DNA of 64,000 nt from Escherichia coli (GTDB lineage Bacteria > Pseudomonadota > Gammaproteobacteria > Enterobacterales > Enterobacteriaceae): the NCBI RefSeq assembly GCF_044324875.1, contig NZ_CP172185.1. One strand, written 5' to 3'. Below, piece by piece: positions 1 to 64,000 of this stretch. The translations under genes and the position numbers were made by a program. Position 1 is the first letter of the stretch; each line of letters opens with the position of its first letter. The notes beneath the pieces are model-generated. The model was not told where the DNA came from, searched no databases, and worked only from the letters and a program-made list of their open reading frames with translations.

Positions 1-4
1 GAAT

Positions 5-13
5 CATTGGCGG
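5..13. repeat. 9-bp target-site duplication CATTGGCGG flanking IS1 (second copy at 782..790)
   Basis: Identical 9-mer immediately outside both IS1 ends. Confidence 0.8.
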
Positions 14-68
14 GGTGATGCTGCCAACTTACTGATTTAGTGTATGATGGTGTTTTTGAGGTGCTCCA

Positions 69-344
69 GTGGCTTCTGTTTCTATCAGCTGTCCCTCCTG
101 TTCAGCTACTGACGGGGTGGTGCGTAACGGCAAAAGCACCGCCGGACATCAGCGCTATCTCTGCTCTCACTGCCGTAAAACATGGCAACTGCAGTTCACT
201 TACACCGCTTCTCAACCCGGTACGCACCAGAAAATCATTGATATGGCCATGAATGGCGTTGGATGCCGGGCAACTGCCCGCATTATGGGCGTTGGCCTCA
301 ACACGATTTTACGTCACTTAAAAAACTCAGGCCGCAGTCGGTAA
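69..344 (+). CDS. insA: IS1 InsA (transposition inhibitor / N-terminal part of InsAB' transposase)
   Basis: 91-aa ORF with Cys-rich N-terminus ([10 protein letters not shown]...CSHCRKTW) recognised as IS1 InsA. Confidence 0.9.
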
Positions 345-766
345 CCTCGCGCATACAGCCGGGCAGTGACGTCATCGTCTGCGCGGAAATGGACGAACAG
401 TGGGGCTATGTCGGGGCTAAATCGCGCCAGCGCTGGCTGTTTTACGCGTATGACAGGCTCCGGAAGACGGTTGTTGCGCACGTATTCGGTGAACGCACTA
501 TGGCGACGCTGGGGCGTCTTATGAGCCTGCTGTCACCCTTTGACGTGGTGATATGGATGACGGATGGCTGGCCACTGTATGAATCCCGCCTGAAGGGAAA
601 GCTGCACGTAATCAGCAAGCGATATACGCAGCGAATTGAGCGGCATAACCTGAATCTGAGGCAGCACCTGGCACGGCTGGGACGGAAGTCGCTGTCGTTC
701 TCAAAATCGGTGGAGCTGCATGACAAAGTCATCGGGCATTATCTGAACATAAAACACTATCAATAA
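263..766 (+). CDS. insB: IS1 InsB reading frame (expressed as InsAB' fusion by -1 frameshift)
   Basis: 167-aa ORF overlapping insA 3' end in a different frame, as in IS1. Confidence 0.85.
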
Positions 767-781
767 GTTGGAGTCATTACC

Positions 782-1609
782 CATTGGCGGTACGGCGGAA
801 ATTACCGCGCCGATATTGGGCACGTAGTTGAGCAAAAACGCCAGTACTGCCCACATCAGCGCAAACTGTACGCCCATTAGCGCCAGCCCCAGCCAGACGA
901 TTACGCCTGTCCATAAACTTAGCAGCGTCTTTAACGCCAGATAATGCGAAACACCTTTTAAGGCGCGGTGTAGTCCGGCGATGTGAATCTGTGGATTATT
1001 CAACGCAAAACGCATTTTGTAAGGGACGTGGCGCACTTCAAACAGCATGAAAACTACGGTCATCACCAGCAAAAGCACGCTCGCCATTGCCCCGGAAAGC
1101 CCGGTCATTAGCGCCGTGGTGAAGGTAACCACTTTTTCCGAGTCCATCCGCTGCAGCATTCGCTCCGGTGACATATGCAAATTAAGAAAAGGCAACATCT
1201 CCTGCAATTTAAAAAGTTTGCGCGTTAGCTCCTTATTAAACTTCGGCAGCATAGAGATAAATTCGTTAAACGATGCCGCCAGTACGCCAACCAGCGCGGT
1301 TAGTGCGATCAGCATCACCACCACCACAATCGTAATGGCAACGGGGCGTTGTACTCCCCGACGAATAAACCAGGTGACGAGCGGGTTGAGGACGATGGCA
1401 AAAAACAGCGCCAGTAACAGCTGCACAATGATATCTGCCGCTGCGTGAATTCCCGCGAGGATCACTACCAGCGAGGCCAGCTTGAGCAGAATGTGCATGC
1501 CCGTTTTATCGGGTTGAGGGGTTTCCATTGGGGCTTCCTTGTGACTTTTTGTATTAAGTGTAGCGGGAGTCACGCCAGCAATATTCTGATTCTTACTGCT
1601 GATTTTCAC
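782..1609 (-). pseudogene. yhhT: yhhT (PerM/AI-2E-family membrane protein) interrupted near its 3' end by IS1
   Basis: ORF 701..1609 encodes a multi-TM protein whose last ~27 codons are read from IS1 sequence; the native C-terminus must lie left of IS1, outside the window. Confidence 0.7.
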
Positions 1610-1659
1610 GTCAGCACGTGGTAAAAATGAAACACTGTTGTAAAAATGTGGTGATCCTC

Positions 1660-2865
1660 ATGCCCGAACCCGCGCTAAACGGATTGCGCCTGAATTTGCG
1701 CATTGTCTCCATTGTCATGTTTAACTTCGCCAGCTACCTCACCATCGGGTTGCCGCTCGCTGTATTACCGGGCTATGTCCATGATGTGATGGGCTTTAGC
1801 GCTTTCTGGGCAGGATTGGTTATCAGCCTGCAATATTTCGCCACCTTGCTGAGCCGCCCTCATGCCGGACGTTACGCCGATTTGCTGGGACCCAAAAAGA
1901 TTGTCGTCTTCGGTTTATGTGGCTGCTTTTTGAGCGGTCTGGGATATCTGACGGCAGGATTAACCGCCAGTCTGCCCGTCATCAGCCTGTTATTACTTTG
2001 CCTGGGACGCGTCATCCTTGGGATTGGGCAAAGTTTTGCCGGAACGGGATCGACCCTGTGGGGCGTTGGCGTGGTTGGCTCGCTGCATATCGGGCGGGTG
2101 ATTTCGTGGAACGGCATTGTCACTTACGGGGCGATGGCGATGGGTGCGCCGTTAGGTGTCGTGTTTTATCACTGGGGCGGCTTGCAGGCGTTAGCGTTAA
2201 TCATTATGGGCGTGGCGCTGGTGGCCATTTTGTTGGCGATCCCGCGTCCGACGGTAAAAGCCAGTAAAGGCAAACCGCTGCCGTTTCGCGCGGTGCTTGG
2301 GCGCGTCTGGCTGTACGGGATGGCGCTGGCACTGGCTTCCACCGGATTTGGCGTTATCGCCACCTTTATCACGCTGTTTTATGACGCTAAAGGTTGGGAC
2401 GGTGCGGCTTTCGCGCTGACGCTGTTTAGCTGTGCGTTTGTCGGTACGCGTTTGTTATTCCCTAATGGCATTAACCGTATCGGCGGCTTAAACGTGGCGA
2501 TGATTTGCTTTAGCGTTGAGATAATCGGCCTGCTACTGGTTGGCGTGGCGACTATGCCGTGGATGGCGAAAATCGGCGTCTTACTGGCGGGGGCAGGGTT
2601 TTCGCTGGTGTTCCCGGCATTGGGCGTAGTGGCGGTAAAAGCGGTTCCGCAGCAAAATCAGGGGGCGGCTCTGGCAACCTACACCGTATTTATGGATTTA
2701 TCGCTTGGCGTGACCGGACCACTGGCTGGGCTGGTGATGAGTTGGGCGGGCGTACCGGTGATTTATCTGGCGGCGGCGGGACTGGTCGCAATCGCGTTAT
2801 TACTGACGTGGCGATTAAAAAAACGGCCTCCGGAACACGTCCCTGAGGCCGCCTCATCATCTTAA
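1660..2865 (+). CDS. yhhS: MFS transporter YhhS
   Basis: 12-TM-like hydrophobic protein; start chosen at MPEPALNGL (ORF opens at 1618); conserved position. Confidence 0.8.
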   Translation: MPEPALNGLRLNLRIVSIVMFNFASYLTIGLPLAVLPGYVHDVMGFSAFWAGLVISLQYFATLLSRPHAGRYADLLGPKKIVVFGLCGCFLSGLGYLTAGLTASLPVISLLLLCLGRVILGIGQSFAGTGSTLWGVGVVGSLHIGRVISWNGIVTYGAMAMGAPLGVVFYHWGGLQALALIIMGVALVAILLAIPRPTVKASKGKPLPFRAVLGRVWLYGMALALASTGFGVIATFITLFYDAKGWDGAAFALTLFSCAFVGTRLLFPNGINRIGGLNVAMICFSVEIIGLLLVGVATMPWMAKIGVLLAGAGFSLVFPALGVVAVKAVPQQNQGAALATYTVFMDLSLGVTGPLAGLVMSWAGVPVIYLAAAGLVAIALLLTWRLKKRPPEHVPEAASSS

Positions 2866-2868
2866 AAC

Positions 2869-3426
2869 TTACTGAATAACCAGCGTATTAATGATGTTTT
2901 CTGCGGTGGTCTGCGCTTTTTGCTGATCGTCAGCGGGCAGCGTAATTTGCATGGTCAGCAGTTGATTACCCACGTTACCCAGAATAACGGAAGAGTACGC
3001 CGTCTGGCCTTTCGCGGAGATAATGCTGTCTAACTGCTGCATTTTGTGACCTTTCAGCTCAATGGCTTTATTGGTTACCACTTGCAGCTGCGGATCGCGG
3101 CTACGTTGCTGATCTTCCAGACGCTTCGCCAGCACCGCCAGATCTTCTTTCGGGTCATCGCCCATGATGACGATGACTGCTTTCTGCCCGGTGGCATCGG
3201 ACCAGACATGCATGTTATTGGCCTGCGTTCCCAGCTTACCGCTCTGGTCGGTCATATCCGCTGGCAGCGAGAAACTTAACTTGCCATCAAGCAGGTTGAC
3301 GGGATTCCCGGTAGCGTTACTTTCCGCGACCGAACCCTGCGCCGTAGCGTTAGTGTCTTTATCATCACAGGCCGCAAGCCCCATAACCAGCAGGCCAATT
3401 CCGACATATTTAACCAGATTGCGCAT
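2869..3426 (-). CDS. dcrB: periplasmic lipoprotein DcrB
   Basis: Lipoprotein signal [20 protein letters not shown]; internal start chosen within ORF 2869..3480. Confidence 0.8.
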
Positions 3427-3498
3427 TGACTTCTTCCTTTCGATAAACGGCCATAACGGCTCATTCATCCATCTTATCACAACTCTGATAACGAACCT

Positions 3499-4164
3499 TT
3501 AACTCGCCTGCAAAGCGTTGATTTCAGATTTATCTGCCAGTCTTTTCAACAGCATATTGAGTAATACGCCATACATTGGCAGGAAGAAAACGATACTGAT
3601 TAACACTTTGAAACAGTAATCGACCAGCGCGATTTCCATCCAGTGTTCAGCCATAAAGGCATCGGGGCTACGCCAGAAGGCAATGAAGAAGAAGGCCAGT
3701 GTGTCGCTGACGTTACCGAACAGTGTGGACGCTGTCGGTGCCAGCCACCAGCGGCGACTCTGACGCAGGCGGTTAAAAACGTGCACGTCGAGGATCTGGC
3801 CCAGCGCGTAGGCCATGAAACTGGCGGTGGCGATACGGGCGACAAACAGGTTGAAGTGAGCGAGTGCGCCGAATCCCTGCCAGGAGCCCATATAGAACAG
3901 CGACGAGATGACGTAGGAGATCAGCAACGCCGGGATCATCACCGCAAAGATGATACGACGGGCCAGCGGTGCGCCAAAAATACGCACAGTCAGGTCGGTA
4001 GCAAGGAAAATAAACGGAAAGCTAAACGCGCCCCATGTGGTATGGAAACCAAAAATGGAGACGGGAAGCTGAACCAGATAGTTACTGGAGGTGATCACCA
4101 GAAGATGAAATAACGATAACCAGAACAACGCCTTATAGCGTTGCGTTTGCGAGAAAACGTTCAT
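3499..4164 (-). CDS. yhhQ: queuosine-precursor transporter YhhQ family membrane protein
   Basis: 221-aa hydrophobic ORF, conserved neighbour of tusA. Confidence 0.8.
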   Translation of the reverse strand: MNVFSQTQRYKALFWLSLFHLLVITSSNYLVQLPVSIFGFHTTWGAFSFPFIFLATDLTVRIFGAPLARRIIFAVMIPALLISYVISSLFYMGSWQGFGALAHFNLFVARIATASFMAYALGQILDVHVFNRLRQSRRWWLAPTASTLFGNVSDTLAFFFIAFWRSPDAFMAEHWMEIALVDYCFKVLISIVFFLPMYGVLLNMLLKRLADKSEINALQAS

Positions 4165-4385
4165 ATTGTACCTTTTTGATTAACCATTGGGGTGAGGGAA
4201 CCCAATACGTACGACACGCTATTTTACCTTGATTAAATAACGTTCTTACCCTTTTTTCGAGCCGCCGCATGATACTGCTTTACGTTGACAATGCAATGGT
4301 TAATTTTCACGCAATCGTTAACCTGGTTTGCTTACGGACTCACAGGGCGTAAACTAGCGCCGTTTTTTTAAGTGATGAGAAGAAA

Positions 4386-4631
4386 ATGACCGATCTCTTT
4401 TCCAGCCCTGACCACACACTCGACGCGCTTGGCCTGCGCTGCCCGGAACCGGTGATGATGGTGCGCAAAACCGTGCGCAATATGCAGCCTGGCGAAACGT
4501 TGCTGATTATCGCCGACGATCCGGCCACTACCCGCGATATTCCTGGGTTTTGTACCTTTATGGAACACGAACTGGTTGCTAAAGAGACGGATGGATTGCC
4601 TTATCGTTATTTGATTCGCAAAGGCGGTTGA
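4386..4631 (+). CDS. tusA: sulfur carrier protein TusA
   Basis: 81 aa with CPEP motif ([12 protein letters not shown]). Confidence 0.9.
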
Positions 4632-4732
4632 TGGGGAAAGATTGGCTTCGATGCCGCCTTTTCCCCTCACCCTAACCCTCTCCCCAGAGGAGCGAGGGGA
4701 CCGATCGCGCTCAATGTTGCGATCGGTTTGCC

Positions 4733-6931
4733 TTATCTCCTGCGCAACAGCCTTAACGCATTCGCCGTCACCAGCACCGTCGCACCGGTATCTGCCAGCA
4801 CTGCCAGCCACAGTCCGGTCATCCCTAACAGCGTCGTGACGAGGAAAACGCCTTTCAGCCCCAGCGCAATAGTGATGTTCTGGCGGATATTGGCGTGAGT
4901 GGCGCGTGCCAGTTCAATCATTTGCACCAGGCCGCGCAGGTGGTTATGGGTTAATGCTGCATCGGCGGTTTCCAGCGCCACGTCTGTGCCACTGCCCATT
5001 GCAATCCCGATGGCGGCGGCTTTCATCGCTGGCGCGTCGTTAATACCGTCACCGACCATCGCCAGCGGCGCATGTTGATTCAGTTCGGTTACCGCTTTGA
5101 CTTTATCTTCCGGCAATAGGCCCGCTTTAAACTCCAGCCCCAGTTCCCCGGCAATTGCCGCCGCTGCGCGTGGATTATCGCCGGTGAGGATCACCCCTTT
5201 GACGCCCAGCGCGTTCAGTTCACTGATAGCAGTTGCAGCATCGGCGCGCAGGGTATCCTGCAACGCAATGACACCAAGCACGTCATCATTACGTACTACC
5301 AGCACTACCGTTTGCCCGGCGCTTTCCAGTTCATTAATCAAACCAGCAAATGCAACAGCGGGATGTTTCCCTGCAGCGCATATCAACACGCGCTCACCGT
5401 TAACCTGCGCTTCAATGCCAGACCCAACCAGCGCCCGCTGTGATTGGGCGGCGGGAATGGCGAGTTCAGCAACCTGTGCTTCTCGCACGATGGCTTGCGC
5501 CAGTGGATGCGTCGCGCCTTGCTCGACCGCCGCTGCCAGTGTCAGCAGTTCAGATTCACTAATACCCGTTGCCGGATGAATCGCGGTAACGCGCGGTTTA
5601 CCGACGGTCAGCGTACCGGTTTTATCAAACGCCACCTGGGTAACACGACCTAGTTGTTCCAGCGCCGCACCGCCTTTAATCAACGCCCCACGACGCGCTG
5701 CTGCTGCCAGCCCGGAGGTTATCGCCGCAGGCGTTGAGATAACTAACGCACACGGGCAACCAATCAGCAGCAGCGTCAGCCCTTTATAAATCCACTCTTG
5801 CCAGCTGGCGGCAAACAGCAGCGGCGGCACCAGCGTTACCAGCAGGGCGACGGCCATAATCGCGGGCGTGTAGATACGGCTGAAACGGTCGATAAACCGC
5901 TCAATGGGGGCGCGACGCTCTTCGGCTTCTTCGATCAGTTTCAGAATCCGGTCAATGGCGCTGGCACCCGGTTCTGACAGCACTTCCAGCGTTACCAGAC
6001 GGTCTACGCTGGTGGCTCCAGCAGGGACTTTATTGCCCGTTGCGCGCTCCACCGGAATAGATTCGCCGGTCAGGGCGCTTTCATCAAAACTGGCAAACGG
6101 TGAGAGCAGTTTACCGTCGGCAGGCAAACGTCCACCTGCGGCGACTTCAATCACATCGCCAGGGCGTAGGCTGTTAATCGCCACCTCTTCCCGCTCACCG
6201 TTACGCAGGCGCGTGGCGGTTTCTGGTTTCAGCGCCATTAACGCGCTAACGCCCTGACGCGCGCGGCTGGCGGCCCAGCCTTCCAGTCGTTCACCAATCA
6301 AAAACAGCAGCAACACCATCGCAGCTTCAGCCGTTGCGCCAATAAACAGCGCACCAATAGCGGCTACGCTCATTAACGTTTCAATGGCGAAGTAGCTGCC
6401 GGATTTGATCAGCCGTAATGCCTGACGAGCAATCGGGTACAGCCCAACCAGCGTGGTCGCGATAAACGCCAGTTGCCCGAACGGATGATTAAACTGCTCC
6501 AGACCCCAGCTGATTGCCATCATCACGATTAGCGTAATCAGCGGCAAATTCTCTTTCAGGCGTGATGTTTGCGGTTCGTCGGCGGCCTGTTCATCGCGCA
6601 GGGAATAGCCCGCTTTTTGCACCGCAGATTCAACCTGGGCACGGATGTCATTGTCGGCATCGACCACCAGTTTTTCGGTGGCGAACAACACCTGCACCTG
6701 ATTCACGCCTGCAAGCTGGCGCACGGCATTTTCTACCTTGCGCGCACAGGCGGCGCAGTCCATGCCGCTGACTTTCCAGCTATAGCGGGTGCCGGAGACG
6801 TTTTCAGAGAGAGTTGGCGTGCTGGAACATGCGCCGTCGCAGCAACAGTCGTTGGCGTTCTGTACCGTGGTTAGCGGTTTGAACGCAGCAAATTGAGGGG
6901 CTTTCTTGCCGTGATTGTCAGGAGTCGACAT
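4733..6931 (-). CDS. zntA: Zn/Cd/Pb-exporting P-type ATPase ZntA
   Basis: 732 aa; N-terminal metal-binding GMDCAAC, CPC in TM region, DKTGT phosphorylation motif, GDGINDAP. Confidence 0.95.
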   Translation of the reverse strand: MSTPDNHGKKAPQFAAFKPLTTVQNANDCCCDGACSSTPTLSENVSGTRYSWKVSGMDCAACARKVENAVRQLAGVNQVQVLFATEKLVVDADNDIRAQVESAVQKAGYSLRDEQAADEPQTSRLKENLPLITLIVMMAISWGLEQFNHPFGQLAFIATTLVGLYPIARQALRLIKSGSYFAIETLMSVAAIGALFIGATAEAAMVLLLFLIGERLEGWAASRARQGVSALMALKPETATRLRNGEREEVAINSLRPGDVIEVAAGGRLPADGKLLSPFASFDESALTGESIPVERATGNKVPAGATSVDRLVTLEVLSEPGASAIDRILKLIEEAEERRAPIERFIDRFSRIYTPAIMAVALLVTLVPPLLFAASWQEWIYKGLTLLLIGCPCALVISTPAAITSGLAAAARRGALIKGGAALEQLGRVTQVAFDKTGTLTVGKPRVTAIHPATGISESELLTLAAAVEQGATHPLAQAIVREAQVAELAIPAAQSQRALVGSGIEAQVNGERVLICAAGKHPAVAFAGLINELESAGQTVVLVVRNDDVLGVIALQDTLRADAATAISELNALGVKGVILTGDNPRAAAAIAGELGLEFKAGLLPEDKVKAVTELNQHAPLAMVGDGINDAPAMKAAAIGIAMGSGTDVALETADAALTHNHLRGLVQMIELARATHANIRQNITIALGLKGVFLVTTLLGMTGLWLAVLADTGATVLVTANALRLLRRR

Positions 6932-6973
6932 GGCATCCTCCGGTTAAGTTTTTTCTCATTAACCGAAGGATAC

Positions 6974-6995
6974 ACTCTGGAGTCGACTCCAGAGT
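6974..6995 (-). promoter_or_regulatory. ZntR (MerR-type) operator palindrome in zntA promoter
   Basis: Perfect 22-bp palindrome ACTCTGGAGTCGACTCCAGAGT immediately upstream of zntA, adjacent TTGACT -35. Confidence 0.7.
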
Positions 6996-7004
6996 CAAGT
7001 TTTA

Positions 7005-7631
7005 TCAGAGATACAGCGAGCGGACGATGAGGAAATGACCGGCAAAGTAGCAGGCCGCAGCAATCGCGTTGTCCGCACGGAAGCGTCGGCGATAGTGACT
7101 ACCCAGCCAGACAAAGTTACTGATAAATAGCAACGAAGCGCCGACAAACGCAGAGAGCGCCGGAGCGGTCGGACGGAAGAACCACAGTTCACCTGCCAGC
7201 CACACCATCACCAGCGTCATGCCGATAAACGTGCAGATAGGCCAACGATACTCTTCCAGACGCGTCCAGATAATCGCCAGTAACAGCGCGCCCAGAACCA
7301 GCAACACCAGTGGCAGAGGCCAGAAGAAAGAGAGCGTCATCTGACTGGCGAAATAGATGGTGTACAGCAGGTGCGAGAGGAAAAACGCGCCGATGGCGTA
7401 CATCAGACGTTGACGTGGCAACAGGGTTAGCGCATCGCCCAGCAGTGAGGCGCACAGCCCCGCCAGCACCAGATAGCTAATGGCGTCGAACATTGGCGCT
7501 TGCCAGGCCAGTAACAGCAGGAGAAGAAGGGTTAACGGTTTAAACACCCAGCGTTGCCAGGTTGGCCCACGATACGATGCATCCACAGATAGCCATGCGG
7601 AAAGACAGACAGCGATAAACGACCAAAGCAT
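7005..7631 (-). CDS. yhhN: YhhN family membrane protein
   Basis: 208-aa hydrophobic ORF, conserved synteny. Confidence 0.75.
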
Positions 7632-7771
7632 CTTAGTTCCTTGAATTCGTTATTTTTTCGTAAGCGGAATGCCTACGGTCTTGCTTCCAGTTTAGTGGCG
7701 AGGGTGGACGGATGACAACACCATAACTGGCAGGGTATGCTTATTTCCGCATTTTCCGATGAGGGATAAAG

Positions 7772-8131
7772 ATGAGCAAACCACCTCTTTTCTTTATTGT
7801 TATCATTGGCTTAATCATCGTCGCCGCATCGTTTCGTTTTATGCAACAGCGACGGGAAAAAGCTGATAATGATATGGCACCACTCCAGCAAAAGCTGGTG
7901 GTGGTGAGCAACAAGCGGGAAAAACCGATTAACGATCGCCGTTCGCGCCAGCAGGAAGTGACTCCGGCAGGCACCAGTATGCGCTATGAGGCAAGCTTCA
8001 AACCGCAAAGCGGAGGAATGGAGCAGACGTTTCGCCTCGACGCCCAGCAATACCACGCCCTGACAGTGGGTGATAAAGGTACGCTGAGCTATAAAGGAAC
8101 GCGCTTTGTCAGCTTTCTAGGCGAACAATAA
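7772..8131 (+). CDS. yhhM: DUF2500 protein YhhM
   Basis: 119-aa ORF with N-terminal TM segment. Confidence 0.7.
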   Translation: MSKPPLFFIVIIGLIIVAASFRFMQQRREKADNDMAPLQQKLVVVSNKREKPINDRRSRQQEVTPAGTSMRYEASFKPQSGGMEQTFRLDAQQYHALTVGDKGTLSYKGTRFVSFLGEQ

Positions 8132-8133
8132 GG

Positions 8134-8406
8134 TTATTTTTTAACTTTAAATTTCTTCTGCCAGACCAGTAGTTCAAACACGCCGAAAAGGAAAATCCGC
8201 ACCTTTTCGGCGGTGGTCATCTGCGGGCCATCATTCGGTAAAGTGGATTTCAATAGCGCCAGCTGCATACCATGCATCAGCACGGTAAAAATCAGCGCCA
8301 CGTTAACAAAAATATTCAGCGGGCGTGGGAAGGGATGCACCAGGTTGAGGATTAAAAATCCCCAAACGCAGAGCATTAACAAACGACCAATATTAATCAG
8401 CATCAC
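8134..8406 (-). CDS. yhhL: small membrane protein YhhL (DUF1145)
   Basis: 90-aa hydrophobic ORF overlapping rsmD start. Confidence 0.7.
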   Translation of the reverse strand: MMLINIGRLLMLCVWGFLILNLVHPFPRPLNIFVNVALIFTVLMHGMQLALLKSTLPNDGPQMTTAEKVRIFLFGVFELLVWQKKFKVKK

Positions 8407-8989
8407 TTTCTCCTTGTGCTTCGCGTTGATACAGCCGATAAGCCACCTGACCCGCCACTTTTTCCCGATGTAATGACCAGTTTGCCGGAACAGTGGGCAG
8501 ACCGTTTTCTACTTCGCTTTCGACATAAATCAGGGCTTCGTCAGCCAGCCAGCCGTTATCTTCCAGTAAATTTATCGTCTCTTCTAACAATCCACGGCGG
8601 AACGGTGGATCGACAAACACGATATTATGCGGTGTGCCTTTTTGCGCCAGGAATGACATCGCGTTGCTGTTCACCACGCGTGCATTGCCTGCTTTTAGTG
8701 TCGCCAGGTTCTTAATTAACTGCTGAGAAACCGCGCGATCCATCTCAATCAACGTGGCCCCCGCAGCGTAGCGCGATAACGCTTCCAGCCCCAGCGCGCC
8801 GCTTCCGGCGAAGCAATCCAGACATTGGGCGTCAACAATGACCGGAGCCAGCCAGTTAAACAACGTTTCGCGTACGCGGTCGGTGGTGGGGCGCAGACCC
8901 GGGCTATCAGGAACCGGGAGTTTACGGCCTCGCCACTGCCCGCCAATAATGCGGATTTGGCCGCTGCCGGAATGATTCGGTTTTTTCAT
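8393..8989 (-). CDS. rsmD: 16S rRNA m2G966 methyltransferase RsmD
   Basis: 198 aa; SAM-MTase motifs (LDCFAGSGALGLEALSR, VDPPF). Confidence 0.9.
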   Translation of the reverse strand: MKKPNHSGSGQIRIIGGQWRGRKLPVPDSPGLRPTTDRVRETLFNWLAPVIVDAQCLDCFAGSGALGLEALSRYAAGATLIEMDRAVSQQLIKNLATLKAGNARVVNSNAMSFLAQKGTPHNIVFVDPPFRRGLLEETINLLEDNGWLADEALIYVESEVENGLPTVPANWSLHREKVAGQVAYRLYQREAQGESDAD

Positions 8990-9138
8990 GATAAATTGCT
9001 CAATCCGCCAGATAACACATACTTGCAGGCGGTGATGTGAATTAAGTTAAGTGATAGACTATTTCATCATTTTTTTAGCTGCTATGTACATAGCGTTAAC
9101 GCTGTGCCGTGAAGCAACAGCGAGGAGTGTAGTCGCAA

Positions 9139-10635
9139 ATGGCGAAAGAAAAAAAACGTGGCTTTTTTTCCTGGCTGGGCTTTGGTCAAAAAGAGCAGAC
9201 CCCGGAAAAAGAGACAGAAGTTCAGAATGAACAACCGGTTGTAGAAGAAATCGTTCCGGCGCAAGAGCCTGCGAAGGCTTCTGAACAAGCCGTTGAAGAG
9301 CAGCCGCAGGCGCATACTGAGGCCGAGGCGGAAACTTTTGCTGCCGACGTTGTGGAAGTCACTGAACAGGTTGCTGAAAGTGAAAAAGCGCAGCCTGAAG
9401 CGGAAGTCGTTGCACAGCCGGAACCGGTCGTAGAAGAAACGCCGGAGCCAGTGGCTATCGAGCGTGAAGAGCTGCCGTTGCCGGAAGACGTCAACGCCGA
9501 AGAGGTTTCGCCAGAAGAGTGGCAGGCCGAAGCGGAAACCGTAGAGATTGTCGAAGCGGCGGAAGAAGAAGCGGCTAAAGAAGAAATCACCGATGAAGAG
9601 CTGGAAGCACAGGCGCTGGCTGCCGAAGCAGCAGAAGAGGCGGTGATGGTGGTTCCTCCGGCAGAAGAAGAGCAGCCGGTGGAAGAAATCGCTCAGGAGC
9701 AGGAAAAACCGACCAAAGAAGGTTTCTTCGCGCGCCTGAAACGCAGCCTGTTAAAAACCAAAGAAAATCTCGGTTCCGGATTTATCAGCCTGTTCCGCGG
9801 TAAAAAAATCGACGATGATCTGTTTGAGGAGCTGGAAGAGCAGCTGTTGATCGCCGATGTGGGCGTGGAAACCACACGTAAAATTATCACCAATCTGACG
9901 GAAGGCGCATCCCGCAAGCAGCTTCGTGATGCCGAGGCGCTCTATGGCCTGCTGAAAGAAGAGATGGGTGAGATTCTGGCGAAAGTCGATGAGCCGCTGA
10001 ATGTTGAAGGTAAAACGCCGTTTGTGATCCTGATGGTGGGCGTCAACGGTGTGGGTAAAACCACGACGATTGGTAAGCTGGCACGTCAGTTTGAGCAGCA
10101 GGGTAAATCGGTGATGCTGGCGGCGGGCGATACTTTCCGTGCAGCAGCGGTTGAGCAGCTTCAGGTCTGGGGTCAGCGCAACAATATTCCGGTGATTGCA
10201 CAGCATACCGGGGCGGATTCCGCCTCTGTTATCTTCGACGCCATTCAGGCAGCTAAAGCGCGTAATATCGACGTCCTGATTGCCGATACCGCCGGACGCC
10301 TGCAGAACAAATCGCACCTGATGGAAGAGTTGAAGAAAATCGTCCGCGTGATGAAGAAACTCGACGTTGAAGCGCCGCATGAAGTTATGCTGACTATTGA
10401 TGCCAGCACCGGGCAGAACGCGGTAAGCCAGGCCAAACTGTTCCACGAAGCCGTTGGCTTAACCGGCATCACGCTAACGAAACTGGACGGCACGGCGAAA
10501 GGCGGGGTAATTTTCTCGGTGGCTGACCAGTTTGGTATCCCTATCCGCTACATTGGTGTCGGCGAACGTATTGAGGATTTGCGTCCGTTTAAGGCGGACG
10601 ACTTTATAGAGGCACTTTTTGCCCGAGAGGATTAA
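9139..10635 (+). CDS. ftsY: signal recognition particle receptor FtsY
   Basis: Acidic E/A-rich N-domain followed by SRP GTPase domain (GVNGVGKTT, DTAGR, TKLD). Confidence 0.95.
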   Translation: MAKEKKRGFFSWLGFGQKEQTPEKETEVQNEQPVVEEIVPAQEPAKASEQAVEEQPQAHTEAEAETFAADVVEVTEQVAESEKAQPEAEVVAQPEPVVEETPEPVAIEREELPLPEDVNAEEVSPEEWQAEAETVEIVEAAEEEAAKEEITDEELEAQALAAEAAEEAVMVVPPAEEEQPVEEIAQEQEKPTKEGFFARLKRSLLKTKENLGSGFISLFRGKKIDDDLFEELEEQLLIADVGVETTRKIITNLTEGASRKQLRDAEALYGLLKEEMGEILAKVDEPLNVEGKTPFVILMVGVNGVGKTTTIGKLARQFEQQGKSVMLAAGDTFRAAAVEQLQVWGQRNNIPVIAQHTGADSASVIFDAIQAAKARNIDVLIADTAGRLQNKSHLMEELKKIVRVMKKLDVEAPHEVMLTIDASTGQNAVSQAKLFHEAVGLTGITLTKLDGTAKGGVIFSVADQFGIPIRYIGVGERIEDLRPFKADDFIEALFARED

Positions 10636-10637
10636 CA

Positions 10638-11306
10638 ATGATTCGCTTTGAACATGTCAGCAAGGCTTATCTCGGTGGGAGACAGGCGCTGCAGGGCGTT
10701 ACGTTCCATATGCAGCCGGGTGAGATGGCGTTTCTGACCGGTCATTCCGGCGCAGGGAAAAGTACCCTCCTGAAGCTGATCTGTGGGATTGAGCGGCCCA
10801 GCGCCGGGAAAATCTGGTTTAGCGGCCATGACATCACGCGTCTGAAAAACCGTGAAGTTCCGTTTCTGCGCCGCCAGATTGGCATGATTTTCCAGGATCA
10901 CCATCTACTGATGGACCGTACTGTCTACGATAACGTGGCGATCCCGCTGATTATCGCTGGTGCCAGCGGTGACGATATTCGTCGCCGGGTGTCGGCGGCA
11001 CTGGATAAAGTCGGGCTACTGGACAAAGCGAAGAACTTCCCTATTCAGCTTTCGGGCGGTGAACAACAGCGTGTTGGCATTGCCCGCGCGGTGGTGAATA
11101 AGCCCGCGGTACTGCTGGCGGACGAACCGACTGGTAACCTGGACGACGCGTTGTCAGAAGGGATTTTACGTCTGTTTGAAGAGTTTAACCGCGTTGGGGT
11201 AACCGTATTGATGGCAACGCACGACATCAACCTGATTTCGCGGCGTTCCTATCGCATGCTCACCCTGAGCGATGGTCACTTGCATGGAGGCGTGGGCCAT
11301 GAATAA
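10638..11306 (+). CDS. ftsE: cell-division ABC ATPase FtsE
   Basis: Walker [10 protein letters not shown], signature LSGGEQQR, Walker [12 protein letters not shown]. Confidence 0.95.
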
Positions 11307-12357
11307 GCGCGATGCAATCAATCATATTCGGCAGTTTGGCGGGCGTCTGGATCGCTTCCGTAAATCGGTCGGCGGCTCTGGCGACGGCGGTCGTAACGCG
11401 CCGAAACGCGCGAAATCCTCGCCAAAACCGGTAAATCGCAAAACCAACGTTTTCAACGAACAGGTACGCTATGCCTTCCACGGCGCATTGCAGGATCTGA
11501 AAAGTAAACCGTTCGCCACGTTTTTAACGGTGATGGTTATCGCCATCTCCCTGACGCTGCCCAGCGTCTGTTATATGGTGTACAAAAACGTTAACCAGGC
11601 GGCGACGCAATATTATCCGTCACCGCAAATCACTGTTTACTTGCAAAAAACGCTGGACGATGACGCCGCTGCGGGTGTGGTGGCACAGTTGCAGGCCGAG
11701 CAAGGCGTGGAGAAAGTGAACTATCTTTCTCGTGAAGACGCACTGGGCGAGTTCCGTAACTGGTCTGGTTTTGGTGGTGCGCTGGATATGCTGGAAGAAA
11801 ACCCGCTTCCGGCAGTGGCGGTGGTGATCCCGAAACTCGATTTTCAGGGGACAGAATCACTGAATACGCTGCGTGATCGTATCACCCAGATCAACGGCAT
11901 TGACGAAGTGCGGATGGATGACAGCTGGTTTGCCCGTCTGGCGGCGTTAACCGGGCTGGTCGGGCGCGTTTCCGCGATGATCGGCGTGTTGATGGTGGCA
12001 GCAGTGTTTCTCGTCATCGGCAACAGTGTGCGTCTGAGCATCTTTGCTCGCCGTGACTCCATTAACGTGCAGAAACTGATTGGTGCGACGGATGGTTTCA
12101 TCCTGCGCCCGTTCCTGTACGGTGGCGCACTGCTGGGATTTTCTGGCGCATTGCTGTCATTAATTTTGTCAGAAATTCTGGTACTGCGTTTGTCATCGGC
12201 GGTTGCGGAAGTGGCACAGGTTTTCGGAACAAAGTTTGATATCAATGGCTTATCGTTCGATGAATGCCTGCTGTTGCTGCTGGTATGCTCGATGATTGGC
12301 TGGGTGGCAGCGTGGCTTGCCACGGTACAACATTTACGCCACTTTACGCCTGAATAA
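11299..12357 (+). CDS. ftsX: cell-division ABC permease-like protein FtsX
   Basis: Start chosen at [12 protein letters not shown] inside ORF 11272..12357; overlaps ftsE stop. Confidence 0.9.
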
Positions 12358-12481
12358 TAAAAGCGTGTTATACTCTTTCCCTGCAATGGGTTCCGTAGCA
12401 GGGAAAGAGACCCCGTTGTCTCTTCCCGGTATTTCATCTCTATGTCACATTTTGTGCGTAATTTATTCACAGCGTTGCATT

Positions 12482-12508
12482 GAACTTGTGGATAAAATCA
12501 CTGTCTGA
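12482..12508 (+). promoter_or_regulatory. sigma-E-type promoter in rpoH leader (GAACTT -35 / TCTGA -10)
   Basis: Sequence TTGAACTTGTGGATAAAATCACTGTCTGATAAAACAG matches the known rpoH P3 architecture from memory. Confidence 0.6.
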
Positions 12509-12601
12509 TAAAACAGTGAATGATAACCTCGTTGCTCTTAAGCTCTGGCACAGTTGTTGCTACCACTGAAGCGCCAGAAGATATCGATTGAGAGGATTTG
12601 A

Positions 12602-13456
12602 ATGACTGACAAAATGCAAAGTTTAGCTTTAGCCCCAGTTGGCAACCTGGATTCCTACATCCGGGCAGCTAACGCGTGGCCGATGTTGTCGGCTGACGAG
12701 GAGCGGGCGCTGGCTGAAAAGCTGCATTACCATGGCGATCTGGAAGCAGCTAAAACGCTGATCCTGTCTCACCTGCGGTTTGTTGTTCATATTGCTCGTA
12801 ATTATGCGGGCTATGGCCTGCCACAGGCGGATTTGATTCAGGAAGGTAACATCGGCCTGATGAAAGCAGTGCGCCGTTTTAACCCGGAAGTGGGTGTGCG
12901 CCTGGTCTCCTTCGCCGTCCACTGGATCAAAGCAGAGATCCACGAATACGTTCTGCGTAACTGGCGTATCGTCAAAGTTGCGACCACCAAAGCGCAGCGC
13001 AAACTGTTCTTCAACCTGCGTAAAACCAAGCAGCGTCTGGGCTGGTTTAACCAGGATGAAGTTGAAATGGTGGCCCGTGAACTGGGCGTAACCAGCAAAG
13101 ACGTACGTGAGATGGAGTCGCGTATGGCGGCACAGGACATGACCTTTGACCTGTCTTCCGACGACGATTCGGATAGCCAGCCGATGGCTCCGGTGCTCTA
13201 TCTGCAGGATAAATCATCTAACTTTGCTGACGGCATCGAAGATGATAACTGGGAAGAGCAGGCGGCAAACCGTCTGACCGACGCGATGCAAGGTCTGGAC
13301 GAGCGTAGCCAGGATATCATCCGCGCGCGCTGGCTGGACGAAGACAACAAGTCCACGTTGCAGGAGCTGGCTGACCGTTACGGTGTTTCCGCTGAGCGTG
13401 TGCGCCAGCTGGAAAAGAACGCGATGAAAAAACTTCGCGCTGCCATTGAAGCGTAA
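12602..13456 (+). CDS. rpoH: RNA polymerase sigma-32 (heat-shock sigma factor)
   Basis: 284 aa, sigma-70 family regions incl. RpoH box-like [17 protein letters not shown]. Confidence 0.95.
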
Positions 13457-13476
13457 TTTCCGCTACTCAGCAGAGA

Positions 13477-13509
13477 ACCCTGGATGAGAATCCGGGGTTT
13501 TTGTTTTTT
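13477..13509 (+). terminator. rho-independent terminator after rpoH
   Basis: GC stem AACCCTGGATGAGAATCCGGGGTT followed by T-run. Confidence 0.6.
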
Positions 13510-13727
13510 GGACCTCTGCAATAATCAGTTTCCCCCTCCGGCAAAACGCCAATCCCCACGCAGATTGTTAATAAACTGTCAAAATAGCTATTCCAATATC
13601 ATAAAAATGGGGTATGTTTTAGCAGAGTATGCTGATAAAGCACGGGCAGTCATGCATAAAACGAAATAAAGTGCTGAATCACAACACCACAACACACGTA
13701 ATAACCAGAAGAATGGGGAACCTCAGG

Positions 13728-14831
13728 ATGAACATGAAGGGTAAAGCGTTACTGGCAGGATGTATCGCGCTGGCATTCAGCAATATGGCTCTGGCAGAAG
13801 ATATTAAAGTCGCGGTCGTGGGCGCAATGTCCGGTCCGGTGGCCCAGTACGGTGACCAGGAGTTTACTGGTGCTGAGCAGGCGGTTGCGGATATCAATGC
13901 TAAAGGTGGTATCAAAGGCAACAAACTGCAAATCGTGAAATATGACGATGCCTGTGACCCGAAACAGGCGGTTGCGGTGGCGAACAAAGTCGTTAACGAC
14001 GGCATTAAATATGTGATTGGTCACCTCTGTTCTTCATCAACGCAGCCAGCGTCAGACATCTATGAAGATGAAGGCATTTTAATGATCACCCCAGCGGCAA
14101 CCGCGCCAGAGCTGACCGCTCGTGGCTATCAGCTGATCCTGCGCACTACCGGCCTGGACTCCGACCAGGGGCCGACGGCGGCGAAATATATTCTTGATAA
14201 AGTGAAACCGCAGCGTATTGCTATCGTCCACGACAAACAGCAATACGGCGAAGGTCTGGCGCGTGCGGTGCAGGACGGCCTGAAGAAAGGCAATGCTAAC
14301 GTGGTGTTCTTTGATGGCATCACCGCCGGGGAAAAAGATTTCTCTACGCTGGTGGCGCGTCTGAAAAAAGAGAATATCGACTTCGTTTACTACGGCGGTT
14401 ATCACCCGGAAATGGGGCAAATCCTGCGTCAGGCACGCGCGGCGGGGCTGAAAACTCAGTTTATGGGGCCGGAAGGCGTGGCTAACGTCTCGCTGTCTAA
14501 CATTGCGGGCGAATCAGCGGAAGGGCTGCTGGTGACCAAGCCGAAGAACTACGATCAGGTTCCGGCGAACAAACCAATTGTTGACGCGATCAAAGCGAAG
14601 AAACAGGACCCAAGCGGCGCGTTCGTCTGGACCACCTACGCCGCGCTGCAATCTTTGCAGGCGGGTCTGAATCAGTCTGACGATCCGGCTGAAATCGCCA
14701 AATACCTGAAAGCGAACTCCGTGGATACGGTGATGGGGCCGCTGACCTGGGATGAGAAAGGCGATCTGAAAGGCTTTGAGTTCGGCGTATTTGACTGGCA
14801 CGCCAACGGCACGGCGACCGATGCGAAGTAA
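13728..14831 (+). CDS. livJ: Leu/Ile/Val-binding periplasmic protein LivJ
   Basis: Start at [16 protein letters not shown] signal peptide within ORF 13629..14831; paralogue of livK. Confidence 0.9.
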
Positions 14832-14889
14832 TCATTAATCGGCAACTTGGAGTTGCCGCCAAATTGCTAATATCGAGTACGTTGCTTCA

Positions 14890-14989
14890 TGCCGGATGCG
14901 GCGTATACGCCTTATCCGGCCTACAAGATCCAAAGAAATCAGTAAATTGCAGCACACATTGTAGGCCTGATAAGCGTAGCGCATCAGGC
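14890..14989. repeat. pair of REP (repetitive extragenic palindrome) elements
   Basis: GCCGGATGCGGCGTATACGCCTTATCCGGCCTAC and inverted GTAGGCCTGATAAGCGTAGCGCATCAGGC. Confidence 0.85.
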
Positions 14990-15030
14990 AATTTCTCGTT
15001 GGTCGTCACTTTTGAAATCAAACTTGACGA

Positions 15031-15414
15031 TTAACGCTTCTCCCAGCCGCCCTGTTGTGCCGTAAATCCCAGAGCCTGCATAAACGCTGTCATCACACCG
15101 CGATCTTCCACGCCAGCATCCGCCATCCACCAGCCTAAAACGCCAGGATTGGTACGCAAAACCTCTTCCAGCAGATATTGCCCCACACCGCGACGGCGGG
15201 TGACTTCCCGCACACGTAGAGAATCCAGTGCCCCCTCGGTGCCGCTTAAGGTTACCCGCACGGCCGCTAGGAGGCGCTCGTTAAAACGCGCGGCGTAGAT
15301 ACGGTGGTTATCGTCAACCTGTAAAGAGGAAGGGGAATACTCCGGCCAGATCTTTTGCAGGTCAATCCGGTCCTGGTCGCTAAAGTTTTCTAATCGAATG
15401 ATGGTCAGCTTCAT
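15031..15414 (-). CDS. panM: PanD maturation factor PanM/PanZ (GNAT fold)
   Basis: 127-aa ORF, conserved between livJ and livK. Confidence 0.8.
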   Translation of the reverse strand: MKLTIIRLENFSDQDRIDLQKIWPEYSPSSLQVDDNHRIYAARFNERLLAAVRVTLSGTEGALDSLRVREVTRRRGVGQYLLEEVLRTNPGVLGWWMADAGVEDRGVMTAFMQALGFTAQQGGWEKR

Positions 15415-15837
15415 GGGTAACCCGTGTAAATCACAAAAGAGGAACCAGTGTAGCGAAATAATTTAATCGGAGGCTTTCTCTTTTTTATTTCTTTTGGCAG
15501 GTGATTAATTTTTTTTCAGCAATAATTACAAAGTTAAAACATTAGAGAATGAAAAATGTCCAGCATAATCCCCTGAATGGTAGTGAATTATTCTGCCCTT
15601 TGTTCCGTTATTTTATGCTGACAACGGTGCTTTTTTCTGTTTATCTATCAATTAATTCAGAATATTATCTGTTCTTAATCGACTGAAAAATAGGGATTTT
15701 AATCGCTATTATCACAAAATACTGCGCTAAACCCTTAATCAGACAGGTAAAAACAGCGCAGTATAAAAAAAGAACAGCCTGATTTGTTAACACATAAAAA
15801 CAAAGCAACACAACATTACGAGTGGGGATTTTTGACT

Positions 15838-16947
15838 ATGAAACGGAATGCGAAAACTATCATCGCAGGGATGATTGCACTGGCAATTTCACACACCGCT
15901 TTAGCCGACGATATTAAAGTTGCCGTTGTCGGCGCGATGTCCGGTCCGATTGCTCAGTGGGGCGATATGGAATTTAACGGCGCGCGTCAGGCCATTAAAG
16001 ACATTAATGCCAAAGGGGGAATTAAGGGCGATAAGCTGGTGGGCGTGGAATATGACGACGCCTGCGATCCGAAACAAGCCGTTGCGGTCGCCAACAAAAT
16101 CGTTAACGACGGCATTAAATACGTCATCGGCCATCTGTGTTCCTCCTCTACCCAGCCTGCTTCAGATATCTACGAAGACGAAGGTATTCTGATGATCTCG
16201 CCGGGAGCGACCAACCCGGAGCTGACCCAACGCGGTTATCAACACATCATGCGCACTGCCGGGCTGGACTCTTCCCAGGGGCCAACGGCGGCAAAATACA
16301 TTCTTGAGACGGTGAAGCCCCAGCGCATCGCGATCATTCACGACAAACAACAGTATGGTGAAGGGCTGGCGCGTTCGGTGCAGGACGGATTGAAAGCAGC
16401 CAATGCCAACGTCGTTTTCTTCGACGGTATTACCGCCGGGGAGAAAGATTTCTCCGCGCTGATCGCCCGCCTGAAAAAAGAAAACATCGACTTCGTTTAC
16501 TACGGCGGTTACTACCCGGAAATGGGGCAGATGCTGCGCCAGGCCCGTTCCGTTGGCCTGAAAACTCAGTTTATGGGGCCGGAAGGTGTGGGTAATGCGT
16601 CGTTGTCGAATATTGCTGGCGATGCTGCCGAAGGCATGTTGGTCACTATGCCAAAACGCTATGACCAGGATCCGGCAAACCAGGGCATTGTTGATGCGTT
16701 GAAAGCAGACAAGAAAGATCCGTCCGGGCCTTATGTCTGGATCACTTACGCGGCGGTGCAATCTCTGGCGACTGCCCTTGAGCGTACCGGCAGCGATGAG
16801 CCGCTGGCACTGGTGAAAGATTTAAAAGCTAACGGTGCGAACACCGTGATTGGGCCGCTGAACTGGGATGAAAAAGGCGATCTTAAGGGATTTGATTTTG
16901 GTGTCTTCCAGTGGCACGCCGACGGTTCATCCACGGCAGCCAAGTGA
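15838..16947 (+). CDS. livK: leucine-specific binding protein LivK
   Basis: Start at [11 protein letters not shown] signal peptide; ~80% identical to LivJ by eye. Confidence 0.9.
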
Positions 16948-16994
16948 TCATCCCACCGCCCGTGAAAAACGGGCGGGTTTAGAAAGGTTACCTT

Positions 16995-17921
16995 ATGTCT
17001 GAGCAGTTTTTGTATTTCTTGCAGCAGATGTTTAACGGCGTCACGCTGGGCAGTACCTACGCGCTGATAGCCATCGGCTACACCATGGTTTACGGCATTA
17101 TCGGCATGATCAACTTCGCCCACGGCGAGGTTTATATGATTGGTAGCTATGTCTCCTTTATGATCATCGCCGCACTGATGATGCTGGGCATTGATACCGG
17201 CTGGCTACTGGTGGCGTCGGGATTCGTCGGCGCAATCGTCATTGCCAGCGCCTACGGCTGGAGTATCGAACGGGTGGCCTATCGCCCGGTGCGTAACTCT
17301 AAGCGCCTGATTGCGCTCATTTCCGCAATCGGCATGTCCATCTTCCTGCAAAACTATGTCAGTCTGACCGAAGGTTCGCGCGACGTGGCGCTGCCCAGTC
17401 TGTTTAACGGTCAGTGGGTGGTGGGCCATAGCGAAAACTTCTCTGCCTCTATTACCACCATGCAGGCGGTGATATGGATTGTTACTTTCCTCGCCATGCT
17501 GGCGCTGACGATTTTCATTCGCTATTCCCGTATGGGGCGCGCCTGCCGTGCCTGCGCGGAAGATCTGAAAATGGCGAGCCTGCTTGGCATCAACACCGAT
17601 CGGGTGATTGCGCTGACCTTTGTGATTGGCGCGGCGATGGCGGCGGTGGCGGGTGTGCTACTCGGTCAGTTCTACGGCGTCATTAACCCCTACATCGGCT
17701 TTATGGCCGGGATGAAAGCCTTTACCGCTGCGGTGCTCGGTGGGATTGGCAGCATTCCGGGAGCGATGATTGGCGGGCTGATCCTGGGGATTGCGGAGGC
17801 GCTCTCTTCTGCCTATCTGAGTACGGAATATAAAGATGTGGTCTCATTCGCCCTGCTGATTCTTGTGTTGCTGGTGATGCCGACCGGTATTCTGGGTCGC
17901 CCGGAGGTAGAGAAAGTATGA
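16995..17921 (+). CDS. livH: branched-chain amino acid ABC permease LivH
   Basis: 308-aa hydrophobic ORF, operon position. Confidence 0.9.
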
Positions 17922-19195
17922 AACCGATGCATATTGCAATGGCGTTGCTCTCTGCCGCGATGTTCTTTGTCCTCGCTGGCGTCTTTATGGGCGTGCAACT
18001 GGAGCTGGATGGCACCAAACTGGTGGTCGACACGGCTTCAGACATCCGTTGGCAGTGGGTGTTTATCGGCACGGCGGTGGTCTTTTTCTTCCAGCTTTTG
18101 CGACCGGCTTTCCAGAAAGGGCTGAAAAGCGTTTCCGGACCGAAGTTTATTCTGCCCGCGATTGATGGCTCCACGGTGAAACAGAAACTGTTCCTCGTGG
18201 CGCTGTTGGTGCTTGCGGTGGCGTGGCCGTTTATGGTTTCACGCGGGACGGTGGATATTGCCACCCTGACCATGATCTACATTATCCTTGGCCTCGGGCT
18301 GAACGTGGTGGTAGGTCTTTCTGGTCTGCTGGTGCTGGGGTACGGCGGCTTTTACGCCATCGGCGCTTACACTTTTGCGCTGCTCAATCACTATTACGGT
18401 CTGGGCTTCTGGACCTGTCTGCCGATTGCCGGGTTAATGGCGGCGGCGGCGGGCTTCCTGCTCGGCTTTCCGGTGCTGCGTCTGCGCGGTGACTATCTGG
18501 CGATCGTTACCCTCGGTTTCGGCGAAATTGTGCGCATATTGCTGCTCAATAACACTGAAATCACTGGTGGCCCGAACGGAATTAGTCAGATCCCGAAACC
18601 GACTTTCTTCGGCCTCGAGTTCAGCCGTACCGCCCGCGAAGGCGGCTGGGACACGTTCAGTAATTTCTTTGGCCTGAAATACGATCCCTCCGATCGCGTT
18701 ATCTTCCTGTACCTGGTGGCGTTGCTGCTGGTGGTATTAAGCCTGTTTGTCATTAACCGCCTGCTGCGGATGCCGCTGGGCCGTGCGTGGGAAGCGTTGC
18801 GTGAAGACGAGATCGCCTGCCGTTCGCTGGGCTTAAGCCCGCGTCGTATCAAGCTGACTGCCTTTACCATTAGCGCTGCGTTTGCCGGTTTTGCCGGAAC
18901 GCTGTTTGCTGCGCGTCAGGGCTTTGTCAGCCCGGAATCCTTCACCTTTGCCGAATCGGCGTTTGTGCTGGCGATAGTGGTGCTTGGCGGTATGGGCTCG
19001 CAATTTGCGGTAATTCTGGCGGCAATTTTGCTGGTGGTGTCGCGCGAATTGATGCGTGATTTCAACGAATACAGCATGTTAATGCTCGGTGGTTTGATGG
19101 TGCTGATGATGATCTGGCGTCCGCAGGGCTTGCTGCCCATGACGCGCCCGCAACTGAAGCTGAAAAACGGCGCAGCGAAAGGAGAGCAGGCATGA
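17918..19195 (+). CDS. livM: branched-chain amino acid ABC permease LivM
   Basis: 425-aa hydrophobic ORF, start overlaps livH stop. Confidence 0.9.
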
Positions 19196-19959
19196 GTCAG
19201 CCATTATTATCCGTTAACGGCCTGATGATGCGCTTCGGCGGCCTGCTGGCGGTGAACAACGTCAATCTTGAACTGTACCCGCAGGAGATCGTCTCGTTAA
19301 TCGGACCTAACGGTGCCGGAAAAACCACGGTCTTCAACTGCCTGACTGGATTCTATAAACCCACCGGCGGCACTATTTTACTGCGCGATCAGCATCTGGA
19401 AGGTTTACCGGGGCAGCAAATTGCCCGCATGGGCGTGGTGCGTACCTTCCAGCATGTGCGTCTGTTCCGTGAAATGACGGTAATTGAAAACCTGCTGGTG
19501 GCACAGCATCAGCAACTGAAAACCGGGCTGTTCTCCGGCCTGTTGAAAACGCCTTCTTTCCGTCGCGCCCAGAGCGAAGCGCTCGACCGCGCCGCTACCT
19601 GGCTTGAGCGCATTGGTTTGCTGGAACATGCCAACCGTCAGGCGAGTAACCTGGCCTATGGTGACCAGCGTCGTCTGGAGATTGCCCGCTGCATGGTGAC
19701 GCAGCCGGAGATTTTAATGCTCGACGAACCTGCGGCAGGTCTTAACCCGAAAGAGACGAAAGAGCTGGATGAGCTGATTGCCGAACTGCGCAATCATCAC
19801 AACACCACTATCTTGTTAATTGAACACGATATGAAGCTGGTGATGGGAATTTCGGACCGAATTTACGTGGTCAATCAGGGGACGCCACTGGCAAACGGTA
19901 CGCCGGAGCAAATCCGTAATAACCCGGACGTGATCCGTGCCTATTTAGGTGAGGCATAA
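19192..19959 (+). CDS. livG: branched-chain amino acid ABC ATPase LivG
   Basis: Walker [10 protein letters not shown], Walker [11 protein letters not shown]. Confidence 0.9.
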
Positions 19960-19960
19960 G

Positions 19961-20674
19961 ATGGAAAAAGTCATGTTGTCCTTTGACAAAGTCAGCGCCC
20001 ACTACGGCAAAATCCAGGCGCTGCATGAGGTGAGCCTGCATATCAATCAGGGCGAGATTGTCACCCTTATTGGCGCGAACGGGGCGGGGAAAACCACCTT
20101 GCTCGGCACATTATGCGGCGACCCGCGCGCCACCAGCGGGCGAATTGTGTTTGATGATAAAGACATTACCGACTGGCAGACGGCGAAAATCATGCGCGAA
20201 GCGGTGGCGATTGTCCCGGAAGGGCGTCGTGTTTTCTCGCGGATGACGGTGGAAGAGAACCTGGCGATGGGCGGTTTTTTTGCTGAACGTGACCAGTTCC
20301 AGGAACGCATAAAGTGGGTGTATGAACTGTTTCCGCGTCTCCATGAACGCCGTGTTCAGCGGGCGGGCACCATGTCCGGCGGTGAGCAGCAGATGCTGGC
20401 GATTGGTCGCGCGCTGATGAGCAACCCGCGTTTATTGTTGCTTGATGAGCCATCGCTCGGTCTTGCGCCGATTATCATCCAGCAAATTTTCGACACCATC
20501 GAGCAGCTGCGTGAGCAGGGGATGACCATCTTCCTCGTCGAGCAGAACGCCAACCAGGCGCTAAAGCTGGCGGATCGCGGCTACGTGCTGGAAAACGGTC
20601 ATGTAGTGCTCTCCGATACCGGCGACGCGCTGCTGGCGAATGAAGCGGTGAGAAGTGCGTATTTAGGCGGGTAA
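19961..20674 (+). CDS. livF: branched-chain amino acid ABC ATPase LivF
   Basis: Walker A GANGAGKTT, LSGGEQQM; start at MEKVMLSF. Confidence 0.9.
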   Translation: MEKVMLSFDKVSAHYGKIQALHEVSLHINQGEIVTLIGANGAGKTTLLGTLCGDPRATSGRIVFDDKDITDWQTAKIMREAVAIVPEGRRVFSRMTVEENLAMGGFFAERDQFQERIKWVYELFPRLHERRVQRAGTMSGGEQQMLAIGRALMSNPRLLLLDEPSLGLAPIIIQQIFDTIEQLREQGMTIFLVEQNANQALKLADRGYVLENGHVVLSDTGDALLANEAVRSAYLGG

Positions 20675-20735
20675 TAACACGTTGATTGATAAGGAGTCAA
20701 AAGACTCCTTTGAGACAGGTTACAAATGTAAAATT

Positions 20736-20835
<100 letters not shown>

Positions 20836-20934
20836 TGAAACGATGAGCAATCTGTAGAGTTTGATTCAGACCTTCTATTTTTCCCGCTTATCCGTGCCCC
20901 ATCTCCCATTTTCCCTCACCCGTACCGTCACCGC

Positions 20935-20990
20935 CTTGTCATCTTTCTGACACCTTACTATCTTACAAATGTAACAAAAAAGTTATTTTT
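20935..20990 (+). promoter_or_regulatory. Pho-box-like region of ugpB promoter
   Basis: CTTGTCATCTTTCTGACACC-type direct repeats ~80-130 bp upstream of ugpB start; matches recalled PhoB-regulated ugp promoter. Confidence 0.45.
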
Positions 20991-21071
20991 CTGTAATTCG
21001 AGCATGTCATGTTACCCCGCGAGCATAAAACGCGTGAATTCGCGCATTCGGTACAACAAGAGAGATAAACG

Positions 21072-22388
21072 ATGAAACCGTTACATTATACAGCTTCAGC
21101 ACTGGCGCTCGGACTGGCGTTAATGGGGAATGCACAGGCAGTGACGACCATTCCGTTCTGGCATTCTATGGAAGGGGAACTGGGTAAAGAGGTGGATTCT
21201 CTGGCCCAACGTTTTAACGCCGAAAACCCGGATTACAAAATTGTACCGACCTATAAAGGCAACTACGAACAGAATTTAAGCGCGGGGATTGCCGCATTTC
21301 GTACCGGCAACGCGCCTGCTATTTTGCAGGTTTATGAAGTTGGCACCGCCACCATGATGGCGTCGAAAGCCATTAAACCAGTATATGACGTGTTTAAAGA
21401 GGCGGGGATTCAGTTCGATGAGTCGCAGTTTGTGCCGACGGTTTCAGGTTACTACTCCGACAGCAAAACCGGCCACTTACTCTCCCAGCCGTTCAACAGC
21501 TCGACTCCCGTTCTCTATTACAACAAAGACGCCTTCAAGAAAGCCGGTTTAGACCCGGAACAGCCGCCGAAAACCTGGCAGGATCTGGCGGACTATGCCG
21601 CGAAACTGAAAGCCTCCGGTATGAAGTGCGGCTACGCCAGCGGCTGGCAGGGCTGGATCCAACTGGAAAACTTTAGCGCCTGGAACGGTCTGCCGTTTGC
21701 CAGCAAAAACAACGGCTTTGACGGCACAGACGCGGTGCTGGAGTTCAACAAGCCGGAGCAGGTGAAACACATCACTATGCTCGAAGAGATGAACAAGAAG
21801 GGCGATTTCAGCTACGTCGGGCGTAAGGATGAATCCACTGAGAAGTTCTATAACGGTGATTGCGCGATGACCACTGCCTCTTCCGGTTCTCTTGCCAACA
21901 TTCGCGAGTACGCCAAATTTAACTACGGCGTAGGCATGATGCCTTACGACGCCGATGCGAAAGATGCACCGCAAAATGCCATTATCGGTGGAGCCAGCCT
22001 GTGGGTAATGCAGGGTAAAGATAAAGAAACTTATACGGGTGTGGCGAAGTTCCTCGACTTCCTCGCGAAGCCAGAAAACGCTGCCGAGTGGCATCAGAAA
22101 ACTGGTTATCTGCCAATCACCAAAGCGGCGTATGACCTGACCCGTGAGCAGGGCTTTTATGAGAAAAACCCAGGGGCGGATACCGCGACGCGTCAGATGC
22201 TGAACAAGCCGCCGTTGCCGTTCACCAAAGGGTTGCGTCTGGGCAATATGCCGCAGATCCGCGTGATTGTGGATGAAGAGCTGGAGAGCGTGTGGACCGG
22301 TAAGAAGACGCCACAGCAGGCGCTGGATACTGCCGTTGAGCGTGGAAATCAGTTGCTGCGCCGTTTTGAGAAATCGACGAAGTCTTAA
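21072..22388 (+). CDS. ugpB: sn-glycerol-3-phosphate periplasmic binding protein UgpB
   Basis: 438 aa with signal peptide, operon position. Confidence 0.9.
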
Positions 22389-22400
22389 TCAGTGTAATGT

Positions 22401-22463
22401 CGGATGCGTTTCGCTTATCTGACCTGGCATCGCGTGTAGGCCGGATAAGCGAAGCGCATCCGG
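22401..22463. repeat. REP element(s) between ugpB and ugpA
   Basis: GTAGGCCGGATAAGCGAAGCGCATCCGGC plus degenerate partner. Confidence 0.8.
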
Positions 22464-22485
22464 CACAGTTCAGGAATTAACCGTA

Positions 22486-23373
22486 ATGTCATCATCCCGT
22501 CCGGTGTTCCGCTCGCGCTGGCTGCCTTATTTGCTGGTCGCGCCGCAGCTCATCATCACCGTTATCTTTTTTATCTGGCCTGCGGGCGAAGCGTTGTGGT
22601 ACTCGCTACAAAGCGTCGATCCGTTTGGTTTCTCCAGCCAGTTTGTCGGCCTGGATAACTTCGTCACGTTGTTTCATGACAGCTACTATCTCGACTCCTT
22701 CTGGACGACGATAAAATTCAGCACCTTTGTCACCGTCAGCGGTTTGCTGGTATCGCTGTTCTTCGCAGCGCTGGTGGAGTACATCGTGCGCGGCAGCCGT
22801 TTATATCAAACCTTAATGCTGCTGCCGTATGCCGTGGCTCCCGCCGTTGCCGCCGTATTATGGATCTTCCTGTTTAACCCCGGTCGCGGGCTGATCAACC
22901 ATTTTCTCGCTGAGTTCGGCTACGACTGGAACCACGCGCAAAACAGCGGTCAGGCGATGTTTCTGGTGGTGTTTGCCTCGGTGTGGAAGCAAATTAGCTA
23001 CAACTTCCTGTTCTTCTATGCCGCGCTGCAATCCATACCCCGTTCGTTGATCGAAGCCGCAGCCATCGACGGTGCAGGCCCGATTCGCCGCTTCTTTAAG
23101 ATTGCGCTGCCGCTTATCGCTCCGGTGAGTTTCTTCCTGCTGGTGGTGAACCTGGTATACGCCTTCTTCGACACCTTCCCGGTGATCGACGCCGCCACGT
23201 CCGGCGGGCCGGTTCAGGCCACCACGACGCTGATTTATAAGATTTACCGCGAAGGCTTTACCGGACTGGATCTGGCTTCGTCTGCCGCGCAGTCGGTGGT
23301 GTTGATGTTCCTCGTCATCGTGCTGACGGTGGTGCAGTTCCGCTATGTTGAAAGCAAGGTGCGTTACCAATGA
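22486..23373 (+). CDS. ugpA: G3P ABC permease UgpA
   Basis: 295-aa membrane protein. Confidence 0.9.
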
Positions 23374-24215
23374 TTGAGAACCGTCCGTGGCTGACAATAT
23401 TCAGCCATACCATGCTGATCCTCGGGATCGCGGTGATCCTCTTCCCGCTGTACGTGGCGTTTGTCGCGGCGACGCTGGATAAACAGGCCGTCTACGCCGC
23501 GCCGATGACGCTCATCCCCGGCACGCATCTGCTGGAAAATATCCACAACATCTGGGTAAACGGGGTAGGTACGAATAGCGCGCCGTTCTGGCGGATGTTG
23601 CTTAACAGCTTTGTGATGGCGTTCAGCATTACGCTCGGCAAAATTACCGTCTCGATGCTCTCGGCATTTGCCATTGTCTGGTTTCGTTTTCCGCTGCGTA
23701 ACCTCTTCTTCTGGATGATTTTTATCACTCTGATGTTGCCGGTTGAAGTGCGTATTTTCCCGACGGTGGAAGTCATCGCCAATCTGAAGATGCTCGACAG
23801 CTACGCCGGCTTAACGCTGCCGCTGATGGCCTCGGCGACCGCCACCTTCCTGTTCCGCCAGTTCTTTATGACGCTGCCGGATGAGCTGGTGGAAGCCGCG
23901 CGGATCGACGGCGCATCACCCATGCGTTTCTTTTGCGACATCGTTTTTCCGCTGTCCAAAACCAATCTGGCGGCGCTGTTTGTGATCACCTTTATCTACG
24001 GCTGGAACCAGTATTTGTGGCCGTTGTTGATTATTACCGATGTGGATCTCGGCACCACCGTGGCAGGGATTAAAGGGATGATCGCCACTGGCGAAGGCAC
24101 CACGGAATGGAACTCGGTGATGGCGGCGATGTTGTTAACGCTGATCCCTCCGGTGGTGATTGTTTTAGTGATGCAGCGTGCCTTCGTGCGCGGCCTGGTC
24201 GATAGTGAGAAATAA
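23370..24215 (+). CDS. ugpE: G3P ABC permease UgpE
   Basis: 281-aa membrane protein, start overlaps ugpA stop. Confidence 0.9.
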
Positions 24216-24216
24216 G

Positions 24217-25287
24217 ATGGCAGGACTGAAATTACAGGCAGTAACCAAAAGCTGGGATGGCAAAACCCAGGTCATTAAACCGCTGACCCTTGATGTGGCG
24301 GATGGCGAATTTATCGTGATGGTCGGGCCGTCTGGCTGCGGGAAATCGACGTTATTGCGAATGGTGGCCGGACTGGAGCGGGTAACGACGGGCGATATCT
24401 GGATCGACCGCAAGCGTGTCACCGAAATGGAGCCGAAAGATCGCGGGATTGCGATGGTGTTCCAGAACTACGCGCTCTATCCGCATATGAGCGTAGAGGA
24501 GAATATGGCGTGGGGGCTGAAAATTCGCGGCATGGGCAAGCAACAAATTGCCGAACGTGTTAAAGAAGCGGCGCGCATTCTGGAGCTGGACGGCCTGCTT
24601 AAGCGCCGCCCGCGTGAGCTATCTGGCGGTCAGCGTCAGCGTGTGGCGATGGGGCGTGCGATTGTGCGTGAGCCGGCAGTGTTCCTGTTTGATGAGCCGC
24701 TCTCTAACCTCGATGCCAAGTTGCGTGTGCAGATGCGTCTTGAACTGCAACAGCTGCACCGTCGCCTGAAAACGACTTCACTCTACGTTACCCACGATCA
24801 GGTTGAGGCGATGACGCTCGCCCAGCGAGTAATGGTGATGAACGGCGGCGTTGCCGAACAGATTGGCACGCCAGTTGAAGTGTACGAAAAGCCCGCCAGC
24901 CTGTTTGTGGCGAGTTTTATCGGCAGTCCGGCGATGAATCTGCTGGCAGGGCGTGTGAATAACGAAGGTACGCATTTCGAACTGGACGGCGGTATCGCGC
25001 TGCCGCTAAACGGTGGCTACCGTCAGTATGCCGGGCGTAAAATGACTCTCGGCATTCGCCCGGAACATATAGCGCTAAGCTCGCAGGCAGAAGGCGGCGT
25101 ACCGCTGGTGATGGACACGCTGGAGATCCTCGGCGCTGATAATCTGGCGCACGGACGCTGGGGCGAACAGAAGCTGGTGGTTCGGCTGGCGCATCAGGAG
25201 CGCCCGACAGCAGGCAGCACGCTGTGGCTGCATCTGCCAGAAAATCAGCTGCATCTTTTTGATGGTGAAACAGGACAACGAGTATGA
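24217..25287 (+). CDS. ugpC: G3P ABC ATPase UgpC
   Basis: Walker [18 protein letters not shown]; start at MAGLKLQAV. Confidence 0.9.
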
Positions 25288-26027
25288 GTAACTGGCCTTA
25301 TCCCCGCATCGTCGCCCATCGTGGCGGCGGTAAACTGGCCCCGGAGAACACCCTGGCAGCAATCGACGTCGGGGCAAAATACGGTCATAAGATGATCGAA
25401 TTTGACGCGAAGTTATCGAAAGATGGCGAGATCTTCCTGCTCCATGACGACAATCTTGAACGCACCAGCAACGGCTGGGGCGTCGCGGGCGATCTGAACT
25501 GGCAGGATTTACTGCGCGTGGATGCAGGCAGTTGGTACAGCAAAGCGTTTAAAGGTGAGCCGCTACCGTTGCTTTCGCAGGTGGCGGAACGCTGTCGCGA
25601 ACACGGGATGATGGCGAATATCGAAATCAAACCCACCACTGGCACCGGGCCATTAACGGGCAAAATGGTGGCGCTGGCGGCACGCGAACTGTGGGCCGAT
25701 ATGACGCCGCCGCTGCTGTCATCGTTTGAGATTGATGCTTTAGAAGCTGCACAACAGGCTGCACCGGAACTGCCGCGCGGTTTGTTGTTGGATGAGTGGC
25801 GCGACGACTGGCGAGAACTGACCGCGCGACTGGGCTGCGTCTCTATTCATCTCAATCATAAGTTGCTTGATAAAGCGCGAGTGATGCAGTTGAAAGACGC
25901 CGGATTACGGATTCTGGTTTATACCGTCAATAAACCCCAGCGCGCGGCAGAGTTGCTGCGCTGGGGCGTGGATTGCATCTGCACCGATGCGATTGACGTG
26001 ATTGGTCCGAACTTTACGGCCCAATAG
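25284..26027 (+). CDS. ugpQ: glycerophosphodiester phosphodiesterase UgpQ
   Basis: 247 aa, GDPD-family motifs ([14 protein letters not shown]). Confidence 0.9.
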
Positions 26028-26454
26028 TTTTCAACGGTATATCAGGCTGCGGCGTGCTGGGCTGATTCAGCATGTCGCCGTTTCTCCTCTCCGGCAACAT
26101 ATGCTGCTGATTCAACGAACTATCCGGATTACGGTTGCTGTTTAACATCCCGCCGTTGGTATTGGGCAGCATTTGCTGCCGGGCGGGATTTCGCTCCCCC
26201 GGCTGTGACTGCAACACCCGCTGAGAATTATTGTTTATCTGGTTTTCTAAATGCTGTTGTTGCAACTGAGTTTGCGTTTTCAGTTGCTGATTCAGCATCC
26301 CTTTTTGCTGGATTTGCTGCGTCTGCATTTGAGTCTGCATCCGCTGCTGACTGGGGATCTGATACCCCGGCTGGTTAGGGTTGTTCAGAGTATTAATGGG
26401 CTGTGCAAAGCCGACAAACGGCAGGAGTGCCGTAAGAATCAGAAGTCGTTTCAT
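26014..26454 (-). CDS. yhhA: Gln/Asn-rich secreted protein YhhA
   Basis: 146 aa, signal peptide then Q-rich low-complexity repeats. Confidence 0.75.
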
Positions 26455-26573
26455 CGCGTATCCTCCTCTGAAGATATTCTTTAAGTTTACTCCTTTCCTG
26501 CAATCATCAGGATTAATTCAGAGTTATATACCAGGCTTAGCTGGGGTCGCCCCTTAATCTCTGGAGAATAACG

Positions 26574-28316
26574 ATGATAAAACCGACGTTTTTACGCCGG
26601 GTGGCCATTGCTGCTCTGCTCTCAGGAAGTTGTTTTAGCGCCGCCGCCGCGCCTCCTCCGCCACCTGTTTCTTATGGCGTGGAGGACGATGTCTTTCATC
26701 CGGTACGCGCGAAACAGGGGATGGTGGCGTCTGTAGATGCTACTGCCACTCAGGTGGGGGTGGATATCCTCAAGGAGGGTGGGAATGCCGTTGATGCCGC
26801 CGTGGCGGTGGGCTACGCGCTGGCGGTAACGCATCCGCAGGCAGGGAATCTGGGCGGTGGTGGTTTTATGCTGATCCGCTCGAAAAATGGCAATACCACC
26901 GCTATCGATTTCCGCGAAATGGCACCCGCCAAAGCGACCCGCGATATGTTCCTCGATGACCAGGGCAACCCGGACAGCAAAAAATCACTCACTTCGCATC
27001 TGGCCTCCGGTACGCCAGGTACGGTCGCAGGTTTCTCGCTGGCGCTGGAGAAGTACGGCACCATGCCGTTAAATAAAGTGGTGCAGCCGGCGTTTAAACT
27101 GGCACGCGATGGTTTTATCGTTAATGACGCGCTGGCTGACGATCTCAAAACCTACGGTAGCGAAGTGTTGCCGAATCACGAAAACAGCAAGGCTATCTTC
27201 TGGAAAGAGGGCGCGCCGCTGAAAAAGGGCGACAAGCTGGTGCAGGCGAACCTGGCAAAGAGCCTGGAGATGATTGCCGAAAACGGCCCGGACGAATTCT
27301 ACAAAGGCACGATAGCGGAACAGATTGCCCAGGAGATGCAGAAAAACGGTGGCTTGATCACTAAAGAAGATTTAGCGGCGTATAAAGCGGTCGAACGTAC
27401 ACCGATTAGCGGCGATTATCGCGGGTATCAGGTTTACTCCATGCCACCGCCATCTTCCGGCGGGATCCATATCGTACAAATCCTCAATATTCTGGAAAAC
27501 TTCGATATGAAGAAATACGGCTTTGGCAGCGCCGACGCGATGCAAATCATGGCAGAAGCTGAGAAATATGCCTACGCCGACCGCTCGGAATATCTTGGCG
27601 ACCCGGATTTTGTCAAAGTTCCGTGGCAGGCGCTGACCAATAAAGCCTATGCCAAATCTATTGCCGATCAAATCGATATCAATAAAGCGAAGCCATCCAG
27701 CGAAATTCGCCCCGGCAAGCTTGCGCCTTATGAGAGTAATCAAACTACCCATTACTCAGTGGTGGATAAAGACGGCAACGCGGTAGCGGTGACCTATACG
27801 CTGAACACCACCTTCGGGACGGGCATTGTCGCGGGCGAGAGCGGTATTCTGCTTAATAACCAGATGGATGATTTCTCCGCCAAACCTGGCGTACCGAACG
27901 TTTACGGGCTGGTGGGTGGTGACGCCAACGCGGTCGGGCCGAATAAACGCCCGCTGTCGTCGATGTCCCCAACCATTGTGGTGAAAGACGGTAAAACCTG
28001 GTTAGTGACTGGTAGCCCAGGCGGTAGCCGGATCATCACTACCGTGCTGCAAATGGTGGTGAACAGCATCGATTATGGTATGAATGTCGCCGAAGCGACC
28101 AATGCACCGCGTTTCCACCATCAGTGGTTGCCGGACGAACTGCGCGTCGAGAAAGGATTTAGCCCGGATACGCTCAAGCTGCTGGAAGAAAAAGGTCAGA
28201 AAGTAGCGCTGAAAGAGGCGATGGGCAGCACACAAAGCATTATGGTTGGGCCGGACGGCGAGTTGTACGGCGCATCCGATCCGCGCTCGGTGGATGATTT
28301 AACGGCGGGGTATTAA
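26574..28316 (+). CDS. ggt: gamma-glutamyltranspeptidase
   Basis: 580 aa with signal peptide and catalytic Thr motif region (NNQMDDFS...TTHYSV). Confidence 0.9.
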   Translation: MIKPTFLRRVAIAALLSGSCFSAAAAPPPPPVSYGVEDDVFHPVRAKQGMVASVDATATQVGVDILKEGGNAVDAAVAVGYALAVTHPQAGNLGGGGFMLIRSKNGNTTAIDFREMAPAKATRDMFLDDQGNPDSKKSLTSHLASGTPGTVAGFSLALEKYGTMPLNKVVQPAFKLARDGFIVNDALADDLKTYGSEVLPNHENSKAIFWKEGAPLKKGDKLVQANLAKSLEMIAENGPDEFYKGTIAEQIAQEMQKNGGLITKEDLAAYKAVERTPISGDYRGYQVYSMPPPSSGGIHIVQILNILENFDMKKYGFGSADAMQIMAEAEKYAYADRSEYLGDPDFVKVPWQALTNKAYAKSIADQIDINKAKPSSEIRPGKLAPYESNQTTHYSVVDKDGNAVAVTYTLNTTFGTGIVAGESGILLNNQMDDFSAKPGVPNVYGLVGGDANAVGPNKRPLSSMSPTIVVKDGKTWLVTGSPGGSRIITTVLQMVVNSIDYGMNVAEATNAPRFHHQWLPDELRVEKGFSPDTLKLLEEKGQKVALKEAMGSTQSIMVGPDGELYGASDPRSVDDLTAGY

Positions 28317-28353
28317 GGTTAGCGGCCCTCTTCGTGGGAAGAGGGCCGTATTG

Positions 28354-28638
28354 TCAGGGCAAGCCGAAGGTAGCCTTTTTTATTTCATAATCCTGTAGAT
28401 ATTCTTCCAGCGGCTTTGCCGTTCCAAGGGAATGAATTTCACCACTGTCTTTATCAATAATAAAAGGTGCGTTACCGGCTAAGCGCGCGGCCTCATCACC
28501 AGATTCAAGAAATTCTTGTGATTCGAAACAGAAATACCAGCCCTGGCTAAAACGTCCATGCAGAGTGATGACGACAGGGAGATCTGCATCATCAAGGTAA
28601 TGGTTCGCTTTCGCGAATGCGTCGTGATAAGTAATCAT
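28354..28638 (-). CDS. yrhB: YrhB (94-aa protein reported as a small heat-stable chaperone)
   Basis: ORF MITYHDAFAKANHYLDD... recognised from memory as YrhB. Confidence 0.7.
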   Translation of the reverse strand: MITYHDAFAKANHYLDDADLPVVITLHGRFSQGWYFCFESQEFLESGDEAARLAGNAPFIIDKDSGEIHSLGTAKPLEEYLQDYEIKKATFGLP

Positions 28639-29087
28639 AATTATAATAAATATTATTGTTGAACGTTATATTATTATTCTTGCGTTATACTTTGAGAAAA
28701 GGCGTGTTCATCTTCGTCAAAGATATTATTAAATGCTGGTTTTGAAAAAAGTTCATCGGATAATATACAGTCACGAAATAAGTATCTGCTAATATTTTGT
28801 GATTTCTTTTTCAGAACGTCGAACGGGATTTTCTTATTTAAGATATCAGAATCTTATGATTCGGGTGAAATTCTAACTAAATCAACATGTCACTAAAATC
28901 ATCATAGCCATTAGCTATTTCGGCTAAAATAGAGATTACATGTCTTCGGTCCATCTCACTTAAGGAGTGTAGTTCCGTTGTAAGTTTTTCCATAGCTTGC
29001 ATTGCTAAGTTTCGAACAAGGAATTTTCTGCTGGTAATCTCTAAAAAGATGGCATGGTTTACAATGATTTTTGTTATCTTTTGATTA

Positions 29088-29582
29088 TTATGAACAACTG
29101 TCCATGATTTCGTTTAAGAATGAAGAGAAATCACTAAACGAACTGAATATATTTTCGGTGCCAATATTATCTCTAATTTCAAAAAAGTTATTTTTAATGT
29201 CATAAGTAAATATTGAAATGCTATCATCCCCGATCACTAACCGTTCTTGTAGATCAGGGTTTATGAAATCATCATTATTTCTATAAAATTCATTTACGGT
29301 AAAAAGGTTTTTAACTGAAGGTTCTGGAATCGAGAGGCTAAATAATCGTAATCCATTAACTTCGAATCCATCCATTGCTCTTAAAAAAGTAAGATAATCA
29401 GGTTGATTCTTAAAAAGAATACTAACTTCATTACATAACTTCTCCAGGCAATTAGTTGAATTAGAATTAAATTCTATTTGGATTATACTTTCAATAAATG
29501 ATTCCTTGAGCGGTGCTTCAAATGGATAGTCTAAATCATTCATCATTTTTTTTAATTTATTTATTTGGGTTTTAGTCATCAT
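29088..29582 (-). CDS. yrhA: YrhA, putative immunity protein for the YhhZ nuclease toxin (intact in this sequence)
   Basis: 164-aa ORF whose start overlaps the yhhZ stop (ATGA); AT-rich; toxin/immunity-type arrangement. Confidence 0.65.
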   Translation of the reverse strand: MMTKTQINKLKKMMNDLDYPFEAPLKESFIESIIQIEFNSNSTNCLEKLCNEVSILFKNQPDYLTFLRAMDGFEVNGLRLFSLSIPEPSVKNLFTVNEFYRNNDDFINPDLQERLVIGDDSISIFTYDIKNNFFEIRDNIGTENIFSSFSDFSSFLNEIMDSCS

Positions 29583-30757
29583 TTTGTGGGTTCCATAATA
29601 TTTTTCATGGGAGGATAAATTGAGCCAGATGGAATGGCCCAGGGAGTGATTTTGCTTTCACCTACTAATATTCCCTTAGCTATTCGTGATTGCATGTTAG
29701 TAAAAACTTTATGATATGGTTCGTTTTCGATTAATACTAAATTTTCGAAATCATTAGTACCACCATCATCTAGAGATAGTTTATGGTGAACATTATAATT
29801 TAGAGGAACATTGCCCTTTCTCATTCTTAAAAGGTCTTCGGCGTTGAATCTTCCAGATGCTTCGGAGGTTTTTGCAAGTTTGATAAGAAAATTTTTTCTT
29901 ACAGTTTTATTAAACTCCTTTCGTAAGTTAGCTAAGTCTTTTGAAGGTCTCTTAATGTATATTATTTCTATTATGTCTATACCATCAAGAAGTTTTTGTT
30001 GACCTCTAAGTTTGCCTAAATAACTATTTATTTCTGTATATGTATCAACATTAGAACGCTTTGTTAAAAGAATAGATGCTGTTGCTATCGCTATGCCCGC
30101 TGTTTTTTCATTTAGTATTTGATCATAGCCTTTTATTGCATCTCCACCCAGTTTTTCCGCAGTATCTCTGAATCCTTCAATGTTCCCATTGTATACGCCA
30201 CCAGCAGCAAGTAGCCTGCCAATAGCTTTGCTGTTTAACGTTTTGAAACGATTATTTGTTTGGTTTTTTGAATTTGGTAAAAACAAACGGTTATAATTTT
30301 CAGGGAGTGCCAAATAGCTGAACTCGGTATTTGCGATAAGATGTTGACAGAGGATAAATTCATAACTAACAGTTATTGTTTCTGTATCCAGTTGATTTTC
30401 AATGATCTGATGATGAATAGCCGATAAAAAAGCGCCTCTTAGTTGTATATAATAATACTTTTCCCATCTACCAAATCTATTGATTCTATAAAAGTCAAAT
30501 TCCATAAATAATTGCTCATTATTGTTAATGGAATTAATAAGTAATGGAGTGCTTTTATCAATTAATTTACAAAATGTCATACCCTGTAACTGTGAACCAA
30601 GTCCCGTATTAGTAATTCTATTTGCGAGTGAGAATGTAAATATTTCATCCTCATGCCCACTCTGCCAGCGATTACCTATAGATTCAGTAGTCCCACAACC
30701 TGCGGAGATGTTTCCTTGTTGTTCTCCCGTTACTGTCAGGTAAACAATATTACTCAT
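29579..30757 (-). CDS. yhhZ: YhhZ: Hcp-domain protein with C-terminal HNH nuclease motif (Hcp-ET-type putative T6SS effector)
   Basis: N-terminal Hcp-like region; C-terminal NVHHKLSLDDGGTNDFENLVLIENEPYHKV HNH motif; low GC. Confidence 0.75.
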   Translation of the reverse strand: MSNIVYLTVTGEQQGNISAGCGTTESIGNRWQSGHEDEIFTFSLANRITNTGLGSQLQGMTFCKLIDKSTPLLINSINNNEQLFMEFDFYRINRFGRWEKYYYIQLRGAFLSAIHHQIIENQLDTETITVSYEFILCQHLIANTEFSYLALPENYNRLFLPNSKNQTNNRFKTLNSKAIGRLLAAGGVYNGNIEGFRDTAEKLGGDAIKGYDQILNEKTAGIAIATASILLTKRSNVDTYTEINSYLGKLRGQQKLLDGIDIIEIIYIKRPSKDLANLRKEFNKTVRKNFLIKLAKTSEASGRFNAEDLLRMRKGNVPLNYNVHHKLSLDDGGTNDFENLVLIENEPYHKVFTNMQSRIAKGILVGESKITPWAIPSGSIYPPMKNIMEPTK

Positions 30758-30959
30758 CCCTGAAAAGTCCTTTTATGGCATGCTATTTTATTAATGGCAC
30801 TATTATGCTTGTTAATTGTTATTTATTTACTCTAGGAAATTGTAGGCGTATATATTAATAATAAAATATTACACTTTAGGACGTAATTATGAGGTAAATC
30901 TCAATATATTTATTGGGCAAATAAATACATTAAAGGAAGATATGCCGATTTTGAATGAC

Positions 30960-30986
30960 GCCCTTTTTCCATCTCAGAAAAAGGGC
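30960..30986 (-). terminator. hairpin terminator downstream of yhhY
   Basis: Inverted repeat GCCCTTTTT...AAAAAGGGC. Confidence 0.5.
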
Positions 30987-30992
30987 ACTATC

Positions 30993-31481
30993 TTACTTCA
31001 CCCGTGCCATATAATACGCATCGACATATTCACCATTACGTAATGCGTACTTTTTGCCAGTCCCTTCAATCTCAAAGCCGAATTTTTTATAGACCTTAAT
31101 TGCTGGCGCGTTATCGACGAACACCGTTAGCTCAATACGATCTACCCGCAACCAGTTGTCGCACATTTCAATCATCTCTCGCATCAGGGCGCTGGCGACG
31201 CCGTGATTCTTCCAGCGGGCGTCGACACAGATACCAAAATCGGCAACATGACTGCGGCGCGGGCGTTGTTGCACGTCAATGGTGAGATGTCCTACGACGA
31301 TTCCATCAATACAGGCGACTAACTGCTTGATGCCGGGACGATCGGCGAGTCGCTCCTGCCACATATGATCGGAAGGATGAGGCACCTGTAGTGTGTTGCA
31401 ATACACCTCCGGCTGGGCGTGAATCTGCCTGATGGCCTCGTAATCGCGCGTTTCAGCATGGCGTATCACTATCTCACTCAT
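30993..31481 (-). CDS. yhhY: GNAT-family N-acetyltransferase YhhY
   Basis: Start at MSEIVIRHAETRDYEA inside ORF 30993..31559; GNAT motifs. Confidence 0.85.
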   Translation of the reverse strand: MSEIVIRHAETRDYEAIRQIHAQPEVYCNTLQVPHPSDHMWQERLADRPGIKQLVACIDGIVVGHLTIDVQQRPRRSHVADFGICVDARWKNHGVASALMREMIEMCDNWLRVDRIELTVFVDNAPAIKVYKKFGFEIEGTGKKYALRNGEYVDAYYMARVK

Positions 31482-31577
31482 TCCTTTGTCCTCTTTGGGG
31501 TAAATGTCCCTTTCAACATCATTGACTTTCAAATGCGAGTCAAATGCATTTTTTTGCAAAAAGTGTTGGACAAGTGC

Positions 31578-31600
31578 GAATGAGAATGATTATTATTGTC
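31578..31600 (+). promoter_or_regulatory. Fur box overlapping ryhB promoter
   Basis: GAATGAGAATGATTATTATTGTC resembles Fur consensus GATAATGATAATCATTATC, immediately upstream of RyhB +1. Confidence 0.7.
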
Positions 31601-31602
31601 TC

Positions 31603-31692
31603 GCGATCAGGAAGACCCTCGCGGAGAACCTGAAAGCACGACATTGCTCACATTGCTTCCAGTATTACTTAGCCAGCCGGGTGCTGGCTTTT
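31603..31692 (+). ncRNA. ryhB: iron-responsive small RNA RyhB
   Basis: GCGATCAGGAAGACCCTCGCGGAGAACCTGAAAGCACGACATTGCTCACATTGCTTCCAGTATTACTTAGCCAGCCGGGTGCTGGCTTTT matches recalled RyhB sequence; terminator hairpin plus T-run. Confidence 0.9.
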
Positions 31693-31814
31693 TTTTTGAT
31701 CTTTCGTTTTCAATTTATCCACGGGAAGTGCTTGTGTTCGTTATGCGCACTCCAGTAGGAACCACGTCCGCTTTGCGCTAAGGTATAAATAACCACCTTA
31801 AAAAGGACGAAATC

Positions 31815-32852
31815 ATGGTCATCAACTGCGCCTTTATTGGCTTCGGCAAAAGCACCACCCGTTACCATCTGCCGTATGTACTTAACCGCAAGGATAGCTG
31901 GCATGTCGCGCATATTTTTCGCCGCCATGCGAAGCCGGAAGAACAGGCTCCCATTTACTCTCATATCCATTTCACCAGCGATCTCGACGAAGTGCTAAAC
32001 GATCCCGATGTTAAGCTGGTTGTCGTCTGCACCCACGCGGATAGTCATTTCGAATACGCGAAACGCGCGCTGGAAGCCGGGAAAAATGTGCTGGTCGAAA
32101 AACCGTTTACTCCGACAATTGCGCAGGCGAAAGAGCTGTTTGCGCTGGCGAAAAGCAAAGGGCTGACCGTCACGCCGTATCAGAATCGTCGCTTTGATTC
32201 CTGCTTCCTGACGGCGAAAAGAGCGATTGAAAGCGGTAAGCTGGGAGAGATTGTTGAAGTGGAAAGCCATTTTGACTATTACCGCCCGGTGGCAGAAACC
32301 AAACCTGGGTTGCCGCAGGATGGCGCGTTCTATGGCCTTGGTGTGCATACGATGGACCAGATTATTTCTCTGTTCGGTCGCCCGGATCACGTCGCTTATG
32401 ACATCCGCAGCCTGCGCAATAAAGCCAATCCTGACGACACCTTTGAAGCGCAACTGTTTTATGGCGACCTGAAAGCCATCGTCAAAACCAGCCATCTGGT
32501 GAAAATCGATTATCCGAAATTTATCGTTCACGGTAAGAAAGGTTCGTTTATTAAATACGGTATCGACCAGCAGGAAACCAGCCTCAAGGCTAATATTATG
32601 CCGGGCGAACCGGGATTCGCGGCGGATGATTCGGTCGGTGTGCTGGAGTATGTCAATGACGAGGGTGTGACGGTCAGAGAAGAGATGAAGCCGGAGATGG
32701 GCGATTACGGGCGCGTTTATGATGCGTTGTATCAAACCATCACCAACGGTGCGCCAAATTACGTCAAGGAATCTGAAGTTCTTACCAATCTGGAAATCCT
32801 TGAACGAGGATTTGAGCAAGCCTCTCCCTCCACAGTGACTCTCGCGAAGTAA
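31815..32852 (+). CDS. yhhX: Gfo/Idh/MocA-family NAD(P)-dependent oxidoreductase YhhX
   Basis: 345 aa with N-terminal Rossmann motif (INCAFIGFGKS). Confidence 0.85.
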   Translation: MVINCAFIGFGKSTTRYHLPYVLNRKDSWHVAHIFRRHAKPEEQAPIYSHIHFTSDLDEVLNDPDVKLVVVCTHADSHFEYAKRALEAGKNVLVEKPFTPTIAQAKELFALAKSKGLTVTPYQNRRFDSCFLTAKRAIESGKLGEIVEVESHFDYYRPVAETKPGLPQDGAFYGLGVHTMDQIISLFGRPDHVAYDIRSLRNKANPDDTFEAQLFYGDLKAIVKTSHLVKIDYPKFIVHGKKGSFIKYGIDQQETSLKANIMPGEPGFAADDSVGVLEYVNDEGVTVREEMKPEMGDYGRVYDALYQTITNGAPNYVKESEVLTNLEILERGFEQASPSTVTLAK

Positions 32853-32974
32853 GTTTGATGGCCCCTCGAATAGTTCAATTTTTTTGAACAGAGGGGGCAA
32901 TTTTCACCCTCTATCATCCCAGGCGGATCGGGTCCACACTAAGCCCATCGAAATCATTCAGGGGGCGAATAAAA

Positions 32975-33670
32975 ATGATCTACTTACGCAAAGCAAATGA
33001 ACGTGGTCATGCAAATCATGGCTGGCTGGACTCCTGGCATACTTTCTCTTTTGCCAACTATTACGATCCGAACTTTATGGGCTTCTCCGCGCTGCGCGTG
33101 ATTAACGACGACGTGATTGAAGCAGGGCAGGGCTTCGGCACTCACCCGCATAAAGATATGGAAATTTTGACCTACGTGCTGGAAGGTACTGTTGAGCATC
33201 AGGACAGCATGGGCAATAAAGAGCAGGTTCCGGCGGGTGAGTTCCAGATTATGAGTGCGGGTACGGGTATTCGTCACTCAGAGTACAACCCAAGCAGCAC
33301 CGAGCGTCTGCATCTGTATCAGATCTGGATCATGCCTGAAGAAAACGGTATTACGCCGCGTTATGAACAGCGTCGCTTCGATGCCGTACAGGGCAAACAG
33401 CTGGTGCTCTCGCCGGATGCGCGTGATGGTTCGCTGAAAGTGTATCAGGATATGGAACTGTACCGCTGGGCGCTGGTAAAAGATGAGCAGTCGGTGCATC
33501 AGATTGCCGCTGAACGCCGCGTCTGGATTCAGGTGGTGAAAGGCAATGTCACCATTAACGGCGTGAAAGCCTCGACCAGCGATGGTCTGGCAATCTGGGA
33601 TGAGCAGGCAATCTCCATTCATGCGGATAGCGACAGCGAAGTGTTACTGTTCGATCTGCCGCCGGTTTAA
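32975..33670 (+). CDS. yhhW: pirin-like protein / quercetin 2,3-dioxygenase YhhW
   Basis: 231 aa, cupin His motifs (HPHKDMEILTYVLEG). Confidence 0.85.
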   Translation: MIYLRKANERGHANHGWLDSWHTFSFANYYDPNFMGFSALRVINDDVIEAGQGFGTHPHKDMEILTYVLEGTVEHQDSMGNKEQVPAGEFQIMSAGTGIRHSEYNPSSTERLHLYQIWIMPEENGITPRYEQRRFDAVQGKQLVLSPDARDGSLKVYQDMELYRWALVKDEQSVHQIAAERRVWIQVVKGNVTINGVKASTSDGLAIWDEQAISIHADSDSEVLLFDLPPV

Positions 33671-33893
33671 AACTCAACGGCATCTTTGAAGCCTGCCTTT
33701 TTGCAGGCTTCCTCACTCGCTCCGGTCGCGTGCTGATGTACGCTTCCGGGGTTTTGCCGCGTCGTTAGCACAATGCGATGCAATTGATTTAGTGTATATC
33801 TAATAATTGTAAACAAGCACTGTTTTCCCCGGGAAGGTTCTGATGCGTCCGTGTTAAACTAAGAGAATCTATCTCTTTTGTACCTTCAGGACG

Positions 33894-34889
33894 ATGAAAA
33901 AGAAAAGACCCGTACTTCAGGATGTGGCTGACCGTGTAGGCGTGACCAAAATGACGGTCAGCCGTTTTTTACGCAACCCGGAGCAGGTTTCCGTCGCTCT
34001 ACGCGGCAAGATTGCCGCCGCTCTTGATGAACTGGGTTATATTCCCAATCGCGCGCCCGATATCCTCTCTAATGCCACCAGCCGGGCGATTGGCGTCCTG
34101 TTACCTTCTCTCACCAACCAGGTTTTCGCGGAAGTATTACGCGGAATCGAAAGCGTCACCGACGCGCACGGTTATCAAACTATGCTGGCGCACTACGGTT
34201 ATAAACCGGAAATGGAGCAAGAACGCCTCGAATCAATGCTCTCATGGAATATCGATGGACTGATCCTCACCGAACGTACCCACACGCCACGCACCTTAAA
34301 GATGATTGAAGTGGCGGGGATTCCGGTGGTGGAGTTGATGGACAGCAAGTCGCCGTGCCTCGATATTGCCGTCGGTTTTGATAACTTTGAAGCGGCACGC
34401 CAGATGACCACCGCCATTATTGCTCGCGGGCATCGCCACATTGCCTATCTCGGCGCACGTCTCGACGAACGTACTATCATCAAACAGAAGGGATACGAAC
34501 AGGCGATGCTGGATGCAGGCCTGGTGCCGTATAGCGTGATGGTTGAGCAATCTTCTTCTTACTCTTCCGGTATTGAACTGATTCGCCAGGCGAGGCGGGA
34601 ATATCCGCAGCTGGATGGCGTGTTCTGTACTAATGATGACCTGGCGGTCGGCGCGGCGTTTGAATGCCAGCGTCTGGGGTTGAAAGTTCCTGACGATATG
34701 GCGATTGCCGGTTTCCACGGTCATGATATTGGTCAGGTGATGGAGCCACGACTGGCGAGCGTGCTGACGCCGCGTGAGCGGATGGGCAGTATTGGCGCTG
34801 AACGCCTGCTGGCGCGTATTCGTGGCGAATCTGTGACACCGAAAATGTTAGATTTAGGTTTCACCTTGTCACCGGGCGGATCTATTTAA
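33894..34889 (+). CDS. gntR: LacI-family gluconate repressor GntR
   Basis: 331 aa, N-terminal HTH (VTKMTVSRFLRNP) and periplasmic-binding-like domain. Confidence 0.9.
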   Translation: MKKKRPVLQDVADRVGVTKMTVSRFLRNPEQVSVALRGKIAAALDELGYIPNRAPDILSNATSRAIGVLLPSLTNQVFAEVLRGIESVTDAHGYQTMLAHYGYKPEMEQERLESMLSWNIDGLILTERTHTPRTLKMIEVAGIPVVELMDSKSPCLDIAVGFDNFEAARQMTTAIIARGHRHIAYLGARLDERTIIKQKGYEQAMLDAGLVPYSVMVEQSSSYSSGIELIRQARREYPQLDGVFCTNDDLAVGAAFECQRLGLKVPDDMAIAGFHGHDIGQVMEPRLASVLTPRERMGSIGAERLLARIRGESVTPKMLDLGFTLSPGGSI

Positions 34890-34968
34890 GCCCACAAATT
34901 TGAAGTAGCTCACACTTATACACTTAAGGCACGGATGGATATTGCTTCTGATATTGTCCGGCCGGACA

Positions 34969-34997
34969 ATGTTACCGATAACAGTTACCCGTAACAT
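34969..34997 (+). promoter_or_regulatory. GntR operator-like palindrome upstream of gntK
   Basis: ATGTTACCGATAACAGTTACCCGTAACAT containing ATGTTAC...GTAACAT inverted repeat. Confidence 0.55.
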
Positions 34998-35027
34998 TTT
35001 TATTTCTTGTATTGTGGGGGCACCACT

Positions 35028-35555
35028 TTGAGCACGACTAACCATGATCACCACATTTACGTCTTGATGGGCGTATCGGGCAGCGGCAAATCTGCGGTCG
35101 CCAGTGAAGTGGCGCATCAACTTCATGCCGCGTTTCTTGATGGCGATTTCCTCCATCCGCGCTGCAATATCGAAAAAATGGCGTCTGGCGAACCGCTGAA
35201 TGACGACGATCGCAAACCGTGGTTGCAGGCGCTGAACGACGCCGCGTTTGCTATGCAGCGCACTAATAAAGTGTCGCTGATTGTCTGTTCTGCACTGAAA
35301 AAACACTATCGCGACCTGCTACGCGCGGGTAATCCGAATCTCTCTTTCATCTACCTGAAAGGCGATTTTGATGTGATTGAAAGCCGCCTGAAAGCGCGCA
35401 AAGGCCATTTCTTTAAAACCCAAATGTTGGTGACGCAGTTTGAAACGCTGCAGGAGCCGGGTGCGGACGAAACCGATGTACTGGTGGTAGATATCGATCA
35501 ACCGCTGGAAGGTGTTGTGGCAAGCACCATTGAGGTTATTAAAAAAGGCAAATAA
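35028..35555 (+). CDS. gntK: thermoresistant gluconokinase GntK
   Basis: Walker A GVSGSGKS; likely TTG start giving MSTTNHDHH; ORF opens at 35007. Confidence 0.85.
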   Translation: MSTTNHDHHIYVLMGVSGSGKSAVASEVAHQLHAAFLDGDFLHPRCNIEKMASGEPLNDDDRKPWLQALNDAAFAMQRTNKVSLIVCSALKKHYRDLLRAGNPNLSFIYLKGDFDVIESRLKARKGHFFKTQMLVTQFETLQEPGADETDVLVVDIDQPLEGVVASTIEVIKKGK

Positions 35556-35558
35556 GTA

Positions 35559-36899
35559 GTGACTACATTAACGCTTGTTTTAACAGCAGTAGGGTCTGTT
35601 TTACTGCTGCTGTTTTTAGTCATGAAGGCGCGTATGCACGCTTTCCTGGCTTTGATGGTGGTGTCCATGGGGGCTGGCCTTTTTTCCGGTATGCCGCTCG
35701 ATAAAATCGCAGCGACGATGGAAAAAGGGATGGGAGGCACCCTCGGCTTCCTGGCGGTGGTTGTCGCCCTGGGAGCTATGTTTGGCAAGATCTTACATGA
35801 AACTGGCGCAGTCGATCAGATTGCCGTCAAAATGCTCAAATCCTTCGGTCACAGCCGAGCACATTATGCCATCGGCCTTGCGGGGCTGGTTTGTGCGCTA
35901 CCGCTGTTCTTTGAAGTGGCGATTGTTCTGCTGATTAGCGTTGCTTTCTCAATGGCGCGCCACACCGGTACGAACCTGGTGAAACTGGTAATCCCATTAT
36001 TCGCAGGCGTGGCGGCCGCGGCTGCGTTCCTGGTACCGGGGCCAGCGCCAATGCTGCTGGCATCGCAGATGAACGCCGACTTTGGCTGGATGATCCTGAT
36101 TGGCCTGTGTGCGGCAATTCCGGGAATGATTATTGCCGGGCCGCTGTGGGGTAATTTCATCAGCCGCTACGTGGAGTTGCATATTCCTGACGACATCAGC
36201 GAACCGCATCTCGGCGAAGGCAAAATGCCATCTTTCGGATTCAGCCTGTCGCTGATCCTGTTGCCGCTGGTGCTGGTAGGGCTGAAAACCATTGCCGCGC
36301 GTTTTGTGCCAGAAGGCTCTACCGCTTACGAATGGTTCGAGTTTATTGGTCATCCGTTTACCGCGATTCTGGTTGCTTGTCTGGTAGCGATTTATGGCCT
36401 GGCAATGCGTCAGGGCATGCCAAAAGACAAAGTGATGGAGATTTGCGGTCACGCGCTGCAACCGGCGGGGATCATTCTGCTGGTGATTGGTGCAGGCGGC
36501 GTGTTCAAACAGGTGCTGGTTGACTCTGGCGTAGGTCCGGCACTGGGCGAAGCGTTAACCGGCATGGGCCTGCCGATTGCCATCACCTGCTTTGTGCTGG
36601 CTGCGGCGGTGCGTATCATTCAGGGTTCTGCCACCGTTGCCTGTTTAACGGCGGTGGGACTGGTGATGCCGGTTATTGAACAACTGAACTACTCCGGTGC
36701 GCAAATGGCGGCGCTGTCGATTTGTATCGCCGGTGGTTCGATTGTTGTCAGCCACGTTAACGACGCCGGTTTCTGGTTGTTCGGTAAATTTACCGGCGCG
36801 ACCGAAGCCGAAACGCTGAAAACCTGGACCATGATGGAAACCATCCTCGGCACTGTTGGTGCCATCGTTGGGATGATTGCTTTCCAGCTGTTGAGTTAA
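35559..36899 (+). CDS. gntU: low-affinity gluconate transporter GntU (GntP family)
   Basis: 446-aa membrane protein directly downstream of gntK. Confidence 0.9.
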   Translation: MTTLTLVLTAVGSVLLLLFLVMKARMHAFLALMVVSMGAGLFSGMPLDKIAATMEKGMGGTLGFLAVVVALGAMFGKILHETGAVDQIAVKMLKSFGHSRAHYAIGLAGLVCALPLFFEVAIVLLISVAFSMARHTGTNLVKLVIPLFAGVAAAAAFLVPGPAPMLLASQMNADFGWMILIGLCAAIPGMIIAGPLWGNFISRYVELHIPDDISEPHLGEGKMPSFGFSLSLILLPLVLVGLKTIAARFVPEGSTAYEWFEFIGHPFTAILVACLVAIYGLAMRQGMPKDKVMEICGHALQPAGIILLVIGAGGVFKQVLVDSGVGPALGEALTGMGLPIAITCFVLAAAVRIIQGSATVACLTAVGLVMPVIEQLNYSGAQMAALSICIAGGSIVVSHVNDAGFWLFGKFTGATEAETLKTWTMMETILGTVGAIVGMIAFQLLS

Positions 36900-36955
36900 G
36901 TTTGTTCGCCCGGTAGTTGTGACGCTACCGGGCTCTTTTCGAAAAACTCTCCTCG

Positions 36956-37549
36956 TTACCCCTTCATCCACATTCGAATGCCGTCGAGGAACATCTGAGT
37001 TGCCATCATCACCAGAATCAATCCCATCAGGCGTTCAAGTGCGTTCACCCCTTTCTCGCCCAGCAGACGTAAAAATAGCGAAGACTGTAGCAGGATGACA
37101 AAGGTGCCGCCCCAGGCCAGTAGCAGAGCAATTACCAGATGTCCCATCTGATTCGGGTACTGATGAGACAACAACATCAGCGTGGCGAGAATAGTCGGCC
37201 CGGCGACTAACGGAATTGCCAACGGCACGATAAACGGCTCTTCACCTGCCGGAAGCCCGCTGCTATTTCCTGAAGCACTGGGGAAAATCATCTTAATGGC
37301 GATCAGAAACAGAATGATGCCGCCAGAAATGGAGACGGTTTCTGCCCGCAGGCTAAGAAATGCCAGAATTTTCTCACCCGCAAACAGGAACACCAGCATC
37401 ACCAGGAGAGCAATAAGCAACTCTCGCACCATGATTGCCCGCCGTCTTTTCGGTTCAGTATGTTTCAGTACGGACATGAAAATAGGTAGGTTTCCGAGCG
37501 GATCCATAATCAGGATCAATAAAACTGCTGCAGAAATGATTTCATTCAT
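36956..37549 (-). CDS. yhgN: MarC-family membrane protein YhgN
   Basis: 197-aa hydrophobic ORF. Confidence 0.8.
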   Translation of the reverse strand: MNEIISAAVLLILIMDPLGNLPIFMSVLKHTEPKRRRAIMVRELLIALLVMLVFLFAGEKILAFLSLRAETVSISGGIILFLIAIKMIFPSASGNSSGLPAGEEPFIVPLAIPLVAGPTILATLMLLSHQYPNQMGHLVIALLLAWGGTFVILLQSSLFLRLLGEKGVNALERLMGLILVMMATQMFLDGIRMWMKG

Positions 37550-37740
37550 AACTCAAATTCCCTGATAATTGCCGCGGACTTTCTGCGTGCTAACAAAGCA
37601 GGATAAGTCGCATTACTGATGGCTTCGCTATCATTGATTAATTTCACTTGCGACTTTGGCTGCTTTTTGTATGGTGAAAGATGTGCCAAGAGGAGACCGG
37701 CACATTTATACAGCACACATCTTTGCAGGAAAAAACGCTT

Positions 37741-38844
37741 ATGAAAAATGTTGGTTTTATCGGCTGGCGCGGTATGGTCGGCTCCGTTCTCATGCAACGC
37801 ATGGTTGAAGAGCGCGACTTCGACGCCATTCGCCCTGTCTTCTTTTCTACTTCTCAGCTTGGTCAGGCTGCGCCGTCTTTTGGCGGAACCACTGGCACAC
37901 TTCAGGATGCCTTTGATCTGGAGGCGCTAAAGGCCCTCGATATCATTGTGACCTGTCAGGGCGGCGATTATACCAACGAAATCTATCCAAAGCTTCGTGA
38001 AAGCGGATGGCAAGGTTACTGGATTGACGCAGCATCGTCTCTGCGCATGAAAGATGACGCCATCATCATTCTTGACCCCGTCAATCAGGACGTCATTACC
38101 GACGGATTAAATAATGGCATCAGGACTTTTGTTGGCGGTAACTGTACCGTAAGCCTGATGTTGATGTCGTTGGGTGGTTTATTCGCCAATGATCTTGTTG
38201 ATTGGGTGTCCGTTGCCACCTACCAGGCCGCTTCCGGCGGTGGTGCGCGACATATGCGTGAGTTATTAACCCAGATGGGCCATCTGTATGGCCATGTGGC
38301 AGATGAACTCGCGACCCCGTCCTCTGCTATTCTCGATATCGAACGCAAAGTCACAACTTTAACCCGTAGCGGTGAGCTGCCGGTGGATAACTTTGGCGTG
38401 CCGCTGGCGGGTAGCCTGATTCCGTGGATCGACAAACAGCTCGATAACGGTCAGAGCCGCGAAGAATGGAAAGGGCAGGCGGAAACCAACAAGATCCTCA
38501 ACACATCTTCCGTAATTCCGGTAGATGGTTTATGTGTGCGTGTCGGGGCATTGCGCTGCCACAGCCAGGCATTCACTATTAAATTGAAAAAAGATGTGTC
38601 TATTCCGACCGTGGAAGAACTGCTGGCTGCGCACAATCCGTGGGCGAAAGTCGTTCCGAACGATCGGGAAATCACTATGCGTGAGCTAACCCCAGCTGCC
38701 GTTACCGGCACGCTGACCACGCCGGTAGGCCGCCTGCGTAAGCTGAATATGGGACCAGAGTTCCTGTCAGCCTTTACCGTGGGCGACCAGCTGCTGTGGG
38801 GGGCCGCGGAGCCGCTGCGTCGGATGCTTCGTCAACTGGCGTAA
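37741..38844 (+). CDS. asd: aspartate-semialdehyde dehydrogenase
   Basis: Start at [15 protein letters not shown]; active-site Cys region (GGNCTVS). Confidence 0.9.
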
Positions 38845-39115
38845 TCTTTATTCATTAAATCTGGGGCGCGATGCCGCCCTGTTAGTGCGTAATACAGGAG
38901 TAAGCGCAGATGTTTCATGATTTACCGGGAGTTAAATAGAGCATTGGCTATTCTTTAAGGGTGGCGGAATACATGAGTATTCACAGCCTTACCTGAAGTG
39001 AGGACGACGCAGAGAGGATGCACAGAGTGCTGCGCCGTTCAGGTCAAAAAAATGTCACAACCAGAAGTCAAAAATCCAGTTGGATGGGGTGACACAATAA
39101 AACAGGAAGACAAGC

Positions 39116-41302
39116 ATGTCCGATCGTATCGATAGAGACGTGATTAACGCGCTAATTGCAGGCCATTTTGCGGATCCTTTTTCCGTACTGGGGATGCATA
39201 AAACCACCGCGGGACTGGAAGTCCGTGCCCTTTTACCCGACGCTACCGATGTGTGGGTGATTGAACCGAAAACCGGGCGCAAACTCGCAAAACTGGAGTG
39301 TCTCGACTCCCGTGGATTCTTTAGCGGTGTCATTCCGCGACGTAAGAATTTTTTCCGCTATCAGTTGGCTGTTGTCTGGCATGGTCAGCAAAACCTGATA
39401 GATGATCCTTACCGTTTTGGTCCGCTAATCCAGGAAATGGATGCCTGGCTATTATCTGAAGGTACTCACCTGCGCCCGTATGAAACCTTAGGCGCGCATG
39501 CAGATACTATGGATGGCGTCACAGGTACGCGTTTTTCTGTCTGGGCTCCAAACGCCCGTCGGGTCTCGGTGGTTGGGCAATTCAACTACTGGGACGGTCG
39601 CCGTCATCCGATGCGCCTGCGTAAAGAGAGCGGCATCTGGGAACTGTTTATCCCTGGGGCGCATAACGGTCAGCTCTATAAATACGAGATGATTGATGCC
39701 AATGGCAACTTGCGTCTGAAGTCCGACCCTTATGCCTTCGAAGCGCAAATGCGCCCGGAAACCGCGTCTCTTATTTGCGGGCTACCGGAAAAGGTTGTGC
39801 AGACTGAAGAGCGCAAAAAAGCGAATCAGTTTGATGCGCCAATCTCTATTTATGAAGTTCACCTGGGCTCCTGGCGTCGCCACACCGACAACAATTTCTG
39901 GTTAAGCTACCGCGAGCTGGCCGATCAACTGGTGCCTTATGCTAAATGGATGGGCTTTACCCACCTCGAACTGCTGCCCATTAACGAGCATCCGTTCGAT
40001 GGCAGTTGGGGTTATCAGCCAACCGGCCTGTATGCACCGACCCGCCGTTTTGGTACCCGCGACGACTTCCGTTATTTCATTGATGCCGCACACGCAGCTG
40101 GTCTGAACGTGATTCTCGACTGGGTGCCAGGCCACTTCCCGACCGATGACTTTGCGCTTGCCGAATTTGATGGCACGAACTTGTATGAACACAGCGATCC
40201 GCGCGAAGGCTATCATCAGGACTGGAATACGCTGATCTACAACTATGGTCGCCGTGAAGTCAGTAACTTCCTTGTCGGTAACGCGCTTTACTGGATCGAA
40301 CGTTTTGGTATTGATGCGCTGCGCGTCGATGCGGTGGCGTCAATGATTTATCGCGACTACAGCCGTAAAGAGGGGGAGTGGATCCCGAACGAATTTGGCG
40401 GGCGCGAGAATCTTGAAGCGATTGAATTCTTGCGTAATACCAACCGTATTCTTGGTGAGCAGGTTTCCGGTGCGGTGACAATGGCGGAGGAGTCTACCGA
40501 TTTCCCTGGCGTTTCTCGTCCGCAGGACATGGGCGGTCTGGGCTTCTGGTACAAGTGGAACCTAGGCTGGATGCATGACACCCTGGACTACATGAAGCTC
40601 GACCCGGTTTATCGTCAGTATCATCACGATAAACTGACCTTCGGGATGCTCTACAACTACACTGAAAACTTCGTCCTGCCGTTGTCGCATGATGAAGTGG
40701 TCCACGGTAAAAAATCGATTCTCGACCGGATGCCGGGCGACGCATGGCAGAAATTCGCTAACCTGCGCGCCTACTACGGCTGGATGTGGGCATTCCCGGG
40801 CAAGAAACTGCTGTTCATGGGGAACGAATTTGCCCAGGGCCGCGAGTGGAACCATGACGCCAGCCTCGACTGGCATCTGTTGGAAGGCGGCGATAACTGG
40901 CACCACGGTGTCCAGCGTCTGGTGCGCGATCTGAACCTCACCTACCGCCACCATAAAGCGATGCATGAACTGGATTTTGACCCGTACGGTTTTGAATGGC
41001 TGGTAGTGGATGACAAAGAACGCTCGGTGCTGATCTTTGTGCGTCGCGATAAAGAGGGTAACGAAATCATCGTTGCCAGTAACTTTACTCCGGTGCCGCG
41101 TCATGATTATCGCTTCGGCATTAACCAGCCGGGCAAATGGCGTGAAATCCTCAATACCGATTCCATGCACTATCACGGCAGTAATGCCGGCAATGGCGGC
41201 ACGGTACACAGCGATGAGATTGCCAGCCACGGTCGTCAGCATTCATTAAGCCTGACACTACCACCGCTGGCCACTATCTGGCTGGTTCGGGAGGCAGAAT
41301 GA
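39116..41302 (+). CDS. glgB: 1,4-alpha-glucan branching enzyme GlgB
   Basis: 728 aa GH13 protein, first gene of glg operon. Confidence 0.95.
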
Positions 41303-43272
41303 CACAACTCGCCATTGGCAAACCCGCACCCCTCGGCGCGCATTACGACGGTCAGGGCGTCAACTTCACACTTTTCTCCGCTCATGCCGAGCGGGTAGAA
41401 CTGTGTATCTTTGACGCCAATGGCCAGGAACATCGCTATGACTTGCCAGGGCACAGTGGCGACATTTGGCACGGTTATCTGCCGGATGCGCGTCCGGGTT
41501 TGCGTTATGGTTATCGCGTTCATGGCCCCTGGCAACCCGCCGAGGGGCATCGCTTTAACCCGGCGAAGTTGTTGATTGATCCTTGCGCGCGGCAAATTGA
41601 CGGGGAATTTAAAGATAACCCGCTGCTGCACGCCGGTCATAATGAACCTGACTATCGCGACAACGCCGCCATTGCGCCGAAATGCGTAGTGGTGGTTGAT
41701 CACTATGACTGGGAAGATGATGCCCCGCCGCGCACGCCGTGGGGCAGCACCATCATTTATGAAGCCCATGTCAAAGGATTAACGTACCTGCATCCGGAGA
41801 TCCCGGTCGAGATCCGTGGCACTTATAAAGCCCTGGGGCATCCGGTGATGATCAACTATTTGAAACAGTTGGGCATTACCGCGCTGGAACTGCTGCCGGT
41901 GGCGCAGTTTGCCAGCGAACCACGCCTGCAACGTATGGGTCTAAGTAACTACTGGGGTTATAACCCGGTGGCGATGTTTGCGCTGCATCCGGCGTATGCC
42001 TGCTCCCCAGAAACGGCGCTGGATGAGTTTCGCGATGCAATCAAAGCACTGCATAAAGCGGGTATCGAAGTCATTCTTGATATCGTGCTCAACCATAGTG
42101 CGGAACTGGACCTCGACGGCCCGTTATTCTCTCTGCGTGGGATCGACAACCGTAGCTATTATTGGATAAGAGAAGACGGCGATTATCACAACTGGACCGG
42201 TTGTGGCAACACGCTCAATTTGAGTCATCCGGCGGTAGTGGATTATGCCAGCGCTTGCCTGCGTTATTGGGTAGAAACCTGCCACGTCGATGGTTTCCGC
42301 TTTGATCTGGCGGCAGTCATGGGCCGTACGCCAGAGTTCCGTCAGGATGCGCCGTTGTTTACCGCTATCCAGAACTGCCCGGTGCTCTCGCAGGTGAAGT
42401 TAATTGCTGAACCGTGGGATATTGCTCCTGGTGGTTATCAGGTGGGAAATTTCCCGCCGCTGTTTGCCGAGTGGAACGATCATTTCCGCGATGCTGCCCG
42501 TCGTTTCTGGCTTCATTATGATTTGCCTCTGGGGGCGTTTGCCGGGCGTTTTGCTGCCTCCAGCGATGTTTTTAAACGTAATGGTCGTCTGCCGAGTGCC
42601 GCGATTAATCTCGTCACCGCGCATGACGGTTTTACGCTTCGCGACTGCGTTTGCTTCAACCATAAACATAATGAAGCAAACGGAGAAGAAAATCGCGACG
42701 GGACCAACAACAATTACAGTAACAATCATGGTAAAGAAGGGTTAGGCGGTACTCTTGACCTGGTTGAACGGCGTCGCGACAGCATTCACGCCCTGTTAAC
42801 AACGTTGTTGCTCTCCCAGGGTACGCCGATGTTACTGGCCGGTGACGAACATGGTCACAGCCAGCATGGCAATAACAATGCCTACTGTCAGGATAACCAA
42901 TTAACCTGGTTGGACTGGTCGCAGGCAAGCAGTGGTTTAACCGCATTTACCGCCGCGTTAATCCATCTGCGCAAGCGCATTCCCGCTTTGGTGGAGAATC
43001 GCTGGTGGGAAGAAGGCGACGGCAATGTCCGTTGGCTAAATCGATATGCTCAACCTTTAAGCACGGATGAGTGGCAAAACGGGCCGAAACAGCTGCAAAT
43101 TCTGCTCTCGGATCGCTTTTTGATCGCAATTAACGCCACGCTTGAGGTAACAGAGATTGTTTTACCTGCTGGGGAGTGGCACGCCATTCCCCCATTCGCT
43201 GGAGAGGATAACCCAGTGATTACGGCTGTCTGGCAGGGACCTGCACACGGATTGTGTGTGTTCCAGAGATGA
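41299..43272 (+). CDS. glgX: glycogen debranching enzyme GlgX
   Basis: 657 aa GH13; start overlaps glgB stop. Confidence 0.95.
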
Positions 43273-43289
43273 TAAAAAAGGAGTTAGTC

Positions 43290-44585
43290 ATGGTTAGTTT
43301 AGAGAAGAACGATCACTTAATGTTGGCGCGCCAGCTGCCATTGAAATCTGTTGCCCTGATACTGGCGGGAGGACGTGGTACCCGCCTGAAGGATTTAACC
43401 AATAAGCGAGCAAAACCGGCCGTACACTTCGGCGGTAAGTTCCGCATTATCGACTTTGCGCTGTCTAACTGCATCAACTCCGGGATCCGTCGTATGGGCG
43501 TAATCACCCAGTACCAGTCCCACACTCTGGTGCAGCACATTCAGCGCGGCTGGTCATTCTTCAATGAAGAAATGAACGAGTTTGTCGATCTGCTGCCAGC
43601 ACAGCAGAGAATGAAAGGGGAAAACTGGTATCGCGGCACCGCAGATGCAGTTACCCAAAACCTCGACATTATCCGCCGTTATAAAGCGGAATACGTGGTG
43701 ATCCTGGCGGGCGACCATATCTACAAGCAAGACTACTCGCGTATGCTTATTGACCACGTCGAAAAAGGCGCACGTTGCACCGTTGCTTGTATGCCAGTAC
43801 CGATTGAAGAAGCCTCCGCATTTGGCGTTATGGCGGTTGATGAGAACGATAAAATTATCGAATTCGTTGAAAAACCTGCTAACCCACCGTCAATGCCGAA
43901 CGATCCGAGCAAATCTCTGGCGAGTATGGGTATCTACGTCTTTGACGCCGACTATCTGTATGAACTGCTGGAAGAAGACGATCGCGATGAGAACTCCAGC
44001 CACGACTTTGGCAAAGATTTGATTCCCAAGATCACCGAAGCCGGTCTGGCCTATGCACACCCATTCCCGCTCTCTTGCGTACAATCCGACCCGGATGCCG
44101 AGCCGTACTGGCGCGATGTGGGTACGCTGGAAGCTTACTGGAAAGCGAACCTCGATCTGGCCTCTGTGGTGCCGGAACTGGATATGTACGATCGCAATTG
44201 GCCAATTCGCACCTACAATGAATCATTACCGCCAGCGAAATTCGTGCAGGATCGCTCCGGTAGCCACGGGATGACCCTTAACTCACTGGTATCCGGCGGT
44301 TGTGTGATCTCCGGTTCGGTGGTGGTGCAGTCCGTTCTGTTCTCGCGCGTTCGCGTGAATTCATTCTGCAACATTGATTCCGCCGTATTGTTACCGGAAG
44401 TATGGGTAGGTCGCTCGTGCCGTCTGCGCCGCTGCGTCATCGATCGTGCTTGTGTTATTCCGGAAGGCATGGTGATTGGTGAAAACGCAGAGGAAGATGC
44501 ACGTCGTTTCTATCGTTCAGAAGAAGGCATCGTGCTGGTAACGCGCGAAATGCTACGGAAGTTAGGGCATAAACAGGAGCGATAA
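43290..44585 (+). CDS. glgC: glucose-1-phosphate adenylyltransferase GlgC
   Basis: Start at [17 protein letters not shown]; motif LAGGRGTRL. Confidence 0.95.
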
Positions 44586-46018
44586 TGCAGGTTTTACATG
44601 TATGTTCAGAGATGTTCCCGCTGCTTAAAACCGGCGGTCTGGCTGATGTTATTGGGGCATTACCCGCAGCACAAATCGCAGATGGCGTTGACGCTCGCGT
44701 ACTGTTGCCTGCATTTCCCGATATTCGCCGTGGCGTGACCGATGCGCAGGTAGTATCCCGACGTGATACCTTCGCCGGACATATCACGCTGTTGTTCGGT
44801 CATTACAACGGGGTTGGCATTTACCTGATTGACGCGCCGCATCTCTATGATCGTCCGGGAAGCCCGTATCACGATACCAACTTATTTGCCTATACCGACA
44901 ACGTATTGCGTTTTGCGCTGCTGGGGTGGGTTGGGGCAGAAATGGCCAGCGGGCTTGACCCATTCTGGCGTCCTGATGTGGTGCATGCGCACGACTGGCA
45001 TGCAGGCCTTGCGCCTGCGTATCTGGCGGCGCGCGGGCGTCCGGCGAAGTCGGTGTTTACTGTGCACAACCTGGCCTATCAAGGCATGTTTTATGCACAT
45101 CACATGAATGACATCCAATTGCCATGGTCATTCTTTAATATTCATGGGCTGGAATTCAACGGACAAATCTCTTTTCTGAAGGCCGGTCTGTACTATGCCG
45201 ATCACATTACGGCAGTCAGTCCAACCTACGCTCGCGAGATCACCGAACCGCAGTTTGCCTACGGTATGGAAGGTCTGTTGCAACAGCGTCACCGTGAAGG
45301 GCGTCTTTCCGGCGTACTGAACGGCGTGGACGAGAAAATCTGGAGTCCAGAGACGGACTTACTGTTGGCCTCGCGTTACACCCGCGATACGTTGGAAGAT
45401 AAAGCGGAAAATAAGCGCCAGTTACAAATCGCAATGGGGCTTAAGGTTGACGATAAAGTGCCGCTTTTTGCAGTGGTGAGCCGTCTGACCAGCCAGAAAG
45501 GTCTCGACCTGGTGCTGGAGGCCTTACCGGGTCTTCTGGAGCAGGGCGGGCAACTGGCGCTACTCGGCGCGGGCGATCCTGTGCTGCAGGAAGGTTTCCT
45601 TGCGGCGGCAGCGGAATACCCCGGCCAGGTGGGCGTTCAGATTGGCTATCACGAAGCATTTTCGCATCGCATTATGGGCGGCGCGGACGTCATTCTGGTG
45701 CCCAGCCGTTTTGAACCGTGCGGCTTAACGCAACTTTATGGATTGAAGTACGGTACGCTGCCGTTAGTGCGGCGCACCGGTGGGCTTGCTGATACGGTTT
45801 CTGATTGTTCTCTTGAGAACCTTGCAGATGGCGTCGCCAGTGGGTTTGTCTTTGAAGATAGTAATGCCTGGTCGCTGTTACGGGCTATTCGACGTGCTTT
45901 TGTACTGTGGTCCCGTCCTTCACTGTGGCGGTTTGTGCAACGTCAGGCTATGGCAATGGATTTTAGCTGGCAGGTCGCGGCGAAGTCGTACCGTGAGCTT
46001 TACTATCGCTTGAAATAG
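44585..46018 (+). CDS. glgA: glycogen synthase GlgA
   Basis: 477 aa; N-terminal KTGGLADV motif. Confidence 0.95.
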
Positions 46019-48484
<2,466 letters not shown>

Positions 48485-48966
48485 GTTCGCAAAGTGGTAA
48501 CTGCCGTGTGTTCTCTTAAAGCTATCGTTAATGGGCACACGGCATTTTTATATCAGATAAACGATATGTCATGACAATTTACAGACAGTATCGATATATA
48601 ATTCATATTTATTAATTTTTAATAATGATTCTCATCTGAGTATGTATCATACAATAAGCATTATAAATAACTAATAAATTATTTATTATATTTATATATT
48701 GCCCCACTCTTCAGTTATCCTGTCTAAAATAAATCTCTTTGTTTTCAAATGACTGTATTTTTATATAAAGTCAATCATTGCGAGCATGGATTCTTTTAGT
48801 TATATTACCAAGCAGCTCATATAATATTTTCAAGCCATTCTATCTCTTATTTTTTCTGTGGTTAACTACACCAGCTTTATTCATTTAAATAATTTGACTT
48901 ATTAAAGCTGAATGTAAAAATAATCGCCAATATTGCTTGGATTTTTTAACAAAAGGAAAGGTATAA

Positions 48967-49671
48967 ATGAAATTCAATCTATCTAATTTATCCGCAGTTT
49001 TACTCGCATCAGGTATGCTGATGTCAACTGTAGTAACCGCTGCGCCAGGCGATGCATCACAATTTGGTGGTGCGGATACAGACTGGAGCACCGTTGATTA
49101 TCCAAAACTCACCGATATGGATAACAACACCGATGCGATGGGCGGAAACATCCGCTTTACTGGTCGTGTGGTTAAAGCGACGTGTAAGGTTGCTACAGAA
49201 TCGAAACAGATTGAAGTGGTACTGCCAGTCGTACCTTCTAACGCTTTCACGGGCATTGATACCGAAGCAACGGGTGCCAGTAACCAGACTGACTTCAACA
49301 TTAAACTGACTGATTGTAGCAATACGGACAGTCAAAATATTGAATTTCGTTTTACTGGCGTAGCAGACGGTGCCAACCAGACGCTTGCCAATGAAGTGGA
49401 AGGAGCTGCTGATGCTGATGGTACTGGCGAAGCGGGAGCTACGGGTGTAGGGATTCGTATTTATTCTAAAAACACGACAACTGATGGCCTGATTAAGCTG
49501 AACACACAAACTCCCCAGGGGAGTAGTTCTTCCGCAGCCTACGTGATTCCTGGCGATGCTGCCACTCATGATTTTACTGCGGCATTTACCGCGGGCTATG
49601 CTCAGAACGGTAGTACCGTTGCACCAGGTCTGGTGAAATCGACGGCAAGTTTCGTCGTGCTGTACGAATAA
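48967..49671 (+). CDS. fimbrial major-subunit-like protein (chaperone-usher pilin), unusually long
   Basis: Signal peptide, Cys pair, C-terminal donor-strand-like FVVLYE; first gene of cluster with RBS AAGGAAAGG. Confidence 0.7.
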   Translation: MKFNLSNLSAVLLASGMLMSTVVTAAPGDASQFGGADTDWSTVDYPKLTDMDNNTDAMGGNIRFTGRVVKATCKVATESKQIEVVLPVVPSNAFTGIDTEATGASNQTDFNIKLTDCSNTDSQNIEFRFTGVADGANQTLANEVEGAADADGTGEAGATGVGIRIYSKNTTTDGLIKLNTQTPQGSSSSAAYVIPGDAATHDFTAAFTAGYAQNGSTVAPGLVKSTASFVVLYE

Positions 49672-49791
49672 TTACAGCAAGATAATTTCAGGTTACAGTT
49701 ACTTGTAACCTGAAATTAATATTACATGTTTATTGTAATAAATAGACACGTATCAGTAATTAAAAATTAGTTTCATCTACAAGGATGCAGT

Positions 49792-50544
49792 ATGAGATGG
49801 ATTTCAAAAAATAAATGTTTTTCGAATAGAAACATTAATTCTTTGCTGAAGACCCAATATGTCATAAGGGCCGGTGCTCTATTTTTACTATCCGCCATAT
49901 CTATCAATGCTATTGCTGCGGGTGGCTTCGGTCTTGGTTCTACGCGTCTGGTTTATCCATCTGACAGTCAGCAAATTACGCTAAGTGTACAGAATGGTGG
50001 GGCTAACACCAGCTATTTAATCCAGTCATGGATTGATGACAATCAAAGCAGTAAAAAAAGTCAGGATTTTGTGGTTACGCCTCCTTTATTTATGTTACCA
50101 ACGCGAAAAGAAGCCTCATTGAGGATAATGTTTATTGGTAAATCACAGTTACCGACTGATCGCGAAACATTATTCTGGATGAATGTGAAAGCGATTCCGC
50201 CAACGGATGAGAAGAATACCCAGAAAAACACGTTACAACTGGCGTTACAAAACAGAATTAAATTATTTTACCGTCCGACTAATTTACCCGTTCAAGCTGG
50301 TAAAGCACGGGATATGCTGCGATTTAAATACGAAGGTAAACAGCTGAGAGTCATTAACCCTTCTCCCTATTATCTGACGGTGACTGGAATCAGGGTGCAA
50401 GGGGCAAAATTACCTAATGCGTTTGTTCCACCGAAAAGTGACGTAACAGTGTCTTCACCAGTGACGTTAGCCGGTGAAATTACTTATCAAACTATCAATG
50501 ATTACGGTGCCACAACGGCCAGGCAAAAGGGAACGTTGCAATAA
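49792..50544 (+). CDS. periplasmic fimbrial chaperone (PapD-like)
   Basis: Motifs TRLVYP, FVVTPPLF, LFWMNVKAIPP, NRIKLFYRP. Confidence 0.85.
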   Translation: MRWISKNKCFSNRNINSLLKTQYVIRAGALFLLSAISINAIAAGGFGLGSTRLVYPSDSQQITLSVQNGGANTSYLIQSWIDDNQSSKKSQDFVVTPPLFMLPTRKEASLRIMFIGKSQLPTDRETLFWMNVKAIPPTDEKNTQKNTLQLALQNRIKLFYRPTNLPVQAGKARDMLRFKYEGKQLRVINPSPYYLTVTGIRVQGAKLPNAFVPPKSDVTVSSPVTLAGEITYQTINDYGATTARQKGTLQ

Positions 50545-50585
50545 ACCTGGAAGATTAGAACGTTAAAGCAACTCAGGTCAGGGAT

Positions 50586-53177
50586 ATGAACCTAAAGCTC
50601 AAAAAACTCGAACACTGGATAGCAAGGCACAAGCAGATGGGACGGAGTATACCGCTCCTGCTCACACTTTTGCCTGCGTGTTCAGTGGCGGGTATGCGCT
50701 TTAACCCTGCATTCCTGTCGGGTGATACAGAAGCTGTTGCTGATTTATCTCGTTTTGAGAAAGGGATGACATATCTACCTGGTAGTTATGAGGTTGAAAT
50801 ATGGGTCAATGATTCGCCTTTGACATCACGTAAGGTTACTTTCAAAGCTGATGAGCAGAATCAGTTGATCCCCTGTTTTTCGCTCGATGAGTTAGTTACT
50901 TTAGGAATTAACAAAAGTGCATTGCCGGAACAGGCGCAAGCAGAGGGAAATAATTGTCTCGATTTACGTATATGGTTCGCAGAAGTTCAATACACTCCTG
51001 AACTGGATGCGCAACGACTCAAACTGACCTTTCCGCAGGCAATATTAAAGCATGAAGCCCGTGGTTATATTCCACCTGAGGAATGGGATAATGGTATCCC
51101 GGCCATTCTTATTAATTATGATTTTTCTGGCAACAGTGATCGTGGAGACTATGCGTCTGATAGTTATTATTTAAATCTCCGTTCAGGTTTAAATTTAGGG
51201 GCGTGGCGTTTTCGCGATTATTCTACATGGAGTCGTTCAGGTAATTCACCGGGTAAAATTGCACATGTGAGTAGTACGTTACAACGAGTAATTATTCCTT
51301 TTAAAAGTGAATTAACACTAGGTGATACCTGGTCTTCATCGGATGTTTTCGACAGTGTGAGTATTCGTGGTGCTAAACTTGAATCCGATGAAAACATGCT
51401 ACCCGATAGCCAAAGTGGTTTTGCCCCCACTGTGCGCGGTATTGCTAAAAGCAATGCTCAGGTAACGATCAAACAAAATGGCTATGTTATTTATCAGACA
51501 TATACTCCACCGGGACCCTTTGAAATCAACGATCTGAACCCTACGTCTTCCGCTGGGGATTTGGAAGTTACGATCAAAGAGTCTGATAATTCCGAAACTA
51601 TCTATACCATTCCTTACGCCGCTGTTCCCATTCTTCAACGCGAAGGGCATATTAAATATTCGGCAACTGCCGGTAAATATCGTAGCAATAGCTATAATCA
51701 AAACAGTCCGAATGTCTTTCAAGGAGATTTGATTTGGGGGTTACCCTGGGATATTACCGCCTACGGAGGGATGCAATACTCAAATAATTATCGGGCAATA
51801 GCACTCGGGCTTGGGTTCAACCTTGGTATGTTTGGTGCGACGTCATTTGATTTAACGCAAGCCAATAGCACGCTTGCCGATGGCAGTAAACATCAAGGGC
51901 AATTGTACCGTTTCCTATATTCAAAATCGTTAGTGCAGACAGGTACGGCTTTTCAGATTATTGGTTATCGCTATTCGACGGAGGGATTTTATTCGTTGAG
52001 TGATACCACATACAAACAAATGTCGGGTACGGTTATCGATCCAGATACCCTTAATGAAAAAGACTATGTTTATAACTGGAATGATTTTTATAATTTACGT
52101 TATAACAAAAGAGGAAAGTTTCAGGCAAATATATCGCAACCATTGGGCGAATATGGCTCTATGTATTTGGCGGCAAGTCAACAAACTTACTGGAATACGA
52201 ATAATAAAGATACCTTGTATCAGGTCGGCTATAATACGAGTGTACATGGGATTTATTTAAATATTGCTTATAATTATAGTAAGTCACCAGGTTCAGATGC
52301 GGACAGAATCTTATCCGTAAATGTCTCATTGCCGATCAGCAATTGGTTATCACTAGCTGTCGATGGGCGTACTGCGACAAATTCTATGACAGCAACTTAT
52401 GGTTATAGTCAGGATAATAGCGGTCATGTAAATCAGTATGCCGGAGTATCTGGATCGCTGCTGGAACAACATAATCTCAACTATAATATTCAACAAAATT
52501 TTGCCAACCAGAATAATGGCGAAAATGGCTCGGTAGGGATAAATTACCGTGGTACATATGGTTCACTAAATTCTGGATACAGCTACGATAATAATGGTAA
52601 CCAGCAATTTAACTATGGTTTAAGTGGTGCCCTGGTTATTCACGAAAATGGTCTCACGTTAAGCCAGCCGTTAGGAGAAACAAATATACTGATAAAAGCA
52701 CCTGGGGCAAACAATGTAAATGTGGAACGCGGAACGGGGGTTAAAACAGACTGGCGTGGCTATGCTGTCGTACCTTATGCCACGGAATATCGGCGTAATA
52801 ATATCTCTTTAGACCCTATGTCTATGAGTATGCATACAGAATTAGATGCTACTACTATGGAAGTGATACCCAGCAAAGGTGCTTTAGTTCGTGCTGAGTT
52901 TAATGCACATGTCGGTATTCGAGGTTTATTTAATGTTCACTATCGTAATAAACCAGTTCCATTTGGTGCGACGGTCAGTGTACCCACTGAGGGGACAACT
53001 CAGATTACAGGAATAGTGGGTGACAGTGGGCAGGTTTATCTCTCCGGTTTGCCTTTACAAGGCATAATAAATATACAGTGGGGAGAAAGTGCTTATCAGC
53101 AATGTCGGGCAAGTTATCAATTACCGAAAAGCGAACTGGATAATGCCATTAGCTATGCAAATCTGGAGTGCCGCTAA
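50586..53177 (+). CDS. outer-membrane fimbrial usher
   Basis: 863 aa, usher-typical size and beta-rich N/Y/S/G content; located after the chaperone gene. Confidence 0.85.
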   Translation: MNLKLKKLEHWIARHKQMGRSIPLLLTLLPACSVAGMRFNPAFLSGDTEAVADLSRFEKGMTYLPGSYEVEIWVNDSPLTSRKVTFKADEQNQLIPCFSLDELVTLGINKSALPEQAQAEGNNCLDLRIWFAEVQYTPELDAQRLKLTFPQAILKHEARGYIPPEEWDNGIPAILINYDFSGNSDRGDYASDSYYLNLRSGLNLGAWRFRDYSTWSRSGNSPGKIAHVSSTLQRVIIPFKSELTLGDTWSSSDVFDSVSIRGAKLESDENMLPDSQSGFAPTVRGIAKSNAQVTIKQNGYVIYQTYTPPGPFEINDLNPTSSAGDLEVTIKESDNSETIYTIPYAAVPILQREGHIKYSATAGKYRSNSYNQNSPNVFQGDLIWGLPWDITAYGGMQYSNNYRAIALGLGFNLGMFGATSFDLTQANSTLADGSKHQGQLYRFLYSKSLVQTGTAFQIIGYRYSTEGFYSLSDTTYKQMSGTVIDPDTLNEKDYVYNWNDFYNLRYNKRGKFQANISQPLGEYGSMYLAASQQTYWNTNNKDTLYQVGYNTSVHGIYLNIAYNYSKSPGSDADRILSVNVSLPISNWLSLAVDGRTATNSMTATYGYSQDNSGHVNQYAGVSGSLLEQHNLNYNIQQNFANQNNGENGSVGINYRGTYGSLNSGYSYDNNGNQQFNYGLSGALVIHENGLTLSQPLGETNILIKAPGANNVNVERGTGVKTDWRGYAVVPYATEYRRNNISLDPMSMSMHTELDATTMEVIPSKGALVRAEFNAHVGIRGLFNVHYRNKPVPFGATVSVPTEGTTQITGIVGDSGQVYLSGLPLQGIINIQWGESAYQQCRASYQLPKSELDNAISYANLECR

Positions 53178-53740
53178 TGAATATATTACAAAAATTTATT
53201 CTATTAATGTTTAGATCATTGTTCATGATGGTGATTTCATATAACGCACTGGCTAACGATACTGTAGTGGTCACATTTACAGGACAATTATTAGCAAAAA
53301 CGTGTGATATTACAACTGGAAGTAAAGACCAGCCAGTAAACATGGGAACTTATGACGTCAATGATTTTTTGAATGTAGGGGATGTTTCTGGCAGCCATAC
53401 ATTTACGATCAATCTGGAAGGATGTCCTACAACAACCAGTACTGTTTATAGTTCAGGAGTAAGTGCTAATGTGCAGTTTACCGGGGATGCTGATGCTATA
53501 AATACCACTTTATTACGCCTTACTTCCAGCGCGGATAGTGCAACTGGAGTGGGCATCGAAATTTTAGACAGTAATGATAAAATTATAGCAATTAATAGTG
53601 AGTCAGGATTCAAAGAGTTAATTTTAAATAATAATGGCGATGCCAGTTTAACCTTTAAACTCCGCTATAAGTCAACTCAGCAAAACGTACATGCGGGACA
53701 GGCGAACGCACTATTGTACTTTGATATAGACTATCAGTGA
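53168..53740 (+). CDS. fimbrial minor subunit
   Basis: ~185 aa, Cys pair (CDIT...CPTT), C-terminal YFDIDYQ. Confidence 0.75.
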   Translation: MPLMNILQKFILLMFRSLFMMVISYNALANDTVVVTFTGQLLAKTCDITTGSKDQPVNMGTYDVNDFLNVGDVSGSHTFTINLEGCPTTTSTVYSSGVSANVQFTGDADAINTTLLRLTSSADSATGVGIEILDSNDKIIAINSESGFKELILNNNGDASLTFKLRYKSTQQNVHAGQANALLYFDIDYQ

Positions 53741-53747
53741 GGTTAAT

Positions 53748-54272
53748 ATGACACGATATTGGAATTTAATTGCCCTATTATTCTCTGTGATATCTATGTC
53801 ATCCATTGCTGATGATACAACACATACAGGTGTTGTACGTATAGAAGGAATCATAACGGCAAAGACTTGTATTGTTGCCGATGAATCTAAAAATTTCACA
53901 GTTAACATGCCTGATGTTCCCAGCTATATGGTGAGAAATTCAGGGAGTGTTACTGAAAAAATTGGTTTCTCTGTAAAGTTAACCCGTTGTGGCAGTGATG
54001 TCAGTCATGCCAATGTCACGTTTGATGGAATACCAGTTAGTGAAGACGCAGCCCTATATAAACTGGAAGAGGGCTCAGTCGATGGGTTAGCACTGGCTAT
54101 TTTTGATAACAACAGACAAAGTATTAGTAATGGTATAAAGAGTACAAGTTATGCCCTTACACCATTGGTAGATAATACATTGCATTTCTCTGCTGCTTAT
54201 AAAGCTATAAAAAATGATGTACAACCAGGAGATGCGAATGCATCAGTTTCCTTTATCGTCACTTATGATTAA
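53748..54272 (+). CDS. fimbrial minor subunit
   Basis: 174 aa, signal peptide, Cys pair, C-terminal SFIVTYD. Confidence 0.75.
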   Translation: MTRYWNLIALLFSVISMSSIADDTTHTGVVRIEGIITAKTCIVADESKNFTVNMPDVPSYMVRNSGSVTEKIGFSVKLTRCGSDVSHANVTFDGIPVSEDAALYKLEEGSVDGLALAIFDNNRQSISNGIKSTSYALTPLVDNTLHFSAAYKAIKNDVQPGDANASVSFIVTYD

Positions 54273-55014
54273 CGTGCTGATATGCATTTTAATATGTTGC
54301 ACAAATGCGCAGGCAGGAGTTGTTGTTGGCGGTACTCGTTTTGTTTACCCAGAAAAGCAGTCATCAATTTCGGTCGAGCTTAAAAATACTGCCAGTAAAG
54401 ATATGCTGGTTAAAATTTCCGTGACACCTGATGATGGACGTCAGTTAAAAGGGACACTGGAATCCCAGCCTTTACTTCCAGATAAGGCGTTTATTGCCAC
54501 ACCACCATTATTGGTACTTAAACAAGATAAAAATACCAAAATAAGAATCAATCGCGTGGGGGGGCAGTTACCTATAGATCGTGAGAGTTTATTTATACTG
54601 AATATTGCAGCGTTACCTGCTCAGGAACAAAACTCACAGCTTAAGAATGAAAATCAACTCCAGGTGGCTGTACGTAATAGGATGAAAATATTTTACCGCC
54701 CAGAGACGTTATCAGGTAATCCACTTGACGCTTATCAACAGTTACGCTGGTCGCGAAAGAATGAAGCTGTCACCGTTTTTAACCCTACGCCCTGGTATGT
54801 GACACTCTATAATTTATCTATTGATGGTAAAAGCATAAATGGTGGCATGGTTGCACCGTTTAGTCATCGCCAACAGGATTGGTGTCAGCGGCAAGGATAT
54901 TGTGAGATTAACTGGCAAACACTAGATCTTTACAATAATGCCTTACCCGTATGGAGCGTAAAATTAAATGTTTTACAAAATAATGTGATGAGTGCAGTAG
55001 CGATACATGGATAA
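54238..55014 (+). CDS. second periplasmic fimbrial chaperone
   Basis: Motifs TRFVYP, FIATPPLL, LFILNIAALPA, NRMKIFYRP; start uncertain (ORF opens at 54214). Confidence 0.8.
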   Translation: MHQFPLSSLMINVLICILICCTNAQAGVVVGGTRFVYPEKQSSISVELKNTASKDMLVKISVTPDDGRQLKGTLESQPLLPDKAFIATPPLLVLKQDKNTKIRINRVGGQLPIDRESLFILNIAALPAQEQNSQLKNENQLQVAVRNRMKIFYRPETLSGNPLDAYQQLRWSRKNEAVTVFNPTPWYVTLYNLSIDGKSINGGMVAPFSHRQQDWCQRQGYCEINWQTLDLYNNALPVWSVKLNVLQNNVMSAVAIHG

Positions 55015-56158
55015 CTGGAGAAGCATGATGCTTACTTATTTTTGGGGAAATATAAAAGCAATTTGTATATTGTTTGTTCTTTTAGTCAGTAGCTGCTATA
55101 ACATAGTATATGCTGAAGATATGGGACGGGATCGCGCCTTTTGTTATCCTGGTGCACCAGGTAATAATACTACTCCTGCGACATTTTCTTATAATTTTGG
55201 TACGGTAATTGTCTCAGATGTTAATAATAATTCGCCTGGGACAGTATTACCCTCGCAGGACTGGAAAATAGGGCATTATAAGGCTTATTGTAATTCTCTG
55301 GATGATTATGAGGTTTATTTTTCTGGTGTTTCTGGGATTGATCCGTCAGGAGCGTCTGGTGATCATCAGGGGAGCGATATATTTATTCCTTTGACTCATG
55401 AAATATCTGTCTCGACACATGTAAAGCTCTATAATAAAAATGGCACAATGACAGATAAGGCAGTACCTTTTGACAACTATAGCACCAATTATCCAGCAGA
55501 CAGAAGTAAACCATCAAGTTGGGCCTCAGGAACAGAAGGTTATATAAAAATCAGACTTGATAAAAAAATAATATCCGATATATCAATAAATAACGTATTG
55601 CTGGTTTCTTTGTATGTCAGCCAGTTTCCAACAGAGCACGGACCAATTCCAGTATTTAATGCTTATATTGGCAACTTAAATATTGAAGTTCCACAAGGTT
55701 GCACAATTAATGAGGGAACTAGTTTTACCGTTAATATGCCGGATGTCTGGGCCAGCGAATTAAGTCGGGCTGGTGCTGGAGTGAAGCCCACGGGCGTTTC
55801 TCCAGTGGCAACCACTATTCCGATAAACTGTACGAACAAAGATATTGATGCCGTAATGACGCTGGTTTTTGATGGCAATATTTCATCAACGAGAGATGTT
55901 AATGGTCGGCAAAGCATTATTCAGGCGGAGGATAACCCCGACGTTGGTATTATGATTATGGATAGCCAACAGGAATCCGTAGACTTGAACGCTCTTGCTG
56001 CGCATGTTGGTGTGCCATTTAAGTTAGTTGAAAACCGGGCTGAGTCAGCTCAGACGGCAGATGTGACTTTTCTGTCTCTCCCTGTAAGTACCACAGGGCG
56101 ACGCCCTGCTGCGGGTCGTTATAATGCCCTGGCTGTTTTGCGGGTGGAATACCAGTGA
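55007..56158 (+). CDS. putative fimbrial tip adhesin (two-domain pilin-like protein)
   Basis: 383 aa, signal peptide, C-terminal pilin-like domain ending VLRVEYQ; last gene of cluster. Confidence 0.65.
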   Translation: MDNWRSMMLTYFWGNIKAICILFVLLVSSCYNIVYAEDMGRDRAFCYPGAPGNNTTPATFSYNFGTVIVSDVNNNSPGTVLPSQDWKIGHYKAYCNSLDDYEVYFSGVSGIDPSGASGDHQGSDIFIPLTHEISVSTHVKLYNKNGTMTDKAVPFDNYSTNYPADRSKPSSWASGTEGYIKIRLDKKIISDISINNVLLVSLYVSQFPTEHGPIPVFNAYIGNLNIEVPQGCTINEGTSFTVNMPDVWASELSRAGAGVKPTGVSPVATTIPINCTNKDIDAVMTLVFDGNISSTRDVNGRQSIIQAEDNPDVGIMIMDSQQESVDLNALAAHVGVPFKLVENRAESAQTADVTFLSLPVSTTGRRPAAGRYNALAVLRVEYQ

Positions 56159-56571
56159 TGTGTGAGTCAGTGCAGAATCGGATTAGCCCGTTTTTAGCCA
56201 TCGGTAGGGTAAAGTTTGATGGAAAATATGGGTTATGTGCCGATGTATCCCACAATGAAATAACCCTCGAGGGAAAGGAATCAGCGCGATGAACAAATTC
56301 ACGGTGTTTTGCTGCTAGGTGTGGTATTTCTCGGCTTTATTATTGTACCGTTCTTGATATGGCCGACGGTGGTTGCGCTGGCTGCTTGTATTATTACGCT
56401 GAGTTTTCTGGGGAGATACTGTTCTCTATCCCGCTCATGATCAGGCGTATTTCACTTCTGGAATTACAACTTTGGTTATCGGTTGTATATGCGCTTTGTC
56501 CATGCCGGATGCGACGTGAACGTCTTATTGGTCTACAAAATCATGCAAATTCAATATATTGCATAAACCAC

Positions 56572-57565
<994 letters not shown>

Positions 57566-57643
57566 TCACGGATTGGCATCGAAGTCCGATCAGCGATTCG
57601 CATCCATTCGATCAACCGGGAACTTAACTTTTTCTACCGCTTT

Positions 57644-58399
57644 TTAACGCGTTTTTTCGCTGCTTTCCACTACCGGGGGATTTTTCCTCAGTGACTCTCC
57701 CTGAAGGACCACTCGGTGTGAGTTATGTACCAGTCTGTCCAGGATGGCATCTGCTGTTGTTGGGTTCTCCATCAGACCATGCCATTTATCTACCGGGAAC
57801 TGGCTTACCACTATCGTGCTGCTTTGTCCGTAACGATCCTCTATGAGCTCCAGAAGGTCATTACACTGGGCGTTACTTAACTGTTCCAGCCCCAGATCGT
57901 CCAGGATTAGAACCTGTATTTTTTGCAACTGTTTCAGATATTTCAGCCAGCTGCCATCAACACGTCCCTGAGCCAGTTGTTCCAGTAATCGCCCGGTTCT
58001 ACAGTACCGGACGCTGTGTTTCTGTCGACATGCCTGTTCGCCCAGCGCATTGGCTATCCAGCTCTTGCCACATCCTGTCGGACCGGTTATCAGCAGGTTT
58101 TTCCTGTGGGTTATGTAGTGGCCGTTCAGCAGTTCTCTCATCTGTTCAGCCCGCAGACCTCTTGAGGCCGGATAGCGCAGCCCTTCCGGTGTTGCCTGGT
58201 ATTTCAGGCCGGCATTTTTTCTCAACCGTGCCACACGGCTGTTTTCCCTGCTCAGAAGCTCGTCATCAACCAGCAGCGTCAGCCTTTCCTCGAACGACAG
58301 TTCGTCGTAGGTCTGAGGCGTTTCCCGCTGCCGTATCAGGCTCCCGGCCATCGCCGGGAGTTTCAGTTGGGTCAGTTTGTTTAACAGGTTATCACTCAT
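57644..58399 (-). CDS. istB: IS21-family helper ATPase IstB
   Basis: Start at MSDNLLNKL; Walker A GPTGCGKS, Walker B VLILDDLG. Confidence 0.85.
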   Translation of the reverse strand: MSDNLLNKLTQLKLPAMAGSLIRQRETPQTYDELSFEERLTLLVDDELLSRENSRVARLRKNAGLKYQATPEGLRYPASRGLRAEQMRELLNGHYITHRKNLLITGPTGCGKSWIANALGEQACRQKHSVRYCRTGRLLEQLAQGRVDGSWLKYLKQLQKIQVLILDDLGLEQLSNAQCNDLLELIEDRYGQSSTIVVSQFPVDKWHGLMENPTTADAILDRLVHNSHRVVLQGESLRKNPPVVESSEKTR

Positions 58400-58415
58400 A
58401 CTGTTGTTCCTTCTG

Positions 58416-59951
58416 TCAGTGGTAGTAGCCCGGACCACGCAGGTTTTCATGCTCTGAAGCATATGCCGGATGTTGTTCGCCCTGGCGGGATAATGGAAGC
58501 TCCAGGTTCTCCCGATGGTGACGCAGCAGATTGTCGATAAAGCGTCTGTCAGGGGCGTTATAGTGCAGGGCAACGTAACAGGCCTTTTCCAGCCGTTCCG
58601 GGCCGTATTTTTTCTGAAGTGCCAGCAGCCCCAGAACTGCACGATAAGCCAGTTCCGGATGGGGTTTTGCCTTCAGCATGGATTCAACCACCCGGCCTGT
58701 GGACGGGCCCGTACGTTTTCCCTGCTCGATCAGGCGTTCCGGTGTCCATGTCCCGTGCTGCCGGTGGCGCTCTGGCATGTGAAGCGGATTGGTTGTGTGT
58801 TTATATTCATGTGTGCTGCGCGGATGTTGCGCCACACACTGCCCCTTGTGCCAGAGCTGTACCACCGACTGCCCCGCCTTCAGTGACAGACGCTGACCGA
58901 CCAGTTCGTGTGGAACGGAGTACCAGTGACGGGCATATTCAACGTGGTAGTCAGGGCCAACCTTCACAGCTTTGTATTCCGTGTATTCATAAGGTGCCAG
59001 AGGCAGCGGAGAGAGTGCTGGCGCATCCAGTATGCGGAAGCGTTCTGCACGGGTTTGATTGCCGTACCCCTTCATTGGCCGGTTATTCATGTCTGTCAGT
59101 AACTCCCTAAGGCGCGCATTCAGCGCCCTGAGCGTGTGGAAGGTTTCATTACGGATGCGGGCAAGAAGCCATCGTTCAACGATGAGGACGCCGTTTTCTG
59201 CTTTTGGTTTATCTTTAGGTTTGCGTGGTCGGGCCGGGATGATAACCGTGCCATAGTGCTCAGCCAGTGCCTGATAACTGTCGTTGATGACAGGCTCATA
59301 TCGATCGGCCTTTTTCACTGCGCTTCTGAGGTTATCGGGGATGAGCAGCTTCGGTACGCCGCCCAGGAAGGTCAGGCAACGGCTGTGGGCATTTAACCAT
59401 GACATCATGTCCTGACCTTCGCACGCTTCAACGTAGGTATAGTTGGACGCCCCCATTACGGCCACGAAGATTGCCACGCGGCGTATCTCACCGGTGTCCG
59501 GATTAATAACAGGAACCGTAGGACCACAGAAGTCGATAAAAAGCTTTTCGCCGGCACGATGCTCCTGGCGCATGGAGAGACGTCGCGTTTTTTTCCACTC
59601 CCGGTAGCAACGGCAGAAGTGCGAGTATCCCATCGCTTTGTTACCCGCCTGTGCCTTGTATTCCATCCACAACAGTTGCCGCGTCACACCTGGTTTTCTC
59701 ATTTCCGTATCGAAGTACAACATGTCAGGCATTACAAGCTCTGATGCAAAGGTGTCTTTGGGCGGAAAAATGAGTTTCTCCAGCGTGTCATGGGATATAT
59801 CAGCAGGTAATGGCCATGACAGAGAAGAGGCTTTGAAGCGGGCAAGAACCTCAAAAACGGTTGAGGCGCTGATGTGTAACGTCAGTCCGATACAACGGTT
59901 AGTCAGCTTCTTGTCGAACTTGAGCTGAAGGATCTTAAAACAGGTTTCCAT
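58416..59951 (-). CDS. istA: IS21-family transposase IstA
   Basis: N-terminal HTH then DDE integrase core; start uncertain (ORF opens at 60062). Confidence 0.8.
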   Translation of the reverse strand: METCFKILQLKFDKKLTNRCIGLTLHISASTVFEVLARFKASSLSWPLPADISHDTLEKLIFPPKDTFASELVMPDMLYFDTEMRKPGVTRQLLWMEYKAQAGNKAMGYSHFCRCYREWKKTRRLSMRQEHRAGEKLFIDFCGPTVPVINPDTGEIRRVAIFVAVMGASNYTYVEACEGQDMMSWLNAHSRCLTFLGGVPKLLIPDNLRSAVKKADRYEPVINDSYQALAEHYGTVIIPARPRKPKDKPKAENGVLIVERWLLARIRNETFHTLRALNARLRELLTDMNNRPMKGYGNQTRAERFRILDAPALSPLPLAPYEYTEYKAVKVGPDYHVEYARHWYSVPHELVGQRLSLKAGQSVVQLWHKGQCVAQHPRSTHEYKHTTNPLHMPERHRQHGTWTPERLIEQGKRTGPSTGRVVESMLKAKPHPELAYRAVLGLLALQKKYGPERLEKACYVALHYNAPDRRFIDNLLRHHRENLELPLSRQGEQHPAYASEHENLRGPGYYH

Positions 59952-60169
59952 AGTGCTCCTGGATTTTCTCTTTCTGGACATTGACGTCTCCACTGGTTTA
60001 AACACGGCAATGGAGACTGTGGTGAAAAGAGTTAATTCCCGGAGTGACTGGCAGGATGCCAATCAATGATCGGAAGCATGCCAAATCGTGATCGATTGTG
60101 ATGCCAAACTGTGATCGGAGATGGATGCCAAATCATGATCGATTCGAATGCCAAACTGCGATCGATTCA

Positions 60170-60522
<353 letters not shown>

Positions 60523-60590
60523 AGGCAGTTTTTTTGTTTATCATCAGTCTCAGGTCAGATTGAAATCTGACCTGACCACCTTACGTTAAA

Positions 60591-62096
60591 TCACGAAGCC
60601 AGCGATAACCTCTGCTGCGTATACTCCACTAGCCACTGACTCACACGAGATTGTTGATCCGCATTCAGCCACATGCCTTGTTTTGTGCGACGCCACAGGG
60701 CATCGTCGGCGCGACGGACCCATTCGTGATCCACCAGGTATTTCAGTTCCGCTTCGTAGAACTCATGACCGAAATCCTCCCCGAGGTCGCTTATCGCTCC
60801 CGCATTGCAGAGCAGCAGCTCGCTGTTGCTGCCGTAAGTGCGCGCGTAGTGACGTGCCAGCGATTCGGTCAGGAATGGGTAACGACGGCGCAGACGAGCT
60901 GCGTAATCGTCGCGGTCGCCTTCAATGGCACCACCCGGCAGCACGCTCTCTTTCGTCCATGCCGGGCCAATGCCCTGATAATACGGCGTCAGTTTTTCCA
61001 GCGCATGTTCCGCCAGTTTGCGGTAGGTGGTCAACTTACCGCCGAATACCGACAGCAGCGGCGCTTTGCCGTTTTCATCATGGATATCAAGGGTGTAATC
61101 ACGAGTGATAGCCTGCGGCGAATCGGACTCATCATCACACAGCGGACGCACGCCGGAGTAGGTCCAGACGATATCGTCCCGGCTTAACTGCTTTTTAAAG
61201 TGCGTGTTATACACTTTCAGCAGGTAATTGATTTCACTCTCTTCAATTTTTACTGCTTTTGGATCACCTTTGTATTCCACATCGGTGGTGCCGATGATGG
61301 AAAACTCGTCCATCCACGGGATCACGAAGACAATACGTTTATCTTCGTTTTGCAGAATGTAGGCCTGCTTTTGTGTATGCACACGCGGCACCACAATATG
61401 GCTGCCTTTGATCAGGCGAATGCCATAAGGTGAGGGTAGATGCATCCCGTCGTCGAAGAACTGCTTCACCCACGGGCCGGTGGCGTTCACGAGGCCGCGC
61501 GCTTGCCAGCTATATTTTTTGCCGGTATCGATATCTTCCGCTTCCACAATCCACAGGCCGTTTTCGCGGCGAGCAGAAGTGGCACGAGTACGGGTAAGCA
61601 CTTCACCGCCTTTACGCACCACCATCTGGGCGTTGGCGAGTACCAGACGGGCGTCGTCTACCCAACAGTCGGAATATTCGAATCCGCGCTTAATTTCCGG
61701 TTTTAACACTGAATTTGCGCCAAAACGCAAACCGGTTGATCCCGGTAGGCTGGTGCGTTTACCCAGATGATCGTACATAAACAGACCAATCCGAATCATC
61801 CACGCCGGGCGCAGATGCGGACGATGCGGCAGGCGAAAACGCATCGGGAAGGCGATATGCGGGGCCATTTTCAGTAGCACTTCACGTTCAGCCAGCGCCT
61901 CGCTGACCAGGCGGAATTCATAGTGCTCAAGGTAGCGCAGGCCACCGTGAATGAGTTTTGAACTGGCGGAAGAGGTCGCGCAAGCGAGATCCTGCGCCTC
62001 CAGCATCAGCACGGATAAACCGCGTCCAGCGGCGTCTGCCGCGATACCAGCACCATTGATGCCGCCACCTATCACAATCAGATCTTTGGTTTCCAT
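60591..62096 (-). CDS. glpD: aerobic glycerol-3-phosphate dehydrogenase GlpD
   Basis: Start at METKDLIVIGGGINGAGIA (FAD motif); ORF opens at 62111. Confidence 0.95.
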   Translation of the reverse strand: METKDLIVIGGGINGAGIAADAAGRGLSVLMLEAQDLACATSSASSKLIHGGLRYLEHYEFRLVSEALAEREVLLKMAPHIAFPMRFRLPHRPHLRPAWMIRIGLFMYDHLGKRTSLPGSTGLRFGANSVLKPEIKRGFEYSDCWVDDARLVLANAQMVVRKGGEVLTRTRATSARRENGLWIVEAEDIDTGKKYSWQARGLVNATGPWVKQFFDDGMHLPSPYGIRLIKGSHIVVPRVHTQKQAYILQNEDKRIVFVIPWMDEFSIIGTTDVEYKGDPKAVKIEESEINYLLKVYNTHFKKQLSRDDIVWTYSGVRPLCDDESDSPQAITRDYTLDIHDENGKAPLLSVFGGKLTTYRKLAEHALEKLTPYYQGIGPAWTKESVLPGGAIEGDRDDYAARLRRRYPFLTESLARHYARTYGSNSELLLCNAGAISDLGEDFGHEFYEAELKYLVDHEWVRRADDALWRRTKQGMWLNADQQSRVSQWLVEYTQQRLSLAS

Positions 62097-62207
62097 GCTG
62101 CCCTCATTCACTTTCGTTAAAGCTCATAAATGTTCGTTATCGAACATATTAGCAAAGAATCGCGCTTTAGGTAACATTGAAAAAACATTTTAGAGTGATA
62201 TGTATAA

Positions 62208-62612
<405 letters not shown>

Positions 62613-62644
62613 CGCTTTATACTGTCCCCTTTTGTGTGGAATAA

Positions 62645-63487
<843 letters not shown>

Positions 63488-63503
63488 TTCCAGGGATTTA
63501 TAA

Positions 63504-64000
63504 ATGAAACAAACACAACGTCACAACGGTATAATCGAACTGGTTAAACAGCAGGGTTATGTCAGTACCGAGGAACTGGTGGAGCACTTCTCCGTCAGCC
63601 CGCAGACTATTCGCCGCGACCTCAACGAACTGGCGGAGCAAAACCTGATCCTGCGCCATCATGGCGGCGCGGCGCTGCCTTCCAGTTCGGTTAACACGCC
63701 GTGGCACGATCGCAAGGCCACCCAGACCGAAGAAAAAGAGCGCATCGCCCGCAAAGTGGCGGAGCAAATCCCCAACGGCTCGACGCTGTTTATCGATATC
63801 GGCACCACCCCGGAAGCGGTGGCGCACGCGCTGCTTAATCACAGCAATTTGCGCATTGTGACTAACAATCTCAACGTTGCTAACACGCTGATGGTAAAAG
63901 AGGATTTCCGTATTATTCTCGCCGGTGGCGAATTACGCAGCCGCGATGGCGGGATCATAGGCGAAGCGACGCTCGATTTTATCTCCCAGTTCCGCCTTGA
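63504..64000 (+). CDS. glpR: DeoR-family glycerol-3-phosphate repressor GlpR (3' end beyond window)
   Basis: Starts MKQTQRHNGIIELVKQQGYVSTEELVEHF (HTH); runs to window end. Confidence 0.85.
   Translation, partial: MKQTQRHNGIIELVKQQGYVSTEELVEHFSVSPQTIRRDLNELAEQNLILRHHGGAALPSSSVNTPWHDRKATQTEEKERIARKVAEQIPNGSTLFIDIGTTPEAVAHALLNHSNLRIVTNNLNVANTLMVKEDFRIILAGGELRSRDGGIIGEATLDFISQFRL

Follow-up and report, generated by a model that had tools for sequence, protein, structure and literature searches.

The auf fimbrial operon of ExPEC has been placed in the glpD..glgP genomic region (PMC12928451), and two further described elements bear on that region here, the REP, whose canonical sequence is quoted as TGCCGGATGCGGCGTAAACGCCTTATCCGGCCTAC, and the insertion sequence IS621, whose natural target is ATCAGGCCTAC with a CT core (both PMC11208160). 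Our literature search for yzgL, the K-12 gene of this interval, returned only mentions in gene lists. The intact interval, as found in O157:H7 FRIK944 and in XJW9B277, consists of glgP, g1 (502 aa), g2 (330 aa), g3 (200 aa) and glpD. Gene g1 encodes a multi-pass membrane protein with a PstS-like periplasmic-binding domain and a long hydrophobic N-terminal half, and g2 a PstS-like lipoprotein with a lipoprotein-type signal at its start (MNKFTGVLLLGTALLAGC); intact g1 and g2 both match the Pfam family PBP_like_2 (PstS-like; PF12849) with E values of 1e-29 to 1e-30. The 200-aa g3 product is a hypothetical membrane protein (WP_000981061/WP_000981056) for which no Pfam, NCBIfam or PADLOC family was found. 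Homologues of g3 were seen only in Escherichia (E. coli, E. albertii, E. marmotae and other Escherichia species), all of them annotated as hypothetical, and the gene lies beside the glpD 3' spacer in O157, XJW9B277, EV36, E. marmotae and E. albertii. Some 900 complete E. coli genomes have an undisrupted g1-g2-g3 cluster in this interval, as do E. marmotae, with the order glgA-glgP-g1-g2-g3-glpD, and E. albertii, with g1-g2, four genes, g3-glpD (the locus fetched starts inside g1).

The window analysed here is a 64,000-nucleotide stretch of E. coli DNA from contig NZ_CP172185.1. Its open reading frames include glgP (46037–48484), a seven-gene chaperone-usher fimbrial operon on the plus strand (48967–56158, recognised from its ORFs and their Pfam Fimbrial matches) and glpD on the minus strand (60591–62111). 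An IS621 composite occupies 56576–60501 on the minus strand, its IS110-family transposase gene being split by an IS21-type istAB pair, and comparison with strains KE55 and 2012C-4221 identifies 60502–60590 as the rest of the REP that IS621 has cut, the second of two, together with the glpD 3' flank. Between the operon and the IS621 junction lie 417 bp (56159–56575) which, judged by alignment, are very probably a non-functional deletion scar of the three-gene cluster g1-g2-g3 together with a conserved spacer. A megablast search of 56159–56680 against 5426 complete E. coli genomes showed that the 417-bp stretch is present at 99–100% identity in a discrete class of about 227–228 genomes, and about 227 of the 5426 have it without any IS between the fimbrial operon and glpD. 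KE55, for example, has the order glgP, fimbrial operon, remnant stretch, glpD and carries no IS there, and in 2012C-4221 an intact IS621 comes after the stretch.

The fimbrial genes encode, in the auf order, a subunit, a chaperone, an usher, two subunits, a chaperone and a tip protein; by this gene order, aufABCDEFG, and by its site between glgP and glpD, the seven-gene operon is of the auf type. Window positions 46000–56188 are collinear with glgP and the fimbrial operon of EV36 at 79.5% nucleotide identity overall (glgP included), and the auf-type region itself, 48494–56188, is about 75–80% identical in DNA to the EV36 allele (L007 2500–10169). The island as a whole spans about 48494–56188, since homology with K-12 stops on its left at 48493, nine bases past the glgP stop codon, and homology with EV36 stops on its right at 56188; positions 56159–56188 (plus strand) are thus the 3' flank of the island, held in common with the EV36-type auf locus. 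The auf variant of the window and that of EV36 both meet g1 at one and the same position (XJW9B277 3877/3878); this common breakpoint points to one old insertion event, in which auf DNA took the place of the glgP terminator and about 1.44 kb of g1. The sequence-only reading had described a residual native spacer at 56159–56529 that lies between the fimbrial island and the IS element and delimits the island on one side. Genome comparisons bear out the location between glgP with its fimbrial operon and glpD, and the start of the stretch stands, but 56529 falls in the middle of a REP and the stretch continues to 56575. It does mark the right side of the island, with the boundary fixed at its very start (56188/56190) and not at the onset of K-12 homology. 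We note that a GC-rich inverted repeat of the island (gccgtgtg...cacacggc, then T's) at 48485–48560 replaces the glgP terminator hairpin of the K-12/O157 type, that EV36 carries a related inverted repeat, and that in EV36 aufG stands ~56 bp farther from the g1 remnant.

The stretch to the right of the island edge can be divided into segments by alignment with the intact XJW9B277 locus (L006), and the homologies, breakpoints and frameshifts given here are direct observations. Its first 74 bp (56190–56263, plus strand) are a decayed g1 3' end, about 80% identical in nucleotides to L006 3877–3949, which reads F*PSVG*SLMENMGYVPMYPTMK* against the intact ...FLTPQGQSLVEDVGYVPLYPTME* and so contains internal stops. 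The g1-g2 intergenic spacer follows (56264–56288, plus strand, aligned with L006 3950–3974) and includes the Shine-Dalgarno-like sequence GGAAAGGAA; after it come the first ~10 codons of g2 (56289 to ~56320, plus strand). The g1-end and g2-start remnants together show about 80% nucleotide identity over 131 columns to L006 3877–4006; both are too short for Pfam scoring and were assigned by nucleotide alignment. Intact g2 begins MNKFTGVLLLG..., and a single base missing at 56302/56303 turns the remnant, read from the ATG at 56289, into MNKFTVFCC*. The possibility that MNKFT... is a divergent g3 start was considered and rejected, as the ATG and the preceding bases to ...CTAGG match the g2 start at ~46/51. 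The junction with g3 lies within 56320–56326, where five bases (56321–56325) could be assigned to neither gene, and the next segment (~56326–56497, plus strand) is the 5' third of g3, residues ~12–71, at 87% nucleotide identity to L006 ~4996–5174. If the first missing base is put back, the reading frame runs from the g2 start into this g3 piece, which lacks a single base of its own near 56409 (a -1 frameshift); a 43-aa hydrophobic ORF with a TTG start runs from 56309 to 56440. The g3 homology ends at a deletion junction with a lone copy of GCGCTTT (56491–56497), to which both flanks align. In the intact locus this 7-bp sequence occurs twice, at L005/L006 5168–5174 and 5610–5616, which are the two deletion endpoints, and the 442 bp absent from the window comprise the 3' two-thirds of g3 (residues ~72–200) and 40 bp downstream. 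The remaining 56498–56575 are the conserved glpD-proximal spacer, 84–91% identical to K-12, O157 and XJW9B277.

When the two missing bases are restored, the translation is 81% identical in amino acids to the g3 product over 63 residues (BLASTP E 3e-23), and the remnant DNA matches the real gene of strain XJW9B277 with a blastn E of 8e-59; because both the DNA and the corrected translation match an intact gene of other E. coli, the ORF fragments are not due to chance. A 'distant' blastn search with 56159–56460 found that 56324–56460 matches a 'hypothetical protein' gene in 4058/5426 genomes, always adjoining glpD. The g3 piece has the homology, the position by the glpD 3' spacer and the disrupted and truncated frame of a pseudogene of a WP_000981056-like gene. 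The remnant is ordinary genome decay, its pseudogene status already flagged in RefSeq, where window 56297–56511 is labelled 'hypothetical protein; frameshifted; incomplete; missing C-terminus'.

The conserved spacer is made up of a degenerate REP (56503–56536), an inter-REP motif (56537–56568) and the beginning of a second REP, which IS621 interrupts. The first REP, TGCCGGATGCGACGTGAACGTCTTATTGGTCTAC, agrees with the canonical sequence at 29/35 positions; by inspection its inner stem GACG/CGTC pairs and its outer stem, GCCGGAT versus ATTGGTC, does not, and the K-12 copy at this site is less degenerate. The empty site of KE55 reads ...cacgtaggcctgataagcgtagcgcatcaggc; there the second REP, read on the opposite strand, matches GCCTGATGCGCTACGCTTATCAGGCCTACG exactly, and the REP pair is inverted. 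IS621 is a bridge-RNA recombinase element. It sits at the CT core of its target sequence in the second REP, the gtaggcctgat of the KE55 empty site being the reverse complement of that target, and it is flanked by AG on both sides. This 1280-bp IS110-family element is, after removal of the element nested in it, identical at 1276/1280 positions to the intact copy of 2012C-4221. The nested element (57545–60185, 2641 bp) is IS21-like and of the ISSso4 family, is bounded by a 5-bp target duplication, TCGTG, and inactivates IS621; the nested IS621/ISSso4-family junction was found in none of the 5426 complete E. coli genomes. The insertion cuts the IS621 recombinase gene after ~43 codons and separates these, with the non-coding end that precedes them, from the remainder of the gene. 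The only Rfam match, to the ES036 (CssrF) sRNA at 56537–56580, scored below threshold (29 bits against a gathering score of 37.6, E 0.009) and was not taken as a member of that family; it covers the inter-REP motif and crosses the IS621 junction, and the resemblance is probably repeat-derived.

Four haplotypes of this interval are seen among the 5426 complete genomes: the K-12-type yzgL junction in 1262, intact g2 in 885–901, the EV36-type pair of hypothetical genes in 3015 and the window-type remnant in 227–228. The counts add up to roughly all 5426, and because some part of g1-g3 persists in every haplotype, the most parsimonious reading makes the cluster ancestral and the K-12 'spacer' and the window stretch both derived from it. 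No intermediate haplotype, that is, this auf variant with an intact g2 or g3, was found among these genomes, so the order of events is not directly observed, and we infer it from the segments. The ancestral Escherichia glgP-glpD interval would have held g1, g2 and g3, followed by the REP-pair spacer, and the auf-type fimbrial operon would have replaced the DNA that began just past the glgP stop codon and reached into g1, sparing only the last 74 bp of that gene. A deletion of ~990 bp may then have joined g2 codon ~10 in frame to g3 codon ~11; restoring the first missing base puts the g2 start in frame with g3, which suggests that loss of the g2 body was originally an in-frame fusion. Loss of g2 through homologous recombination between g1 and g2 at their paralogous 3' ends was considered and rejected, since the kept junction is g1-end/g2-start and not g2-end/g3-start. 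Two single-base deletions and point mutations would have broken the reading frames, and a 442-bp deletion between the GCGCTTT repeats, presumably microhomology-mediated, would have removed the rest of g3 and joined the gene to the conserved spacer. Later, IS621 would have entered the second REP and the ISSso4-family element would in turn have entered IS621.

The sequence-only reading took the stretch for the decayed ancestral intergenic region in which K-12 has yzgL. The features on which it dwelt are present: the hydrophobic ORF fragments broken by stops are MNKFTVFCC*, the 43-aa ORF and a third-frame ...EILFSIPLMIRRISLLELQLWLSVVYAL... continuation, and the degenerate REP-like sequence is real. 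It was also right that the DNA is residual and pre-dates the island, but 56190–56497 are the remains of three coding genes, not decayed intergenic DNA. That the whole stretch is a decayed K-12-type glgP-glpD intergenic region with ORF fragments of yzgL is scarcely credible. When the MG1655 glpD-yzgL-glgP interval was aligned to the window by blastn with a short word size and lenient scoring, right-hand homology was confined to 56461–56575, about a quarter of the stretch (84% over 119 columns), and was strong only from 56491. These last ~115 bp and the common locus speak for a K-12-type spacer, and since some similarity to the K-12 glgP-glpD spacer exists, the refuting condition that the sequence-only reading had named for itself, a complete lack of it, does not formally apply; yet only ~69 bp of the 371 bp originally delimited can be aligned with K-12, convincingly only from 56491, and 56159–56460 have no K-12 spacer counterpart by lenient blastn, so that for this part the reading is already refuted. 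Nor does the stretch correspond to yzgL, the frameshift-corrected translation showing no similarity to YzgL (BLASTP E 0.81). K-12 spacer positions 1–396 align with XJW9B277 2271–2665 (the end of glgP, its terminator and ~225 nt from the start of g1) and positions 389–701 with XJW9B277 5510–5824 (the last ~60 nt of g3 and the spacer); YzgL residues 1–72 correspond to g1 residues 2–73, and its C-terminus to the g3 3' end in another frame, both of which are absent from the window. By these alignments yzgL (b3427; L003 4725–5006) is a fusion ORF across a ~2.85-kb deletion in the same cluster, and the window and yzgL fail to align because yzgL keeps exactly the cluster parts that the window has lost. 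A deletion scar of g1-g2-g3 explains the ORF fragments fully, as frame-broken pieces of g2 and g3, and this bears equally on the very improbable idea that the remnant is still useful, either through a small hydrophobic peptide (the 43-aa ORF or the 9-aa MNKFTVFCC leader) or as the end of the fimbrial-operon transcript. The ATG at 56289 still has its Shine-Dalgarno-like sequence in front of it, g2::g3 becomes a single frame when one base is restored, a hint of past expression, and the stretch is 99–100% conserved in ~228 genomes, but that conservation may merely reflect recent common ancestry, and the 43-aa ORF begins with TTG and has no evident ribosome-binding site. A promoter and terminator scan of 56000–56700 gave nothing above shuffled expectation inside 56159–56575, and Rfam (E-value mode, 55900–60700) returned no family at threshold; the frame breaks suggest that the remnant is non-functional.

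How the scar reached this lineage is a separate matter. It is possible, if on balance doubtful, that the remnants, rather than decaying in place in the ancestors of this strain, were acquired from a different Escherichia lineage in a single haplotype block with the divergent auf allele, homologous recombination having taken place through glgP and glpD. An auf region only ~75–80% identical to the EV36 type that nevertheless shares its g1 breakpoint suggests one old insertion followed by allele exchange, and the haplotype is a discrete class without intermediates, but no donor lineage has been identified. Such a transfer concerns origin and is compatible with the identity of the sequence as a deletion scar. 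A broader proposal, which we consider improbable, is that the glgP-glpD interval is an Escherichia-specific cassette site in which g1, g2 and g3 form an uncharacterised envelope system with cargo swapped between g2 and g3, the g2::g3 of the window then being a once-expressed chimera and not a random scar. The genes at the site between g2 and g3 vary, with none in O157, two unrelated ones in the EV36 type and four in E. albertii. The two EV36-type genes of E. coli (L004 2488–3968) encode 236 and 255 aa and the four of E. albertii (L008 2515–5998) 375, 236, 262 and 258 aa; no family in Pfam, NCBIfam or PADLOC was found for the cargo genes of either.

With the stretch read as a deletion scar, this variable E. 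coli locus resolves cleanly into four haplotypes, a description that helps annotation and typing and is without mechanistic significance. Compared with the intact cluster of O157:H7, HS and XJW9B277, every segment of 56190–56575 aligns at 76–92% nucleotide identity in the same order and orientation, but the window is without ~1.44 kb of g1, ~0.99 kb of g2 and 442 bp of g3 and downstream sequence, and it also has frameshifts and stops. It resembles the ExPEC auf island and the EV36-type locus in the seven-gene order, the chromosomal site and the junction with the g1 3' end, and differs from the EV36 type in an auf allele that is ~20–25% divergent in DNA; beyond the remnant of the g1 3' end, which both have, the EV36 type continues with an unrelated pair of hypothetical genes and a complete g3, the window with the g2::g3 remnant. 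The inverted REP pair, parted by a short motif and with the IS621 target in its second member, is like other REP/BIME elements, whereas the first REP is degenerate relative to the canonical sequence and its outer stem no longer pairs. With the K-12 yzgL spacer the window has in common the locus, a derivation from leftovers of the same cluster and the glpD-proximal REP-pair spacer. The K-12 spacer with yzgL would itself have arisen by deletion and would not represent the ancestral reference state. What survives in K-12 is the glgP terminator, ~73 codons from the start of g1 and the final ~60 nt of g3; what survives in the window is the 3' end of g1, the start of g2 and codons ~12–71 of g3, coding remnants that neither overlap nor resemble those of K-12.
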